A DNA stretch of 64,000 nucleotides. It comes from an uncultured Verrucomicrobiae bacterium (GTDB lineage Bacteria > Verrucomicrobiota > Verrucomicrobiia > Chthoniobacterales > UBA10450). Shown one piece after another: positions 1 through 64,000 of the stretch (the first letter of the stretch is position 1; each line of letters opens with the position of its first letter). Both the position numbers and the translations under genes were made by a program. The DNA lies in assembly GCA_963772365.1 (NCBI GenBank), contig CAVYXA010000001.1, positions 1,696,001-1,760,000 on the forward strand, given 5' to 3'. Under the pieces are notes generated by a model. That model made no database searches. It saw nothing but the letters and a program-made list of their open reading frames with translations, and was not told where the DNA came from.

Positions 1-2
1 CT

Positions 3-1043
3 ATGCGTTTCCGGACTTACACAAACACCGATCTGAAGGTCAGCGAAGTCGGATTTGGTCTCTGGACCATTTCGACTGGCTGGTGGGGAAATTTCACGGA
101 AGGCGAGGCGATCGCGCTGATGCACAAGGCGTTCGATTTCGGGATGACGTTGTTTGATGCCGCTGATACTTACGGCAACGGCTTGAGCGAAGAGTTGATC
201 GCGAAAGCGTTTCCGAATCAGCGCGACGACATCGTGATCGCGACAAAGGTTGGCTATGATTTTGTCCATCACGGCGAAGCGCGCGGGCGTGGGCAGCGTG
301 AAATTCCGCAGGATTTTTCACCGGAAGCCATTCAGCGGGCAACGGATGCAGCGTTAAAACGGTTGAAGACCGATCGAATCGATCTTCTGCAACTGCACAA
401 TATTCGAATGGAGCAGGTCGAGGACGACGCTCTTTGGAAAACGCTCAAGAAACTAAAATCCGCCGGGAAAGTGCGCTATTACGGAATTGCTCTCGGCCCG
501 GCAATCGGATGGTTGTACGAAGGAGTTAATTGCATTCGGGAACGCGACATCACAAGCGTTCAGCACATTTACAACTTGCTCGAGCAACACCCCGGACGCG
601 CAATGCAGAATGCTGCAACCGAGACTGGTAAGGACACGATGTTTCTAGTCCGCGTGACGCACTCATCGGGAATGCTCGAGGGCAAATACACCGCCGATAC
701 TGTTTTTCCGCCCACGGACCATCGGAGTCACCGGCCTCGAAGCTGGCTGCTAAATGGAGTTAAGAAGATCGACAAGCTTCGGTTCGTGGAAAATCAGGGT
801 CGGACGCTTGGCCAGGCAGCCTTGCAATGGTTGCTCGCAGATAAACGCGTCGCCTCGACATTGCCAAACATTTACAACGAAGAACAGCTCGTCGAGTTCG
901 CGAAGGCGCCGGAAACAGCAGCGTTAACGAGTGAAGAAATGGCGAAGATCGACAATCTTTATTCGGACAACTTTGGTCTCGAACCGGAGCAACCGAAATT
1001 TAAGGGCACAATGGAATTGCCGCAGGAATCGGCAGCGGCCTGA
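3..1043 (+). CDS. Aldo/keto reductase
   Basis: VSEVGFGLW, FDAADTYGNGLSEE, IVIATKVG, LKTDRIDLLQLHN motifs. Confidence 0.92.
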   Translation: MRFRTYTNTDLKVSEVGFGLWTISTGWWGNFTEGEAIALMHKAFDFGMTLFDAADTYGNGLSEELIAKAFPNQRDDIVIATKVGYDFVHHGEARGRGQREIPQDFSPEAIQRATDAALKRLKTDRIDLLQLHNIRMEQVEDDALWKTLKKLKSAGKVRYYGIALGPAIGWLYEGVNCIRERDITSVQHIYNLLEQHPGRAMQNAATETGKDTMFLVRVTHSSGMLEGKYTADTVFPPTDHRSHRPRSWLLNGVKKIDKLRFVENQGRTLGQAALQWLLADKRVASTLPNIYNEEQLVEFAKAPETAALTSEEMAKIDNLYSDNFGLEPEQPKFKGTMELPQESAAA

Positions 1044-1160
1044 GCCGATACTGCTGACTTCGCTCACTGACGCAGGTAAAGCGCAAGTCAGGTAATTTGA
1101 GCACCTTTCGAGGTGACGATACGCCACGCTGGAATTATGATCAGCGGTTCGGTTTTTCAT

Positions 1161-2570
1161 ATGCCTGTTAAGACGGAAAAGGATCTCGGCGAAACGCAGC
1201 GTAGCCTTTGGCTGAAGGCGGTCGCGGCGATTGAGCTGCGTAATTTTGGTTACGCGATTTCGCTTTTACAGGGCATACTTAAACTGGAGCCGGAATTTCT
1301 CACCGGCCGCCAATTGCTTCGTCGAACCGAGATCACACGAACCAAATCAGCTAAAAAAAGTCTGTTCAATATCTCCACCGCGCCGATCGCGGTAATGAAA
1401 GCGCAGCGCGAGATCAGGAAAGATCCGAACCGTGGGATGGAAATGCTGGAAAAGGTGCTGGAAAACGAACCTCACCATCGACAGGCAAATCTCGCCTTGA
1501 AAGAAGCAGCGGTGGCCGCGGGCTGGATCGAGATCGGCATTTTCGCATTGCGGACACTGCTCGAAGAAAACCCGCGCGACGTGAAAGTGCTCTACGAGCT
1601 GGGGCGTTTGCTTCAAGAGCTTGGCCAGAATGATGAAGCAGTCGAAGTTTATAATCGCATCACCGCAATTGATCCGCTCGATGCCGAGGCGCGTCGGCTG
1701 GGAAAAGATGCCTCGGCCCGAGCGTCTATGAAAACCGGCGGCTGGACCCAGGCCGAAAGTTATCGGGACCTGATCAAGGACAAGGAAGCGGCAATTTCGC
1801 TGGAACAACAGAGCCGGATGAAATTGAGCGGCGAAGGATTGGATCGACAAATCGCTGAGGCCCAGAAACGTCACGAGGCGGACCCGAACAATGTCGATGT
1901 AGTCCGGCAGCTCGGAATGTTGAACGAAGCGAAGGAAGATTTCGGAGCTGCGATCGACTGGTATCAATGTGCCGCCGACCTGACCAAGGGCGCGGACACA
2001 GGTTTGGTGCGCAAAGTCGCCGATCTCAAGGTCAGGCAATTAGAGAAGGAAATCACCATGCACGAGGAATACATCGCCACGCATCCACGTGATGATAAGC
2101 GGCTGGCCGAAACCACTGAAAAGTTAAGAGCGGCCAGGCAGAAACGCGCGGAGATGCAGATCGCGGATGCGCGCGACCGCGCCGCCCGCAATCCAACTGA
2201 TCTCCAGCTTCGCTTTGAATTAGGAGAATGCCTGGTGAACGCCGGACATTTTCGTCAGGCTTTGCCGGAGTTACAGCGCGCCCGGCAAAACCCAAATGCC
2301 CGGCTGAAAGCGATGAACTTGCTTGGGCGCTGTTATGCCGAGCAGGGAATGCTCGATTTGGCCATGAAACAGTTGGAAGAAGCGTCGAAGGAAATCCTGT
2401 CGATGGACGGAATGAAAAAAGAAATCGTTTACAATCTCGGCCTGGTTTACGAGCGAATGGGTGAACGCGAAAAATCACTCAACTGCCTTAAGCAGATCTA
2501 TGAGGCCGACTACGGTTACAAAGACGTGGCGAATCGCGTGGAAAGCTCGTACGCTCAGAATCCACCCTAA
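1161..2570 (+). CDS. Tetratricopeptide-repeat protein
   Basis: Multiple TPR-like helical repeats (LYELGRLL..., YNLGLVYE...); start taken at ATG 1161 (MPVKTEK). Confidence 0.8.
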   Translation: MPVKTEKDLGETQRSLWLKAVAAIELRNFGYAISLLQGILKLEPEFLTGRQLLRRTEITRTKSAKKSLFNISTAPIAVMKAQREIRKDPNRGMEMLEKVLENEPHHRQANLALKEAAVAAGWIEIGIFALRTLLEENPRDVKVLYELGRLLQELGQNDEAVEVYNRITAIDPLDAEARRLGKDASARASMKTGGWTQAESYRDLIKDKEAAISLEQQSRMKLSGEGLDRQIAEAQKRHEADPNNVDVVRQLGMLNEAKEDFGAAIDWYQCAADLTKGADTGLVRKVADLKVRQLEKEITMHEEYIATHPRDDKRLAETTEKLRAARQKRAEMQIADARDRAARNPTDLQLRFELGECLVNAGHFRQALPELQRARQNPNARLKAMNLLGRCYAEQGMLDLAMKQLEEASKEILSMDGMKKEIVYNLGLVYERMGEREKSLNCLKQIYEADYGYKDVANRVESSYAQNPP

Positions 2571-2811
2571 GCTGAACCGCGAAGAAATGTCGATCTTGCG
2601 GGTGTCAACCCGTTGGGCGGCGAAGGCGTGTCCCGGAGCCGAGATCGAATTTGCCGCGTCTAGGCAGTCGAGAGTTTGCGATTCCTTGAATATCAACTCG
2701 TCGAATTTGCGGGGTGAAGCTTCCGAGCGAATGAGAGGTAACAGCTTTGTTACGTTTCAGAAGTTGAGAGCTTCGCTCATGTGTTTCAACTGAAAATCAA
2801 GGAGCTAATTT

Positions 2812-3963
2812 ATGAACAGCATCAATCATAAAATAAGATCGATCGTTATTTCGCGGTTTTGCCATTTTTCTCTCCTAATCGCATTCTTTGGTCTCGCCGG
2901 ACTGGCAGCCGCCCAACGGAGACCGATAAGAAACTTCCGAGAAACAGGAAGCGAAGGCGACAGCGCGCTGTACGCTGTCGATGCTCTTTCGTCGAACGAC
3001 GTGTGGGCAGTCGGCTATAAATATCAGGGTTCGCAAAGCTTTCCTCTCGTCGAGCATTGGGACGGCACTGCCTGGAGCATCATTCCAAATCCCCCTAACG
3101 TTGAGCAAAGTCAGATGTACGGTGTAGCAGCGGTCGCACCTGACGATGTTTGGATTGTCGGCCAAACGTGGGTGGTAAGCGACAGAGCGTACGTCTTGCA
3201 TTGGGACGGTACGAGTTTGCAATCAGTCTCGCCAGCCAACCCCGGCTCTTACGTTGCATTCTATGATGTGGCCGCGGTCGCGCCGAACGACGTTTGGGCG
3301 GTTGGCACGTCCTCTTCGAATGGCCACGATTACTTTACGCTGGTCGAGCACTGGAACGGTGTGAATTGGAGTGTTGTCCCCAGCGCGAGCGGTACCTATG
3401 ACACGCTGACCGGAATCTCGGTCGTATCGGCTAATGATATTTGGGCAGTCGGCTGGGGCCTCACTAACGCCGAGATTCTGCACTGGAACGGTCAGTCGTG
3501 GACGTTCTCCCCCTCTGGGTCGGTTGGAAATTACGCAATCTTCTCTGGCGCAGCGGCCATTGCACCGAACGACGTTTGGGCGTTCGGTGGCGGGAGCGGC
3601 AGGCCGTTGGCTGATCATTGGAATGGTTCAGTCTGGCATCTTTCGCCCACACCGCGAATGACAGGCGACGGCAATTCCGTCAATGACGGAGCCGCATTGG
3701 CAAGCAACGATGTTTGGGCAGTAGGCCAATCCTTTGCCCTGGGGAACGCATGGCATACCTTCGCCATGCACTATGACGGAACTCGCTGGCGAAAGGTGAG
3801 GACGCCGAGCCCCGGTAGCGGTGAATCTTACACGAACATTCTCAATGGTGTTTGTGCAATTGCACCTGGCGACGTTTGGGCCGTCGGGGTTGGCAACCAG
3901 GCTATGACGATGCATTGGGACGGCCAACGCTGGACAGTAATTCCGAATCCCGCTGCGAACTAG
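2812..3963 (+). CDS. Secreted repeat protein, probable beta-propeller
   Basis: Signal peptide-like N-terminus; about 7 repeats of 'NDVWAVG...L(V)EHW(D/N)G..W'; AAGGAG upstream. Confidence 0.75.
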   Translation: MNSINHKIRSIVISRFCHFSLLIAFFGLAGLAAAQRRPIRNFRETGSEGDSALYAVDALSSNDVWAVGYKYQGSQSFPLVEHWDGTAWSIIPNPPNVEQSQMYGVAAVAPDDVWIVGQTWVVSDRAYVLHWDGTSLQSVSPANPGSYVAFYDVAAVAPNDVWAVGTSSSNGHDYFTLVEHWNGVNWSVVPSASGTYDTLTGISVVSANDIWAVGWGLTNAEILHWNGQSWTFSPSGSVGNYAIFSGAAAIAPNDVWAFGGGSGRPLADHWNGSVWHLSPTPRMTGDGNSVNDGAALASNDVWAVGQSFALGNAWHTFAMHYDGTRWRKVRTPSPGSGESYTNILNGVCAIAPGDVWAVGVGNQAMTMHWDGQRWTVIPNPAAN

Positions 3964-4158
3964 CCGCACCCGAGAGTTGCCCTCCGACACATCCGTGTGG
4001 ACGAGTCGTTAAGATCTGGATCCAGCGGAGATCGAAATCACATCACCGTAGCAACCGTTTCAGCAGACTGCGTATCGTCCGCTAAAACGCGCTGATCGCA
4101 TTTCCCACATTTGCGCTGCGTTGAAGCTCGGTGTTAATGGATTCCAATCTCGTAATTC

Positions 4159-5562
4159 GTGCGCAAAACGAAAATCATCTGCACACTCGGTCCAGCTACT
4201 CAGCAAAAGGATGTGTTGCGGCAATTAATCGAAAAGGGCGCGGACATTTTTCGATTGAACATGAGCCACGCCACTCACGAGTGGGTGGGCCGCATCGTCC
4301 CGCAAATCCGCGAGCTGGCGCGCAAGGCCGGGCGGTCCATCGCTATTCTGCTGGATACTCAAGGCCCGGCCATTCGCACCGGCGATTTGAAAACAAATCT
4401 GCACCTGAAACCGGGCGACATTTTGGAATTTACCGTGCGCGGAGCGAAAAAGACCAAACCCTATTCGGTAGGCGTAAATTACGGTGGGTTTGTTGATAAC
4501 GTTTCCGTCGGCAATACCATTTTGGTCGATAACGGCCTGATCGAGATGCTGGTGGTCGAGAAACGACGCAACCGTGTGATTTGCAAAGTCCTGAACCGCG
4601 CCCTGCTCGGGTCGCGCCGGCATATTAATCTTCCGGGAATACATGTGAAGCTCCCGCCGTTAACGCGAAAAGACATTGTCGATGTTAGCTTTGGCGTCGA
4701 ACTGGGAATCGATTTTATCGGAATGAGTTTTGTTCGCGAAAAAGGCGATATCAAAGAATTGCGCCGTTTGCTGGCCAGGAAAAAGAGCAAAGCTCTGATT
4801 GTGGCCAAAATCGAAGATCAACTTGCCGTTCGTTCGATCGACAAAATCATCGAATGCGCGGACGCGATCATGGTGGCGCGAGGCGATCTTGGGATCGAAT
4901 GCCCGATGGAAGAATTGCCGATTATCCAGCGCCGGATCGTGAAGAGTTGCATCCGTCTGGGCAAACCAGTGATCGTCGCGACCCAGATGCTGGAATCGAT
5001 GATTTTGAATCCATTGCCCACTCGGGCCGAGATTACTGATGTGGCCAATGCAGTCTTCGAGCAGGCGGATGCGATTATGTTGAGTGGAGAAACAACCATC
5101 GGCCGTTATCCAGTCGAATGCGTCGAAGTATTGAACCGCGTAGCCCGGCGGATCGAGCGCAGCGGCGGGGCCGGTTATGCCGAAGATGCGTTGCTGGAAA
5201 ATGATCGGCAGAAAACGGTCGCCTCTGCTGTTCTGCTCGCCAATTCACTACATGATTCCAAGCTGGTCGTGTTTACCAGACATGGACGAATGGCCAGATA
5301 CGTCTCGAATTTGCGACCGCAGCACGCGCCTATTTTCGCTTTCACTGAAAGCGAACAAGTCTATCACCAACTGGCCTTGTATTGGGGGACGGTCCCGATC
5401 CGGATCGATTTTAGCAAAGAACCGAACGCAACGATCGAAGCCGCCGAACGTTATCTTCGAAAGAATAAGCTGGCCGCCCGAGGCAATCGCCTGGTGGTGA
5501 TCAGTGACATCGAATGGGGCCGAACCCTGGTCGATTGCGTCCAGTTACGGATCGCAAAGTGA
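4159..5562 (+). CDS. pyk: Pyruvate kinase
   Basis: RKTKIICTLGPA, LLDTQGPAIRTG, AKIE, MVARGDLG, ATQMLESM, MLSGET. Confidence 0.97.
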   Translation: MRKTKIICTLGPATQQKDVLRQLIEKGADIFRLNMSHATHEWVGRIVPQIRELARKAGRSIAILLDTQGPAIRTGDLKTNLHLKPGDILEFTVRGAKKTKPYSVGVNYGGFVDNVSVGNTILVDNGLIEMLVVEKRRNRVICKVLNRALLGSRRHINLPGIHVKLPPLTRKDIVDVSFGVELGIDFIGMSFVREKGDIKELRRLLARKKSKALIVAKIEDQLAVRSIDKIIECADAIMVARGDLGIECPMEELPIIQRRIVKSCIRLGKPVIVATQMLESMILNPLPTRAEITDVANAVFEQADAIMLSGETTIGRYPVECVEVLNRVARRIERSGGAGYAEDALLENDRQKTVASAVLLANSLHDSKLVVFTRHGRMARYVSNLRPQHAPIFAFTESEQVYHQLALYWGTVPIRIDFSKEPNATIEAAERYLRKNKLAARGNRLVVISDIEWGRTLVDCVQLRIAK

Positions 5563-5573
5563 ATATTCATCTC

Positions 5574-5689
5574 GTCATTCCGAGCGAAGTGAAGCCCAGC
5601 GAACGAAGTCGAAGAATCCCGCGGAATAAGCCCCCAGGTTGCGCAACGGGATCCCTCGACTGCGCTGCGCTGCGCTCGCTCGGGATGAC
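5574..5689. repeat. REP-like palindromic repeat, GTCAT...ATGAC family
   Basis: GTCATTCCGAGCGAAG...CGCTCGGGATGAC inverted ends between convergent genes; related copies at 11526, 12177, 15982. Confidence 0.85.
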
Positions 5690-5697
5690 GGTGGGGT

Positions 5698-6552
5698 CTA
5701 AGCTTCGACCGGCAATTCGACGTCCACCGGGCGCTCTTTCTTGCTCAGAGCGCGACGCAATTTCGACAGCGCGATGTTTTGCAATTGCCGAATTCGTTCG
5801 CGGGTGACGCCGAATTTCTTGCCGACTTCCTCGAGCGTCTTTGGCTTGCCGCCGTCGAGCCCGAAGCGCTGGAAGATGATTTTCTTCTCGCGATCGTCGA
5901 GCACATCCAGCAAACCGCCCACTTCGTTGCGCAGGTTCTTGTCGCGCAAAAGTTCAAACGGCGTCTGCGCCTCTTCATCGCCGACAATCTCGCCAAATTC
6001 AGTCGAATCATCATCGCTGATCGGAGCGTCGAGCGAAGCCGGCCGGATCGACACGGTCTTCAACTGCGACACTTTTCCGGCAGCAATTCCGATCTCGTCA
6101 CCGAGCTCTTCATCGGTCGGCTCGCGGCCGAGCTCCTCGCTCATTTGCAACGAAACCCGGCGCATCTTGGAAATTTTATCGACCAGATGAACCGGCAACC
6201 GAATCGTCTTTGACTGATTGGCCAGAGCCCGCTTGATCGATTGTTTGATCCACCATGCAGCGTAGGTCGAAAGCTTCCCGCCCTTCGCCGGGTCGAAACG
6301 CTCGACGGCTTTCATCAAACCGATGTTTCCTTCCGAGATCAAATCGAGCAGCGGAAGACCGAGATTGGCGTAATCGTGCGCAATCTTCACGACCAGTCGC
6401 AGGTTAGACCTAATCATGAGCGCACGCGCCTCGCGGTCGCCCTTCTTGATTTTGGCGGCCAGCTCGATCTCCTGTTGCGGAGTCAAAAGCGGGATCTGCC
6501 CGATCTCGCGCAGGTAAATCTTTATTCCAGTATCGCTATCTTCAGCGGCCAT
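5698..6552 (-). CDS. RNA polymerase sigma-70 factor (RpoD/RpoS-like, no region 1.1)
   Basis: YLREIG, NLRLVVKIA, DLISEGNIGLMKAVERFD, STYAAWWIKQ, TLEEVGKKFGVTRERIRQ. Confidence 0.95.
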   Translation of the reverse strand: MAAEDSDTGIKIYLREIGQIPLLTPQQEIELAAKIKKGDREARALMIRSNLRLVVKIAHDYANLGLPLLDLISEGNIGLMKAVERFDPAKGGKLSTYAAWWIKQSIKRALANQSKTIRLPVHLVDKISKMRRVSLQMSEELGREPTDEELGDEIGIAAGKVSQLKTVSIRPASLDAPISDDDSTEFGEIVGDEEAQTPFELLRDKNLRNEVGGLLDVLDDREKKIIFQRFGLDGGKPKTLEEVGKKFGVTRERIRQLQNIALSKLRRALSKKERPVDVELPVEA

Positions 6553-6928
6553 ATAACTTCTCTTCATGAATCGTTGGGGGGACGGGGGGTTGATTTAGCA
6601 AGTTTGCGGCGGTTTCATCCGCCGAAGCCTCGTAAATCAGACCTATAAACATTTACCAACTATTTAACAAGGTTAAATATTCGCATCTCAGACAGGCCCC
6701 GGACGCCTCTTGTTCAAACTTTTTCCAGTCCGCGAGAAGCAGCTAAAAAGAAGCGTGCTCCACAGACTTCCTGACCTCGATTTGTCCTTCCCTCCTTACT
6801 AAGATCGGCTCAGCTATTCCGCTTGGTTCCACCAGAGAAATGGCTTCTCCATCGAACGCGGAGAACTACCGCTCTCCAGTCCGCGATTGACCTTTTCCTC
6901 CCCCGCAATCTTTGACAACCTGAACCGC

Positions 6929-8500
6929 GTGACGTTGGCGAAATTTTATTCGGCTGCGGTTTACGGCGTCGATGCGTATGAAATAGAGATTGAAGTTAAT
7001 GGCGCCGGCGGTCTTCCGGCGATTGTGGTCGTTGGTTTGCCCGATACTGCGGTCAAGGAGAGCCGCGACCGGGTGACGACCGCGATCCAGAACAGCGGTT
7101 ACTATTGGCCGCGCGGCCGGACCACAGTGAATCTGGCGCCGGCCGATATTAAAAAGGAAGGACCGAGTTTCGATCTGCCGATTGCGCTCGGTATGATTGC
7201 GGTAAGCGAAGAGATCGATACCAGCGCCTTCCAGGATTTCAGCTTCGTGGGCGAGCTGGCGTTGGATGGCGCCATTCGCCCGGTCAAAGGTGTCCTGCCA
7301 GTGGCTTTGGAAGCCAGACGCCGCGGCAAGCGCGCATTGTTTGTTCCGGAAGCCAATGCCCGGGAAGCGGCTATGGTAGATAAGATCGACATCTATGGTG
7401 TCCAGAATCTTCGGCAAACCTTTCAATTTCTGCGAGGTGAGATTGCGTTGTTGCCGACACGCGGCGATCTCAGTGAATTTTTCTCCAAGCATCAAAACTA
7501 CGACGTCGATTTCAGCGACGTGAAAGGCCAGGGACACGTCAAACGCGCGATCGAAGTGGCGGTTGCCGGCGGTCACAATGTCTTGATGATCGGTCCGCCG
7601 GGTTCCGGGAAATCGATGCTGGCCAAACGGATCCCGACGATCATTCCACCGATGTCGATTGATGAGGCAATCGAGACCACAAAAATTCACAGCGTGGCCG
7701 GCTTGCTCCACGACGACAAGTCATTCGTGGCCACTCGCCCCTTTCGATCGCCGCATCACACCATTTCGGATGTTGGATTGTTAGGCGGATCGGCGACGCC
7801 TGCCCCGGGCGAAGTCAGCCTCGCTCACAACGGTGTGTTGTTCCTCGACGAACTGCCCGAGTTCAAGAGATCGGCTTTGGAAGTGATGCGTCAACCAATC
7901 GAGGACGGAAAGGTCACGATTTCACGAGCAGCGGGCAGCGTTACGTTTCCGTGTGAGTTCATGCTGGTCGCAGCAATGAATCCCTGCCCATGCGGATATT
8001 TTGGCGATTTGAAGCGCGAATGCCGCTGCAGCCCGACTCATGTGCAACGCTACAGACAACGGATTTCCGGACCGCTGCTCGACCGAATCGATCTGCACAT
8101 CGAAGTGCCTGCCGTGGAGTATCGCGATGTGGCCAGCGAGCGGGTCGAGGAAGCATCAAGCGCAATCCGCGAACGGGTGAGTCGGGCCCGACAAATTCAG
8201 CAGGATCGTTTCCAGAAAGACCGAAGAACAAGTTGTAACGCCCGCATGGTCACGCGACACCTCAAACAAAGTTGCAAATTGAGCGCCGATTCGCAGGAAC
8301 TCATTCGCGTCGCGATGACAGAACTGAATCTCAGCGCTCGCGCTTACGATCGAATCCTAAAGGTGTCCCGCACCATTGCCGATCTCGATGGCAAGTCCGC
8401 CAGTCGGACGGACTCGTCCGTTGGCGAGATCGACATTGCGCCGGAACACGTCAGCGAAGCGATTCAATACCGCACCTTCGATCGGACGCTTTGGGTCTGA
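6929..8500 (+). CDS. comM: YifB/ComM Mg-chelatase-like AAA+ ATPase
   Basis: [52 protein letters not shown]; 11-aa palindrome-derived insert near the C-terminus; start uncertain. Confidence 0.93.
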
Positions 8501-8553
8501 TCGACTGGACGATGGACTCTTGAAGTTCGGTTCCGCGCCGTGGATTATTCGGA

Positions 8554-10749
8554 ATGCGAAAAATAGTCTGGGTAACTGTTATCGTCTGCGGGATTTTCAC
8601 TAACTCGAAGTCGATCTTGCACGCTGCTGCAAAATCGCCATCAAAGACCAAACCGATGACGACGAATCCGTTGCTTTCCGAAAGCAAACTCCCGTTTCAC
8701 CTGCCACCGTTCGACCGGATCCGAAACGGTGATTTTGCACCCGCTTTCGAGAAAGGCATGACCGAGGAGTTGAAGGAAGTAAAGAAGATCGCGGACAATC
8801 CAGACAAGCCGACTTTCGAAAACACGATCGTGGCCATGGAACGCGCAGGCATTTTGCTCGGGCGCGTGGACCGGATTTTCTCAAGCCTGGCCGCATGCAA
8901 CACAAATCCCGAAATTCAGAAAACCGAGAAGGACATGGCGCCCAAACTCGCCGCGCACGAGGACGAGATTCATTTAAACAAGCAACTCTTCGATCGGGTA
9001 CAAGCGATTTACGACAAGCGTGATGAGCTGAATCTCGATCCAGAATCGAAATGGCTGGTCGAACGATATTACAAAGATTTCGTCAGGGCTGGCTCCAAGC
9101 TCTCCGAGCCGGACAAAGCGAAATTGAAGGCCATGAACACGGAGCTGGCCGAACTTCAGACCACGTTCGCGCAAAATGTTCTGAAGGAGAAAAACGCTTC
9201 TGCCATCGTGATCGACGATCGATCGCAATTAAAGGGTATGTCCGACGCGGAGATTTCGGCCGCCGCAGCCGATGCAAAAGCCCAAGGTAAGGAAGGTAAA
9301 TTTGTAATCGCACTGCAAAACACGACCGGTCAACCTCCGCTGACTTCGTTGCAGAATCGACAGTTGCGGGAAAAGATCATGGAGACATCGCTGGCCAGGA
9401 ATAATCACGGCGGCGAGTTCGACAACCGCGCGGTGGTGTTGCGCATGGTGAAATTGCGCGCAGAACGCGCTGCCCTGCTCGGTTATCCCAATCACGCGGC
9501 CTATCAATTGGAAGATCAGACGGCCAAGAACATCGAGACTGTAAACAAACTGCTTGAGCAAATCGCGCCTCCGGCGGTGGCTAATGCCCGGCGGGAAGCA
9601 GTCGAGATGCAAAAAATCATCGATGAAGAGAAAGGCGGCTTCCAGCTAGGTTCGTGGGATTGGGCATTCTATGCGGAGAAAATCCGGCAGAAACAGTACG
9701 CCTTTGACGAGTCGGAGGTGAAACCATACTTCGACCTGAACCACGTCCTGCTCGATGGCGTTTTCTTCGCAGCGAATAAACTTTACGGAATCACGTTTAA
9801 AGAGCGACACGATCTGCCGGTATATCAGCCGGACGTGCGCGTGTTCGAAGTAAGCGATAAAGACGGCAAACCGCTGGCCTTGTTTCTGGCGGATTATTAT
9901 GCGCGCCCATCCAAACGCGGCGGCGCCTGGATGAACGCGTATGTCCAGCAGAGTGAGCTGTTGGGCCTGAAACCGGTCGTGGCGAATCATCTGAACATTC
10001 CCAAGCCCCCGGCTGGCGAGCCGACTCTGCTCACGTTCGATGAGGTCACCACCATGTTTCACGAGTTCGGACACGCGCTCCACGGGATGTTTTCGCACGT
10101 GAAGTATCCGCGGTTCAGCGGGACGAGTGTGCCGCGCGACTTCGTGGAGTTTCCCTCGCAGGTAAACGAGATGTGGGCGACCTGGCCGGAAGTGTTGAAG
10201 AATTACGCGAAGCATTATCAAACGGGGAAACCGATGCCGCAGGAATTGCTCGATAAAGTCGTCGAGTCGGCGCGCAGATTCGATCAGGGATTCAAGACGA
10301 CGGAATACCTCGAGCCCACCATTCTCGACCAGGCCTGGCATCAACTGTCACCAGATCAGATCCCGACCGACGTTCTCGCATTCGAATCCGCAGCGTTAAA
10401 AAAGGCGAATGTTGATTTTGCGGCGGTACCCCCGCGTTATCGGAGTACCTATTTTTCGCACGCTTTCGCGGGCGGTTACTCGGCCGGTTATTATTCCTAC
10501 ATCTGGAGCGAAGTGCTGGATGCGGACACGGTTGAATGGTTCAAACAAAATGGCGGGCTGAAACGGGAAAATGGCGATCGTTTTCGCGACTTTCTTTTAT
10601 CGCGCGGTGGCAGCGACGATGTCATGAAATTTTTCCGTAACTTCACCGGACGGGAACCGTATATCGAGCCGCTCTTGAAACGCCGCGGCCTGGAATCGGC
10701 GCCGCCGGCAAAGGCGCACGATGAAGCGCCGCAACCGGACAAAGATTAA
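8554..10749 (+). CDS. dcp: M3-family metallopeptidase (peptidyl-dipeptidase Dcp-like)
   Basis: HEFGHALH zinc motif, KRGGAWM, RDFVEFPSQ, GYSAGYYSYIWSE. Confidence 0.92.
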   Translation: MRKIVWVTVIVCGIFTNSKSILHAAAKSPSKTKPMTTNPLLSESKLPFHLPPFDRIRNGDFAPAFEKGMTEELKEVKKIADNPDKPTFENTIVAMERAGILLGRVDRIFSSLAACNTNPEIQKTEKDMAPKLAAHEDEIHLNKQLFDRVQAIYDKRDELNLDPESKWLVERYYKDFVRAGSKLSEPDKAKLKAMNTELAELQTTFAQNVLKEKNASAIVIDDRSQLKGMSDAEISAAAADAKAQGKEGKFVIALQNTTGQPPLTSLQNRQLREKIMETSLARNNHGGEFDNRAVVLRMVKLRAERAALLGYPNHAAYQLEDQTAKNIETVNKLLEQIAPPAVANARREAVEMQKIIDEEKGGFQLGSWDWAFYAEKIRQKQYAFDESEVKPYFDLNHVLLDGVFFAANKLYGITFKERHDLPVYQPDVRVFEVSDKDGKPLALFLADYYARPSKRGGAWMNAYVQQSELLGLKPVVANHLNIPKPPAGEPTLLTFDEVTTMFHEFGHALHGMFSHVKYPRFSGTSVPRDFVEFPSQVNEMWATWPEVLKNYAKHYQTGKPMPQELLDKVVESARRFDQGFKTTEYLEPTILDQAWHQLSPDQIPTDVLAFESAALKKANVDFAAVPPRYRSTYFSHAFAGGYSAGYYSYIWSEVLDADTVEWFKQNGGLKRENGDRFRDFLLSRGGSDDVMKFFRNFTGREPYIEPLLKRRGLESAPPAKAHDEAPQPDKD

Positions 10750-11515
10750 TTTCGTGCAACGTCTCCGGCCTGCGTTGTTTCTGCTGGGGTTGTTGCTTGC
10801 CGGGTGTGGCGCATCCCGCGGAGTTCTTGAACAGACTATCGAGGAGACGCTCCAAATTTATCCGACGGCCTCGGTTACCATCGACAACGGCGATGGCTCG
10901 ATCCGAATCTACGGCGCGCCTGCCTCCGAGATGCGAGTGAAGGCAATCAAGCGGGCTTATACCGCCGATCGATTAAAGAAAATCGACGTGAAAATTTCCG
11001 CGCAGCTCAATTCTGTGTCGATTCAAACCAGCTTTCCACCGAAGCCAAAGTGGGGCATCACCGATCGCTCCGGCACTGTCGATTATGTGATCGTGGTGCC
11101 AGACACGGTCAGCCTCGCGCGAGTAAAGTTGGATACCGGTGAGATTCTCCTGAAAGAAATGCGCGGGCAGGAAACACACGCGCAACTAGGCACCGGCCGA
11201 TTGTTTGTCCATGATTGCTTTAGTAATTTGCACCTCGGCGTGAATACGGGTCCGCTCAATCTGATTTATGATTGGTGGGAGCCACAGAAATTTTCTGTCC
11301 AGGCAAACGTAAACAACGGTAGCGCCGTCGCTTGGGTTCCTGGTCAGGCTTCTTTTCATTTGGCAGCCAAAGCTCCCGTCATTTGGAACGACTTTTCTCC
11401 GCAGCGCAAGGTCGACTCAGGTAAGATCGACAGTTTCATCGGCCCAAACCCAACCGCCAGCTTCACCATTGACGTTGAAGACGGAAGCATCAGAATCTTC
11501 AAAGCGTTTCCGTAG
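10721..11515 (+). CDS. Lipoprotein with DUF4097/adhesin-like beta repeats
   Basis: LLAGC lipobox; repeated 'xxNGxGxI'-like strands. Confidence 0.6.
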   Translation: MKRRNRTKINFVQRLRPALFLLGLLLAGCGASRGVLEQTIEETLQIYPTASVTIDNGDGSIRIYGAPASEMRVKAIKRAYTADRLKKIDVKISAQLNSVSIQTSFPPKPKWGITDRSGTVDYVIVVPDTVSLARVKLDTGEILLKEMRGQETHAQLGTGRLFVHDCFSNLHLGVNTGPLNLIYDWWEPQKFSVQANVNNGSAVAWVPGQASFHLAAKAPVIWNDFSPQRKVDSGKIDSFIGPNPTASFTIDVEDGSIRIFKAFP

Positions 11516-11525
11516 AGTTAAAAGC

Positions 11526-11648
11526 TGTCATTCTGAGCGAAGCGAAGAATCTCCAATCATTTGCAGCTTGAGTTGCGACCTACATAATTTGAGATGTTTC
11601 ACTTCGCTCAATTCGCCACAGGACGAATCCGCCGTGGCGGACATGACA
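11526..11648. repeat. GTCAT-family REP-like repeat carrying a nested 30-bp palindromic insert
   Basis: TGTCATTCTGAGCGAAG...CTTCGCTCA[ATTCGCCACAGGACGAATCCGCCGTGGCGG]ACATGACA. Confidence 0.85.
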
Positions 11649-11661
11649 GCATAAACCCGCC

Positions 11662-12147
11662 ATGCCTTCATTCGATATTGTTTCCGAAGTGGACAGCCAG
11701 GAAGTCGATAACGCCCTGAATCAGGCGCGAAAAGAACTGGCTACGCGCTTCGATTTCAAAGGCGCGCAAACGGAGATCGTTCAGGAGAAAGACAAAATCG
11801 TGTTGACTGCCGATGACGCCGGTCATTTGAAAGGTCTGCGCGAAATCGTGATCGGGAAATTGTCGAAGCGCGGTGTCGATCTTCGCAACATCGAACAAGT
11901 CGAACCATCGATCTCATCGATGGGACACGCCCGTCAGGAATTGAAAATTCGGCAGGGGCTCGAAGGCGACAAGGCCAAGGAGATCATCCAGGCGATCAAG
12001 GCGCAGGGATTCAAGGTCCAGAGTCAACTGCAGGATCGACAAATTCGCGTCACTGGAAAAAAGAAAGACGACCTGCAAGAAGTGATTCAGTTCGTCCGCG
12101 GCCGCGATTTCAGCGTGGCTGCAAACTTCAAGAATTTTCGCGACTAA
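11662..12147 (+). CDS. yajQ: YajQ family nucleotide/c-di-GMP-binding protein
   Basis: MPSFDIVSEVD.QEVDNA, RFDFKG, RVTGKKKDDLQ, NFRD end. Confidence 0.95.
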   Translation: MPSFDIVSEVDSQEVDNALNQARKELATRFDFKGAQTEIVQEKDKIVLTADDAGHLKGLREIVIGKLSKRGVDLRNIEQVEPSISSMGHARQELKIRQGLEGDKAKEIIQAIKAQGFKVQSQLQDRQIRVTGKKKDDLQEVIQFVRGRDFSVAANFKNFRD

Positions 12148-12176
12148 TTTCGAAACTCAAAAGCGGGACTTCTAAT

Positions 12177-12304
12177 CTTGTCATGTCCGCCACGGCGGAT
12201 TCGTCCTGTGGCGAATTGAGGGAAGGGAAACATCTCTAGCTATTGGTCTTGGCGATTGTGGGAAGAGATGATTGGAGATCCTTCGCTGCGCTCAGGATGA
12301 CAAG
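12177..12304. repeat. GTCAT-family repeat, inverted partner of 11526-11648
   Basis: Reverse complement matches the 11526-11648 ends, including the same nested 30-bp insert. Confidence 0.85.
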
Positions 12305-12311
12305 GCTTTTC

Positions 12312-12557
12312 TTACCCGCCTTGGACCGGCGGCATGATCGCGATCTCTTCGCCATCGTGCATCTGATAATTGCGATCGACGAATTCCACACCGGCTCCGA
12401 TCAAGATCGTCTTCTCGTGCGCGCGAAGTGCAGGCGTTTGCGAGTAAATCTTCTCGATCAAATCGCGCACTGTCGATCCTAGCGGAAGATCGACATCCTT
12501 TTCCGGAACGCCAACCAGATCGCGCAGTTGAGCATAAAATTGCACTCGCACTCTCAT
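12312..12557 (-). CDS. moaD: MoaD/ThiS sulfur-carrier protein
   Basis: MRVRVQFYAQLRD...EIAIMPPVQGG with C-terminal GG. Confidence 0.88.
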   Translation of the reverse strand: MRVRVQFYAQLRDLVGVPEKDVDLPLGSTVRDLIEKIYSQTPALRAHEKTILIGAGVEFVDRNYQMHDGEEIAIMPPVQGG

Positions 12558-12561
12558 CTTT

Positions 12562-12667
12562 TGCGCGAGGCGCTTTCGGAGTGCGGGGCGTCTTCGCACC
12601 GCTTTTCTCCTTGTGCCCGGTTCGATCCAAAGCGACACGAAGGCGTGTCGCACTCCCAAAGCTTCGC
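12562..12667. repeat. REP-like doublet, GGAGTGCG...CGCACTCC family
   Basis: CTTTCGGAGTGCG...CGCACTCCCAAAG; second copy at 20234-20350. Confidence 0.75.
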
Positions 12668-12699
12668 AAAACTGAATATCACGCTTTTCCGATTCGCGT

Positions 12700-13281
12700 T
12701 CATTCGGGTGATTCGCGGGTGATCAAATCTTTCCGCAGCACACCGATGTACGGAAGATTGCGGTAACGCTCCATGTAATCGAGCCCGTATCCAACCACAA
12801 ATTCGTCCTCGATCTCAAAACCGAGGTAATCCGCATCCACTTTGCGGGCGCGCGGTTTCTTCTTGCTGAGTAAGACGCAAACTCGAATGCTGCGCGGTTT
12901 TGCGGTCTCGAGTTTCTCGCAAATGGCGGCGAGGGTATGACCGCTGTCCAGGATGTCGTCGAGGATCAGAATATGTCGATCTTTTACGTCCGGCAGCGCG
13001 ACTTGTCCGCCACCGGAGGGATTCGCCGTGGCGAATTTGAAAATCACTTCACCGCTCGTCTGCGCTTTGCCGTGGTAACTGGCCACGCTGAGGAAATCCA
13101 ACTTCAACGGGAGAGGAATGCGCCGGAGCAAATCGGCCATAAACATCAAGCTGCCGCTCAGGACTGCGATCACGGTTAGTTCGCGACCGCTATAATCCTT
13201 TGAGATTTGAGCGGCCATCTCGTCGATCCGGCTCAGGATTTTCTTCTCATGAAATAAGATGCGCTCCAGATCGTCCTGCAT
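12700..13281 (-). CDS. hpt: Hypoxanthine phosphoribosyltransferase
   Basis: ILILDDILDSGHTL PRPP motif, FVVGYGLDY, YRNLPYIG; 10-aa insert FATANPSGGG. Confidence 0.95.
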   Translation of the reverse strand: MQDDLERILFHEKKILSRIDEMAAQISKDYSGRELTVIAVLSGSLMFMADLLRRIPLPLKLDFLSVASYHGKAQTSGEVIFKFATANPSGGGQVALPDVKDRHILILDDILDSGHTLAAICEKLETAKPRSIRVCVLLSKKKPRARKVDADYLGFEIEDEFVVGYGLDYMERYRNLPYIGVLRKDLITRESPE

Positions 13282-13292
13282 TTGTAATTGAC

Positions 13293-13317
13293 GGGAAGCT
13301 GTCAGCTTCCCCTACAG
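13293..13317. repeat. Short GTAG-type REP (GGGAAGCTG-T-CAGCTTCCC-CTACAG)
   Basis: Perfect 9-bp stem; identical 25-bp copy at 20615-20639. Confidence 0.8.
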
Positions 13318-13387
13318 CCGTACTACAAAAGATCAAACATCAACCCTTCCGATTCGCGGTGAGACGCGAATGCGTTATGTTTTCGCA

Positions 13388-14179
13388 ATGTCGGATAAGC
13401 CTTCCAAGCTCAAAATTGCCGGCCGCGAGTTCGCTTCCCGTTTGCTCGTCGGCACCGGCAAATTTTCGTCGAATGAATTGATGCGTGACGCACTGGTCGC
13501 GAGCGGAAGTGAGCTGGTCACCGTTGCGTTGCGACGAGCCGATTTGTCCGGCAAAGCCGATCCGTATGCGAACATTCTCGATTTTGTCGATCCGAAACGC
13601 TTCCTGCTTTTGCCGAACACGAGCGGTGCGCGGAATGCATCCGAAGCAGCGCGATTAGCGCGGCTGGCCGTGAGCGCTGGGCTTCCTAACTGGATCAAAC
13701 TCGAGATTCATCCCGATCCTCGCTATCTGCTTCCAGACCCGGTGGAAACGTTGGCCGCAGCCGAAGTTTTGGTGAAGGAGGGCTTCACCGTCCTGCCTTA
13801 TATCAATGCCGATCCGGTATTGGCGAAACGCTTGCAAGATGTCGGCGTCGCTACCGTGATGCCGCTTGGTTCCCCGATTGGAAGCAACCGCGGAATCGAG
13901 ACGCGACCGCAGATTGAGATCATCATCGAACAAGCCACCGTGCCCGTTGTTGTTGATGCTGGATTGGGCGCGCCCAGTCACGCTGCGGAAGCGATGGAGA
14001 TGGGCGCCGACGCCGTCCTGGTCAACACCGCGATCGCCATTGCCTCCGATCCGGTGCGAATGGCGCAGGCATTTCGAAAAGCCATCGAAGCCGGGCGCGA
14101 CGCATTTGAAATTGGTTTGGCCGAGAAACTGGCAAACGCTTCCGCGACCAGTCCGCTCACCGGTTTCTTTGCGCAATAA
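13388..14179 (+). CDS. thiG: Thiazole synthase
   Basis: [45 protein letters not shown]. Confidence 0.97.
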
Positions 14180-14180
14180 T

Positions 14181-14247
14181 TGTAGCGGCGGTCTGTGACC
14201 GTCGCCATCTTCGAAGAAAGTTTCGATGCTCACAGAGCGCCGCTACA
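14181..14247. repeat. GTAG-type REP doublet / possible bidirectional terminator
   Basis: TGTAGCGGCG...CGCCGCTACA inverted ends; related half at 16884-16908. Confidence 0.75.
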
Positions 14248-14464
14248 GATCGGTGCGGACGCTCGCGTCGTTGTAGAATTCGATCTGATGTCCGCCGACC
14301 CGCCGCACGATTCGCCAGCCATGATCGGCTGCGAAACCATCCAGTTGCTGATCTGTCAGCGAATGCAGAACCCGCAACTCAGCTGGATGGGTGATGAATA
14401 TTTCCGGTTTCACCGCGAGCGTCGCCTGAATTTTCGATGTGAGGGCGCTCAAGTCTCGCTCCAT
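14243..14464 (-). CDS. Small hypothetical protein
   Basis: 73-aa ATG-started ORF filling the gap. Confidence 0.55.
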   Translation of the reverse strand: MERDLSALTSKIQATLAVKPEIFITHPAELRVLHSLTDQQLDGFAADHGWRIVRRVGGHQIEFYNDASVRTDL

Positions 14465-14470
14465 ATTAAT

Positions 14471-14623
14471 TCACCGGTGTGACTCAGGAACTCGTTTGCG
14501 GGCCGGCTTTCGAATCGGCTGCGGTAAAGACGGCGGCAGTTTCTCTTTGCGATTCAACTTTTCTCCCAAAGCCCGATGCGATTTCCGGCTTGGCGATGGC
14601 CCGCGAATATTTGGTTTTTCCAT
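14471..14623 (-). CDS. Small basic hypothetical protein (50 aa, absent from the ORF track)
   Basis: MEKPNIRGPSPSRKSHRALGEKLNRKEKLPPSLPQPIRKPARKRVPESHR; GAGGT upstream; ends 6 bp before the next ATG. Confidence 0.4.
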   Translation of the reverse strand: MEKPNIRGPSPSRKSHRALGEKLNRKEKLPPSLPQPIRKPARKRVPESHR

Positions 14624-14763
14624 TTCAATCTACCTCTTCCGCTTCCTCTAATATTACTCTGACTTTATCACGAGAATCCAAAACAATGCTGAGTAACAGT
14701 TAAAGCGGGAGACGAAAAGTCGGCCCGACTGGCGCGCGCAATTGGATCGGCTACAGTGGGCGG

Positions 14764-15975
14764 ATGTTTTCGGAAACGGTTGAGCTACGCGGTCATATTA
14801 TCGACTCGCTGATTCTGCCGAAGGTGCTGGATCAGATCCTGACCCGCGGCGGAAATTTTAAGATCAGCGAAATCAAAATTGGCGAGAAGCGCGCCGACCA
14901 AAGTTTTGCCCGAATCGAGGTTTCAGCCGATACCCGAGAGGCCCTCGACGAATTGATCCTGCGTCTGCGTCAGCATGGGGCGGAGGCTAAAAAACGAACG
15001 AACGTGCAACTGGCCAAAGCGCCAGCCGATGGAGTCTTTCCGCGAGAATTTTACGTAACCACAAATCAGCAGACGTTCATTCGTTTGGACGGTAAGGAGG
15101 TCGAGGTGCGTCCCGCCATGATGGACAGCGCGATTGCCGTCGATCGAAAAGCGGGAACAGCCCGGGCTGTGAAGTTTTTCGATGTCAGAAAAGGCGACGA
15201 GATTGTGATTGGCCACAAAGGTGTTCGAGTCGTGCCGGTGCAACGGGCGACGTCGCGCACGGACGTTTTTCAATTCATCAATGCCAGCATTGCCGCTGAC
15301 GAGCCCAAGTCGGCGATCATCCGTGAGTTAGCTCGCGAACTACAGGAAGCCCGTGCGGCCGGAGCAAAAATTGCCATCGTTGGCGGCACGTCGATCGTGC
15401 GGACCGGTGCGGGCGAGCACCTCGAGCGCTTGATCGACTTGGGTTATGTCGATCGGCTTTTCGCCGGGAACGCATTTGCGGTTTACGACATCGAGCGCGC
15501 CATCTTCGGTACTTCGCTAGGGATCAGCTCGGAACGCGCGTTTGTCGCCGGCGGCCATGAAAATCACATTCGGGCCATCAATATTCTCCGCGAATCGGGC
15601 GGCATTGTCCCGGCCGTCGAGAAGAAAGTTATCACTCGCGGCGTCATGCGGAGTTGTGTGCGGCGCAAGGTGGACATTGTCCTGACTGGCTCGATTCGTG
15701 ACGAAGGCCCGATTCCGGGGGTTGTCACGGACGTGATCGAAGCGCAGAAAATCATGCGAGATAAGCTGGCCGATGTGACCCACGTATTTTTCCTCGGAAC
15801 GCTCCAACTATCGCTCGCCATCGCTGCAATGCTTCCGCCCTCGGTAAAAACGGTGTGTGTCGATATCGATTCAGCCGCGGTGGAAAAAGCCGTCGAACAT
15901 CAGCCGTTGCAATCGTTGGGGCTCGTCACCGATGTCGAGCCATTCCTGCGCGAACTGGCGGATTGTCTGAGATAA
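14764..15975 (+). CDS. TIGR00300-like protein (LOR/SDH-related; ornithine cyclodeaminase-like part of ArgZ/AgrE)
   Basis: ELRGHIIDSLIL, APADGVFP..FY.TTN, GSIRDEGP.P, TVCVDI, GLVTDV. Confidence 0.85.
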   Translation: MFSETVELRGHIIDSLILPKVLDQILTRGGNFKISEIKIGEKRADQSFARIEVSADTREALDELILRLRQHGAEAKKRTNVQLAKAPADGVFPREFYVTTNQQTFIRLDGKEVEVRPAMMDSAIAVDRKAGTARAVKFFDVRKGDEIVIGHKGVRVVPVQRATSRTDVFQFINASIAADEPKSAIIRELARELQEARAAGAKIAIVGGTSIVRTGAGEHLERLIDLGYVDRLFAGNAFAVYDIERAIFGTSLGISSERAFVAGGHENHIRAINILRESGGIVPAVEKKVITRGVMRSCVRRKVDIVLTGSIRDEGPIPGVVTDVIEAQKIMRDKLADVTHVFFLGTLQLSLAIAAMLPPSVKTVCVDIDSAAVEKAVEHQPLQSLGLVTDVEPFLRELADCLR

Positions 15976-15981
15976 AGCCTT

Positions 15982-16063
15982 GTCATGTCGAGCGAAGTCG
16001 AGACATCCCGTGAAGTTGGCTGGGAGTTTCGCCACGGGATTCCTCGACTTCGCTCGGAATGAC
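15982..16063. repeat. GTCAT-family REP-like repeat
   Basis: GTCATGTCGAGCGAAGTCGAG...CTCGACTTCGCTCGGAATGAC. Confidence 0.85.
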
Positions 16064-16084
16064 GTTTAGGAGACGAGAGATCTT

Positions 16085-16888
16085 ATGCGCGAGTTGCTGC
16101 TTTGTTCGCCGGAGCATTATGGGATCGAATATGAGATCAATCCCTGGATGAGCCGCGACCGTGGCGCGGAAGTGCCGGTCGCCCAAAAGCAGTGGAAAGA
16201 ATTGTACAGCACGCTTTCCCAACTCGACTGCAAAATTCAACTGATCGATCCGCAGCCAAAACTGCCGGACATGGTTTTTACCGCGAACGCCGGTCTGACG
16301 GTTGGCAAAAAATTTATCCCTAGTAATTTCCGGCATCAAGAACGCGCCGGAGAAGCGCCGCATTTCGCGAAATGGATGGAGCAACACGGCTACGAAGTGC
16401 AATGGCTTCCGAGCAATCTCTATTTCGAAGGCGAAGGGGATGCGCTCTTTGGGAGCGATGTTCTATTTTGCGGCTATAAATTCCGGTCTGATATCCAATC
16501 GCATCGGGCCGTGGCAGACATGCTGGGTTGTCTCGTCATTTCAGTCGAGCTTGTCGATCCTCGCTTTTATCATCTCGACACCTGCTTTTGTCCCTTGCCC
16601 GATGGCGGTGCGGTTTGGTTTCCGCCGGCATTCGATGAATACGGCCAGCGCGCGATTGGAGAGCATGTCCGCGAGCTGATCAATGTCGAAGAGGAAGAAG
16701 CCGCGCATTTTTGTTGCAATGCGGTCGTGCTCGGTCGTGACATCGTTTTGCCTCAAGGAGCGCCCAAACTTGCGTCAGTTCTGCGCGATCGCGGCTACCA
16801 CTGCCACGAACTGGCCATGACCGAATTCATCAAAGCAGGTGGCGCCTGCAAATGCCTGGTCATGTTCATGCCGCAACGGGAGATGTAG
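16085..16888 (+). CDS. Amidinotransferase-superfamily enzyme (arginine dihydrolase/DDAH-like)
   Basis: YEINPWM, LPDMVFTAN, FEGEGD, FYHLDTCFCPL, EFIKAGGACKC. Confidence 0.9.
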   Translation: MRELLLCSPEHYGIEYEINPWMSRDRGAEVPVAQKQWKELYSTLSQLDCKIQLIDPQPKLPDMVFTANAGLTVGKKFIPSNFRHQERAGEAPHFAKWMEQHGYEVQWLPSNLYFEGEGDALFGSDVLFCGYKFRSDIQSHRAVADMLGCLVISVELVDPRFYHLDTCFCPLPDGGAVWFPPAFDEYGQRAIGEHVRELINVEEEEAAHFCCNAVVLGRDIVLPQGAPKLASVLRDRGYHCHELAMTEFIKAGGACKCLVMFMPQREM

Positions 16889-16940
16889 CGGCGGTCTATG
16901 ACCGTCGCAAGCTTTCGCGACAAACCGCGACGGTCGCAAC

Positions 16941-18273
16941 CTAAGCCTGAAAACTTTCCCGTCGTCCTAGCTTCATCGGCATTCCAAATCGGGAACGCAG
17001 AGTCAATTGCGGCTCCAGTATGATCCGGGCTCGGGAAGCAAGTTGCATCTGCCAGTGTCTCGTTAGAGTAGCGATCACCAGCACGCCCTGCGTCCAGGCG
17101 AATCCTTCGCCGATGCATTGCAGGCCGCCGGCGCCGAAGGGAAAATAGGAAAATTTCGGACGCGCCGCGACTGCTTCAGGCCGCCAACGTTCCGGATCGA
17201 AGCGATTTGGATCGGGAAAATAACGGGGATCGCGATGCATTAGAAATTGGCTCACATGAACTGTACGAACCCTTGGGTATGAGCAGCCCATTTACCTTTG
17301 TCTCGCGGATGGCGTGCCGGCCAATGATCCAGACCGGCGGATACAACCGCATCGATTCGGCAAAGACCATTTTCGCGTACGGTAATCGCTCTACGTCGGC
17401 GATCTCGGGCAATCTTTCGCCTAACACGTTGTCGATCTCAGCGTAGAGCTTCTTCGTCACGTCGGGGTTCTTCGCGAGCAAATACCACGTCCACGTCAGC
17501 GCAGTCGCGACCGTTTCGTGTCCGGCCACGAAAAACGTCAGTATCTGATCCCGAATTTTCCTGTCGTTCATCATCCGTGGTTTTTCTTCGCTCAAACGAA
17601 CCAGGACGGAGAGCAGATCCGGCCGATCGGTCGGATGCGCGCGACGTTCAGCAATCATTTCGTAGATGAATTCGTCCAACCGTTTGGCCGCGCGACGGAA
17701 TCGTCTGTTGGCCGGCAACGGCAATTTTTCCAGGGTCTTACTCACGAGAAGCAAGTTATTGAAACGAGTGGCGCTCATGACGGTGACCAGAGCCTCGCCG
17801 ACTTCCGCCGCCTCGGATTCGACATCGACGTCGAATAGTGTTTTGCCGGTGATCGCCATGCTGAGGTGGTGCATTTCCGCCTGCATATCGATGGTTTGGC
17901 CGTCGCGCCATTGGTCGCTCCAACGCGCGGTTTGTTGCACCATCACTTCGCCCAACGCCGCGATGCGATGCTTTTGAAAGATCGGTTGAAGCAACGCGCG
18001 TTGCTTCCGGTGTGGCGCTCCTCGACTTGTTAGAAGACCGCGGCCAAGAATCCGCTGGACCGGCCGATGAACCGAACGCCGCATTCCTTCCTGATCCAAT
18101 AGAATCGCGCGGATGTAATCGGGATGATTGAGCAGGAAATCATGCCGCCGGCCGATCTCCACCTGCATAATGTCTCCATACTTGCGCGCAGCGCGTGAAA
18201 GATAACGCAACGGATCCCGATAAAGAGCGGCATAAGCCAGCAGTGGAATTTTTGGTCCGGGCGCTTTTTTCAT
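16941..18273 (-). pseudogene. Cytochrome P450 split by a 1-nt frameshift near 17262
   Basis: AGHET and ESMRLYPP in one frame; FDPERW and FPFGAGGLQCIG (haem Cys) in the next. Confidence 0.85.
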
Positions 18274-18343
18274 CGACAGATCAGATTCTCGAATTCGTTT
18301 CGATCGTGCCGGCCTGCGTTCGAGTTTGTCAAGGAGAGCGGAT

Positions 18344-20161
18344 TCATCGGGATCCTTTCCGAGCGAGCTCAGTTTCGATTTTTCCGAGCGGAAGACAATT
18401 CACGACGTCTGCTTTTGTTAGCCAGCCTTTGCGTGCGATGCCGATGCCGAACCATAAATCCTGCAATCGTTCGGTACAATGCGCGTCCGGGTTGATGACG
18501 CATCTTACTCCTTTTTGTTTCGCCAATGGCCACCACCGCCAATCCAGGTCGAGCCGTTTGGGTGCGGCGTTGAGTTCGATCCAAGTGCCGGTGCGCGCGG
18601 CAGCATCGAGAATCGCCGGGAGGTCGATCTGATAGGCGTCGCGTTTCAACAGCAATCGTCCGGTCGGATGGGCCAGCATGGTCACGAACCGATTCTCCAT
18701 TGCTCGGATCACACGCTTGGTCATATCCGCCTCGCTCAAACTGAAAACCGAATGCACCGAGGCGACGACAAAATCGAGTTGCGACAAAATCTCGTCAGGG
18801 AAATCCAGTCTGCCATCGCGGAGAATGTCGCATTCGACTCCGGCGAACAAACGAAAGCCATGGAATTTCTTGTTCAATCTGCGAATCGCCGTGGCTTGCT
18901 CGAGCAACTTTTTCTCGTCGATCCCATGTCCTTGCACCGAGCTTTTGCTGTGATCGGCAATGCCGAGATATTCCAGCCCCAGCTCCTGAGCCGCGGCTGC
19001 CATTTCTTCGAGCGAATTGTGACCGTCACTCGCGTGCGTATGGCAATGAAACGTGCCGCGAAGATTTTCTTTCTCGATCAGTTTTGGAAGAGTGTGATTT
19101 TCCGCGGCCTCGAATTCGCCGCAGTTCTCCCGCAATTCCGGCGGGATGTAATCAAGATCGACAGCGCGATAAAGATCGGCTTCGTCGTGGATCGTCGGGA
19201 TTTTCTTCGGGCGAATTTTCTTCGCGCGCGACGGCCGGGTGGTAGGGGCGGTTGATCTCAACCGCTCGAGCGATTCGGGTGAATCGCCCCTACCTTCCGC
19301 CGGCAATGGCGCGAGACGGTATTCGTTGAGGGTCCAGCCGCGCTTTAAGGCTCGATTGCGCATCTCGATGTTGTGCTCCTTGTTTCCCGTGAAATAGGCG
19401 AGCGCAAATGCGTATTCGGCTGAGTTCACTACGCGCAAATCGGTCTGCACACCCGAGCGAAGACGCACACTCGATTTGGTCGGACCGTGCGCAATGATCG
19501 ATTCCACCAGCGGATGCTCGACAAAGAACTTCGTGATTGCCTCCGGTTTTTTTGTCGCAACCAGAAGATCGACATCATGCACGATCTCTTTTCGGCGGCG
19601 ATAACTTCCTGCGACGTCGACCTGTAGCGTATCGGGATGGGCTGCCAAATCCGCACGCAAGCTTTCCGTTTCGGCTGCGACCTGGCCAAATTGAAACGAG
19701 CCGGCGTGCGACGCGCGACGAGCGATTGCTTCACAAAGTTTTTGCTGCGTCATTTCGCCAAAGCCCGGTAATTCGGCCACACGTCCGGATTCGCAGGCCT
19801 TGAGCAGATCGTCGATGGAGCTGACCTTGAGCTTCTCAAACAGCGCCTTGATCTTTTTCGGGCCGAGATTCGGCAACGAAAACAATTCAACAATCCCCGG
19901 CGGAAATTCCGCGCGCAGTTCTTCCAGAAACTTCAATGATCCGGTTTTCGCTAATTCAATGATCTTCTCCGCGATGCTTTTGCCGATGCCGGGAATTTTC
20001 TCCAATGATTCTTCATCCTGGAGATTGGAAATGTTCCCGCCGAAGGTCTCAAGAGCGCGCGCCGCGTTCGTATAAGCGCGGATCTTGAACGGATTCTCAT
20101 CCTTCAATTCCAGCAGCGTCGCGATCTGCTCGAGCGCCCCGGCGATTTGCTCTTTGGTCAT
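18344..20161 (-). CDS. polX: DNA polymerase X with PHP domain
   Basis: ENPFKIRAY, AGSYRR, DVDLL, YFTGNKEHN, HCHTHASDG, INPDAH; 18-aa REP-derived insert. Confidence 0.95.
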   Translation of the reverse strand: MTKEQIAGALEQIATLLELKDENPFKIRAYTNAARALETFGGNISNLQDEESLEKIPGIGKSIAEKIIELAKTGSLKFLEELRAEFPPGIVELFSLPNLGPKKIKALFEKLKVSSIDDLLKACESGRVAELPGFGEMTQQKLCEAIARRASHAGSFQFGQVAAETESLRADLAAHPDTLQVDVAGSYRRRKEIVHDVDLLVATKKPEAITKFFVEHPLVESIIAHGPTKSSVRLRSGVQTDLRVVNSAEYAFALAYFTGNKEHNIEMRNRALKRGWTLNEYRLAPLPAEGRGDSPESLERLRSTAPTTRPSRAKKIRPKKIPTIHDEADLYRAVDLDYIPPELRENCGEFEAAENHTLPKLIEKENLRGTFHCHTHASDGHNSLEEMAAAAQELGLEYLGIADHSKSSVQGHGIDEKKLLEQATAIRRLNKKFHGFRLFAGVECDILRDGRLDFPDEILSQLDFVVASVHSVFSLSEADMTKRVIRAMENRFVTMLAHPTGRLLLKRDAYQIDLPAILDAAARTGTWIELNAAPKRLDLDWRWWPLAKQKGVRCVINPDAHCTERLQDLWFGIGIARKGWLTKADVVNCLPLGKIETELARKGSR

Positions 20162-20233
20162 TGCTACTTTCAGTTTAGTGAAAAATTTGCTGATTCAAAA
20201 ACCTCAAGGAATGGCGACAGCACTTTTCGATTT

Positions 20234-20350
20234 CGCGAAGCTTTCGGAGTGCGAGGCGTCCTCGCGTCGCTTTTCCCCGCAAATGCGCAAACGGGCCGCC
20301 GTCCCAAAAGCGATGCGGGGACGCATGCGCACTCCGAAAGCGCTGCCGCG
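20234..20350. repeat. REP-like doublet, GGAGTGCG family
   Basis: CTTTCGGAGTGCG...CGCACTCCGAAAG inverted repeat. Confidence 0.75.
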
Positions 20351-20401
20351 CAAAAAGTATATGGGTGCACCTCGTGCTGCCGACTATAATGATTATTAAC
20401 A

Positions 20402-21304
20402 ATGTCAGCCGATTCTGTGAAACTGATCGAATGCCCGCGCGACGCATGGCAGGGTCTCCCGCGACAGATCCCGACCGAACTGAAAGTTCGATATCTCCAG
20501 GCGTTAATCGATGCCGGTTTCCGGCACATCGACGCAGTGAGCTTTGTCTCGCCGAAAGCGGTTCCGCAGATGACTGACAGCGAGGAAGTGCTCAAGCAAC
20601 TCGATTCGACGAATGGGAAGCTGTCAGCTTCCCCTACAGATCAAGCTGTGGAGATTATCGGCATCGCAGTGAATGAAAAGGGCGCAGACCGCGCAATTGC
20701 GACCGGGCGGGTGACGACGCTGGGCTATCCCTGCTCGATATCCGTAACATTTCTGCGCCGAAATCAAAATCAGACCGTTGAAGGAAACTTCAGGATCCTC
20801 GACGCAATCAAAAAACAGGCTGACGAAGCCAGGATCGACATGGTCGTTTACATCTCGATGGCGTTCGGGAATCCGTATGGCGATCCATGGAACGAAGCGG
20901 AGCTGAAGATCATGTTACAGCGAATCGCGGGACGCGGAGTTGGCGCGATCTCGCTCGCTGATACCGTTGGAGTGGCTGATCCGGAGTTAATCAAGCGAGT
21001 TGTTGGCGCGAGCAGGATCGACAATTTCGAAGTCGGTGTCCATTTGCACAGCACACGCGCCACTGCCGACGAAAAAATTCTCGCGGCGTATGATGCTGGT
21101 TGTCGTCGGTTTGATTCGGCGATGGGAGGTCTGGGAGGTTGCCCTTTTGCTCAGGACACGCTGGTCGGAAATGTCCCCACGGAAAGCGTAATCGAAGCCC
21201 TGGAAAAACGCGGTGTAAATCTCTCGATTCGAAATTCGCTCGGAAATGTCATCGCATTGAATGCCGAAATCGGCAGCAGATTTGCGAATGGAACAACGAA
21301 GTAG
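20402..21304 (+). CDS. Hydroxymethylglutaryl-CoA lyase
   Basis: ECPRDAWQG, SFVSPKAVPQM, LADTVG, GVHLH, GGLGGCPFA. Confidence 0.92.
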   Translation: MSADSVKLIECPRDAWQGLPRQIPTELKVRYLQALIDAGFRHIDAVSFVSPKAVPQMTDSEEVLKQLDSTNGKLSASPTDQAVEIIGIAVNEKGADRAIATGRVTTLGYPCSISVTFLRRNQNQTVEGNFRILDAIKKQADEARIDMVVYISMAFGNPYGDPWNEAELKIMLQRIAGRGVGAISLADTVGVADPELIKRVVGASRIDNFEVGVHLHSTRATADEKILAAYDAGCRRFDSAMGGLGGCPFAQDTLVGNVPTESVIEALEKRGVNLSIRNSLGNVIALNAEIGSRFANGTTK

Positions 21305-21312
21305 CGCCGTCT

Positions 21313-22512
21313 TCACAGAAGCTGCGCATAAAGATTTTTCGTTTTCTGGGCGATGGCGGTCCAACTGAAGTTTTCTTCGGCGCGTTTGCGGCCGGCTTTC
21401 CCGAATTTTTCCCGCAATTCTCGATCCCGCATTAGTTGATTGATGCGACTCGCGAGGTCGCGGGCGAACTTTTCCGGATTCGTGGGCGCGAATGGACTTT
21501 CTTTCATTTGCTCGAGCGGAACCAGAAACCCGGTCTCACCATCGACTACGACTTCCTTGATCCCTCCCACCGCGGAGGCGACCACGGCCGTCTCGCAAGC
21601 CATCGCTTCCAGATTGATGATGCCGAAGGGTTCGTAAATCGATGGGCAGCAGAAGACTGCCGCGTGCGAGTAAAGCTCACACGTTGTTTTTCGATCCACC
21701 ATTTCATCAATCCAAATAATCCCGGGCCGTTGACTCTTCGCGCGAGCGACGGCGGTTTTCATTTCCTGCGCGATCTCGGGCGTGTCTGGCGCAGCGGCGC
21801 AAAGGACGATCTGAAAGTCGGAGTCCATGAATTGGACCGCGTCTATTAGATTGATGATCCCTTTCTGTCGCGTGATCCGGCCGACGAACAGCAAATACGG
21901 TTTGGCTGGATCAATCTCATATCGTCGGAGCGCTTCGGTGGAACCGACTTTGCGGTATTCAGCGAGATCGATCCCGTTATGGATCACGTGGACCCGCGCA
22001 GGATCGACATCGAACAAGCGCTCAATGTCGCGTTTGGTTTCGTGGGAAACGGCAATGATTGCGTCCGCCATTTCCAGCGCCGTTTTCTCGATCCACAGGG
22101 AAAAATCGTAACCGCCGCCGAGTTGCTCCCGTTTCCACGGACGCAGTGGCTCGAGCGAATGCACTGTGATAACGAGAGGAATCCCGTAGTTCTTTCTCGC
22201 CAGAACCCCGCCGAAATGGCTGTACCACGTGTGACAATGGACCAGATCGGCATCGATATTGTTCGTATTGAAATCAACGCAGCGTTGAACGGCGCCAAAT
22301 ACGGAACGTAGCGGTTCGGGACAGGTGAAGTCAGTGGTGTCGAGCTGGAAGCCGGTGACTCTAAGTTTGCCTTTCTCGAAACGCTGATCGCCGAAGCATC
22401 GGACTTCCACCGGCATGGTCTTGGCCAACTCACGCGACAGATAATCGACATGGACGCCCGCACCGCCATAGATGTGCGGCGGATATTCGTTGGTGAGGAA
22501 CAGAACTTTCAC
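21313..22512 (-). CDS. glgA: GT4 glycogen synthase (GlgA/GlgM, Corynebacterium-type)
   Basis: TNEYPPHIYGGAGVHV, HSLEPLRPWKREQLGGGY, YEPFGIINLEAMAC. Confidence 0.92.
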   Translation of the reverse strand: MKVLFLTNEYPPHIYGGAGVHVDYLSRELAKTMPVEVRCFGDQRFEKGKLRVTGFQLDTTDFTCPEPLRSVFGAVQRCVDFNTNNIDADLVHCHTWYSHFGGVLARKNYGIPLVITVHSLEPLRPWKREQLGGGYDFSLWIEKTALEMADAIIAVSHETKRDIERLFDVDPARVHVIHNGIDLAEYRKVGSTEALRRYEIDPAKPYLLFVGRITRQKGIINLIDAVQFMDSDFQIVLCAAAPDTPEIAQEMKTAVARAKSQRPGIIWIDEMVDRKTTCELYSHAAVFCCPSIYEPFGIINLEAMACETAVVASAVGGIKEVVVDGETGFLVPLEQMKESPFAPTNPEKFARDLASRINQLMRDRELREKFGKAGRKRAEENFSWTAIAQKTKNLYAQLL

Positions 22513-22534
22513 GGCCTAGATCCCGGCGTTGGAG

Positions 22535-22960
22535 TTAATTTTTCACTTTGAGGAGCAACACCGGCACATCGACGCCATGACGGACTTTATCGGCGGTGGC
22601 GCCGTAGAGAATATCGCTAATGAACCGATGACCGTGCGTGGTCATCGCGATAAGATCGACATCTTTTTCCTCGGTAAGCTTGATGATTTCATCGGAAGGC
22701 TCGCCGAGAGCAAGAACGGCATGGCAGGGAAAACCTTCGCTGGTCAATTCCTGGCTGCGCTTTTCCAGGTAAACGCGGTCGGCTTTCATTTCCTCGCTTT
22801 CGGCCAGCTTGAGCTGGTTGAAATTGCGCGCTACCCAACCATCGGAGACGTGAACGAGGAGCAGCTTCGCGCCGGTCATTCTGGCCAGCGGTTTGATGTG
22901 GGTGAGGATCGTTTCATCAGCCGGCGTATTTTCCAATGGAATTAGAATATGGTGATACAT
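22535..22960 (-). CDS. Universal stress protein
   Basis: MYHHILIPL, DLIAMTTHGH...GATADKV. Confidence 0.9.
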   Translation of the reverse strand: MYHHILIPLENTPADETILTHIKPLARMTGAKLLLVHVSDGWVARNFNQLKLAESEEMKADRVYLEKRSQELTSEGFPCHAVLALGEPSDEIIKLTEEKDVDLIAMTTHGHRFISDILYGATADKVRHGVDVPVLLLKVKN

Positions 22961-23012
22961 GGCTTCGCCGTCCTGATCCGTTAAAATCGTTACATCGTTA
23001 AATCGGGAAGAT

Positions 23013-24410
23013 TCATTCTGGCATTGGCAGCCCGAAGGCACCGTAAATTGTTTTCAAAACTGAAACCGGCAAGAACGTATCGAGGAGCAGTTTCACGTTT
23101 AAGAGAATAATAACTCCGGCAGTCGTCCAGCCGAGGATTTTTATCCAAAGAGCGTTGGTGAACTCACCCATCTTTGATTTTTCACCGGTGAACCGCATTA
23201 ACGGCCAGACTGCAAATCCGAGCTGCATGCTGAGCACAACCTGGCTGGCCACGAGCAATTCGGTCGTCTTGCTTTCGCCAAACATGCCGATCACCAGCAC
23301 CGCGGGAATGATTGCAATCAGACGCGTAATCAGCCGACGCAACCAGGGAGTGATCCGGAAATTGAGAAAACCTTCCATGACAATCTGGCCGGCCAGCGTT
23401 CCGGTGAGAGTGGAATTTTGTCCGGAAGCGAGCAGGGCCACCGCGAACAGAACACTCGCCATGCCCATACCCAGCAACGGGCTGAGCAATTTATAAGCTT
23501 CCTGAATCTCGGCCACGTTCTGGTGCCCCGACCAGTGGAAAACAGCGGCCGAGAGAATGAGAATGGCCGCGTTAATGAACAACGCGAACATGAGCGCAGC
23601 GCTCGAATCGATGGTAGCGAACTTGATCGCTTCGCGACTGCCGGCCGGCGTCTGCTCGAATTTGCGCGTCTGCACAATCGAAGAATGCAGATACAAATTA
23701 TGCGGCATCACCGTGGCTCCCAGGATTCCGATGCTGATGTAGAGCATGCCCTGATCAGTGACGATGTGTGGGCTGGGAATAAACCCGAGCAGAACCTCTC
23801 CAGGGTTCGGCCTCGAGAAAGCGATTTCCGCTGCGAAACAAACACCAATGGTGGCAATGAGCGTGATAACAATCGCTTCGATATACCGAAATCCTTTGCT
23901 TTGCAGATACAGCACCAGCAACACATCCGAAGCAGTGATGAGACAGCCCCAGACCAGCGGAATACGAAAAAGGAGTTGTAATCCAATGGCCGACCCCACC
24001 ACTTCAGCTAGATCACAGGCGGCGATCGCCACTTCGCACAGGATCCAGAGAAACCAGACTGTCGGGGTCGCATAATGGTCCCGACAGGCCTGCGCGAGAT
24101 CGCGACCAGTAGCCACGCCCAGTTTGATGCACAAATGCTGGAGCAAAATGGCCATCAGATTGGAAATCATGATGATTGCGAGCAGCGAGTAACCGAAGCG
24201 CGCGCCGCCCGCCAGATCCGTCGCCCAATTGCCCGGGTCCATGTAACCGACTGCCACGAGAAATCCGGGACCCGAGAAAGCGATCAATTTCCTCCAAAAC
24301 GATGCGGTGGTCGGCACGATGATGGTCCGATGAACTTCTGGAAGTGAGACCTGACCGCCGGTTCGGCGCCAGGCCAGCCGAGATTCCGTTACCGGAGCGA
24401 TGGGATCCAT
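23013..24410 (-). CDS. mntH: Nramp-family Mn2+ transporter
   Basis: GYMDPGNW, GATVMPHNLYLHS, GQNSTLTGTLAGQIVMEGF. Confidence 0.97.
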   Translation of the reverse strand: MDPIAPVTESRLAWRRTGGQVSLPEVHRTIIVPTTASFWRKLIAFSGPGFLVAVGYMDPGNWATDLAGGARFGYSLLAIIMISNLMAILLQHLCIKLGVATGRDLAQACRDHYATPTVWFLWILCEVAIAACDLAEVVGSAIGLQLLFRIPLVWGCLITASDVLLVLYLQSKGFRYIEAIVITLIATIGVCFAAEIAFSRPNPGEVLLGFIPSPHIVTDQGMLYISIGILGATVMPHNLYLHSSIVQTRKFEQTPAGSREAIKFATIDSSAALMFALFINAAILILSAAVFHWSGHQNVAEIQEAYKLLSPLLGMGMASVLFAVALLASGQNSTLTGTLAGQIVMEGFLNFRITPWLRRLITRLIAIIPAVLVIGMFGESKTTELLVASQVVLSMQLGFAVWPLMRFTGEKSKMGEFTNALWIKILGWTTAGVIILLNVKLLLDTFLPVSVLKTIYGAFGLPMPE

Positions 24411-24423
24411 TATGGTTCAAGAT

Positions 24424-24437
24424 TTAGGCCAGGCTAA
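24424..24437. promoter_or_regulatory. Candidate MntR/DtxR operator
   Basis: Near-palindrome TTAGGCCAGGCTAA resembling DtxR-family boxes, just upstream of mntH; TTGACA on the minus strand at 24462-24467. Confidence 0.55.
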
Positions 24438-24521
24438 TTTAGTTAAGCTCTTATATTATTCTGTCAATCTTCAATTATTTATTGCTTTGACTATCCAGAG
24501 TGAGATTCTATTTTCACCGGC

Positions 24522-24962
24522 GTGCCAGGAAAAAAGAGCTCTCAATCCGCTCTCGGCAGCTCAGCGGCGGTCGAGGACTATCTGGAACGAATCCTTGAGT
24601 TGATTAACTCGAAGGGTTACGCCCGCGTCGTGGATATCGCTACCGCTTTGAACATTTCCCAGGCCAGCGTGACCAACATGGTTCAACGACTCGATGCTGA
24701 GGGACTATTGAAATACGAAAAGTATCGTGGCTTGATTTTGACCGCAGCCGGCAAAGGGCTGGCCCAAAAAATTGCTCATCGTCACAAGCTTCTCACCGAT
24801 TTTCTTACGCTCCTCGGGCTCGACGAGCGCGTGATCAATCATGATGTCGAAGGAATGGAACATCACATCAGCGCGTCCACTGTTCGGGCGATCGAGGCGC
24901 TCACTGCACAATTACGTCGAAGACCAGCCCTTCTCGCGGAATTGGAAGCTGCGCGGGCGTAG
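24522..24962 (+). CDS. mntR: DtxR/MntR metal-dependent repressor
   Basis: EDYLERI, ARVVDIA..L.ISQASVT.M, DVEGMEHHIS; divergent from mntH. Confidence 0.92.
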   Translation: MPGKKSSQSALGSSAAVEDYLERILELINSKGYARVVDIATALNISQASVTNMVQRLDAEGLLKYEKYRGLILTAAGKGLAQKIAHRHKLLTDFLTLLGLDERVINHDVEGMEHHISASTVRAIEALTAQLRRRPALLAELEAARA

Positions 24963-25013
24963 TGATTCTGAACTGTGACGCGCCGCGTGGGCGCTCGCAA
25001 ACGCGGGTTCCAT

Positions 25014-25196
25014 TCAGGCCGAAATCTGAAGATCGACAATCGCTCCCGGCTGGCAATTCACGAAGAGATTGATCGGCCGACAGCAGACGGAGCAATCCTC
25101 GATCAAAGTCTGTTCCGGCTGGGAGGTATCGATCTGAATCTGAAAAACCTCTCCGCAATGAGGACAGGCAACGTCCGCTTCAAGAACCAGTTCCAC
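25014..25196 (-). CDS. CPXCG-motif small cysteine-rich protein
   Basis: CPHCGE...EDCSVCCRPI. Confidence 0.8.
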   Translation of the reverse strand: MELVLEADVACPHCGEVFQIQIDTSQPEQTLIEDCSVCCRPINLFVNCQPGAIVDLQISA

Positions 25197-25265
25197 CTGC
25201 AACCGAGGAAGTCGCTCGTCGCGCCGCGACGTTCTAATCGCGGCGCACGGCATGTGATTTCTGGA

Positions 25266-25709
25266 TTATTTCAGCGTGATTTCGCGCATCAATTTGTTGC
25301 CCATGATCTGGCGAATATCGAGGCGCTTTACCGCTGTGGCCCGTTGTTGATCGACGGTGCCTTCAATCTTTTTGGAGATGGGATCGAATTTTTCGCGCGC
25401 ATTATCGAACGCGGCCATGTTTTTCGATTCCACCATGAGCAGGATATCGAAATCCTCCGGACTCGCAGCATCGCCGATGAGGATTTTGTAATCGAGGATG
25501 AGTCCCTGCTTTTTCGCTTCATCCAACGTGCCTTTGAAGGTTTTCGCCAGACCCTTGAGGTAATCATCGGTCATCCCGTACTTCGTTTTGACCATGGTGA
25601 TTTGCCAAACCGAGCCTTCCGTATAAGGCGCGTCGGTTTGGGCGGAACAAATGCCCGACCACGCGGTGAATAAGGCCGTAGCAATTGCCAATGTGAGATA
25701 CTGCTTCAT
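25266..25709 (-). CDS. Secreted hypothetical protein
   Basis: Signal peptide MKQYLTLAIATALF...; AGAAAG upstream. Confidence 0.7.
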   Translation of the reverse strand: MKQYLTLAIATALFTAWSGICSAQTDAPYTEGSVWQITMVKTKYGMTDDYLKGLAKTFKGTLDEAKKQGLILDYKILIGDAASPEDFDILLMVESKNMAAFDNAREKFDPISKKIEGTVDQQRATAVKRLDIRQIMGNKLMREITLK

Positions 25710-25854
25710 TTGATCTTTTCTTTCTTGGTTCGAACGATTCGGTATTAAATCGTTAGCGCCGAGTGTGAGAGGGGCCCAGTGCGAGTCAATACAAATCCTT
25801 TCCCTACCGAAAACGCAGCTTGAACTAACGCGGACTATGTGCAGGATGCACCCC

Positions 25855-26316
25855 ATGAAATTTCTTTTCTCGCTCTTTACTGTCGCGCTGCTCCTTGTTC
25901 CTCCTGCCGTTACCCGTGCTGATGACGCCCATCATCGCCAGGCCGCTGAATCCCTCCTGACCCTTATGGGAATGGAAAAGCAGTTTAGCCAGTTAGTCGA
26001 TCAAATGCTGCAAGTGCAGGTGCAGCAAAACCCGGCGATCGCCCCCTACGAGAAAGAGATGCGCGATTTCCTCAACAAATACATGAGCTGGCCGAGCCTG
26101 AAGGAAGACATGATCAAGGTCTACGTAGAACAGTTCACGGAAGCGGAGTTAAAGCAGTTGGCGGATTTTTATCGGACGCCGATAGGGCAGAAGATGGTGC
26201 GCATCATGCCCACGCTGGTAGCGAAGGGAGCAGAGATAGGCCAAAAGCGCGTACAGGAACATCTCCCGGAATTACAGGCAGCGATTCAAGCCAAATCCGG
26301 AGCCTCACCGCGGTAG
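25855..26316 (+). CDS. DUF2059-domain exported protein
   Basis: Signal peptide; Y..QFTEAELKQLADFYRTPIGQK. Confidence 0.85.
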   Translation: MKFLFSLFTVALLLVPPAVTRADDAHHRQAAESLLTLMGMEKQFSQLVDQMLQVQVQQNPAIAPYEKEMRDFLNKYMSWPSLKEDMIKVYVEQFTEAELKQLADFYRTPIGQKMVRIMPTLVAKGAEIGQKRVQEHLPELQAAIQAKSGASPR

Positions 26317-26361
26317 CCAAGGCACAGATTGCAATTCGCCTTCGCTTCGCGGCGCGATCCT

Positions 26362-27978
26362 TCAGCGTAGCGCACCAACATTGGATTTGACGATCGCCGT
26401 GTCGGTGGCGTTGATGACACCACTGGCATTGATATCCGAGCGGAAATTCATCGCATCGAGCGGTTGACCGATATGCGACTTGCACAACGTGACATCGGAA
26501 GCGTTGACTTGGCCATTTCCATTGACATCACCGATTCGGACGCCCATCGGGATCATAACCGCGCCCTGGGTCGATCCATCATCCACATTGAAAAGCGTGA
26601 CCTGGACTGTGATCATGCCGGTGCCACCGGCCACACTTGTTAGTGGAATTGTGACCATATTACCGTTTACAGTAACCATGCCGCCGTTGCTCACTCCACC
26701 AGTTCCCACAATCCCCGGTCCAGCTGTTACCTGAGCCTGTGGATTTCCATTCACAGTGACTGGGCCGGCAAAGGTCAGCACCATCTGGTAATCATTCGTA
26801 GCGCCGCCGCTGCGACATTCGATTCCAACCGGACCAGTCAGCGGCAGATCGATATCGAAATCACCCGCAGCGCCGTGGATTTTTCGGGAAACGGCTCCGG
26901 TCGGAGTCGGCCCGATCGGCAACATGGCGTAGGCATGAACTGCGCCGTTGTAAACGCCGGTGCCAACGATGATGCCGGTATCGCTAATGCCAAGCGCCGA
27001 CGAGGAAGTATTCATCGACAGGTCCCATCCGTTTCCGATCGGAATCAAATCCGCGAGGCGATACGTGGTCGTCCCGTCATAGAGGAACGGAATTGAAAAC
27101 GCTGAGGAATCATTGCCGACCACCCAACCATCCGAGTTGACCGCGCGTGCGGATCCCTGGCTCGTGCCGGACGCCAGTGGAATCGGCTGGATGCCGTTTG
27201 CGTCCGACCAGATGAACGGCAGACCCGAGCCCTGATTCAGCATGCTCGATCCAACAACATGACCCGCGTTACTCACGCCGAACGCGAGGGCGCCGTTCAT
27301 CCCTGGCAATGCACCGACTTCGAAAGCCATGCTCTGGCCCATGTCATAAACGATACCAACATTTCGGGCGGCGTTGTTCGGATCGATCCCCTGCCCGGCA
27401 ATTCGGCCCGAATTATTGATGCCGAACGCGGTAAGAAAATAACTTCCGCCTGATGTCGTTTGCGTGATCACCGCAGCGCTCCCGCCGCTATAGATCACGC
27501 CGCGTTGCAGACTTCCGGCGTTAACCGAGCCGACTGCGATGCCTGATGCATTGACGCTATTTGCATCTCCCAATGTTTCACCCGCAGGCAAAGGAAGTTG
27601 CGATACGACGCCGTTCTGCCAAACGACAGGCAAGCGGCCGGAGCCGAATGATGTTGTCGATCCTGTCCCTACAACAGTGCCGCTGTCGTTCGCGCTATTC
27701 GAAACGCAATAACTGCGACTGGATAAGTTCGGCAGACCGACGATTCCTCCGCCGAGAGTCCACGTAAATGCTTGTGTGCCGCCGCTGCGAAATGAGCGTC
27801 CAACGCCGATTCCGGCCGGAGAGACGCCAAATCCCTGCGATGCGCTGTCGCCAGCTTGAACCAGGCCGATGTCGTAAATCTGGTATTGCGGCGTGCCGCC
27901 AAAGGCGTTTGGCGAAGCGGCGAAGATTGCGCAAACGAGAGAGCAAAACAAGATGGAGATAGCGGATTGAATTTTCAT
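26362..27978 (-). CDS. Secreted HAF-like repeat protein with C-terminal dockerin-like domain
   Basis: Signal peptide MKIQSAIS..., repeats 'A..(V/I)N..G.VVG', VSRKIHG.AGDFDIDLP, GDVNGNGQVNASD...SDINASGVINATD. Confidence 0.8.
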   Translation of the reverse strand: MKIQSAISILFCSLVCAIFAASPNAFGGTPQYQIYDIGLVQAGDSASQGFGVSPAGIGVGRSFRSGGTQAFTWTLGGGIVGLPNLSSRSYCVSNSANDSGTVVGTGSTTSFGSGRLPVVWQNGVVSQLPLPAGETLGDANSVNASGIAVGSVNAGSLQRGVIYSGGSAAVITQTTSGGSYFLTAFGINNSGRIAGQGIDPNNAARNVGIVYDMGQSMAFEVGALPGMNGALAFGVSNAGHVVGSSMLNQGSGLPFIWSDANGIQPIPLASGTSQGSARAVNSDGWVVGNDSSAFSIPFLYDGTTTYRLADLIPIGNGWDLSMNTSSSALGISDTGIIVGTGVYNGAVHAYAMLPIGPTPTGAVSRKIHGAAGDFDIDLPLTGPVGIECRSGGATNDYQMVLTFAGPVTVNGNPQAQVTAGPGIVGTGGVSNGGMVTVNGNMVTIPLTSVAGGTGMITVQVTLFNVDDGSTQGAVMIPMGVRIGDVNGNGQVNASDVTLCKSHIGQPLDAMNFRSDINASGVINATDTAIVKSNVGALR

Positions 27979-28128
27979 GTGCGGAATTCCAGTCGAGTGA
28001 AAGATTGTATCCAGCTTTGAGAAAACCTTCCAAGCTTTTCCCGCCCGGACTCGGCAGCAAACCAGGCTCCGGGACTCTCCATCCTTTCTTGTCACTCGAT
28101 TGCGACTGTGGGAATCTTGCCTCCCGCC

Positions 28129-29193
28129 ATGCCGCGATTGCATCGACAAGATTACCGGGACATCGAACGAATCATCGAGTTTGATTTTGTCCGCGCGACA
28201 GAAGCCGCTGCGCTCAATTCCCTGCGGTGGCTCGGGCGCGGCGACAAGGAGGCGGCAGACGCTGCGGCCTGCGACGCCATGCGAGGAATGTTCGATTTGA
28301 TGAACATCTGTGGCGAGGTTGTTATCGGTGAAGGAATCAAAGACGAAGCTCCCGGGATTTTTAAAGGCGAACAACTTGGGACCTGGTTACCAGGCGCACC
28401 GCAGTTCGATATCGCCATCGATCCAATCGATGGCACCACTAACATCTCCAAGGGCGCGCCAAATTCGATCAGTTGTATCGCGGCAGCCAGCCCGGAAGAA
28501 GGAGTGAAAGTCGCTTTGCGAGACGTCCCCAGCTTTTACATGTCGAAGCTGGCCTACGGACCACGGGTGCTCGAATACATGAAAAAACGCGGTGATTCGC
28601 TTAACCTGGACGCGCCGATCGCCGAGACTCTGGCAATAGTTGCCCGCGCTTTGGAGAAACGGGTCCAGGATATCGTGGTGATGATGCTGGATCGACCACG
28701 GCACAAGGAAATTGTCGAACAGATTCGCGCGGCCGGCGCATCGTTACGTATGATCGGGGACGGCGATATCGCTGCGGCCATGGCGCCATCATTACCGGAG
28801 AGCAATGTCGATCTTTACATGGGCATCGGTGGTTCACCCGAAGCCGTATTGGCCGCGGCCGGGATCAAATGTCTCGGGGGAGAAATGCAGTGCAAGATGT
28901 GGCCACGTGACGAAAAAGAGAAAAAGAAGTTGATCGACGAAGGCTGGAAAAAAGATCTCGATTGCATCTATTGGGCCGACGACCTGGCTAATGGCCAGAA
29001 CATCGTTTTCTGCGCCACCGGAATTAGCGACAGCGCCCTTCTACGCGGAGTAAAAGGAATGGGAACAAAAGCCGTTACCCATTCCATTTTGATGCGAGCC
29101 AAAAGCAAGACCGTGCGTTTCATCCGCGCCCTGCACGATTTGCAAACCAAGACAATCCGGTTGCGTTCCGATAAAAGGGAACACTTGCTTTGA
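28129..29193 (+). CDS. glpX: Fructose-1,6-bisphosphatase class II
   Basis: RATEAAA, GRGDKEAADAAA, VVIGEG, DIAIDPIDGT, DGDI, GGSPE, ATGIS. Confidence 0.95.
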   Translation: MPRLHRQDYRDIERIIEFDFVRATEAAALNSLRWLGRGDKEAADAAACDAMRGMFDLMNICGEVVIGEGIKDEAPGIFKGEQLGTWLPGAPQFDIAIDPIDGTTNISKGAPNSISCIAAASPEEGVKVALRDVPSFYMSKLAYGPRVLEYMKKRGDSLNLDAPIAETLAIVARALEKRVQDIVVMMLDRPRHKEIVEQIRAAGASLRMIGDGDIAAAMAPSLPESNVDLYMGIGGSPEAVLAAAGIKCLGGEMQCKMWPRDEKEKKKLIDEGWKKDLDCIYWADDLANGQNIVFCATGISDSALLRGVKGMGTKAVTHSILMRAKSKTVRFIRALHDLQTKTIRLRSDKREHLL

Positions 29194-29239
29194 GGAAGCC
29201 GCGGTAGTGTTTGTTCATTGTCAGGTCGGGGAGGCGAAT

Positions 29240-30085
29240 TCCACAACCCTCACCTGGCGGCGAAATCGATTACGATACACCTACGACCGGGCCTCCAACG
29301 TGAAGAAGCGGATGAATTACAAGAACGGCTCGTTTGTCAATTACACTTACGACACCGCCGATCGGATGAGCGATCTGGACATTTATCTCTCGGCATCGGT
29401 CCGGTTCTCGCATGAGCATTTTACGCTGGACAATATGAACCGGCTCACCGCCGTCGCCCATACCCAGGGCAACACCACCAACGATTCATACAGCTATTAC
29501 GCGGATGGCCAATTGCACACTGCCGCCTACGGCTGGACCACACGGGGGTTCACCTACAATCTGGATGCCGCGGGTAATCGCACCAGTGTGATCGATCAGG
29601 GCGTGACCAAGAATTATACCCCGAATGCGCTCAACCAATACACCGCTGCCGGGACAGACGCGGTGGCCAACGGAAACGTCCACGAGATCTCGACCTACAA
29701 GGGTGTGCTTTACAAATATTATGGCGACACCTGGCTTTCTTCAGCCACTGCTTTGGTCAACAATGTCTCCACCAAGTACGAGCTGTTCTACGATGCACTG
29801 GGCCGATGCGTGGAGCACAAGACCACCGTCGGAACAAACAATCCCACGAAGAATTATTATCTGTTCGATGGGGAGCATTGGACGGTGGAATACGAGACCA
29901 ACGGCTCGACGATCAAGAGCACGATGGTCTATGGCCTCGGGATCGATGAAGTGATCGCCCGCGCGATTGCCGGTGGTCAATACTTCCTGCCGGATCGCAA
30001 TGCCAATATCGCGGTAGTCACCGACATTACCGCGGCGGTGCTGGAGTCGTATCGCTATGACGCATTCGGCTTGCCGTCAGGATAG
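29240..30085 (+). pseudogene. RHS/YD-repeat protein fragment truncated at the start of the RHS-associated core
   Basis: YTYD repeats, LDAAGNRT, YDALGR; ends YRYDAFGLP directly at the first transposase-end repeat; no credible start. Confidence 0.85.
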
Positions 30086-30121
30086 AAAGATAGGGGTCAG
30101 GCATCAATTCTGGATAGAAAG

Positions 30122-30416
30122 ATAGGGGTCAGGCATCAATTCTTGACAAGTAGCACTGGTGGGGTAAAAGAGCGGCTGTGGCCCGTAGTATTTGCATCGA
30201 ATATCCGGGGGGTGCCCGCAAGGTTTGTATTGCAAAGGTGATTTGGGAGCAGACGGTGGTGTCACAAAAATGGTTGGCGGACCGACTTGGAATGAAGAGC
30301 GCAGCGAACGTGAGCCAGCAGCTGCGTCGGCACCGGCCAAAATCGAAGCGATCGGATATCCCGGCTTCACTGCATAAATGGCTCTCTTTAGTCAAGAATT
30401 GATGCCTGACCCCTAT
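30122..30416 (+). mobile_element. Internally deleted mini-copy of the Y1 element (both ends present)
   Basis: Left end 30122-30147, right end 30391-30416; about 30213-30416 nearly identical to 32769-32971; in-frame 74-aa ORF 30178-30402. Confidence 0.9.
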
Positions 30417-30458
30417 TCCTATTCCCCTATTCCTATTCCCTATTCTATTCCATCGCCA

Positions 30459-30953
30459 ATGAGATCTCCCCGGTCAGCGATTGGGCTTATCGTGGCTGCA
30501 ATTCTATGCTTCGACATTGCGGCAATGGCTACGCCGGAAAAGCAGTATAACGTTCGATACCGGTTCCAAGTGACTGATCGGCCTGATCAGCAACGGTTCG
30601 TGTTGACTCTCAGATCCGCAGACAAGAGGCCCATCTGTATTTACCGCGACAATTGGCCAAATGGATTTGGCCAAGTCAATCTCGGCGCTATGCGAGTAAC
30701 CCTTAAATCGTCGGAGGGAGAAATACGTGCCCATGACACGAATTTTGGGTTTTGCGCAGGTGACGCAAGCTGCTACATCCGTATCTTGCCGGGGGGAACG
30801 TTGACCGGTTTTATCGGCTATGAGCAATTTGGTAAACCGAAGACAATTGCCAAACTCGCTCGCCGTGAATTGCGTTTCCGCGTCTCGCCTATTGTGTGCG
30901 AAAAATGGCCGCCACCGCCGCCGCGATTACCGCCCTACGCACGCGGCCGTTAA
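30459..30953 (+). CDS. Exported hypothetical protein (possible orphan RHS immunity protein)
   Basis: Hydrophobic signal peptide after ATG 30459; lies between element ends in an RHS locus; immunity role is inference. Confidence 0.55.
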   Translation: MRSPRSAIGLIVAAILCFDIAAMATPEKQYNVRYRFQVTDRPDQQRFVLTLRSADKRPICIYRDNWPNGFGQVNLGAMRVTLKSSEGEIRAHDTNFGFCAGDASCYIRILPGGTLTGFIGYEQFGKPKTIAKLARRELRFRVSPIVCEKWPPPPPRLPPYARGR

Positions 30954-31019
30954 CGAGCGCCGGGGAGATAAGATAGAAGATAAAGATAGGGGTCAGAAGA
31001 TAAAGATAGGGGTATAAAG

Positions 31020-31175
31020 ATAGGGGTCAGGCATCAATTCTTGACAAGCAGCACTGGGGTGGTAAAACTACCGGGCGAGTCTGGAACGGCAGGCGCACGA
31101 TGTCTCCAGAGCGGAGCAAGGCCTGCGAGCGGCCGGAATCACGCAACAAGAATTACCCAAGCTTTCCGGAGCCGA
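31020..31175 (+). mobile_element. Partial mini-copy of the Y1 element (left end only)
   Basis: Left end 31020-31045 joined to sequence matching about 32648-32767 with a small internal deletion. Confidence 0.85.
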
Positions 31176-31290
31176 CCTTCGGATGCCGGAATATTCCAAG
31201 CTCGACCAGCCATGACAATTCGGACGCTTGTTCTTACATGAAAACATATCGATTCCTTCGGATAGGGAAGATAGGATAGGGGTAGGGAAG

Positions 31291-31493
31291 ATAGGGGTCA
31301 GGCATCAATTCTTGACAAGCAGCACTGGGGTGATAAAACTACCGGGCGAGTCTGGAACGGCAGGCGCACGATGAAGAGCGCAGCGAATATGAGCCAGCAG
31401 CTGCGTCGGCACCGGCCAAAATCGAAGCGATCGGATATCCCAGCTTCACTGCATAAATGGCTCTCTTCAGTCAAGAATTGATGCCTGACCCTA
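31291..31493 (+). mobile_element. Second complete mini-copy (MITE-like, about 200 bp)
   Basis: Left end 31291-31316, same first junction as the 31020 copy, second deletion at an ATG microhomology, right end 31470-31493. Confidence 0.9.
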
Positions 31494-31576
31494 CTCTTCC
31501 TACTCTTGACCCGTATTCTTTCTCTCCTAAGTTCGTTTCGACGAGCCGCCAAAACCAGCACGCGAGGGCGCGTGCG

Positions 31577-31849
31577 CTACCCTAACGAACCGAATAGCAA
31601 TCCTAGGCCGTAGGTGACGACGGCGACGATGACGCCGATCCAGGTCATTTCCAGGCCGGAAGCCCACCAGGAGCGGATCGTGATTAGTGATTTTAAGGCG
31701 CCGACGGCAAAATGGGCGAGCAGACTAATCGCAAATGACTCGAGCACGGCGTCGAGTCCGCCGGAGAAAAAGAATGGAATGATCGGAACGAATGCACCGA
31801 TCGCGGTGGAAATTGCGGCCGAGAATGCTGACGTCCAATAATTCGGAAT
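31577..31849 (-). pseudogene. 3' fragment of a VIT1/CCC1-family transporter gene
   Basis: Minus-strand translation WTSAFSAAISTAIGAFVPIIPFFF...HFAVGALKSLITIRSWWASGLEM...TYGLGLLFG; 5' end cut at the element's left-end flank. Confidence 0.8.
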
Positions 31850-31854
31850 AGAGA

Positions 31855-32971
31855 ATAGGGGTCAGGCATCAATTCTTGACAGGATAGAGTTAGGGTAGTA
31901 GTGAAGGCGAGTGGCGCGCAGTATTCGAATCGAGTCTCCCGGTGCTTTCTATCACGTGATGGCGCGTGGGAATCGGCGGGAAGCGATTTTCCGGAGCGAG
32001 GCGGACCGGCAACTGTTTCTCAGGACGCTAGGGGAAGTGTGCGCCATGACCGGCTGGCGCGTTCACGCCTGGGTATTGATGAGTAATCATTATCATCTAT
32101 TTATCGAGACGCCGGAAGCAAACCTGGTGGCCGGGATGCAATGGCTCCAAAATACATTCACTCGCCGCTTCAACACGCGGCATCGAGTTTGGGGCAGGCT
32201 CTTTGGAGATCGTTACAAGGCGGTGGTAGTGGAAGGAAAAAGCGGTTATTACTATGAGACGCTGCTGGATTACATTCATCTCAACCCGGTGCGGGCCAAG
32301 CTGGTGCAGCCGCGGCGCAAGCAAAGCGTGCTGGATTACAAGTGGAGTAGCGTAGCCGGAGGACATGCCTTGCCTGGGTCTAAGCGCGGTAAATGGCTGG
32401 CTTCAGAAGCGGCCTTGGCGGCATTTGGATGCCGGGATACGGCGAGCGGTCGGCGCAAGTGGGTGGAACGGCTGGATCGGCGCGCGGTGGAAGAGGAAGC
32501 GCAAAAGTGCGGTCTGATTGGGTTGCCCAAAGAAATGGACGCGCGCTGCAGTCATTTGCGACGAGGCTGGTACTGGGGCAGCCAGGCTTTTGCCGAGAAG
32601 ATGCTGAAGTTGGCTGGAGGAGCGCTCAAGCGAGATCGCAATCGAATCTACCGGGCGAGTCTGGAACGGCAGGCGCACGATGTCTCCAGAGCGGAGCAAC
32701 TGTTGGAGGAAGGCCTGCGAGCGGCTGGAATCACGCGGCAAGAATTACCCAAGCTTTCCGGAGCCGATGCCCGCAAGGTTTGTATTGCAAAGGTGATTTG
32801 GGAGCAGACGGTGGTGTCACAAAAATGGTTGGCGGACCGACTTGGAATGAAGAGCGCAGCGAACGTGAGCCAGCAGCTGCGTCGGCACCGGCCAAAATCG
32901 AAGCGATCGGATATCCCGGCTTCACTGCATAAATGGCTCTCTTCAGTCAAGAATTGATGCCTGACCCCTAT
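31855..32971 (+). mobile_element. Full-length Y1/HUH element with 26-bp inverted hairpin ends (ATAGGGGTCAGGCATCAATTCTTGAC)
   Basis: Ends at 31855-31880 and 32946-32971 are exact reverse complements; TTGACA formed at the left end; transposase stop lies inside the right end. Confidence 0.9.
31911..32957 (+). CDS. REP-associated/IS200-like Y1 tyrosine transposase with C-terminal HTH
   Basis: YHVMARGNRR, LMSNHYHL (HUH), LFGDRYKA, YIHLNPVRA (catalytic Tyr), YKWSS; C-terminal SQKWLADRLGM HTH-like segment. Confidence 0.92.
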   Translation: MARSIRIESPGAFYHVMARGNRREAIFRSEADRQLFLRTLGEVCAMTGWRVHAWVLMSNHYHLFIETPEANLVAGMQWLQNTFTRRFNTRHRVWGRLFGDRYKAVVVEGKSGYYYETLLDYIHLNPVRAKLVQPRRKQSVLDYKWSSVAGGHALPGSKRGKWLASEAALAAFGCRDTASGRRKWVERLDRRAVEEEAQKCGLIGLPKEMDARCSHLRRGWYWGSQAFAEKMLKLAGGALKRDRNRIYRASLERQAHDVSRAEQLLEEGLRAAGITRQELPKLSGADARKVCIAKVIWEQTVVSQKWLADRLGMKSAANVSQQLRRHRPKSKRSDIPASLHKWLSSVKN

Positions 32972-32974
32972 TCT

Positions 32975-33464
32975 CCTATTCTCCCTGAATGCTGCTCGCG
33001 CCGACGAATGAAAAACGTGCTGATGGCTCCAGGCGCCAATCCCGTAGCATCCACCGCCACGGTGCTTTTAGGATTGTCCGACCCAGGCTGGCGGCTTTGA
33101 AAACGACGCACCACCTCGGCCAAAACTTGGGAAATTACTTGTTCCTCCAAACGCAACATAAACCGAAAGAGCGTGCTGTAATCAGGCACAACAGGGAGTT
33201 CGAGCGCTCGTCTCAACTCACGATGTTCGGCCAGCCGAACTTCCGCCGCGCGGAACGTCCAGTCCTCGTAACGCATTAAACACAAAATGGCCAGTAGTTG
33301 CGGCTGAGTAAAACGCTGTGGCGAAAAACGATGAGTGTAAGCAGGCACAACTTCCCGGCTCACTTCCAACGCCACACGGGCAAACGGCACAAGTCCAACT
33401 TCGCTCATGCCCTCCCTACTTATACACAACAACAGATAGGTACAAGTACCTTTTCAACAGAGCC
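32975..33464 (-). mobile_element. Truncated IS4/IS5-type DDE insertion sequence (left end plus N-terminal transposase part, ATG 33408)
   Basis: FTQPQLLAILCL, VPDYSTL, VAVDATG (first DDE Asp); IR-like GGCTCTGTTGAAAA at 33451-33464 (minus); cut by the Y1 right end. Confidence 0.8.
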
Positions 33465-33496
33465 ACCCGTATTCTTTATTTCCTACAGGAAAGGCG

Positions 33497-34105
33497 ATGA
33501 GTGAGCGAGCGCACCGACCACAACGGCCAGGTGTGAGCTGCAGTGAACGATATAAACGACCTCTATTTTGGACGCGACTCGGCTGCATTCCGCTTCTCGC
33601 ATCCATCCATTTCGTTGCTTGCCTTGAAGCTTTTGCCGGTGTGCATTTCGCGAGCCTCGCGGACGTGAGCCACATTCTCCGCGACGAACGCTTTGAACTT
33701 GTCCACGACGTGCGTCAAATCTCTGCCCGCGATTGGGCCAGCACGGGCGTGCTGCCGCAAGGCCGAAATATTACCTCTTCGATGGTTAATCCCGGGGAGG
33801 CTTACCAGAGCGCCGATTTCGGAACTGGCAAGCTGCCACTTCGCCAGTTGCTCGTCGCGGCCAAAAACGGTGAACACGAGGTCCTTTGCTTCTGGCAGGG
33901 ATCACAGGGAGGTCCTTGGCTCCACGTGATGATGATCGAACGCCGCAAACCGAAGTCGGCCCTCATCTTTTCCGCTATCATGAACAACGATATAGCGCAC
34001 GATAAGTGGACGGGGGCGGAAATAAAGCGACACGTCATCCAGGGAAAGATGGAGATCCTTATTTCAGCGGAGCATCCAGGGGCTTATGATAACAGGCTTC
34101 CGTAG
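33497..34105 (+). CDS. Hypothetical protein (possible orphan immunity protein)
   Basis: 202-aa ORF with AGGA upstream and a hydrophobic segment near the N-terminus; directly followed by an RHS core remnant. Confidence 0.5.
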   Translation: MSERAHRPQRPGVSCSERYKRPLFWTRLGCIPLLASIHFVACLEAFAGVHFASLADVSHILRDERFELVHDVRQISARDWASTGVLPQGRNITSSMVNPGEAYQSADFGTGKLPLRQLLVAAKNGEHEVLCFWQGSQGGPWLHVMMIERRKPKSALIFSAIMNNDIAHDKWTGAEIKRHVIQGKMEILISAEHPGAYDNRLP

Positions 34106-34113
34106 CGCGAGGG

Positions 34114-34220
34114 GTTTTCTCTTCACTGGGAGAGAATACAACTCCCAATTCGGTTTCTACAAGGACAGAGCCCGCGCATATCACCCCGTCCTCGGTCGCT
34201 TCATGAGCGAAGACCCGAAG
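34114..34220 (+). pseudogene. RHS-associated core remnant
   Basis: Translates FLFTGREYNSQFGFYKDRARAYHPVLGRFMSEDPK; absent from the ORF track. Confidence 0.85.
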
Positions 34221-34308
34221 ATGCACTATCGAAAGCCGCCACCATAGAATCTCTCTGCTCGACATCGGCTCGACCCTCGTTCAAGATCGACATCGAACCT
34301 TCGCGCTT

Positions 34309-34707
34309 ATGAGACAAATACCAAAAACCGACCTTTCACCGGATAACGGCTGCATCATCGATACCAAATGGAAACTTGGACCGCTCAGTTATTACGCTTC
34401 GGCGGCTGGCAAAGTTCAAGCGCCGCTTATCACGGAACACGTCCGCCTACCGGAGCTGATTGTGTACGACCACATCGGGTTCAAAGGCGCTTATGCCCGA
34501 ACGAACCTGAGTTTCCATTACGTCGGCGATTTCTGGAATGACAGGATCAGTTGCGTGATCATAGTCACCGGCGTCTGGCGATTCTATCGCGACGAATACT
34601 ACAAGGGTGATTATTGGGATCTCGGGCCAGGATATTACGAGAGCTTTTTCACTGAGAAAGGTCCTGACGACGTGGTCAGCTCTTTTCAAGCGATCGCCCT
34701 TACGTAG
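34309..34707 (+). CDS. Beta/gamma-crystallin-domain protein
   Basis: VYDHIGFKG...WNDRISCV...GVWRFYRDEYYKG...LGPGYY...DDVVSSF. Confidence 0.8.
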   Translation: MRQIPKTDLSPDNGCIIDTKWKLGPLSYYASAAGKVQAPLITEHVRLPELIVYDHIGFKGAYARTNLSFHYVGDFWNDRISCVIIVTGVWRFYRDEYYKGDYWDLGPGYYESFFTEKGPDDVVSSFQAIALT

Positions 34708-34764
34708 TTCAACGACTAGGGAGTAATCGTGCGTCTGCTCGGGTGGTTTACGTAGTTTCCTCCC

Positions 34765-36549
34765 ATGGGCCGAGTTCTATTGATCGCTGCAGTCGGTTTG
34801 CCTCTCTGTGCTGCCACCGGTCAAATCGATCGGATCACGGGAAAAAACTTCGCCACGCGTTCGCCAGTTCTCGCCCGGCACGGAATGGTTTGCACGAGTG
34901 TGCCCGCGGCCACGCAAGTTGGGATCGATATTCTTAAACGCGGGGGGAGCGCTGTCGATGCTGCGATCGCCGCGAATGCAACGCTCGGTTTGATGGAGCC
35001 GGTCTCGAATGGAGTTGGCGGCGATCTGTTCGCCATCATTTACAGCGCGAAAGAGAACAAGCTATATGGAATTAACGGCAGCGGACGCTCGCCACTCGGC
35101 TTGAGCTACCAACAAATGAGAGCCCAGCTGGAAAAATTACAAATGTCACCCTCCCCTCAATCCTCTCCCTCGGGGAGGGAGAGGCGGACGCGAAGCGGCG
35201 GTGAGGGTTCGTTGAAAATCCCGCCGCGCGGGATGCTCCCGATCAGCGTGCCCGGTTGTGTTGATACCTGGGCCGAACTCCACAAGAAATTCGGCAAACT
35301 AAAACTGAGCGACGATCTCGCTCCGGCCGTTCGTTATGCCGAGGAAGGTTTTCCCGTCACCCAGTTGATCGCATATTATTGGTCGTTCGGGCCGCGTCTC
35401 TACAAGGGATTACCGGGCGCATTTTTCGAAATATACACGCTCGATGGCAAAGGCCGGACGCCGGGCGAAGGTGACATTTTCAAAAATCCGGCGCTGGCCC
35501 ACACTTTGCGATTGATCGGCGAGAACGGCCGCGACGTTTTTTACAAAGGCGAGATTGCAGACAAGATCGACAAGTTCATGCGCGAGAATGGTGGTTTTCT
35601 GCGCAAGATCGATTTCGAAAAACACACCTCGACCTGGGTCGAGCCCGTGTCCGTGAACTATCGTGGGTACGATGTATTCGAGCTTCCGCCGAACGGGCAG
35701 GGAATCGCTGCGCTGCAAATGCTGAACATTCTTGAAGGATTCGATCTGCGCGCCATGGGCCGCAATTCACCCGACGCGCTTCACACCATGGTCGAAGCCA
35801 AGAAAATCGTCTGGGCGGACCGCGCGAAATATTATGCCGATCCCGCGTTTGCCAAAATTCCGCTGAAGAGATTGCTCTCGAAGGAATATGCTGCCGAGCG
35901 TCGAAAACTAATCGACCCGATGCATGCCGCGAAAACTGTGGCCCCGGGTAAGATCGACAATGGCGACACGATTTACATGTGCGCCGCCGATGACGAGGGA
36001 AACATGGTGTCGTTAATCCAAAGCAATTATCGCGGCATGGGCAGTGGGATTGTCGTGCCGGGCTTGGGATTCATGTTTCAGGATCGAGGTGAACTTTTCT
36101 CGATGGAGCCTGGCCACGCCAATGTGTACGCACCTGGTAAGCGCCCGTTTCACACGATTATTCCCGGGTTCGTGATGAAGGACGGTAAACCGTGGGAAGC
36201 CTTCGGCGTCATGGGCGGCGGAATGCAGCCGCAAGGCCATGTTCAGGTTCTAACAAATCAAATCGATTTCGGTCTGAACGTTCAGGAAGCAGGCGATGCT
36301 TCTCGGTGGCAACACGAAGGCGCCGACGAACCGACAGGCGAAAAAATGGAGAACGGCGGCTACGTGGAAGTAGAGAGCGGAATCCCTTACGAAAGCGTGC
36401 GCGAATTAAAAAAGCGCGGGCACGATGTTCGTTTCGACGTCGGTGGGTACGGTGGTTATCAGGCCATCAAGGTGGAGATGCACAATGGGCAGCGCGTTTA
36501 CGCCGGAGCCAGCGAATCGCGGAAGGACGGCCAGGCCGCCGGTTACTAG
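34765..36549 (+). CDS. ggt: Gamma-glutamyltransferase family protein
   Basis: GGSAVDAAIA, NGVGGDLF, ELPPNGQG, DTIY (Thr nucleophile), PGKRPFHTIIPG, MGGGMQPQGH; palindromic in-frame insert. Confidence 0.93.
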   Translation: MGRVLLIAAVGLPLCAATGQIDRITGKNFATRSPVLARHGMVCTSVPAATQVGIDILKRGGSAVDAAIAANATLGLMEPVSNGVGGDLFAIIYSAKENKLYGINGSGRSPLGLSYQQMRAQLEKLQMSPSPQSSPSGRERRTRSGGEGSLKIPPRGMLPISVPGCVDTWAELHKKFGKLKLSDDLAPAVRYAEEGFPVTQLIAYYWSFGPRLYKGLPGAFFEIYTLDGKGRTPGEGDIFKNPALAHTLRLIGENGRDVFYKGEIADKIDKFMRENGGFLRKIDFEKHTSTWVEPVSVNYRGYDVFELPPNGQGIAALQMLNILEGFDLRAMGRNSPDALHTMVEAKKIVWADRAKYYADPAFAKIPLKRLLSKEYAAERRKLIDPMHAAKTVAPGKIDNGDTIYMCAADDEGNMVSLIQSNYRGMGSGIVVPGLGFMFQDRGELFSMEPGHANVYAPGKRPFHTIIPGFVMKDGKPWEAFGVMGGGMQPQGHVQVLTNQIDFGLNVQEAGDASRWQHEGADEPTGEKMENGGYVEVESGIPYESVRELKKRGHDVRFDVGGYGGYQAIKVEMHNGQRVYAGASESRKDGQAAGY

Positions 36550-36623
36550 CTGGAACTCCGATAAACACCACTCCAATCTGCCAGCCATTGTATTCTTGAC
36601 GTTCGCGCACGGAATTGAGAATA

Positions 36624-37322
36624 ATGGCCGGCATGAAGACTCTCCGCGTTCGCTCGATTGCTCTTTTACTGGGAGTGCTGGTTGTCTCGACGCTTAATCG
36701 GGCGCAAGCCGATACCGTCCTTGCTGAGAATACTCCCCACGTCGCCTTCAACGTCATACCTTTTTCAATGGATTCAGGCGCCGGCCGATATCAGGAAGTC
36801 TATTCCTCATCCCTGTTCAGCAGCCCGGTTCTGATCACGTCGCTGGCATTTTCTCCCCAAGACACCGCTTTCTACTCAGCAAATGTCGATCTTCGAATGA
36901 CCACCACAATGGTGAGCGTAGGAGGCCTGTCTCCGGACCTCGATTCGAACTTCACCGTCCCGCTCACGACCGTTTATTCCAACCCGACCTTTTCCCAGAA
37001 CGTCACCGGTGGGTCGGAAACCTTCAGTCTCGTATTCAACTTCACCACCCCTTTCTTGTACGACCCGGCACAGGGAAACCTGCTGTTCGACCTGGTGATT
37101 AGCGACCAAAACAGTTCGCTGGCTTTCTCCCGGTGCGGTGACGGCGCCATTCTCTCCAGAGCCTATGATACTGCGGGTTTCGGCAATGGCGCTGACGGCG
37201 TCGGACTGCGTACCTTGATCGGATATCAGGCCGTTCCGGAGCCGGGAACCTTTGTGCTTCTCGGGACTGGCTTGATTGGCCTGGCTGCCACATTGCGTCG
37301 CACGTTGATGCCTAAGCATTAG
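36624..37322 (+). CDS. PEP-CTERM exported protein
   Basis: Signal peptide; C-terminal VPEPGTFVLLGTGLIGLAATLRR. Confidence 0.88.
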   Translation: MAGMKTLRVRSIALLLGVLVVSTLNRAQADTVLAENTPHVAFNVIPFSMDSGAGRYQEVYSSSLFSSPVLITSLAFSPQDTAFYSANVDLRMTTTMVSVGGLSPDLDSNFTVPLTTVYSNPTFSQNVTGGSETFSLVFNFTTPFLYDPAQGNLLFDLVISDQNSSLAFSRCGDGAILSRAYDTAGFGNGADGVGLRTLIGYQAVPEPGTFVLLGTGLIGLAATLRRTLMPKH

Positions 37323-37444
37323 CAGCTCGGCTATAATTTTCTTACACGAACACTGATTTGGCCGTTCGCTTTCTTCGCGACTGTTGTACGACGCCGCAAA
37401 GATCGGATTGCACCGCGGCTTGATTGCCATGTTAGGATCGCCTA

Positions 37445-37846
37445 ATGGCAAACTCAAATGCACTTCACGCGTCGCAAATTTTAGTCTCGGCCTTTCTCGC
37501 AATCTGTTTTCTCCAGTCCGGGCTGGATAAAATTTTCGACTGGCGGGGAAATCTCGAGTTCTTGAGTGGCCATTTTACGAAAACCCCGCTTGCCGGCATG
37601 GCGCCACTACTCATGTTTGTTATCACGATCCTCGAGACCGCCGCCGGGATCCTCAGCGCTATTGGCTGCATCGTGCTCATCATCTCCGACAATTCCACTG
37701 TTGCCCTGTCGGGCGCATTTGTGGCGGCGTTGTCGATCCTCGCCCTGTTTTTTGGTCAGCGGGTGGCAAAGGACTATCCCGGCGCATCGGTGCTCGCATC
37801 TTATTTTCTGGTGGCGCTAGCCGGGATCTATTTGCTCGGCTTGTAA
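37445..37846 (+). CDS. DoxX family membrane protein
   Basis: FLQSGLDKIFDW, FFGQRVAKDY; four hydrophobic segments. Confidence 0.85.
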   Translation: MANSNALHASQILVSAFLAICFLQSGLDKIFDWRGNLEFLSGHFTKTPLAGMAPLLMFVITILETAAGILSAIGCIVLIISDNSTVALSGAFVAALSILALFFGQRVAKDYPGASVLASYFLVALAGIYLLGL

Positions 37847-37959
37847 ACCGGCGCCGCGATCTTTTTGCTTAAACCATTTCGGATCGTCACGTAACCGTGA
37901 CAGAATTTTGACAATTCGTCACCTGACGCTGGATCGGCAGCGCGTAGGGAAGCCACATC

Positions 37960-38187
37960 ATGAGCTTCATCACGCTTTCGAAAGAGCGAACTCGATCAAC
38001 GGTTACCAGACGATCCCTGCTTCTCAGGTCGTTCCGCGGGATATCGCGGCGCTACTTGAATGATGAACGGCACTGGCAATTTGCGTGGGAAGCACTCTTT
38101 TTTGCCACGCTAATCCTGATTTCGATCTGGCCAATTTGCGCTGCCGCCAGCGCGTTGGCGGAGCTTTTACAACAAGTTCCCAACTGA
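37960..38187 (+). CDS. Small membrane hypothetical protein
   Basis: 75-aa ORF with one hydrophobic segment and GGGA upstream. Confidence 0.55.
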   Translation: MSFITLSKERTRSTVTRRSLLLRSFRGISRRYLNDERHWQFAWEALFFATLILISIWPICAAASALAELLQQVPN

Positions 38188-38198
38188 CGGGCAGCTCT

Positions 38199-38756
38199 TT
38201 AGGAGGAGAATTTTACGTAAACTGCGACCAGCGGATAGAAACAGGCATTTTTGGAGAAATAATCGCTCACAAAACCGTCTTTTGTTCGAATCTCGACATG
38301 GCCGCCACCCTCTTTGGTGCCATACACCAGTACTGCACCGACCGGGGCGGAATATGGATTGTGCACTTGCAAACGTCGAAAGCCGTAGCGGTGCACCAGT
38401 TCATCACCTGCTTCAACTGCCCAGACAGTTTCCGGATAGGAATCGACCGCGCCCGCGGCTAACAACGCTTCCTTAACGTAATGCCAGCAGCGAAGTTGCG
38501 ACCGCGCGTTGGCATGTTCCTCCGCGATCGTAGCGGCCTTCACGAGTTTCGGGTCCAATCGTGGATCAATATGCGCGAATGGATGATCGATTTGCTTCTT
38601 CCAGTAATGGCGAATGATGCGCGCAGAAGTGACTCTGCCGGCTTCGTCCTTGTAGACAAACCGCGTTTTCGAATCGCTCATTCCGGCGGCACGAAGCGCG
38701 CCAGCTGAAAACACCAGACAAACAGCAAAAAAAGTTAAACACGAGAACCGAGCCAC
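38199..38756 (-). CDS. Exported CHAP/NlpC-like putative peptidoglycan amidase
   Basis: Signal peptide; CWHYVKEAL...GAVLVY...GHVEI Cys/His pair. Confidence 0.65.
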   Translation of the reverse strand: MARFSCLTFFAVCLVFSAGALRAAGMSDSKTRFVYKDEAGRVTSARIIRHYWKKQIDHPFAHIDPRLDPKLVKAATIAEEHANARSQLRCWHYVKEALLAAGAVDSYPETVWAVEAGDELVHRYGFRRLQVHNPYSAPVGAVLVYGTKEGGGHVEIRTKDGFVSDYFSKNACFYPLVAVYVKFSS

Positions 38757-38951
38757 GCGGCATTTTCATTGCAATGATTGTGCCATGCTGCAAGTGGAAT
38801 TCCGAAAAAAATTCCCGACCGCAAACCATTGTCTGATTTGGACTTTCTACGCGGCGCATGCAACCGGAGCGACATCCGGGCGCGATCTGTTAGCAGAGAA
38901 CTCCCCTCGTAGGATTTCGATAAAATTTCGGCAGGTGCCGGAGAGAGGCAG

Positions 38952-39608
38952 ATGAAACGAGTATTTACCGGAGTCTGGTTTGGCTGTGCCCTCCTAATCG
39001 CGTCTACCGCACACTCGAGCGAACAATCAATCCTCGTCCGAGTTACCGCATACTGGCGCGGGGAAGGCTCCGGCGAACAGGCCGCCTGGAACGGAGCGCG
39101 ATTACGAAATGGTCATTGCGCGGTGGATCCTCGAAAAATTCCCTATGGGAGCAAGATCGTGTTTCCAGACAGAGAGTGTATCGCAGTGGATACGGGAACG
39201 GCGGTGGTCAGCCGCAAATCCGCTCAGCGTTGTGGACGAACGGCCGCCCAGAAAAAAGCGCTCGTCATCGACAGATTTTTCGAAAGCAAACGGGAAGCAA
39301 TCATCTGGTGCAATTCGCATCGAGAATTTCTCACCGTCCGAGTGAAAGATCCGCGGATGCTTTCCGGACGAAAGATCGCGCAGGAAAAAAAAGCTGATCT
39401 AGAAGTTCCGTTTTTGCGGATCGCCGCGCCGGGAAGATGCGAACGAAGCGATTTTTCGCAGAAAACTTTCGACCTCCGCCGGATTGCGAAGCGCAAAATG
39501 TGCAGCGGTTGGGCGCGGCTGCTCCGTCACGATGATGCCGATGCCAGACTCGTCCAGTGCGCGGAAAGCGTCTTCATCGGTGCGATCGTCTCCGATGTAC
39601 ACCAGTAA
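38952..39608 (+). CDS. 3D-domain (MltA-like) exported protein
   Basis: VRVTAY, CAVDPRKIPYGS, AVDTG.AV, VIDRFF; tail overlaps otsB. Confidence 0.8.
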   Translation: MKRVFTGVWFGCALLIASTAHSSEQSILVRVTAYWRGEGSGEQAAWNGARLRNGHCAVDPRKIPYGSKIVFPDRECIAVDTGTAVVSRKSAQRCGRTAAQKKALVIDRFFESKREAIIWCNSHREFLTVRVKDPRMLSGRKIAQEKKADLEVPFLRIAAPGRCERSDFSQKTFDLRRIAKRKMCSGWARLLRHDDADARLVQCAESVFIGAIVSDVHQ

Positions 39609-40259
39609 TATATTCGATTCGTCTAGCCCAAGCGTTTCCATCAACCAGAGCAGCGCCCGGCCTTTGTTCCAATCGACATCGGGCTGGAGTTCATAAACCT
39701 TTTTCCCGGAAACGATGCGAAGACCACGATGCTGGCTGGCTACTTCGGTCACCCCCTGCGCCACTGCATCTGCACCTCTCTCATCGGTGAGTCGGTAATG
39801 CGCCGCGATGGAAAAGCGTTTTTTTTCCACCAGCGCGCCGGGAACATCCGAAAGTTTTTCGCGAAGTTGCTCTGCGGCAGCATCGAGAATCGTAAGGAAT
39901 TCCGTGGCTACTTGTTTTCGCAGTCCGTCTGGCCCAACGACATCGAAACCATGACTGCCGGCGAAAATGATATTGTCGATCCCCACACGCTGGCTAATAT
40001 CGTCGAGATCGCGGCCACTAAGAATCGCAACTGTGGCGTAACGCGTGAGCGTCTGGATCGCTTCACGCATTGACGAGTACAATACAGCCAGCTCGGGCCG
40101 TTCGACGATCGGCGTAAGAGTGCCGTCGTAATCAAGAAAAACTGCCAGCCGCCGATCGGAAATGTCCAGTATCCGATCAATGTGGTCCAACGCCGACGGA
40201 ATCCGGGGACCTTCTCTGACACGATTTTTCGGGGAACGTGGCATTCCGGAATTCGTCAT
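39399..40259 (-). CDS. otsB: Trehalose-6-phosphate phosphatase
   Basis: FLDYDGTL, LSGR, GSHG, WNKG.A, YIGDDRTDEDAF. Confidence 0.95.
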   Translation of the reverse strand: MTNSGMPRSPKNRVREGPRIPSALDHIDRILDISDRRLAVFLDYDGTLTPIVERPELAVLYSSMREAIQTLTRYATVAILSGRDLDDISQRVGIDNIIFAGSHGFDVVGPDGLRKQVATEFLTILDAAAEQLREKLSDVPGALVEKKRFSIAAHYRLTDERGADAVAQGVTEVASQHRGLRIVSGKKVYELQPDVDWNKGRALLWLMETLGLDESNILLVYIGDDRTDEDAFRALDESGIGIIVTEQPRPTAAHFALRNPAEVESFLRKIASFASSRRGDPQKRNF

Positions 40260-40357
40260 GACATCTCACGATTCCCTTTCTCGCTTTGAGCGCAAGCAAC
40301 TCGCGCTCTCGACGATTTCACCTTGTGACGGACGATTCCTGTTTGCAGACTGAAGAA

Positions 40358-41788
40358 GTGCATCGACTCATCATTGTCTCCAACCGTCTCCCGTTCGCGC
40401 TGGAGCGCTCGGGAAGAGACCGCTGGAAAGTTACCGCTTCGGCAGGCGGACTCGTCAGCGCGCTTGGTCCGGTCCTGCGACAACGGGGCGGAGTCTGGAT
40501 TGGCTGGCCTGGCGTCGCGGGAGAAATTCCGCGCGCGCCATTGGCTGAGGCGACGCGCGACAGCGGGTTCGAAGTTGTGCCGGTGGCATTGAGCAACGCC
40601 GAGCGCGACGAGTTTTATTACGGCTATTCCAACGAAGTCATCTGGCCGCTGTTTCATGATCTGCAAAATTTTTGCAATTTCGAACCCGCATTCTGGCAAA
40701 CCTATCAGGCGGTAAACCAGCGGTATGCTGCGGCCATCGCCCGTCATTGTCGGCCTGACGATTTTATCTGGGTGCACGATTACCACTTGATGTATGTAGC
40801 TCAGGCGTTACGGGCGCGGGAGAAAGCGACAAAGCGTTCCAGGCTCGCTTTTTTCCTGCACATTCCGTTTCCACCCTACGACATTTTCGCCAAACTTCCG
40901 CAGCAGCAACGCCTTCTGCGCTCGCTACTTCAATTCGATCTTCTCGGCTTTCAGACCCGGCGCGATCTTAGAAATTTTCTGCAATGTGTCCGGCGCGTTT
41001 TGCCCGAAGCGGAAGCTCACGCCGGTGCGAAACTGGAACGGATCAAATTTGAAGGACGAGAAATCCGCGCCGGCAGATTTCCGATTGGGATCGATTTCGA
41101 TTCCTTTGAAAAAGGCGCACTTTCCGCCGAAGTCGCGAAGCGGGCGCACGACCTAAGCGCGGCGTTCCCCGGTTGCCAGCTTATGCTCGGGGTGGATCGA
41201 CTCGATTACAGCAAAGGGATTCCGGAGCGTTTAAGAGCGTTCCGCACGGCACTGGAACGTTACAAGGAACTGCACGGCCGAGTAGTTCTGATTCAAGTTG
41301 TTGTTCCCAGCCGCGTCGAAATCCCAAAGTACAATGAGATCAAGAACTGGATCGATCGATTAGTGGGCGAAATTAATGGCCGTTTCTCCACTGATACATG
41401 GGTCCCGGTGCACTACCGTTATCGCGGGCTCGACCACGAGGATCTCCTGGCCCACTATCGGGCCTGCGAAATTGCGCTGCTCACTCCCTTGAAGGATGGA
41501 ATGAACCTGGTGGCCAAAGAGTATTGCGCGTGTTGCATCGACAAAAACGGTGTCCTGATTCTGAGCCAGTTTGCCGGCGCCGCTGAGCAACTCAGACCCG
41601 GCGCGCTCCTGGTCAATCCATATGATATCGAACAGGTCGCCGAGGCAATTGTGAAAGCCTTTCGGATCGATACCGCGGAGCGAAATTCCCGCATAGAGCG
41701 GATGAGACGCATCGTGCGGATGGAGAATGTGTTCTGGTGGGTGGATTCATTTCTGAACGCGGGCGGGCGTGGCCCGAAGCATCATTGA
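40358..41788 (+). CDS. otsA: Trehalose-6-phosphate synthase
   Basis: VSNRLP, AGGLVSAL, WVHDYHL, FFLHIPFP, GVDRLDYSKG, DGMNLVAKEY. Confidence 0.96.
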   Translation: MHRLIIVSNRLPFALERSGRDRWKVTASAGGLVSALGPVLRQRGGVWIGWPGVAGEIPRAPLAEATRDSGFEVVPVALSNAERDEFYYGYSNEVIWPLFHDLQNFCNFEPAFWQTYQAVNQRYAAAIARHCRPDDFIWVHDYHLMYVAQALRAREKATKRSRLAFFLHIPFPPYDIFAKLPQQQRLLRSLLQFDLLGFQTRRDLRNFLQCVRRVLPEAEAHAGAKLERIKFEGREIRAGRFPIGIDFDSFEKGALSAEVAKRAHDLSAAFPGCQLMLGVDRLDYSKGIPERLRAFRTALERYKELHGRVVLIQVVVPSRVEIPKYNEIKNWIDRLVGEINGRFSTDTWVPVHYRYRGLDHEDLLAHYRACEIALLTPLKDGMNLVAKEYCACCIDKNGVLILSQFAGAAEQLRPGALLVNPYDIEQVAEAIVKAFRIDTAERNSRIERMRRIVRMENVFWWVDSFLNAGGRGPKHH

Positions 41789-41822
41789 CTTTCCCGGGCG
41801 TGGTCATTAAAACGCGAGGATT

Positions 41823-42713
41823 ATGGCGACGATCCACGTAAACCGCGGCGCAACAAACCTCGGAGTATTTTCCGAAGAAGAAGTTCGTGAAGGTCTTAGT
41901 ACCGGGCGTTTTCTCCCTAACGATCTTGGCTGGAGCGAAGGCATGCCGAGCTGGAAACAGCTCTCGCAATTTCCAGAGTTCGCAGCGGGACCCGCTCCAT
42001 CGGCAGCGCCCACCCAGCCGGCCGGAGAATCGACGATCACGCCCGCCGCGGTGGGATCGACATCGGAATCGCCAGTCGGAAGGACCGGTCTTCCCTGGGA
42101 ACATCGCGAAGAGCGCGGACTTTTTACCGCATTTTTTGAGACACTTGCGATGGTGTTGACCAAGCCCGACCTGGCGTTCCGAACAATGAGAACGGATGGA
42201 GGGCTGGGCGACCCATTGCTCTACGCAATCATCGGAGGCGGCGTTGGCGTCATAGTTTGGTTCCTTGTCTCGCTGGGGCTCAATTCGCTCGGGATCTTCG
42301 CGCCTCGACAGACTGGATACGGGCCAATGTTTGGGATGACAGTGAGCGCGATGGTATTCTTGTGGCGGCTGGTCGGGATCGCGGTGGCGCCATTCATCTT
42401 CGGCGGCTTGATTCACCTCTCGCTTCTGCTAATCGGGGGCGCCAGAAAGACATTTGAAACGACCTTTCGGGTCGTCTCGTTTTCTCAGGGTTCTACTGCC
42501 CCGCTTCAACTTGTTCCGTGCTGCGGAGGGTTGATCGCTCTGGTTTGGTGGTTGGTCGCCAATTGCATCGGCGTGGCGCGCGCACACGAAATCGACACTG
42601 GTCGCGCAGCACTCGCTGTGTTCCTGCCGGTCATTGTTTGCTGTGGCGGAGGACTGGTGCTGGCATTCATGTTCGGCGGATTCGCCGCGCTTCAGCACAA
42701 CTGGAATCACTGA
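41823..42713 (+). CDS. GYF_2 (DUF4339) plus Yip1-like membrane protein
   Basis: N-terminal LGWSEGMPSWKQL; LPWE followed by multiple TM segments. Confidence 0.75.
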   Translation: MATIHVNRGATNLGVFSEEEVREGLSTGRFLPNDLGWSEGMPSWKQLSQFPEFAAGPAPSAAPTQPAGESTITPAAVGSTSESPVGRTGLPWEHREERGLFTAFFETLAMVLTKPDLAFRTMRTDGGLGDPLLYAIIGGGVGVIVWFLVSLGLNSLGIFAPRQTGYGPMFGMTVSAMVFLWRLVGIAVAPFIFGGLIHLSLLLIGGARKTFETTFRVVSFSQGSTAPLQLVPCCGGLIALVWWLVANCIGVARAHEIDTGRAALAVFLPVIVCCGGGLVLAFMFGGFAALQHNWNH

Positions 42714-42716
42714 GTT

Positions 42717-43139
42717 GTGCGGGTAGGAATTCGCCGGTTGGAGAAAAACGAGATTGATCACGAGCTGATCTGGCTAACGGCATCGCTAGTTTCGTTCACT
42801 CTTGCCGCCGGTTGGTTCGTCGTCGGCTTACCATGGCCGCATTGTGCATTTCACGATCTTACCGGCCTGCCCTGCCTCACCTGCGGAATGACCCGCTGCT
42901 CGATTCAATTTGCCCAGGCGCATTTTTTCGCTGCCTGGGAGTGGAATCCACTCGTCTTTGCTTGCTTGTGCGGCGTTGTGATATTCAATCTATACGCTTT
43001 TGCTGTCCTCATAACCGGCGCACCGCGATTGCGAATTCGGTTTTCGACCGATTCGGAGAAAAAGTGGGCGCGGTTTCTTGTGATCGCAGCGCTTGGATCA
43101 AATTGGATTTATGTCCTGAGCCATTGGCGCCATTTTTAG
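42717..43139 (+). CDS. DUF2752 membrane protein
   Basis: CAFHDLTGLPCLTCGMTR...AWEWNPL. Confidence 0.85.
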   Translation: MRVGIRRLEKNEIDHELIWLTASLVSFTLAAGWFVVGLPWPHCAFHDLTGLPCLTCGMTRCSIQFAQAHFFAAWEWNPLVFACLCGVVIFNLYAFAVLITGAPRLRIRFSTDSEKKWARFLVIAALGSNWIYVLSHWRHF

Positions 43140-43188
43140 GGGCGACACGCACTTTGTGCGAAACCGAAAACCGGCGTAAAGATTAGCA

Positions 43189-44634
43189 ATGTCGTCCGAT
43201 CCTTCATCACCCATTGACTTGCTGGACCTGAAACTGTTACCGGCTTGGGTAAAGGAACCCGCCGACGGCAAAAGTTTCGAACATTACACAGGAGAAGAAG
43301 AAGCGCCGCGCGCAAAACAGAAGCGCTCAAATCGAAGAGACTTTGAACGGCAACCTCCCAGATCAAGAGGTAAACAGAAATCGAACCGCCGAGATCGTCC
43401 TCAACATCGACACGATCGAACGCAAAATCGCCACCGCGAGTCAGCGCCGCCCATCCATCGGCCGCTGGAGGTGACCATCCGTTTTCTGCCGCGTTCCGCG
43501 GCGTTTGAGAATGTGACCGCCCAAATTAAATCCGGCGCCGTGGCCTATTCTCTGTTTCATCTCGCCCGTTTATTTTTAGAACGACCGGAACGCTATGATG
43601 TTCGTCTCACCTCAAAACCGGAATCACCGCTCCATCAGCTTGGCGAGAATGGTACAATCGCGGTCGATCGCGAATTCCTCGAGGAACGGGCCTTTCGTCT
43701 GGCCCAGGAAGATTTTTACAAGATCGACATCACGCAAGGCGAGCCGATCAAGGGAAATTTCGTAAGCGTGGCCCGGGACCGGTTGAGCGGGACATTGTTA
43801 GGCCCGACGAACTATCACACTTATCAACCGCGATTGCGGACACTTTACGAGCAACGGTTTAGCCGGCGCATGAGCTTTGCCGATTATCAGCGGCAGATCG
43901 AGATTGTGAGTGATCCAGCGCTGGTGGAACGCTGGAAAGATGAAGCGCAAAAAATCACGACGTTCACCGCCGTGCGCGAAGAACCTGCGGCCGCCTTCTC
44001 ATCGATGGCAGATGCGGAGCGACATTTTCGATCCAACTACCTTCCCGGTTTGGTCCGGACCACAGAGGAGGCGACGATCGACGGCGTCTCGAGCCGGCGT
44101 TTGCCGGATCGCGCGTTGAATCGCGCAGTCGAAGAAGCGTGGGTGCGCGAAAATCGCTCGCCATCCAATCTGATGCAGGAATTAGCCAGCCGTTTTCGAC
44201 AAGCCGGTCTCCATGTTTTTCGGCATCGCCGCGGCATGTTATTCGTTTCGTCGATTCGCGATCGCGCATTGGTTCACGAGCAAGCCGCAGTTTCGCCATC
44301 CATCAATTCGATCCTCGAAGCATTGGCCGCAACTCCCGGGATAAATCGCAAACAATTGGCCGAGAAACTAATTGTCGATCTTCCGCCTGAAATGGCCGAA
44401 TCGCGCAAGCTCGCCCTCGCTTCGGATTTGCATTGGCTGATCCGCGAAGGTCACATCATCGAGTTCAGCGATGGCGCGCTCGATTTGCCACGGGTTAGAG
44501 TCAAACCGCCGGAAAAGGCGGAGCCGGCCACAGTGACAGATACGGAATCAACTTCGCCGTTGTCTGAAACAGAAGCGCCGAGCGCTCAGCCGCCGACTAC
44601 TTTGAGCGCCTGCTCGGAATCGGCCCCTTCATAG
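43189..44634 (+). CDS. Hypothetical protein
   Basis: 481-aa ORF; Arg-rich N-terminus, LGPTNYH.YQ, LASDLHWLIREGHIIEF. Confidence 0.75.
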   Translation: MSSDPSSPIDLLDLKLLPAWVKEPADGKSFEHYTGEEEAPRAKQKRSNRRDFERQPPRSRGKQKSNRRDRPQHRHDRTQNRHRESAPPIHRPLEVTIRFLPRSAAFENVTAQIKSGAVAYSLFHLARLFLERPERYDVRLTSKPESPLHQLGENGTIAVDREFLEERAFRLAQEDFYKIDITQGEPIKGNFVSVARDRLSGTLLGPTNYHTYQPRLRTLYEQRFSRRMSFADYQRQIEIVSDPALVERWKDEAQKITTFTAVREEPAAAFSSMADAERHFRSNYLPGLVRTTEEATIDGVSSRRLPDRALNRAVEEAWVRENRSPSNLMQELASRFRQAGLHVFRHRRGMLFVSSIRDRALVHEQAAVSPSINSILEALAATPGINRKQLAEKLIVDLPPEMAESRKLALASDLHWLIREGHIIEFSDGALDLPRVRVKPPEKAEPATVTDTESTSPLSETEAPSAQPPTTLSACSESAPS

Positions 44635-44981
44635 CGGACGACTTCGTTTTTGTTGTTTAACACCGCGACCCGCGGTTCATGAATCACTGCTTCTTCCGGA
44701 GTGTACTGCCCGAAGTTCATGATCGTAATGCGGTCGCCGATTTTCCCAAGATGCGCGGTAGCGCCATTCAGTTCGATTAATCCACGCCGCGGCTCTCCGT
44801 AAATCGCATAGGTTTCGAAACGTTCGCCGTTGCGCAGGTTGGACACGAGAATTTTTTCGTAAGGAGCCAGATGAACCAGCTTCGCCAGATCGGCTGAAAT
44901 CGTAAGACTGCCTTCGTAGTCCAGGCTCGCTCCGGTAACTGCAGCACGATGAATTTTCGATTTGAGAAGAGTGATTTGCAT
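44586..44981 (-). CDS. panD: Aspartate 1-decarboxylase
   Basis: LKSKIHRA.VT, YEGSLT cleavage site, NGERFETY, LNGA.A. Confidence 0.96.
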   Translation of the reverse strand: MQITLLKSKIHRAAVTGASLDYEGSLTISADLAKLVHLAPYEKILVSNLRNGERFETYAIYGEPRRGLIELNGATAHLGKIGDRITIMNFGQYTPEEAVIHEPRVAVLNNKNEVVRYEGADSEQALKVVGG

Positions 44982-45028
44982 TCCGATCCAGTTCGGCAGC
45001 GCCAGTTCTCAACGAACGATCCGGCGAC

Positions 45029-45298
45029 TTATTTCCCAATCACGCCAGCTTTTTTCAGGGCCCGATAGGCGCCATTTTTGTTGATCGTCTTGAGACCACG
45101 CGCAGTCACACGGATCCGGACATACTTCTTCAGCTCCGGCACCCAGATTCGGTGTTCATGCAAGTTCGGCGCGAAAATTCGCGGTACATTTTTCGTTACA
45201 TGCCGGCCAACGCCTCCCTTTTTCTTGGCCATACCCCGCCGATGAATCACGCTCCCGCGTCGGGCCCTTGTTCCTGTGATACTGCAAACCTTTGACAT
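45029..45298 (-). CDS. rpmB: 50S ribosomal protein L28
   Basis: MSKVCSITG, R.F.PNL, GLKTINKNG. Confidence 0.93.
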   Translation of the reverse strand: MSKVCSITGTRARRGSVIHRRGMAKKKGGVGRHVTKNVPRIFAPNLHEHRIWVPELKKYVRIRVTARGLKTINKNGAYRALKKAGVIGK

Positions 45299-45458
45299 GA
45301 TTTGGAAAAAGTCAGCTCGCGAAAGCCTTCGGAGCCGCGTAAGCTGCTGTGTATCGGCGCATGGGTCAAGCGAATCTTGAACAACAGGCACGCGGTGCGG
45401 TCAGATTTATCTCGCTTACATCTGACAACATTTGCAGGATCGACAATCCAATTCGGAG

Positions 45459-46499
45459 ATGATGCAAAAAAATGACCATAAATTGCGGCTCGGGATTGTC
45501 GGAGCGGGCAACATCGTACGCACGCGTCACCTGCCAGGATTGAAACGCCGGCCCGACGTCGAGATCGTCGCTGTGTCGAACTTGACCTATGACAGCTCGG
45601 AAAAATTTTGTCAGGAACATCTGCCCCACGCCACACCGATGCAGAACTGGGCTGATTTGGTTGCTCTGCCCGACCTCGATGTAGTCTGGATCGGCACGCC
45701 GCCCTACATGCATTCTGCGGTGACGGTTTCCGCTTTAGAAGCTGGCAAACATGTCTTTTGCCAGGCCCGGATGTCGATGGATTTGGCGGAAGCTGAAGAA
45801 ATGCTGGCAGCGGCGAAACGTTATCCAGAATTGGTCACGATGCTTTGCCCGCCGCCATTCGGTTTGCGCGCGGACCTGCTGGTGAAGAAATTTTTGGCAG
45901 AAGATTACATCGGACGACCCCATCACGTGCGCTTGCAAAGTTTCACCGGGAATTATCTCAATCCGGATACGCCTGCACATTGGCGGCAACGAATTGAAAT
46001 CAGCGGGCTCAACGTGCTCACCCTGGGAATTTACGTGGAAGTCCTGCAACGCTGGCTCGGTGATATCACTGGCGTTTTTGCCCGAGGCAAGATTGTTCAT
46101 CCCGTGCGACAGGGCTATGAGATCGTCATTCCCGATTTGCTTACCGTGCTCTGCACTTTCGCCAGTGGGGCGGAAGGCGTTCTCGAGTTCAGCGGCGTAA
46201 ATGCGCACGCCACCGGAGATCGATTGGAGATTTATGGCGCGCTTGGAACATTATCCTACGATTTTACTTCCGATATTGTTCAAGTCGGCCGTCTCGGAGA
46301 TCGAGCATTGCATGTTGTCGATGTGCCGCCGGATATGGAAGGCGGCTGGCATGTGGAAGACGATTTTCTCGCTGCCGTGAAATCCAAAGGCCGGATTCGG
46401 CCGCGGCCGAATTTCGAAGAAGGCGTCCGCTACATGCGCGTCGTCCAGGCAGTGGCGGATTCCCGCGCACGCAACGAATGGGTTCAGATCCAGCGATGA
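45459..46499 (+). CDS. Gfo/Idh/MocA oxidoreductase
   Basis: GIVGAG.I, IGTPPYMH, AGKHVFCQARM. Confidence 0.9.
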   Translation: MMQKNDHKLRLGIVGAGNIVRTRHLPGLKRRPDVEIVAVSNLTYDSSEKFCQEHLPHATPMQNWADLVALPDLDVVWIGTPPYMHSAVTVSALEAGKHVFCQARMSMDLAEAEEMLAAAKRYPELVTMLCPPPFGLRADLLVKKFLAEDYIGRPHHVRLQSFTGNYLNPDTPAHWRQRIEISGLNVLTLGIYVEVLQRWLGDITGVFARGKIVHPVRQGYEIVIPDLLTVLCTFASGAEGVLEFSGVNAHATGDRLEIYGALGTLSYDFTSDIVQVGRLGDRALHVVDVPPDMEGGWHVEDDFLAAVKSKGRIRPRPNFEEGVRYMRVVQAVADSRARNEWVQIQR

Positions 46500-47137
46500 A
46501 CAAATTTGATGAAATGAGAACCGCACAACACGAATATGGCGTTAACGAAATCGCCGAGCTTTTCCCCCCATTGATGCAAATCAAGGATCAATCGCTGCGC
46601 GAAAAAGTTGCTGCTGTCTGGAATGAAGCAATCACCACCGGCTGTGGTGGGAAAGGCTGGACCTTCGACGAGCTGCGCGCGGTGAAGTTCACCCTCCTGG
46701 CCGGCGACATCGATATGAAATTTGTCGAGCATCTCAATTCCTGCGCGCTGCAGTGCGTCGCCATTGCCGATGTGCTCGAGAAATCGTTCCGCTGCGACAT
46801 TCCAATCAAACGTGATTATCTCATCGCCGGATCGCTGCTGGCTGACGTCGGAAAACCGCTGGAATATGACAAAGACGCGTCAGGCAAGGTTGTGCAGGGC
46901 ACATTTGGCCAGCAACTTCGACATCCCTTCAGCGGTGTCGCGCTCGCTTACAAACACGGGATTCCCGGCGAAGTGATGCACATGATCGCGACCCACAGTC
47001 ACGAGGGCGACAAAGTCGAACGCTCAATCGAATCGATCATCTTCCATCACGCCGACTTCGTCGATTTCGATATCGCCAAGTGGCTTGGCAAGCACGCGGC
47101 CGGGAGGCCTGTCCGCGAATCACACGAATCACGCTAA
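46496..47137 (+). CDS. HD-superfamily protein
   Basis: FVEH, LLADVGK (the HD His appears as Ala), LRHPFSG, IATHS.EG, HHADF; ATGA overlap with the upstream gene. Confidence 0.8.
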   Translation: MNKFDEMRTAQHEYGVNEIAELFPPLMQIKDQSLREKVAAVWNEAITTGCGGKGWTFDELRAVKFTLLAGDIDMKFVEHLNSCALQCVAIADVLEKSFRCDIPIKRDYLIAGSLLADVGKPLEYDKDASGKVVQGTFGQQLRHPFSGVALAYKHGIPGEVMHMIATHSHEGDKVERSIESIIFHHADFVDFDIAKWLGKHAAGRPVRESHESR

Positions 47138-47162
47138 AACAAAATCGCGCAGCGGGTGAAAT

Positions 47163-47228
47163 TGTAGGGCAAGCGCTCCGCTTGCCTCTGTTTAGTTTAG
47201 ATCTGGCAAGCGACGCGCTTGCCCTACA
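47163..47228. repeat. GTAG-type REP doublet
   Basis: TGTAGGGCAAGCG...CGCTTGCCCTACA. Confidence 0.8.
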
Positions 47229-47296
47229 TCGGCATTTCTCGATTCAGAACAAATTGACGGCTATGATCCTTGCGTTCTTTATTTAGAATAAGTGAT

Positions 47297-49273
47297 ATGG
47301 GTTTGACACTGGTTGAAAAAATTGCGGCACGACACGCCGATGGGCTCAAACCGGGAACTGTTGTCCGCAGTGGCGATTTTGTTTCGATTCGTCCGCGTCA
47401 TGTGATGACGCATGACAATACCGGCGCGGTAATTCCGAAGTTCAAGCAAATTGGCGCGACCAAGATTGCCGATTCGGCGCAGCCCGTTTTTGCAATCGAT
47501 CACGATATTCAAAACACGACGCCGAAAAACTTGGAGAAATACGCCAAGATCGAAGCGTTCGCTGCCGAGCACGGAATCGATTTTTACCCGGCTGGCACGG
47601 GCATTTCGCACCAGGTGATGGTGGAACAAGGTTACGTCGTTCCGGGTGCGCTCGTGGTCGCGAGCGATTCGCATTCGAATCTGTACGGCGCGATCGGCGC
47701 GCTGGGCACGCCGGTAGTGCGAACCGACGCCGCGAGCATCTGGGCAACCGGAGTCACCTGGTGGCAGGTTCCGAAGGTCGCGAAGGTTTTACTAAAAGGA
47801 AATCTTTCCGCCGGTGTCACCGGCAAGGACGTCATCATCGCGCTGTGCGGACTCTTCAACAAAGACGAGGTGCTGAATCACGCGGTTGAATTTCTGGGCG
47901 ATGGCGTGGCAAAGCTGCCGATGTCGGCGCGCATGACCATCGCCAACATGACGACCGAATGGGGCGCGCTCGCCGGTGTGTTTCCATTCGATGAAGTAAC
48001 GGTGAATTATTTGCGCTCGCGCGTCCCGGAATTCAGCAATCCAAATCGCCCGGGAAAACGTAGCCCGAAAAGTCGCTCCGGGTACACCAAGATCGACATC
48101 GACAACTGGTGGAAGAATCGAAGTGAGTTGAGCGCTGATGCCGACGCGGGTTACGCCATAGAGCTTGAGCTCGATCTGGCCACGGTCGTTCCGCACGTCT
48201 CCGGCCCTAACGAAGTGAAAACGATGGTGTCGCTCCCGGAAATGCAGCGGAAATACGTGCCCATTCAAAAGGCATATTTGTTGTCATGCGTGAATGCGCG
48301 CTTTGAGGATCTGCATGACGCGGCCGAAGTCATCCGCGCGCGCGGCGGACGTGTTGCCGAGGGTGTCGAATTTTATTTGGCCCCGGCTAGCGCCGAAGTG
48401 CAGGCCAAGTCCGAGTCCAACGGCGATTGGAAAACTTTGCTCGATGCCGGTGCGATTCCGCTGCCACCTGGTTGCGGCGCGTGCATCGGCCTTGGGAAGG
48501 GACTGGTCGGCAAAGGGGAAACCGCAATCAGCGCCACCAATCGAAATTTCAAAGGGCGCATGGGTGATCGCGACGCTCTGGTGTATTTAGGCTCGCCCGC
48601 GGTCGTAGCAGCCAGCGCGCTGGCTGGATTTATTTGCGCGCCAAAAGATTTCGCCGAGCGCGCCGCAGGCACAGCAATTCGGCGCACTGAAAAGAAAGCG
48701 GAGCCAACAGGCTCGGTCGAAATCATCAACGGTTTCCCCTCAAGCGTGCACGGTCGCATTCTCTTTCTCGATAAGGACAATTTGAACACGGACGGAATTT
48801 ACGGCAGCAAACACACTTATCGCGACGATATGACGCCGGAAGAAATGGCCGCGGTCACGTTTGAAAACTACGATCCGAACTTTAACACGCTCTATCAAAA
48901 GGGCGACGTCGTGGTTGGCGGACTCAACTTTGGCAGCGGCTCGAGCCGGGAACAGGCGGCCACGGCGCTAAAGTTCAAAGGCATTCCCTGCGTCATCGCC
49001 GCGAGCTTTTCGGAGACCTACAAGCGCAATGCGTTCAACAACGGCTTCGTCGTGTTTGAATGTCCGGAGTTGGTGATGCATCTGCGCGCGACATTGAAAA
49101 ATCGCGCGCCGACGACTGTCGCGTCCGAGATCATGATCGATTACGGCAAATCGGTGCTGACCACCGGTGGAAAATCATTCGCCTTCCCGCCGCTCAGTCC
49201 AGCTGCACAAGAATTGATCGTAGCCGGCGGCGCGGAAAATCTGGTGGCATCGCGGCTCCGCGCGAAGGCATGA
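47297..49273 (+). CDS. lysF: Single-chain homoaconitase-like hydratase
   Basis: MTHDN, DHD, SDSHSN, SCVN and CGACIG Fe-S ligands, SATNRNF.GRMG, NFGSGSSREQA; large and small subunits fused. Confidence 0.85.
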   Translation: MGLTLVEKIAARHADGLKPGTVVRSGDFVSIRPRHVMTHDNTGAVIPKFKQIGATKIADSAQPVFAIDHDIQNTTPKNLEKYAKIEAFAAEHGIDFYPAGTGISHQVMVEQGYVVPGALVVASDSHSNLYGAIGALGTPVVRTDAASIWATGVTWWQVPKVAKVLLKGNLSAGVTGKDVIIALCGLFNKDEVLNHAVEFLGDGVAKLPMSARMTIANMTTEWGALAGVFPFDEVTVNYLRSRVPEFSNPNRPGKRSPKSRSGYTKIDIDNWWKNRSELSADADAGYAIELELDLATVVPHVSGPNEVKTMVSLPEMQRKYVPIQKAYLLSCVNARFEDLHDAAEVIRARGGRVAEGVEFYLAPASAEVQAKSESNGDWKTLLDAGAIPLPPGCGACIGLGKGLVGKGETAISATNRNFKGRMGDRDALVYLGSPAVVAASALAGFICAPKDFAERAAGTAIRRTEKKAEPTGSVEIINGFPSSVHGRILFLDKDNLNTDGIYGSKHTYRDDMTPEEMAAVTFENYDPNFNTLYQKGDVVVGGLNFGSGSSREQAATALKFKGIPCVIAASFSETYKRNAFNNGFVVFECPELVMHLRATLKNRAPTTVASEIMIDYGKSVLTTGGKSFAFPPLSPAAQELIVAGGAENLVASRLRAKA

Positions 49274-49279
49274 GTTTTT

Positions 49280-49353
49280 ACCACACAGCGCACAGAGAAC
49301 ACGGAGGAAATGCTAGAGTTTGTAGTCTCTGCGAACTCTGTGATCTCTGTGGT
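49280..49353. repeat. Imperfect palindromic intergenic repeat (ACCAC...GTGGT)
   Basis: CACAGAG / CTCTGTG sub-repeats in inverted orientation. Confidence 0.6.
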
Positions 49354-49421
49354 GAATTCTCTTTGGTTTGAATCTTAGCCACGCTTGCACGCGCGCGGGG
49401 CTCCGATAAAATCGACATCCT

Positions 49422-50576
49422 ATGGCGAAATACAAAATTGCTTGGATGCCCGGGGACGGAGTCGGACACGATGTGATGGAGGCGGCGCGTCTCGTTTTGG
49501 ATCGGCTGAAACTCGACGCCGAGTATGTGCCGTGCGACATCGGTTGGGAATTTTGGTGTAAGGAAGGGAACGCGCTTCCCGATCGCACGGTGAAAGCGCT
49601 GAAGGAGACAACATGCGGACTGTTCGGCGCGATTACGAGTAAACCGCAGGACAAAGCCAAGGACGAATTGAGTCCGGAATTGAAGGGCAAAGGCCTCGTC
49701 TACTTTTCGCCCATTGTCGGACTGCGCCAGATGTTCAACCTCCACACCAACATGCGGCCGTGCAAAAGTTATCCGGGCAATCCATTAAACTTTCGCGGCA
49801 ACAAAATTACGAACCCGAGCGGCGAAGATGTCCCGATCGATCAGGTCGTTTTTCGGGAAAACACCGAAGGGATGTACGGCGGCGTGGAGTTTTTCCCGTT
49901 GCCGGAATCGGTTTACACCGCGCTTTGTGCGAATCCGAAGATGAAGAAGTGGAAAGACAAAGCGGGCTTGGGAAACATCGCGCTCTCCACGCGGATCATG
50001 AGCAAGCAAGGTTGCACCAGCATCTGCAAGCAAGCCTTCGACTACGCCAAGAAAACCGGACGCAAACGCGTCACGCTGATCGAAAAACCGAACGTGCTGC
50101 GCGAGACCGGCGGGCTGATGATGCGTCGCTTCAACGAGGTCGCGAAAAATTATCCTGGGATTCAGGCCGATGAAGCCAACATCGACGCCATCTGCATGTG
50201 GATGTTCAAGAACCCGCAGGATTACTCCGTGCTCGTAGCCGAAAATATGTTCGGCGACATTGTTAGCGACTTGTGCGCCGGCCTGGTCGGCGGCCTCGGC
50301 TTCGCGCCGAGCGCCAACCTCGGGGACAACTACGCCGTGTTCGAGCCGACGCACGGCTCAGCCCCGAAATACGCCGGCCAATACAAGGTCAATCCGATCG
50401 CAATGCTGCTAACGACAAAGCTGATGCTCGACTGGCTTAAGGAGAATGATATGGCAACGCGTTTGGAGTCCGCGATTGCCCGCGTCATCAAGGAAGGCAA
50501 AGTCCGCACCTACGACATGGGAGGCAAAGCATCCACATTAGATGTTGCGAAGGCGATCGCGGATTATGCCGGGTAG
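49422..50576 (+). CDS. Isocitrate/isopropylmalate-family dehydrogenase (probably homoisocitrate DH)
   Basis: PGDGVG, FRENTEG.Y, K.NVL, NMFGDIVSD, FEPTHGSAPKYAG; next to homoaconitase. Confidence 0.88.
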   Translation: MAKYKIAWMPGDGVGHDVMEAARLVLDRLKLDAEYVPCDIGWEFWCKEGNALPDRTVKALKETTCGLFGAITSKPQDKAKDELSPELKGKGLVYFSPIVGLRQMFNLHTNMRPCKSYPGNPLNFRGNKITNPSGEDVPIDQVVFRENTEGMYGGVEFFPLPESVYTALCANPKMKKWKDKAGLGNIALSTRIMSKQGCTSICKQAFDYAKKTGRKRVTLIEKPNVLRETGGLMMRRFNEVAKNYPGIQADEANIDAICMWMFKNPQDYSVLVAENMFGDIVSDLCAGLVGGLGFAPSANLGDNYAVFEPTHGSAPKYAGQYKVNPIAMLLTTKLMLDWLKENDMATRLESAIARVIKEGKVRTYDMGGKASTLDVAKAIADYAG

Positions 50577-50681
50577 CGGTCGCCGCGGCGACTTGGTTTC
50601 GGCGTCGTGCCGAAACAGGCATTCGTTGACCTCGACAATTGGGCGCATGGGGTCGGGCTTACGTCAGTATAATATTCCAAC

Positions 50682-50720
50682 AATAATATTATTGACTTAC
50701 TTTTGAGATCGATGTAATAC
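50682..50720 (+). promoter_or_regulatory. Sigma-70 promoter and palindromic operator of the TA operon
   Basis: TTGACT-17 bp-TAATAC (50692-50720) overlapped by the perfect palindrome AATAATATTATT (50682-50693). Confidence 0.6.
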
Positions 50721-50728
50721 CATCTATC

Positions 50729-50974
50729 ATGAATCCAACACCAAAAACCGACACTGTGATGTTCACTGTCAAAGGGCAGGTCGTGATTCCCCGATGGCTG
50801 CGCAAAGACTTCGAGATCGACGAGGGAACCCGCGCCGTCGTTTACAAGCACAACGACCATATCGTGCTGAAACCGCTGACGGCCCAGCATTATCGCCGTC
50901 TACGAGGATCGCTCAAAGGCACAAAGGCGATGGAGGTATTCATGTCGGAACGGAAGCGCGAGCGAGAGCTTTAA
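50729..50974 (+). CDS. AbrB/MazE-type antitoxin
   Basis: TVKGQVVIPRWLRKDFEIDEG. Confidence 0.9.
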   Translation: MNPTPKTDTVMFTVKGQVVIPRWLRKDFEIDEGTRAVVYKHNDHIVLKPLTAQHYRRLRGSLKGTKAMEVFMSERKREREL

Positions 50975-50975
50975 T

Positions 50976-51386
50976 ATGACGATGGTTTTGGATGCTCACG
51001 CCCTGATGGTCTTGTTTAACGACGAGCCAGGTGCAGAAGAGGTCGAAAAGCTTCTTATCAGAGCCGAGAGCGGAAGTCCGAAACTCCTGATGAGCGTCGT
51101 GAATTGGGGGGAGATTTACTACTCTATCCTTCGCGGGGCGTCGCAAGAAATCGCTGAGGCGAAAGCCCATGAGATCGCCGGGATGCAAATTGAGCTTGTA
51201 CCGGTAGACGCGCGCGACTTGGAACTGGTGCGCCAAGCTGCGGTTTTCAAAGCCACAAAGAAAATGTCATACGCAGACTGTTTTGCGGCGGCTTTGGCTA
51301 AGATCAACAACGCCGAGCTACTGACGGGCGATTCCGAGTTCAAGGTCGTCGAGAGGGAACTAAAGAAAATCAGATGGTTGAGATGA
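50976..51386 (+). CDS. vapC: PIN-domain VapC toxin
   Basis: VLDAHAL, VNWGEIYY, MSYADCFAAALA, LLTGDSEF. Confidence 0.92.
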   Translation: MTMVLDAHALMVLFNDEPGAEEVEKLLIRAESGSPKLLMSVVNWGEIYYSILRGASQEIAEAKAHEIAGMQIELVPVDARDLELVRQAAVFKATKKMSYADCFAAALAKINNAELLTGDSEFKVVERELKKIRWLR

Positions 51387-51526
51387 AACTGGAAGCCGGC
51401 ATTGCTGCAAAGGCCAATCCGGCTCGGATCGTCATCAAGGAAGGCAAAGTGCGGACCTACGACATGGGTGGAAAAGGTTCCAGGCTTGATGTCGCCAAAG
51501 CCATCGCCGATTACGCCAGTTCATAA
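51383..51526 (+). pseudogene. Diverged second copy of the dehydrogenase 3' end
   Basis: KLEAGIAA[KANPARI]VIKEGKVRTYDMGGKGSRLDVAKAIADYASS vs RLESAIARVIKEGKVRTYDMGGKASTLDVAKAIADYAG. Confidence 0.9.
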
Positions 51527-51574
51527 ACTGAGAAGATCGACATCTATCGACAGAACGCATAGAGCTGAGTTCGA

Positions 51575-52117
51575 ATGAAATTGCAGCTCGAAGATTTGCA
51601 GATCGTCGACCTCACAAAGTATCAAACTGACGTTTACGTTCCTTTGAATCGCGCTCTGCGCGGTTTCGAACCAGTAACGATGGCCGATTTGGTGATGGCG
51701 AAAAAAATCGATAGCGCAATTACACGCGCGGCAATTCCGCGAGACATGATCGTGTATCGCGGTTTTATGCGAAACGTGGTCAACGGGCTGGAGCCGGGCG
51801 ACACTTTTACTGATAACGGATTCTCCTCCGCCAGTCTCTCTGAAACAGTCGCGCGGGACAGATTCGCCTACGGCGGCGGGGCGATTTTTCAGTTCGTTGC
51901 TCGGAAGGGCACGCACGCGATTTATCTCGACGATTTTATAAAGTTCCCGAAACCGGAGTTAGAGATCCTCTTTCCGCCCGGCACTTCCTTCCGAATTCTG
52001 AGCAAACAAATCCGACACGGAATCACATACTTTATGGTCGAATTGATATCAGCTAACCCGACGACCGGTGACACTTTGCAGGCGACGACTGCTTCGCGCG
52101 GTTTGGCGACGAGCTGA
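51575..52117 (+). CDS. Stand-alone ADP-ribosyltransferase (VIP2/ExoS-like R-S-E clade)
   Basis: Y..LN..LR, VYRG, GFSSASL, ELEILF. Confidence 0.8.
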   Translation: MKLQLEDLQIVDLTKYQTDVYVPLNRALRGFEPVTMADLVMAKKIDSAITRAAIPRDMIVYRGFMRNVVNGLEPGDTFTDNGFSSASLSETVARDRFAYGGGAIFQFVARKGTHAIYLDDFIKFPKPELEILFPPGTSFRILSKQIRHGITYFMVELISANPTTGDTLQATTASRGLATS

Positions 52118-52164
52118 TTAAGGTGCAATTTCGGCGTCAAATGTGCTAAATCGGATTGGAACGA

Positions 52165-53297
52165 ATGCGAAACATCTTTCTCTTGTACATGCCGCTAGGC
52201 AATGCCGAGGCGATGGTGCACTATCAGGACACGATACGCAATAAAGTCGCGTTTTTGAGCGTATCGCGCCGCACGTCTCCTCGAGTTTAGCTCGGAACCT
52301 GCAACAAGTTTTCGGAACTCACTCGATCGCTGTTTGGGGTTCGCGCGACTCATCGGCGAACAGAGCGAAATTCGATCGAATGGCGGAAGGTGACGAGATA
52401 CTGATTGTAGAAGGAGAGACGATTAAATTGTTGGGGCGAGTTGCCGGAAAAGTGGTAAGCCCAACACTTTCGGCGGAGCTGTGGAAAAACCTCCGTGGTG
52501 ACACCATCCAAGGATGGGATCTGATTTATTTCATCGCAAATTCAAGAGAGATCGATCTCCCGTTCGCGGAATTTTGCTGCCTGTTCGGATACGAAAAGCA
52601 TTTCCAACTGCGTGGATTTACGGGTATTTCGAAGGAACGACTCGAAACGTTCTATGCTCAGTACGACGATCTTTATTCGATTCTTCTGCGCCTGAAAAAA
52701 GGCGACCGAATTCAGGAGCTTCCGGAGCCGGAAGCATTCAAACCGCCTCCGCGTCGTGATGAAGAACTAAGTGCAAAACCCGAACGCGAGTTATCTGATC
52801 ATCTTCGCATGCAATGGTTGCTTTTGAAAATGGGTCGCCAAGCCGGTGAGAAGGTTTGGGCGCCGAAGAATGATCAACAACGAATCACCGCTGAATACAA
52901 GTTTGCGGATTTCACGGAAACCTTCACGGCGGGTTTAGACACTCAGGCAAAATACGTCGAGAACATCGATGTAGTTTGGAAAGAAGAATTCAGGATTGAC
53001 GCCGCATTCGAAATTGAAAACAGCACATCGATATATTCGGGCTTACTTCGCTTTGCGGACTTAACCATGGTCGCGCCGAATACCGTTTATCCAATGTTCA
53101 TCGTTGCGCCCGGCGAGAGACGCAATCGCGTCCGGGAACAGTTAGCGCGACCAAGTTTTCGATACCTCGGCATCTACGAGAAAGTTCGCTATCTGTCTTA
53201 TGAAAAGCTCAACGAAATTGAGGAGTTTTTTGATGAAGCGAAATCTGGGTTGAGTGTCGAGGTCTTCGTAGGTAAGTCGGAATCGCTGCCCGCGTAG
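52165..53297 (+). pseudogene. Putative PD-(D/E)XK restriction-like nuclease with N-terminal PUA/EVE-like domain, frameshifted at T5 (52252-52256)
   Basis: IDVVW...AAFEIENSTSIYSGLLRFADL; ATG 52165 frame (MRNIFLLY...) joins the 52380 frame if the T run gains one base. Confidence 0.65.
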
Positions 53298-53301
53298 AGC
53301 T

Positions 53302-55263
53302 TCATCGGGTTTCTTCGCCGCTCTCATGAAGTTGCAAGGCTGTAAGGAATGGATCGTCTAAATCCATGTCGACATCGTGTTCGGGCGCGACGCGCTTGAA
53401 GCCCGCATACATGAGGCACATCAGATGCAGCCCGGAAAACTTCCTGTCTGGAATGCTACGGAGTTCATATTTTTCATCTGGTGATGCGTAGTCGAGGCCG
53501 TTCCTGCCAAGCAGTGCGATTTCAAACGCGACGTTGCGAACTTGCTCCGTCGTCATGGCATCGAACCGCTTGAACGCATCCAGGAAATAGAAAATGGCCG
53601 CGGGCTGTTTTTCTTTGAGCAGCGCCGGATTAGTCGTGCCCTGTTTGAGCGGTTGGGCGCTCGCTTCGTGATGGCCGGGGTCAGGACGCCATTCATACCA
53701 GTCCCGCAGACCAACCATATCGGCAAACTCGTCTACCAATCGGTATTCGTCGCCCGGCTCGAGATTTTTCGCCCGCTCCTGCCAGTGTTTCCAGAGTCGT
53801 TGCGACAGCGCAAACATCTCCAGACTGCGATACGGTGCGGAGAATGTCGAAGCTCCTTGAAAGAGATCGTCTAGGAACTCGGCGTAAGCGCCGTTTAACG
53901 CGAGACTCGCTTGAAAAATCTTTCGTGGCGTGAGCCGACGGATCTCCGGATTGCTGTTCGTTTCCCACGCTTCCATCGCCAGCTTTCTGACCGAGAGAAA
54001 TTGCGCGGGCTGGAGTGGCTTGAACGTGTCGCGGATATGTCGCTCAATCAGCATATCCACGGGACAGTTGAACAAGAATTCGCAAAGCCCGTTGATCAGC
54101 GTCAACGTGACCTCAGTAATCTTCTTCTCGGGGTATCCAGCCTTTTCCCATTTGCGAACATCGCTGGCGACAGATCTGATAGCAGTCTCTCGTGTGTTGG
54201 CGGTGGTCGCGAAGAAAAGATTCTTGCCGATCGCGCGGGCCTCAGATTCCAGCTTGAGGTGAGTGAGTTCGTGACTCTCTAAGTGGGCAACTAACGGGGG
54301 GGGGTAATCCGCTCTAATCTTGATCAAGTGGAAGTCGCGGTTGTGTTTCCAAGCCATTTGGATATTCGCGCCCATCTTGCTTGCGAAATTCTCTTCCTGA
54401 ACGCGAATCGGAAAGCCGGACAGACTTTCCATTTCCGCTTTGTAGTTCTGGACAAGCTTGAACGCTTCAGACTGGTTGCGCCCCGCGAGATCAACTTGCA
54501 GTTTGGCGAAGAGTCGCCGTGCACCGTCGTAAACCGGTTTCGACCGCACGTCTTGCATCTTTGCCTTCAGGAACATTCGACTAAGCGTTTCAAGCGCGGC
54601 GTCTGGCTTGTGCGCGGAATCGAAGGCCATGGCCTCGCCGTAATAAGCATTGGCGAAATCAGGATTTGCGGCAATGGCTTGTTCAAACAGCTTGATCGCT
54701 TCGTCGGTTTTGCCGCGATCGTGGTAAATCGCCGCAAGACTGTTCAACGCCCACGCGTCGTTAGGCGCGATCTCCAGTGCTTTGTGAAGAAATTTTTCGC
54801 CCGTTTCCTTGTCCGACTTCGCACGGATGTAAAGATTGGCTAGTACCACCCAACTCCAAGCATCTTTTGGATCAAGACGTAGAACTTCGATCAGGTGGTT
54901 TGAGGCACTCTCAACATCACCAACTTCGACATAGGCCATTGCGAGATCGCGACGGGCGGCATGAAACGAAGGCTGCAGCTCGAGGACTCGCTTATATATT
55001 CCGATCGCTTTTTCGTAATTGCCTTCTTTCGCACGTTTCACTGCCCTGTCCGCGAGCCGTCTTGCCTCGTCTTTCTTCGCATCAGCCTCTTCGGGAAATG
55101 AGATGACAACCTCATCTCCTTCAAGCATCACGGCGATTGGCTTTGGCAAAAACGCATAATGTTTCAGAACGTAGGCCGTGATTGCCACTAACTCCCTTGG
55201 GTAGTCACGAGTTTGCGGCTCGACTTCGAATAGATCTGAAACTTTCAACCGGATTTCCTTCAT
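53302..55263 (-). CDS. TPR protein with HExxH (zincin-like) C-terminal region
   Basis: About 5 TPRs, then SHELTHL; start taken at MKEIRLK. Confidence 0.75.
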   Translation of the reverse strand: MKEIRLKVSDLFEVEPQTRDYPRELVAITAYVLKHYAFLPKPIAVMLEGDEVVISFPEEADAKKDEARRLADRAVKRAKEGNYEKAIGIYKRVLELQPSFHAARRDLAMAYVEVGDVESASNHLIEVLRLDPKDAWSWVVLANLYIRAKSDKETGEKFLHKALEIAPNDAWALNSLAAIYHDRGKTDEAIKLFEQAIAANPDFANAYYGEAMAFDSAHKPDAALETLSRMFLKAKMQDVRSKPVYDGARRLFAKLQVDLAGRNQSEAFKLVQNYKAEMESLSGFPIRVQEENFASKMGANIQMAWKHNRDFHLIKIRADYPPPLVAHLESHELTHLKLESEARAIGKNLFFATTANTRETAIRSVASDVRKWEKAGYPEKKITEVTLTLINGLCEFLFNCPVDMLIERHIRDTFKPLQPAQFLSVRKLAMEAWETNSNPEIRRLTPRKIFQASLALNGAYAEFLDDLFQGASTFSAPYRSLEMFALSQRLWKHWQERAKNLEPGDEYRLVDEFADMVGLRDWYEWRPDPGHHEASAQPLKQGTTNPALLKEKQPAAIFYFLDAFKRFDAMTTEQVRNVAFEIALLGRNGLDYASPDEKYELRSIPDRKFSGLHLMCLMYAGFKRVAPEHDVDMDLDDPFLTALQLHESGEETR

Positions 55264-55360
55264 CGCCGGGAACGCAATGTTTATCGCAAGATCGACAGTC
55301 GCGCTACTCACTTCGCTCAACGCGACTCCGCCTACCATCACTGAAGTTTGCGACGGTCAT

Positions 55361-55389
55361 CCGCCTTCGCACAGCTTCGGCGTGACAAG
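55361..55389. repeat. Short REP-like element (CCGCCTTCGC...GCTTCGGCG)
   Basis: Imperfect hairpin at the island-internal junction; single clear copy in the window. Confidence 0.4.
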
Positions 55390-55415
55390 AAGCCCGCTAG
55401 CGCTACAGAAGAAGG

Positions 55416-56511
55416 ATGAAAACGACGCTCGTCATCCTCGCGCTTTTGCTGCCGGTCCGGCTCGCCGTTTGGACGAGCTCGTCCGGTGGCGAGCTCGGAC
55501 TCTTCGCGTCGGAGCTGAAGGACAAACTCAAACCTGGCCTCGACGCGATCACGCCGGAAAAAATGCTGGCGCACATCAAAACGCTTTCGTCTGATGAATT
55601 CGAAGGCCGCGCGCCCGGTTCCAAAGGCGAGGAGCTCTCGATCAAGTACATCGAGGAGCAATTCAAGAAGATCGGGTTGAAGCCGGGAAATCCGAATGGC
55701 AGTTATTTTCAGGAAGTTCCGCTGGCCGGAATCACGAGCGATCCGCACATGACTTTCACCGTCACGGGCAAGCCGGCAATGGATTTGAAATTTCAGGATG
55801 ACTTCGTCGCGTCATCGGCGCGGTTGCAGGATAAGATCGACATCGACAATTCGGATATCGTCTTTGTCGGTTATGGAATCGTCGCGCCGGAATATGGCTG
55901 GAACGATTACAAGGATGTCGATGTTCGGGGCAAAACGATTCTGATGTTGATCAACGACCCGCCGATTCCCGATCCGCACGATCCGCAAAAGCTGGACGAG
56001 AAAATGTTCAAAGGCCGCGCGATGACCTATTACGGCCGCTGGACTTACAACGCTGGCCGATATCAACATCGACAGTATGAACGTCTGGGGCAAAGCGCGC
56101 GACGTTGAAGACACCAGTTTCGGCTTTTCCGATCTCGACGACATGCTCGCTGCCGCGGCGAAACGCCAGGGCCGGGTCATGATTCCAAATCCGCGTCCCG
56201 AGAAAGGAAGTATTTATCGCGCGGACAACTTCGAATTCAGCAAAGTGGGTCTGCCGTCCCTTTACTTAGGTAACAAAGTTCATCTTCTTTCGCGACCCGA
56301 GAATGCGCCACTGCGCACCGACGAATTCGATGCAAAGGATTACCATCAAGTCAGCGACGAAATTCATTCCGATTGGGACCTGAGCGGCGCCGTCCAGGAT
56401 GTCGATCTTCTATTCGAAGTTGGCTATCAAGTCGCCAACGGCAAAAAGTCTCCAGAATGGAAACCCGGAAACGAGTTCCGCGTAAAGCGCTTCGCGCCAC
56501 GCGGTCATTAA
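55416..56511 (+). pseudogene. M28 peptidase with a large internal deletion
   Basis: [12 protein letters not shown] and PA domain to YYGRWTY, then an out-of-frame jump at about 56050 to [10 protein letters not shown]...YRADNF...DYHQVSDE; central metal-binding motifs missing. Confidence 0.85.
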
Positions 56512-56523
56512 TCGGCGAGCAGA

Positions 56524-56595
56524 ATGTTTTACGTATATCTGCTCCATTCCGAATCTGACTCCGGCCTATTGTCGGATACTCTGCAGAGCTGAGAC
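56524..56595 (+). pseudogene. GIY-YIG nuclease N-terminal remnant
   Basis: MFYVYLLHSESDSGL then, after a frameshift, VGYSAELR. Confidence 0.65.
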
Positions 56596-56619
56596 GCCAT
56601 CGCCGATTACGCCAGGTGA
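56596..56619 (+). repeat. Third copy of the dehydrogenase 3' end (AIADYAR*)
   Basis: GCCATCGCCGATTACGCCAG identical (20/20) to 51500-51519. Confidence 0.8.
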
Positions 56620-56664
56620 AGCGGATTTCTTGCGACGTCGTCGAGCTAACGTTACAATTGGAGC

Positions 56665-56874
56665 ATGAGCACGCTTGCTGAAATTGAGGCTGCGATTGAG
56701 CGGTTGCCCGCTCCGCAACGAGAAGAACTTGCGTTGTGGCTAGAGCGACAACGCATTCGAAAGACAGGCGTCCTCACGTCGGAGCCAGATTTTCTCGCGC
56801 GCGCGAAGGCCATTTGGGGAGAATCCCCGTCGGGAAAGCCGTTGAGTACGCTTGTCTCAGAAGCGCGAGGTTAA
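56665..56874 (+). CDS. Putative antitoxin
   Basis: MSTLAEIEAAIERLP..QREELA.WL; immediately upstream of a PIN toxin. Confidence 0.75.
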   Translation: MSTLAEIEAAIERLPAPQREELALWLERQRIRKTGVLTSEPDFLARAKAIWGESPSGKPLSTLVSEARG

Positions 56875-56877
56875 GAT

Positions 56878-57306
56878 TTGGTTTATCTCGATACCGGTTG
56901 TTTGCTGAAGCTCTACTACCCTGAGCCGGAGAGCGCGAAAGTAGTAGCGGCTGTTTCGGGCGAAACGATTGTTTTCACCGCATTGCACGAATTGGAAATC
57001 GTCACTGCGATGCAGCTGAAAGTTTTTCGCAGTGAAGCTAAGCCTGAGCAAGTGACTGCGGCACTCGACTTGGTTTATGAGGACCTCGCGGCAGGCAAAT
57101 TAACGGAGATGGCGATAGATTGGCGCACTGTTTTGAAGGACGCCACGCGGACCGCTCGAACCCATGCCGCGGCAACTGGCTGCCGATCCCTCGACATCTT
57201 GCACTGCGCTCTGGCAAAGACTGTTAGCCCGACTGTATTTTTGTCCTCTGACAATCGGCAGATTACGCTGGCGAATGCCGAGGGGCTGCGAGTCCTAACA
57301 ATCTAA
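56878..57306 (+). CDS. vapC: PIN-domain VapC toxin
   Basis: YLDTGCLLKLY..E..S, RSLDILHCALA, FLSSDNRQ...A..EGL. Confidence 0.9.
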   Translation: MVYLDTGCLLKLYYPEPESAKVVAAVSGETIVFTALHELEIVTAMQLKVFRSEAKPEQVTAALDLVYEDLAAGKLTEMAIDWRTVLKDATRTARTHAAATGCRSLDILHCALAKTVSPTVFLSSDNRQITLANAEGLRVLTI

Positions 57307-57359
57307 CGCGCTGCGCATCTGCAACGCGAAGCGTTCGACATTGCCCCAAGCAAGATCCG

Positions 57360-58277
57360 TTACTTATTGGCAATCCTTACGATGCTGCCCTTTGCCTGCG
57401 CGTCCTTTGGATCTTTCACTACGGTCACGTACAATTCTTTCTCGCCCCGGCCAAAGGCGACGTTGGTTGTTCCATCACCGGCAGCAATCTTAAATACGTG
57501 CAGAAGCTTGCCGTCGGGAGAGATTTTCAAAATCTTGCCGCCGGACCATTGCGCGACGTAGAGGTCCCCCTTGCTATCGATCTTCATGCTATCCGGACCC
57601 AGCCACCACGATTGGCTCTTGTTTTTTACGAGAAGGTTTAGCAGAGCAAAGTTCGATCTGTCGCTCAACGAGCCGTCGTCGTTGATCTTGAATTTCAAGA
57701 TGCAGTTCCCGACGGTTTCGCTGACGTAAAGAGTTTTTTGGTCGGGCGAGACGCCGATTCCGTTGGCGTAATTAAGATCATTGGCAACCTCGACCCATTC
57801 GTGACCGCCCGGCGCAAGATACAGAATCCTTCCCTCGACCAATGTGGGCACGTCTACCCAGGGACCAAAGACCGTGGCATAAGCACCACCGTTGGCGGTG
57901 ACCACGATATCATTGATGCCGCCCTCGAATGGTTTCCCGTCTTTGTCGGCATCCCAACGGCGCAACTGCTTGCCGGTCATGTCGAGTTCAAGAATGGCGC
58001 CATGTTCGTCGGTGCATGCCAGCAGGAGCGTCTTTCGTTTGGTGAGCGCCAATCCGTTATGGCCGCAGCCCGGAGTATGGTTTAACACCGTCGTTGTTTT
58101 TCCATCCCATTTCGACAGCGTGTTTGAGACCCAGCCAACGTAGTAAAGGTTGCCGTCAACGTACAACGGACCTTCGGGTCCAAGGACATTGCTGACGACG
58201 ACTGTTTCGTCGGCATACGCTGTCGCAGCCGCCAGCACTGCGCCAACAGCGCAGCAGATAATTTTACTTATCTTCAT
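57360..58277 (-). CDS. SMP-30/gluconolactonase family exported protein
   Basis: GPEGP, INDIVV, YANGIGVSPDQKTLYV, PDSMKIDSKGDLYVA, TNVAFG. Confidence 0.9.
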   Translation of the reverse strand: MKISKIICCAVGAVLAAATAYADETVVVSNVLGPEGPLYVDGNLYYVGWVSNTLSKWDGKTTTVLNHTPGCGHNGLALTKRKTLLLACTDEHGAILELDMTGKQLRRWDADKDGKPFEGGINDIVVTANGGAYATVFGPWVDVPTLVEGRILYLAPGGHEWVEVANDLNYANGIGVSPDQKTLYVSETVGNCILKFKINDDGSLSDRSNFALLNLLVKNKSQSWWLGPDSMKIDSKGDLYVAQWSGGKILKISPDGKLLHVFKIAAGDGTTNVAFGRGEKELYVTVVKDPKDAQAKGSIVRIANK

Positions 58278-58621
58278 TTTGATTCCTTTCCGGAAATTTC
58301 TCAGACAGGATTAACTCCGAAAGCCTTCGCGAGCACGCAGGATTTACGAATTCAGTTCAGAAGAGAATGGCAAGGTTTAACCAGATGTACACAGATTCCG
58401 GAACCTCGAATCTTCTTTCTCATCTGTGTTTGAAACTCGCTCGGCTCCCGCCTCTCTCGTCGCTACCCATCGCCACTTTACCTTCTATGTCATTCATCCC
58501 GCTCGCTCCATTCTTCTGTGTCAACCTGTGGCCTGATTCTGCTCGGCGCGTGGGCCGATGCTGAGGGCGCCCATCGGCTTGCATCGCGGCGCGGCATTCG
58601 CTTCATCAAGTCGTCTTCGCC

Positions 58622-60421
58622 TCAATGTTTCGGTACGAAGGGCCAGAAGATCGGGATGAGAATGCTGGCTACGATCCAGAGAAGGATATTGAGCGGCGCG
58701 CCGATCTTTGGAAAATCGGAGAAGCGGTAACCACCCGCGCCGAACACGTAAGTGTTGGTTTGGTGTCCGATCGGGGTCGCGAAGCTGGCTGCGCAGCCGA
58801 ACATGATCGCGACCGCGAACGGTCGCGCATCGACTCCCATTGCGGCCGCAATTTCGAACGCGATGGGAGTCAGAAGGACGGCGACCGCGTTATTGCTAAT
58901 CAATTCGGTGAGCAGCGTCGCCACAAGGTACGTGACCGAAAGAGTGACGGCCGGTCCGAAGCGACCGACCGCACCGGTCACCCCGCTGGCGATGAGATGG
59001 GCGGCACCGGTTGTCTCCATCGCGGTGCCCAGCGCGAGCATTCCCAAAATCATGTAGAGGATTCTCCATTGCACCGCTCCGCGCGCCTCTTCGATATCGA
59101 GGCAGCGAGTGACAACAACGAAGATGGCGGCAATCAATGCCAGAGCGGCGAGCGGCAGGACGTGGAACGCGCCGAGCACGATGACGCTCGCGATGGCTAT
59201 GACCGCGAGTGGCGCTTTTTCCCGACGGAAAGCGCGCTGGGTCGGCTCGGTCAGACTCAGGAAATCACGTTCCTGCATCAGGCGATGGATTCCCTCGGCT
59301 GGTCCCTGCACAAGGAGCGTGTCGCCAAAGTCCAGTTTCACGTCTTCGAAATGTTCGCGCAGGTTTTCGCCTTGACGGTGTACCGCAAGGATGTGGACGC
59401 CGTATTCCTTGCGAAAATTGAGATCGCGTAGCGTCTTACCGAGAAATGTGGAGCGGTTTCCGAGGATTCCTTCCATCAGGACGGCTTCGCGCTCGCCGGT
59501 AGTCGCAACGCCGAGCTCGGCTTCCGATTGGAAAAGCACGCCGGGCATTTCCTTGATTCCCTTGACTCCGGCGACGGGGGTTTCGAGCAGTAGTTGGTCG
59601 CCGGCGGCAAGGCGCAGGCTTTCGAGCGGCCTCTCGATTCTCTCGCCGTTGCGCACCACGTCGATGATCCGTGCCTCGCGCAGCCGCGCGAGCGGAGTCT
59701 CGGCGATGGTTTTCCCGAGGAGCGGTGAAGCGTTGCTGATCACCGCCTGGGTGAGAAATAGCCTCGGCATTCCGCCGCCGATGAGGGCCGCGAGGCTCTC
59801 ACGGTAGGGCAAAAGTTTGCGGGCAAAGATGAGTAGGTAAACGACTCCGATACCCGCGTAGATGAGTCCGAGCGGCGTGATTTCAAACATCCCAAACGGC
59901 GCGAGACCTCGACTATGGGCGATTCCGTTTACGAGCAGATTAGTCGATGTGCCGATGAGAGTGCACGTGCCGCCGAGGATCGAGAAATACGAAAGCGGGA
60001 TGAGAAGGCGCGAGGCTTTCAGGTCGGTGTCGCGGGCCAGGGTCAGGACCACCGGCACGAAGACCACGACCACCGGCATGTGGTTCACCATGGCCGAAAG
60101 CGGCAATGTCAAAAGAGCGAGGGCGAGTCGGGCTCGCCATTCGCTCTTGCCGGCCAGCCGCATAAAGACCCGGGCGAGCGAATCAATTGCGCCCGTGCGC
60201 TCAAGGCCTGCACTTAAGACGAACATGCACCCGATGATGATCGGCGCGCTGTTGCTGAAGACAGCGAGCGTCTCATCTGTACTCAAAATGCCCGTGGCCA
60301 AGAGCACTCCCATCGCGCCTAACGCCACCAGGTCAGGCGATGCCCACTCGCGCAAAAAGGCGGTGAAGACGACAACCACAAGCGCGAAGACGATTATGAG
60401 ATGAAGAGTATGCACGCTCAT
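58622..60421 (-). CDS. SLC13/CitMHS permease with TrkA-C domains
   Basis: LGGTCTLIGTSTNL, two TrkA-C repeats, TELISNNA, SFATPIGHQTN. Confidence 0.92.
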   Translation of the reverse strand: MSVHTLHLIIVFALVVVVFTAFLREWASPDLVALGAMGVLLATGILSTDETLAVFSNSAPIIIGCMFVLSAGLERTGAIDSLARVFMRLAGKSEWRARLALALLTLPLSAMVNHMPVVVVFVPVVLTLARDTDLKASRLLIPLSYFSILGGTCTLIGTSTNLLVNGIAHSRGLAPFGMFEITPLGLIYAGIGVVYLLIFARKLLPYRESLAALIGGGMPRLFLTQAVISNASPLLGKTIAETPLARLREARIIDVVRNGERIERPLESLRLAAGDQLLLETPVAGVKGIKEMPGVLFQSEAELGVATTGEREAVLMEGILGNRSTFLGKTLRDLNFRKEYGVHILAVHRQGENLREHFEDVKLDFGDTLLVQGPAEGIHRLMQERDFLSLTEPTQRAFRREKAPLAVIAIASVIVLGAFHVLPLAALALIAAIFVVVTRCLDIEEARGAVQWRILYMILGMLALGTAMETTGAAHLIASGVTGAVGRFGPAVTLSVTYLVATLLTELISNNAVAVLLTPIAFEIAAAMGVDARPFAVAIMFGCAASFATPIGHQTNTYVFGAGGYRFSDFPKIGAPLNILLWIVASILIPIFWPFVPKH

Positions 60422-60650
60422 GGCTTAGCCGCAGATTTCAGACCGTGGCTGTTTTCGCCGACAATGCCGCCTACTACAATCGTGAAATTGTCGCTCTGCC
60501 GTCCGCGCCGAAGCACGCGCAACTATTCGATTACGAGCGGATGCTGGGATTACCCATATCTTCCATTTCGACTCAGGAGAAGATTCTTGATCAAGACCGC
60601 ATCTGGCAGAGAATTGACCCGGGCCCTGAATTAAAACAATATACGCGAAC

Positions 60651-61598
60651 ATGATTGTTCCGAAACACGATGTGATTTCTCGACGCCGAGCAACGAAGTT
60701 GATTGGCTCAACTTTTCTCGGTGCATTGCTACCGATTGGTAGATCGTTCAGCTCCGCGGCCGACAGGACTCCTCTGCGGCGCTCGGTTCCATCTACGGGT
60801 GAAAAGATTCCCGTCATTGGCTTGGGAAGCGCGAGAACATTCGATGTTCGCCCCGGCTCACCCGACCTAAAACCGCTCGGTGATGTGCTGGAACGTTTTG
60901 TGAAGCTGGGAGGTAAACTGATCGACTCGTCCCCGATGTATGGAAATGCGGAAAGAGTGATTGGTGATCTCGCGGGGAAAAGGCATGTGCGCGATTCACT
61001 TTTCATTGCCACCAAGGTCTGGACCAAGGGCAAGCAGGAGGGAATCTCCCAGATGGAACACTCCATGGAGCGTTTTCAAACCGGGACGATTGACCTGATG
61101 CAAGTGCATAATTTGTCCGATGTAGAAACTCAGATGGCTACGCTGCGCGAATGGAAGTCGGCGGGAAAGATTCGCTATACCGGAATCTCGTATTCCGAGG
61201 ATCGCGGCCACGCAGAAGTAGAGCGGGTGATGAAGGCGCAGAAGCCTGATTTCGTGCAGATCAATTATTCACTGGTCGATCGGGCTGCGGCTCGGCGTAT
61301 CTTGCCGCTGGCCCAGGAACTTCATATGGGAGTCGTCATTAACCGTCCGTTTGGCGGTGGCGGTATATTTCAGGTGATCTCTTCAAAGCCGCTGCCAGCG
61401 TGGGCTGCCGAATTCGATTGCCACTCGTGGCCTCAATTTTTATTGAAGTGGATCGTTGCTCACCCGGCAGTCACCTGTGTGATTCCTGCCACAAATAATC
61501 CCCAGCACCTCGAAGATAACATGGCGGCCGGAGTTGGCCGGCTTCCCGATGCCAAAACTCGACAGCGAATGGCCTCCCTCTTCGTCGGATTCGATTAG
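60651..61598 (+). CDS. Aldo/keto reductase with Tat-like leader
   Basis: SRRR leader, IPVIGLG, IDSSPMYGNAE, FIATKVW, IDLMQVHNL. Confidence 0.9.
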   Translation: MIVPKHDVISRRRATKLIGSTFLGALLPIGRSFSSAADRTPLRRSVPSTGEKIPVIGLGSARTFDVRPGSPDLKPLGDVLERFVKLGGKLIDSSPMYGNAERVIGDLAGKRHVRDSLFIATKVWTKGKQEGISQMEHSMERFQTGTIDLMQVHNLSDVETQMATLREWKSAGKIRYTGISYSEDRGHAEVERVMKAQKPDFVQINYSLVDRAAARRILPLAQELHMGVVINRPFGGGGIFQVISSKPLPAWAAEFDCHSWPQFLLKWIVAHPAVTCVIPATNNPQHLEDNMAAGVGRLPDAKTRQRMASLFVGFD

Positions 61599-61603
61599 AC
61601 GAC

Positions 61604-63253
61604 TTAATCCTTCTCCTGAGAGAGATAAAGTTTGGCCTCGCTGACAACCTGTCGCGTTCCGATATCGGCAACTTCGACAAGTTGTTTATAGAAGGCCCGT
61701 GCTGCTGGTTTATCGTCGAGGGCAATGGCGGCACGAGCGGCGCCAAGCAGGCTGTTAAAGCGATGCGGATAAAGATCGAGTGATTGCTTGTAGGCAACAA
61801 GCGCAGCAGCGGGCTGCTTTTGCTCCATGAAAAGGTCTCCCAAAAGTTCGAGCGCCGGAAGAGTTGGTCCGGGTGTGACCGCGGCCTTGGGTGTTGATGT
61901 TTCAAGATCGACAGCTTCTTTCATTAGGGCGACGCTCGATTCTCTTTGTCCTTCCAGATGGGCTAGCCACGCGTTTAGCTCAAGGCGAAGCACCCGGATA
62001 TTTCGGGCAAACAATTCCTCCTTTGCGTTACGCGTCGTTTCTTCAAGTTCTTCGAGACGCTTCGCTTCTAATTTGGCGTCGTCGATCTTACCCAGATGCG
62101 CCGCACCGAGACCGCGGGCGAAGCGAACAATCGATTCCGGCCAGGTGAAATGGTCCCAATCAAGGTTCGCAGGTTCCCGCGGTTTGATCGAGATCGCCTC
62201 GTTCCACGCGCGACGTTCGAGAGCGTAACGCGCCTGAGTCGAGGCGAGATGAAACGCCACTTTAAACGTCGGCTCCAAATGTTCGGTTGCGCGCAGTCGT
62301 TTCAATTGCGCTGCCGCCTGATCGTCTGCGCCCTTTTGGAGATAGGCGTAAATGAGATACTCAACCGCGTGCGGAAACTCATCCCAAACGAACTCGCCAT
62401 GTTCGCCGACAGGATATTTCAGAGCTGCATCCGCTGCTCGGAGATTTCCGCGGATCGATCCGTTCCAGTCGCCGAGCCTCGTATAAATATGCGTCGGCAT
62501 GTGCAACGCGTGTGGATTATCGGGTGCGACGTCCTCGTATTTGCGGGTGATCTCGAGCTGTTCGCGTTCGCGACCGGGGACATCGTTAGCGTGAATCAAA
62601 TAATGCATCGCCCCTGGGTGATCCGGATTCTGTTTGTAAATCCGGAGAAGAATCTCGGCAGCGCGATCCGAATGCTCGTGGGAAATTTTATCTGCTGGCG
62701 CGGTCGCCAGATGCGCTAACGCGTAGAAAGCACCAGCCTCCGGATCATCCGGAAATGCTTTGTAAGTTTTTTCCATTGCCTGTTCCCATCGCCGAATCCG
62801 CAGCCAGTAATCGATCGATGTTGGATCGACAAAGAATGCTTCCGCTGCAGCGACGAAGAGCTTTTCTCGTTCTGTGGGAGGTTTGAGCGCTTTGGCTTTT
62901 TGCACTTCGTCCCAACCCAGTTGAAGAACTTTAGGTGAGGGCCGAGTCGGCCAGAGGGGCTGGAACAAAGTCATCGCTACGCCCCAATGCGCCATTGCGC
63001 ATTTCGGATCGATCGCTGCTACGTGCTGAAACGCTGCGCGAGCTTGCGGGTAAGTCATGTGATGCAAGAGAGCGACTGCTCGATTGAACTCCACTTGCGC
63101 TTCTTTCGAACACGATACCGGGAAATTGACCGTGCCCAGGCTGTGCTCGGCGTGTTGATCCGGCTGATCTGCATGAGCCGTCAGATAAATGCTGAAGAGA
63201 ATCGCGATATTGAAACCGAGATTCACGAAAACATTCCGATGCGGATGCTTCAT
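61604..63253 (-). CDS. Exported TPR protein
   Basis: LGTVNFPVSC, DPKCAMAHWG, PDHPGAMHYLIHA, PHALHMPTHIY. Confidence 0.8.
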   Translation of the reverse strand: MKHPHRNVFVNLGFNIAILFSIYLTAHADQPDQHAEHSLGTVNFPVSCSKEAQVEFNRAVALLHHMTYPQARAAFQHVAAIDPKCAMAHWGVAMTLFQPLWPTRPSPKVLQLGWDEVQKAKALKPPTEREKLFVAAAEAFFVDPTSIDYWLRIRRWEQAMEKTYKAFPDDPEAGAFYALAHLATAPADKISHEHSDRAAEILLRIYKQNPDHPGAMHYLIHANDVPGREREQLEITRKYEDVAPDNPHALHMPTHIYTRLGDWNGSIRGNLRAADAALKYPVGEHGEFVWDEFPHAVEYLIYAYLQKGADDQAAAQLKRLRATEHLEPTFKVAFHLASTQARYALERRAWNEAISIKPREPANLDWDHFTWPESIVRFARGLGAAHLGKIDDAKLEAKRLEELEETTRNAKEELFARNIRVLRLELNAWLAHLEGQRESSVALMKEAVDLETSTPKAAVTPGPTLPALELLGDLFMEQKQPAAALVAYKQSLDLYPHRFNSLLGAARAAIALDDKPAARAFYKQLVEVADIGTRQVVSEAKLYLSQEKD

Positions 63254-63389
63254 ATGACAAACCTCGCGGGCATTTGCGCTTTGGCCATTCACCATCTTTT
63301 CACGTCCAGATCTTATCTAACATGCGAAATTCTTTGTGCCCGCGAAAAAACAGGAATAAACCCGCACCGCCGGTTCTCTTGTCTCTACT

Positions 63390-64000
63390 ATGAAGAACAA
63401 GCAGTATTTCAACGAAAGGTTGCAAGACCCTCGCGTGACAAGACACGGTGGTGTGGTTTTCGGTGCCCACCCTTGGATTGACAGAAATTCTTTTTCGACG
63501 GCGTGTGGGAAAGAGGCGAGACATTTCGGCTGCAGAAAGCTCGCATCTACATTTCTCGCCATCCTGGCTCCGATCATATCTCTTCCCTCTTTGATGGCTG
63601 CAGACCACGCGAACTTACCAGAGGTTGTCCAGAATTTCGTCGAGCAGAAAGTCATCCCGGATGACGGCATGGGAGACGACGGCTTTGGTTACGCCGTCGC
63701 CGTTTCCGGCACGACGGCCATGGTGGGCGAAGCCAAGGCCCTCGTCAACCAGGGCCGAGGTGAGGTCTATGTTTATGCGAGATCGAGGGTTGGTTGGATC
63801 CAGACACAGAAACTTACCGCCAGCGACGGCGCACCTGAAGATGGATTTGGCTCTTCCATTGCCGTCTCGGGCAACACCGCCATCATCGGCGCCATCGACG
63901 TGAACGACGACCGCGGTGCAGTTTATATTTTCAGATATTCCGGCGGCACCTGGAGCGAGACTCAGAAGCTGACGGCAAGCGACGGCGAGCAACTCGACTG
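63390..64000 (+). CDS. FG-GAP repeat exported protein (runs off the window; absent from the ORF track)
   Basis: Open frame: DGFGYAVAVSGTTAMVG...EVYVY...W.QTQKLTASDG..DGFGSSIAVSGNTAIIGA. Confidence 0.85.
   Translation, partial: MKNKQYFNERLQDPRVTRHGGVVFGAHPWIDRNSFSTACGKEARHFGCRKLASTFLAILAPIISLPSLMAADHANLPEVVQNFVEQKVIPDDGMGDDGFGYAVAVSGTTAMVGEAKALVNQGRGEVYVYARSRVGWIQTQKLTASDGAPEDGFGSSIAVSGNTAIIGAIDVNDDRGAVYIFRYSGGTWSETQKLTASDGEQLD

Follow-up and report, generated by a model that had tools for sequence, protein, structure and literature searches.

The closest described relatives of the element analyzed here are the TIRtrons, with their TIRYT transposases (Di Nocera et al. 2013, PMC3733652), and the TnpA-Y1 proteins of subclass 2.1 (Quentin et al. 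2018, PMC6006769), which the latter study reports in about 15% of its sampled species. Features in common with our locus are the NH[YF]H, Y[IV]HLNP, and SS motifs, a DnaA-C/HTH tail, GGGGWSAS inverted ends present as solo and grouped copies, and the absence of REPs. The accessible text of the two descriptions mentions no outer partial copies, tip position, or cut site, and both papers ask for further analysis; in the open-licence literature searched, we found no cut site or mechanism for subclass 2.1 Y1 proteins and no description of the terminal stutter reported below. The TnpA-REP proteins of REPtrons share the 4er8 fold and cutting at variable distance (PMC3333891, PMC8266576), and characterised relatives cut at C/T or C/A (Corneloup et al. 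2021, PMC8266576). REPs differ in being GTAG-footed single-strand hairpins, and it is whole BIMEs that are amplified (PMC3333891, PMC8266576), in a model with the same chemistry as the one we propose, in which a unit is added when a nick is extended by the host and the Tyr-5'P link is then attacked (Ton-Hoang et al. 2012, PMC3333891, Fig. 7B). Replitron-1, with its "fuzzy ends," is likewise an HUH transposon that takes variable parental flank to a new site, but it is eukaryotic, with direct terminal repeats, one fuzzy end, and target duplications, and its published account, in the sections available, describes no stacked partial copies (PMC10288648). IS200/IS605 elements (subclass 1.1) have the Y1 fold and lack of target duplication in common with our element, whereas they have a YxxxQ motif, no tail, hairpin ends that differ between left and right, and fixed cut sites specified by guides.

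The window, the whole 64,000-nt stretch analyzed, contains seven ends of the form GGGGTCAG-N10-TTGAC, each with arrays on its outer side. The autonomous element encodes an intact Y1/HUH transposase of the TIRYT type, 348 aa long with a C-terminal helical domain that appears DnaA-domain-IV-like (31911..32957, plus strand), between inverted ends that begin with GGGGTCAG at 31858 and 32968 and are perfect over 26 bp (left core 31858..31880, plus strand; right core 32946..32968, minus strand). Its left tip (31847..31857, plus strand) has minimal stutter, with a paralog at C3:397245 that diverges beyond the junction, and its right end carries an exact 8-nt duplication (32969..32985, minus strand). 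The 26-bp end given in the preliminary description holds for this element, but the fixed core of the end in the family is 23 bp, since the ATA preceding GGGG differs from element to element (TA at -2/-1 in 116/276 distinct ends; positions are counted from GGGG, negative outside). That description also tied every array to a Y1-transposase terminus, which is correct for the two of the seven window ends that flank the intact transposase, while the other five belong to internally deleted derivatives.

Upstream of the autonomous element, an Rhs-core fragment (29207..30079, plus strand; PF05593; paralog C3:406269-405422) is truncated at the first tip, where a 32-bp outer unit (-13..+19) and a 13-nt tip follow (30080..30124, plus strand; the paralog matches to 30079 only). 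These adjoin a nonautonomous 289-bp deletion derivative (30125..30413, plus strand; cores 30125-30147, plus strand, and 30391-30413, minus strand) and then an array built by four successive exact duplications (30414..30450, minus strand). Between this array and one of five successive exact duplications (30966..31022, plus strand) lies a passenger open reading frame (30459..30953, plus strand), flanked by two outward-facing tips and without a match in Pfam and NCBIfam profile searches. Next come a derivative without a right end (31023..31175, plus strand), consisting of a left core (31023-31045) and deleted transposase pieces, an array of tip pieces (31260..31293, plus strand), and a 199-bp deletion derivative (31294..31492, plus strand; cores 31294-31316, plus strand, and 31470-31492, minus strand, the latter with its first G changed to A), followed by an array (31493..31527, minus strand) with an unchanged second copy at C3:397600. 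We also noted that the ends lie in nested clusters.

In a profile search, the transposase matched PF01797 (E, 6e-12), with NHYH at residues 59-62 and YIHLNP at 121-126, as in the NH[YF]H and Y[IV]HLNP motifs of TIRtrons. Alignment of 19 homologues showed H60, H62, and Y121 to be invariant, as are W145, S146, and S147 of the SS motif that follows the core (19/19). The fold of the modeled protein matched TnpA-REP 4er8 among solved structures (E, 2.8e-7), and searching solved structures by sequence yielded a weak 4er8 match only. A Pfam search with the tail had no hit, but for the tail model (residues 248-348; pLDDT 63) the top four structural rows were all DnaA domain IV, with Z 8.6, rmsd 3.1, and 89 aligned residues for the DnaA-DBD 3pvp and Z 5.5 for the next unrelated row; Foldseek returned nothing at E≤0.001, although DnaA nonetheless ranked first. 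As modeled, the tail thus appears to be the C-terminal Bac_DnaA_C/HTH domain of subclass 2.1, and the GGGGTCAG ends fit the GGGGWSAS terminal inverted repeat of TIRtrons. By motifs, tail, and ends, the family is therefore the one already known as TIRtron or subclass 2.1, and the element is a TIRtron, with one intact Y1/HUH gene plus deleted derivatives. We rejected the REPtron class, as the score with NCBIfam REP_Tyr_transpos was 63.3 bits versus a cutoff of 80 and no GTAG/GGAG-footed stable hairpins lie beside the gene, and the IS200/IS605 class, as the protein has YIHLNP rather than YxxxQ, is 348 aa rather than core-only, and scored 21.4 versus 55 bits (NCBIfam). Each end had also been read as a REP-like hairpin. 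However, the DNA fold is just -1.1 kcal/mol, the +9/+18 inner stem pair forms in 28/59 ends, the spacer is 12 in 59/65 ends, and a GTAG/GGAG foot occurs in 6/276; the ends are poor hairpins and not REPs. A consensus scan found no promoter at the TTGAC of the end, so we do not claim it as a -35 box.

All of the strings first quoted for the outer arrays are present in the sequence, including an exact 32-bp tandem duplication at 30080-30143 (13 outer plus 19 end bases). The 30966-31030 array is fully reducible by its five duplications and the 30414-30450 array by its four; those at 31260-31293 and 31847-31857 consist of tip pieces, yet their innermost end is not reducible by exact duplication. 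Of 276 distinct ends, 83 have a further copy of the junction 6-mer outside the end and 10 have one inside it, bearing out the proposed confinement to the outer side; the corresponding values were 5/276 in a mirror test, 2.8% in swapped controls, 2.2% in shuffled controls, and 9/336 at unrelated GGGGWCA sites of the same genome. Exact duplications touching the junction were found in 63/276 ends, compared to 0.6% in shuffled sequence (this genome, 13/23; other genomes, 20/113; metagenome contigs, 30/140), so the claim of stutter at every terminus stands within the window but not for the family. When we looked in this genome for GA-rich arrays independent of the ends, 4/4 adjoined an end, and of 89 chance motif matches in viral contigs the only one with stutter was itself an end pair. 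That duplication (start -4, end +2) and the single exact one in a further set of only 14 genome ends (start -8, end +7) fall in the expected range, but these numbers are too small for replication. Thus, the outer arrays are real and far above chance.

We analyzed unit starts and ends in 55 nonredundant innermost duplication events. In these independent duplications, the unit starts about 5 to 13 nt outside GGGG, with the innermost possible start between -4 and -13 in 55/55 and the outermost possible start beyond -13 in 1; there was no clear start beyond 13 nt, at a detection power of 76 to 94% for simulated starts at -14 to -30. No base motif marks the start, and the common start point suggested at the outset gives way to a spread over about -5 to -13. 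Units end at or inside the element end, mostly at 0 to +4 and then at +7, +14, +19, and +25 (overall 0-9, 12, 14, 19, and 25), and flank-only duplications ending at -14..-3 were absent from 169 unstuttered ends. Mean junction microhomology was 0.93 nt compared to 0.91 nt in simulation, with none in 27/55. The start window, end positions, one-sidedness, sequential stacking, and lack of excess microhomology together define the product geometry. The ends studied here differ from REPs in their weak 4- to 6-bp stem, fixed spacer, units of 5 to 37 nt, and motif-free starts.

Independent estimates of the element tip came from sibling copies and host junctions. Sibling pairs at unrelated sites (113, not independent of one another) had at most 14 outer bases in common, with a peak at 5 to 6; at least 8 were common to 20/113, compared to about 0% of nonsiblings, and 37/113 shared 0 bases, many resembling G-run shifts. 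The Rhs-core host fragment stops at 30079, exactly -13 of the outer unit (paralog C3:405422), and a host VIT-like gene fragment stops at 31846 (paralog C3:397245), which places element-derived bases from -11, or from as far out as -13 should two G be common to both. The interior of the 289-bp derivative is identical to that of a copy at C3:399197-398907, while the tips of the two copies differ. No target-site duplication was seen at a fixed position in 51 left/right pairs; this result rests on inspection of those pairs because no empty site of a whole element was found (0/60 pairs).

From these comparisons, we place at about 0.56 the probability that the arrays are stacked short duplications arising from a transposase nick 5 to 13 bases outside GGGG, inward host copying, and re-joining. 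The DnaA-IV-like tail would bind GTCA-N12-TGAC as double-stranded DNA, so that the cut would be placed by distance rather than sequence, which would be unusual, as characterised relatives cut at C/T or C/A dinucleotides. On the strand reading toward the element, the catalytic tyrosine would hold the 5' end at -a while the flank 3'-OH is extended, with a stop or recut at or inside the bound end; re-joining of the freshly made 3' end to the original 5' end would add -a..+b outside and leave the end intact, making a further round possible. The same product could arise if a nascent strand stalled and the single-stranded sister were nicked. The break at -a is likely the element's true tip during transposition, in which case 5 to 13 variable outer bases would be carried to a new site without target duplication. 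The original proposal of nick, extension, and re-joining, one unit per cycle, fits all tests run (one-sidedness, chance-level microhomology, sequential reducibility, and arrays confined to ends); its fixed site does not, and the role of the enzyme is one that we infer. The paralog junctions at -13 and -11, the HUH fold with its DnaA-IV tail, the identical interiors but unlike tips of two copies of one derivative, and a site (L080/L177) whose unit number differs between two assemblies argue for this mechanism. Two of the seven window arrays are not reducible by innermost duplications, which counts against it, as does stutter that does not track an intact gene: no link was evident among five relatives, with 0/12 ends stuttered in G030, which has an intact gene, and a recurring 6-mer at 4/14 ends in G001, which has no gene match.

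That same independence from an intact gene would suit an origin in host replication alone, by slippage or template switching where a protein occupies a G-rich end, with the transposase at most a roadblock. Perfect short repeats, once formed, can indeed expand (L009, L015, and L080/L177, the last a site with 2 units in one assembly and 3 in another). We nevertheless consider this origin unlikely: chance-level microhomology, with none in half of the events, is evidence against slippage, as are the sharp -5..-13 start window and the near absence of stutter at viral chance matches. Those matches also speak against an assembly or sequencing artifact at G runs or inverted repeats, which we regard as very improbable given that stutter is found in this genome, in metagenome ends, and at 5/22 ends on contigs whose names follow short-read assembler style, and that the 31493..31527 array recurs unchanged at a second locus.

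An identical product would result from the opposite polarity, with the CCCC strand nicked inside the end at +b and outward synthesis stopping 5 to 13 nt outside before re-joining. This route accounts for every event spanning the junction, and +7 and 0 are C/T steps on the CCCC strand, the TnpA-REP dinucleotide. It has a low probability in our assessment, as b is scattered, +14 and +19 are not C/T, and the hard stop at -13 is unexplained, yet sibling tips and host junctions independently put a break there. Units might instead be acquired when an end inserts into another end copy or exchanges strands unequally with it, a 5' tip being joined to a cut in a sister end with no new synthesis. The nested grouping of ends, host sequence at the Rhs junction that ends in GTCA and so resembles +7 joints, and the reported in vitro strand swapping of TnpA-REP between different sites (PMC3333891) are in its favor. 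We give it little credence, however, because units are exact copies of the adjacent tip, no head-to-head circle junction was found, and the reciprocal product, an end cleanly lacking its first bases, was not seen among 218 ends, a count that is unbiased for this genome only (4/218 lacked GGGTCA, one split by another insertion and three resembling point mutants).

The arrays are likely scars of a DNA-nicking enzyme and would reveal its cut position. Under the nick-and-copy mechanism, stutter yields a prediction from sequence alone: a cut on the GGGG strand, 5 to 13 nt outside, with no sequence rule, and inward copying. If true, an HUH enzyme would work on symmetric ends that are double-stranded and cut at a set distance, in contrast to the reliance of IS608 and TnpA-REP on hairpins and guides, and the ragged tips and missing target duplication of TIRtrons would be explained. 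Our additions to the known family are the unit start window, the end positions, the microhomology measurements, and the independent tip estimates. More tentatively, TIRYTs may be tethered sequence-blind HUH nickases, in which a double-stranded operator is recognized by a DnaA-type domain, while the tyrosine cuts anywhere from 5 to 13 nt outside it and joins the 5' tip to whatever 3'-OH is available; ends would then be an ordered log of reaction cycles, and single ends could splice unrelated host fragments, as this genome's Rhs toxin/immunity mosaics would exemplify. We also considered whether a "frozen" stutter at the 3-G end points to inactivity and dropped this reading because the adjacent flank shows no difference over 171 bp between the two copies, which indicates that the copies are recent.

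We found that a 23-bp end, GGGGTCAG-N10-TTGAC, occurs in seven copies at 30080-32985 of the window. Two of these flank an intact Y1 transposase gene (31911-32957; 348 aa; PF01797) and the remaining five form the borders of internally deleted derivatives of that gene; a protein search found no second full-length copy in the 3.35-Mb genome. The transposase carries the NHYH, YIHLNP and SS motifs, its N-terminal part matches the fold of TnpA-REP 4er8 (E 2.8e-7), and its last 100 residues have a fold like that of DnaA domain IV (Z 8.6, with all top four rows being DnaA) in a single-sequence model with a pLDDT of 63. Together with the GGGGWSAS inverted ends, these motifs and folds identify the element as a TIRtron (TIRYT), a known element type described in PMC3733652, of subclass 2.1 as defined in PMC6006769. 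Transposase homologues are mostly from genomes annotated as Verrucomicrobiota. The preliminary description had each end able to fold as in a REP, an identity that we rejected because the fold is worth -1.1 kcal/mol; among ends located through the protein, the stem pair next to GTCA-TGAC forms in just 28/59, and the GTCA-TGAC spacer is 12 nt long in 59/65. Such a combination of fixed spacer and variable interior would fit a double-stranded protein site.

The end cluster sits in an island of ~5 kb (29192-34257) that is absent from the same-genus genome G001, where the two host flanks are adjacent and the sequence that lies after 34257 comes immediately behind a glpX-like gene. The left edge of the island carries a 59-bp repeat starting with GTAG (29200-29258), with five other genome matches, four of which extend into a longer common element. 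A REP-like hairpin with a GTAG foot follows a VIT-like gene (31529-31582; ~9 other genome matches), and a fragment of a DUF772 transposase lies immediately past the right tip (32968-33432, minus strand).

The stutter, a stack of short partial copies of an end's own tip, was counted at the 276 distinct ends among the matches listed that had at least 80 bases of flank (this genome supplied 23, other genomes 113, and the listed metagenome contigs 140). The outer-boundary 6-mer recurs outside 83/276 of these ends and inside 10/276, compared to 2-3% in swapped, shuffled or unrelated-site controls, bearing out the earlier claim that stutters lie outside the ends. At 63/276 ends the boundary is part of an exact tandem duplication, compared with 0.6% in shuffled sequence and with 5/276 for a point inside the end. 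In this genome, GA-rich arrays of this type were not found independently of ends: all four adjoin one (one array lies just beyond the 40-base check, and its end was identified in the end list). Among 89 motif matches in viral contigs, none at a locus with a transposase match, a single one had a duplication, and this match is itself an end pair. Stutter is also seen at 5/22 ends in contigs with short-read assembler-style names, so an assembly or sequencing artefact is unlikely. We found no description of this footprint in text searches of the open-access literature. Solo stuttered ends with no adjacent transposase remnant occur in the source genome at C1:1140420, C2:55904, C3:669846, C3:672003 and C5:293836, some directly upstream of host genes. 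Three loci (L092:301-353, L200:301-352 and L286:1501-1550) hold minimal elements of 50-53 bp, two ends alone in near-perfect palindromes, and at L001:3219 a left end is located within the transposase gene itself.

Each unit copies a stretch from -a, outside the GGGG of the end, to +b, inside it. In 55 non-redundant innermost events among the ends listed (duplications with overlaps of at least 5 bases were excluded as iterated repeats), every innermost possible start fell at -4 to -13, whereas the outermost possible start lay beyond -13 once; simulated starts at -14 to -30 were detected at 76-94%. Over all 94 events among the ends listed, starts peak at -5/-6 and -12/-13 and share no base motif; thus, of a common start on the outer side only, for which the preliminary description had proposed to look, the outer side stands and the single start does not. 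Unit ends fall mainly at 0 to +4, then at +7/+8, +14, +19 and +25. Two window arrays fully unwind, into 5 and 4 successive duplications, and two more cannot be unwound from the innermost end only. At 169 unstuttered ends among those listed, no duplication confined to the flank was seen with its end between -14 and -3. At L098:301, the array units begin within the G run rather than outside it.

Sibling ends, alike in interior and located at unrelated sites (113 pairs among the ends listed, not independent of one another), have at most 14 outer bases in common, with a peak at 5-6; 37 of the 113 share none, many apparently via G-run shifts. In comparisons with paralogs in the same genome, an Rhs fragment terminates at 30079, with foreign bases from exactly -13 of the outer unit, and a VIT-like fragment terminates at 31846, which is position -11. 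A 289-bp derivative and its copy on contig C3 have identical interiors and different tips. Judged from these sequences, the element tip would be marked by the same window in which duplications start. What the locus adds is this bounded, sequence-blind window of -5 to -13, reached from duplication starts, sibling tips and paralog junctions, along with a microhomology test and a polarity test. Inspection of 51 left/right pairs among the ends listed revealed no direct repeat at a constant position, and 60 compared pairs yielded no empty site for a whole element. At one host site shared by L146 and L169, ends with different interiors have tips differing by 2 bases.

The simplest account of the stutter, with all its chemical steps inferred, is that the strand reading into the element would be nicked at -a, with the tyrosine holding the 5' end, that the host would extend the flank 3'-OH up to the bound end, and that re-joining of the new 3' end would add one unit. 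The same chemistry has been proposed for BIME amplification (PMC3333891, Fig. 7B), compared to which the TIRtron stutter is on a smaller scale; characterised TnpA-REP enzymes follow a C|T rule (PMC8266576), whereas the stutter shows no such rule. Counting against this account, the +7 peak of unit ends corresponds to a C|T step of the opposite strand, which makes an inside-out version of the nick, extension and re-joining a candidate, if a less likely one.

Slippage could also produce such units, but it would need microhomology above the chance level that we observed (mean 0.93 nt, against 0.91 nt for random joins, and zero in 27/55 events), and is therefore disfavoured. Unequal exchange between ends would also yield a reciprocal product, which is not seen in the source genome. 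Also counting against the nick and re-joining account, stutter does not track an intact gene in five relatives: genome G030 has such a gene and stutter at 0/12 ends, and G001 has no transposase-gene match and stutter at 4/14 ends.

The same ends border Rhs-core segments, apparent C-terminal/immunity cassettes and gene fragments at C3:397000-406500 and at window 29207-30079 and 34116-34223, as if single ends had spliced host pieces together in both clusters. Window 31483-31846 and C3:397608-397245 are identical over 171 bp and then differ at 24/193 bases, a pattern suggestive of recombination between the resident gene and an incoming fragment. A 1.3-kb insertion sequence (putative IS3-like, by inspection) is present in two copies, of which that at C3:398907-397608 interrupts one end with a 3-4-bp duplication and that at C3:401770-400468 comes after a stuttered end remnant.
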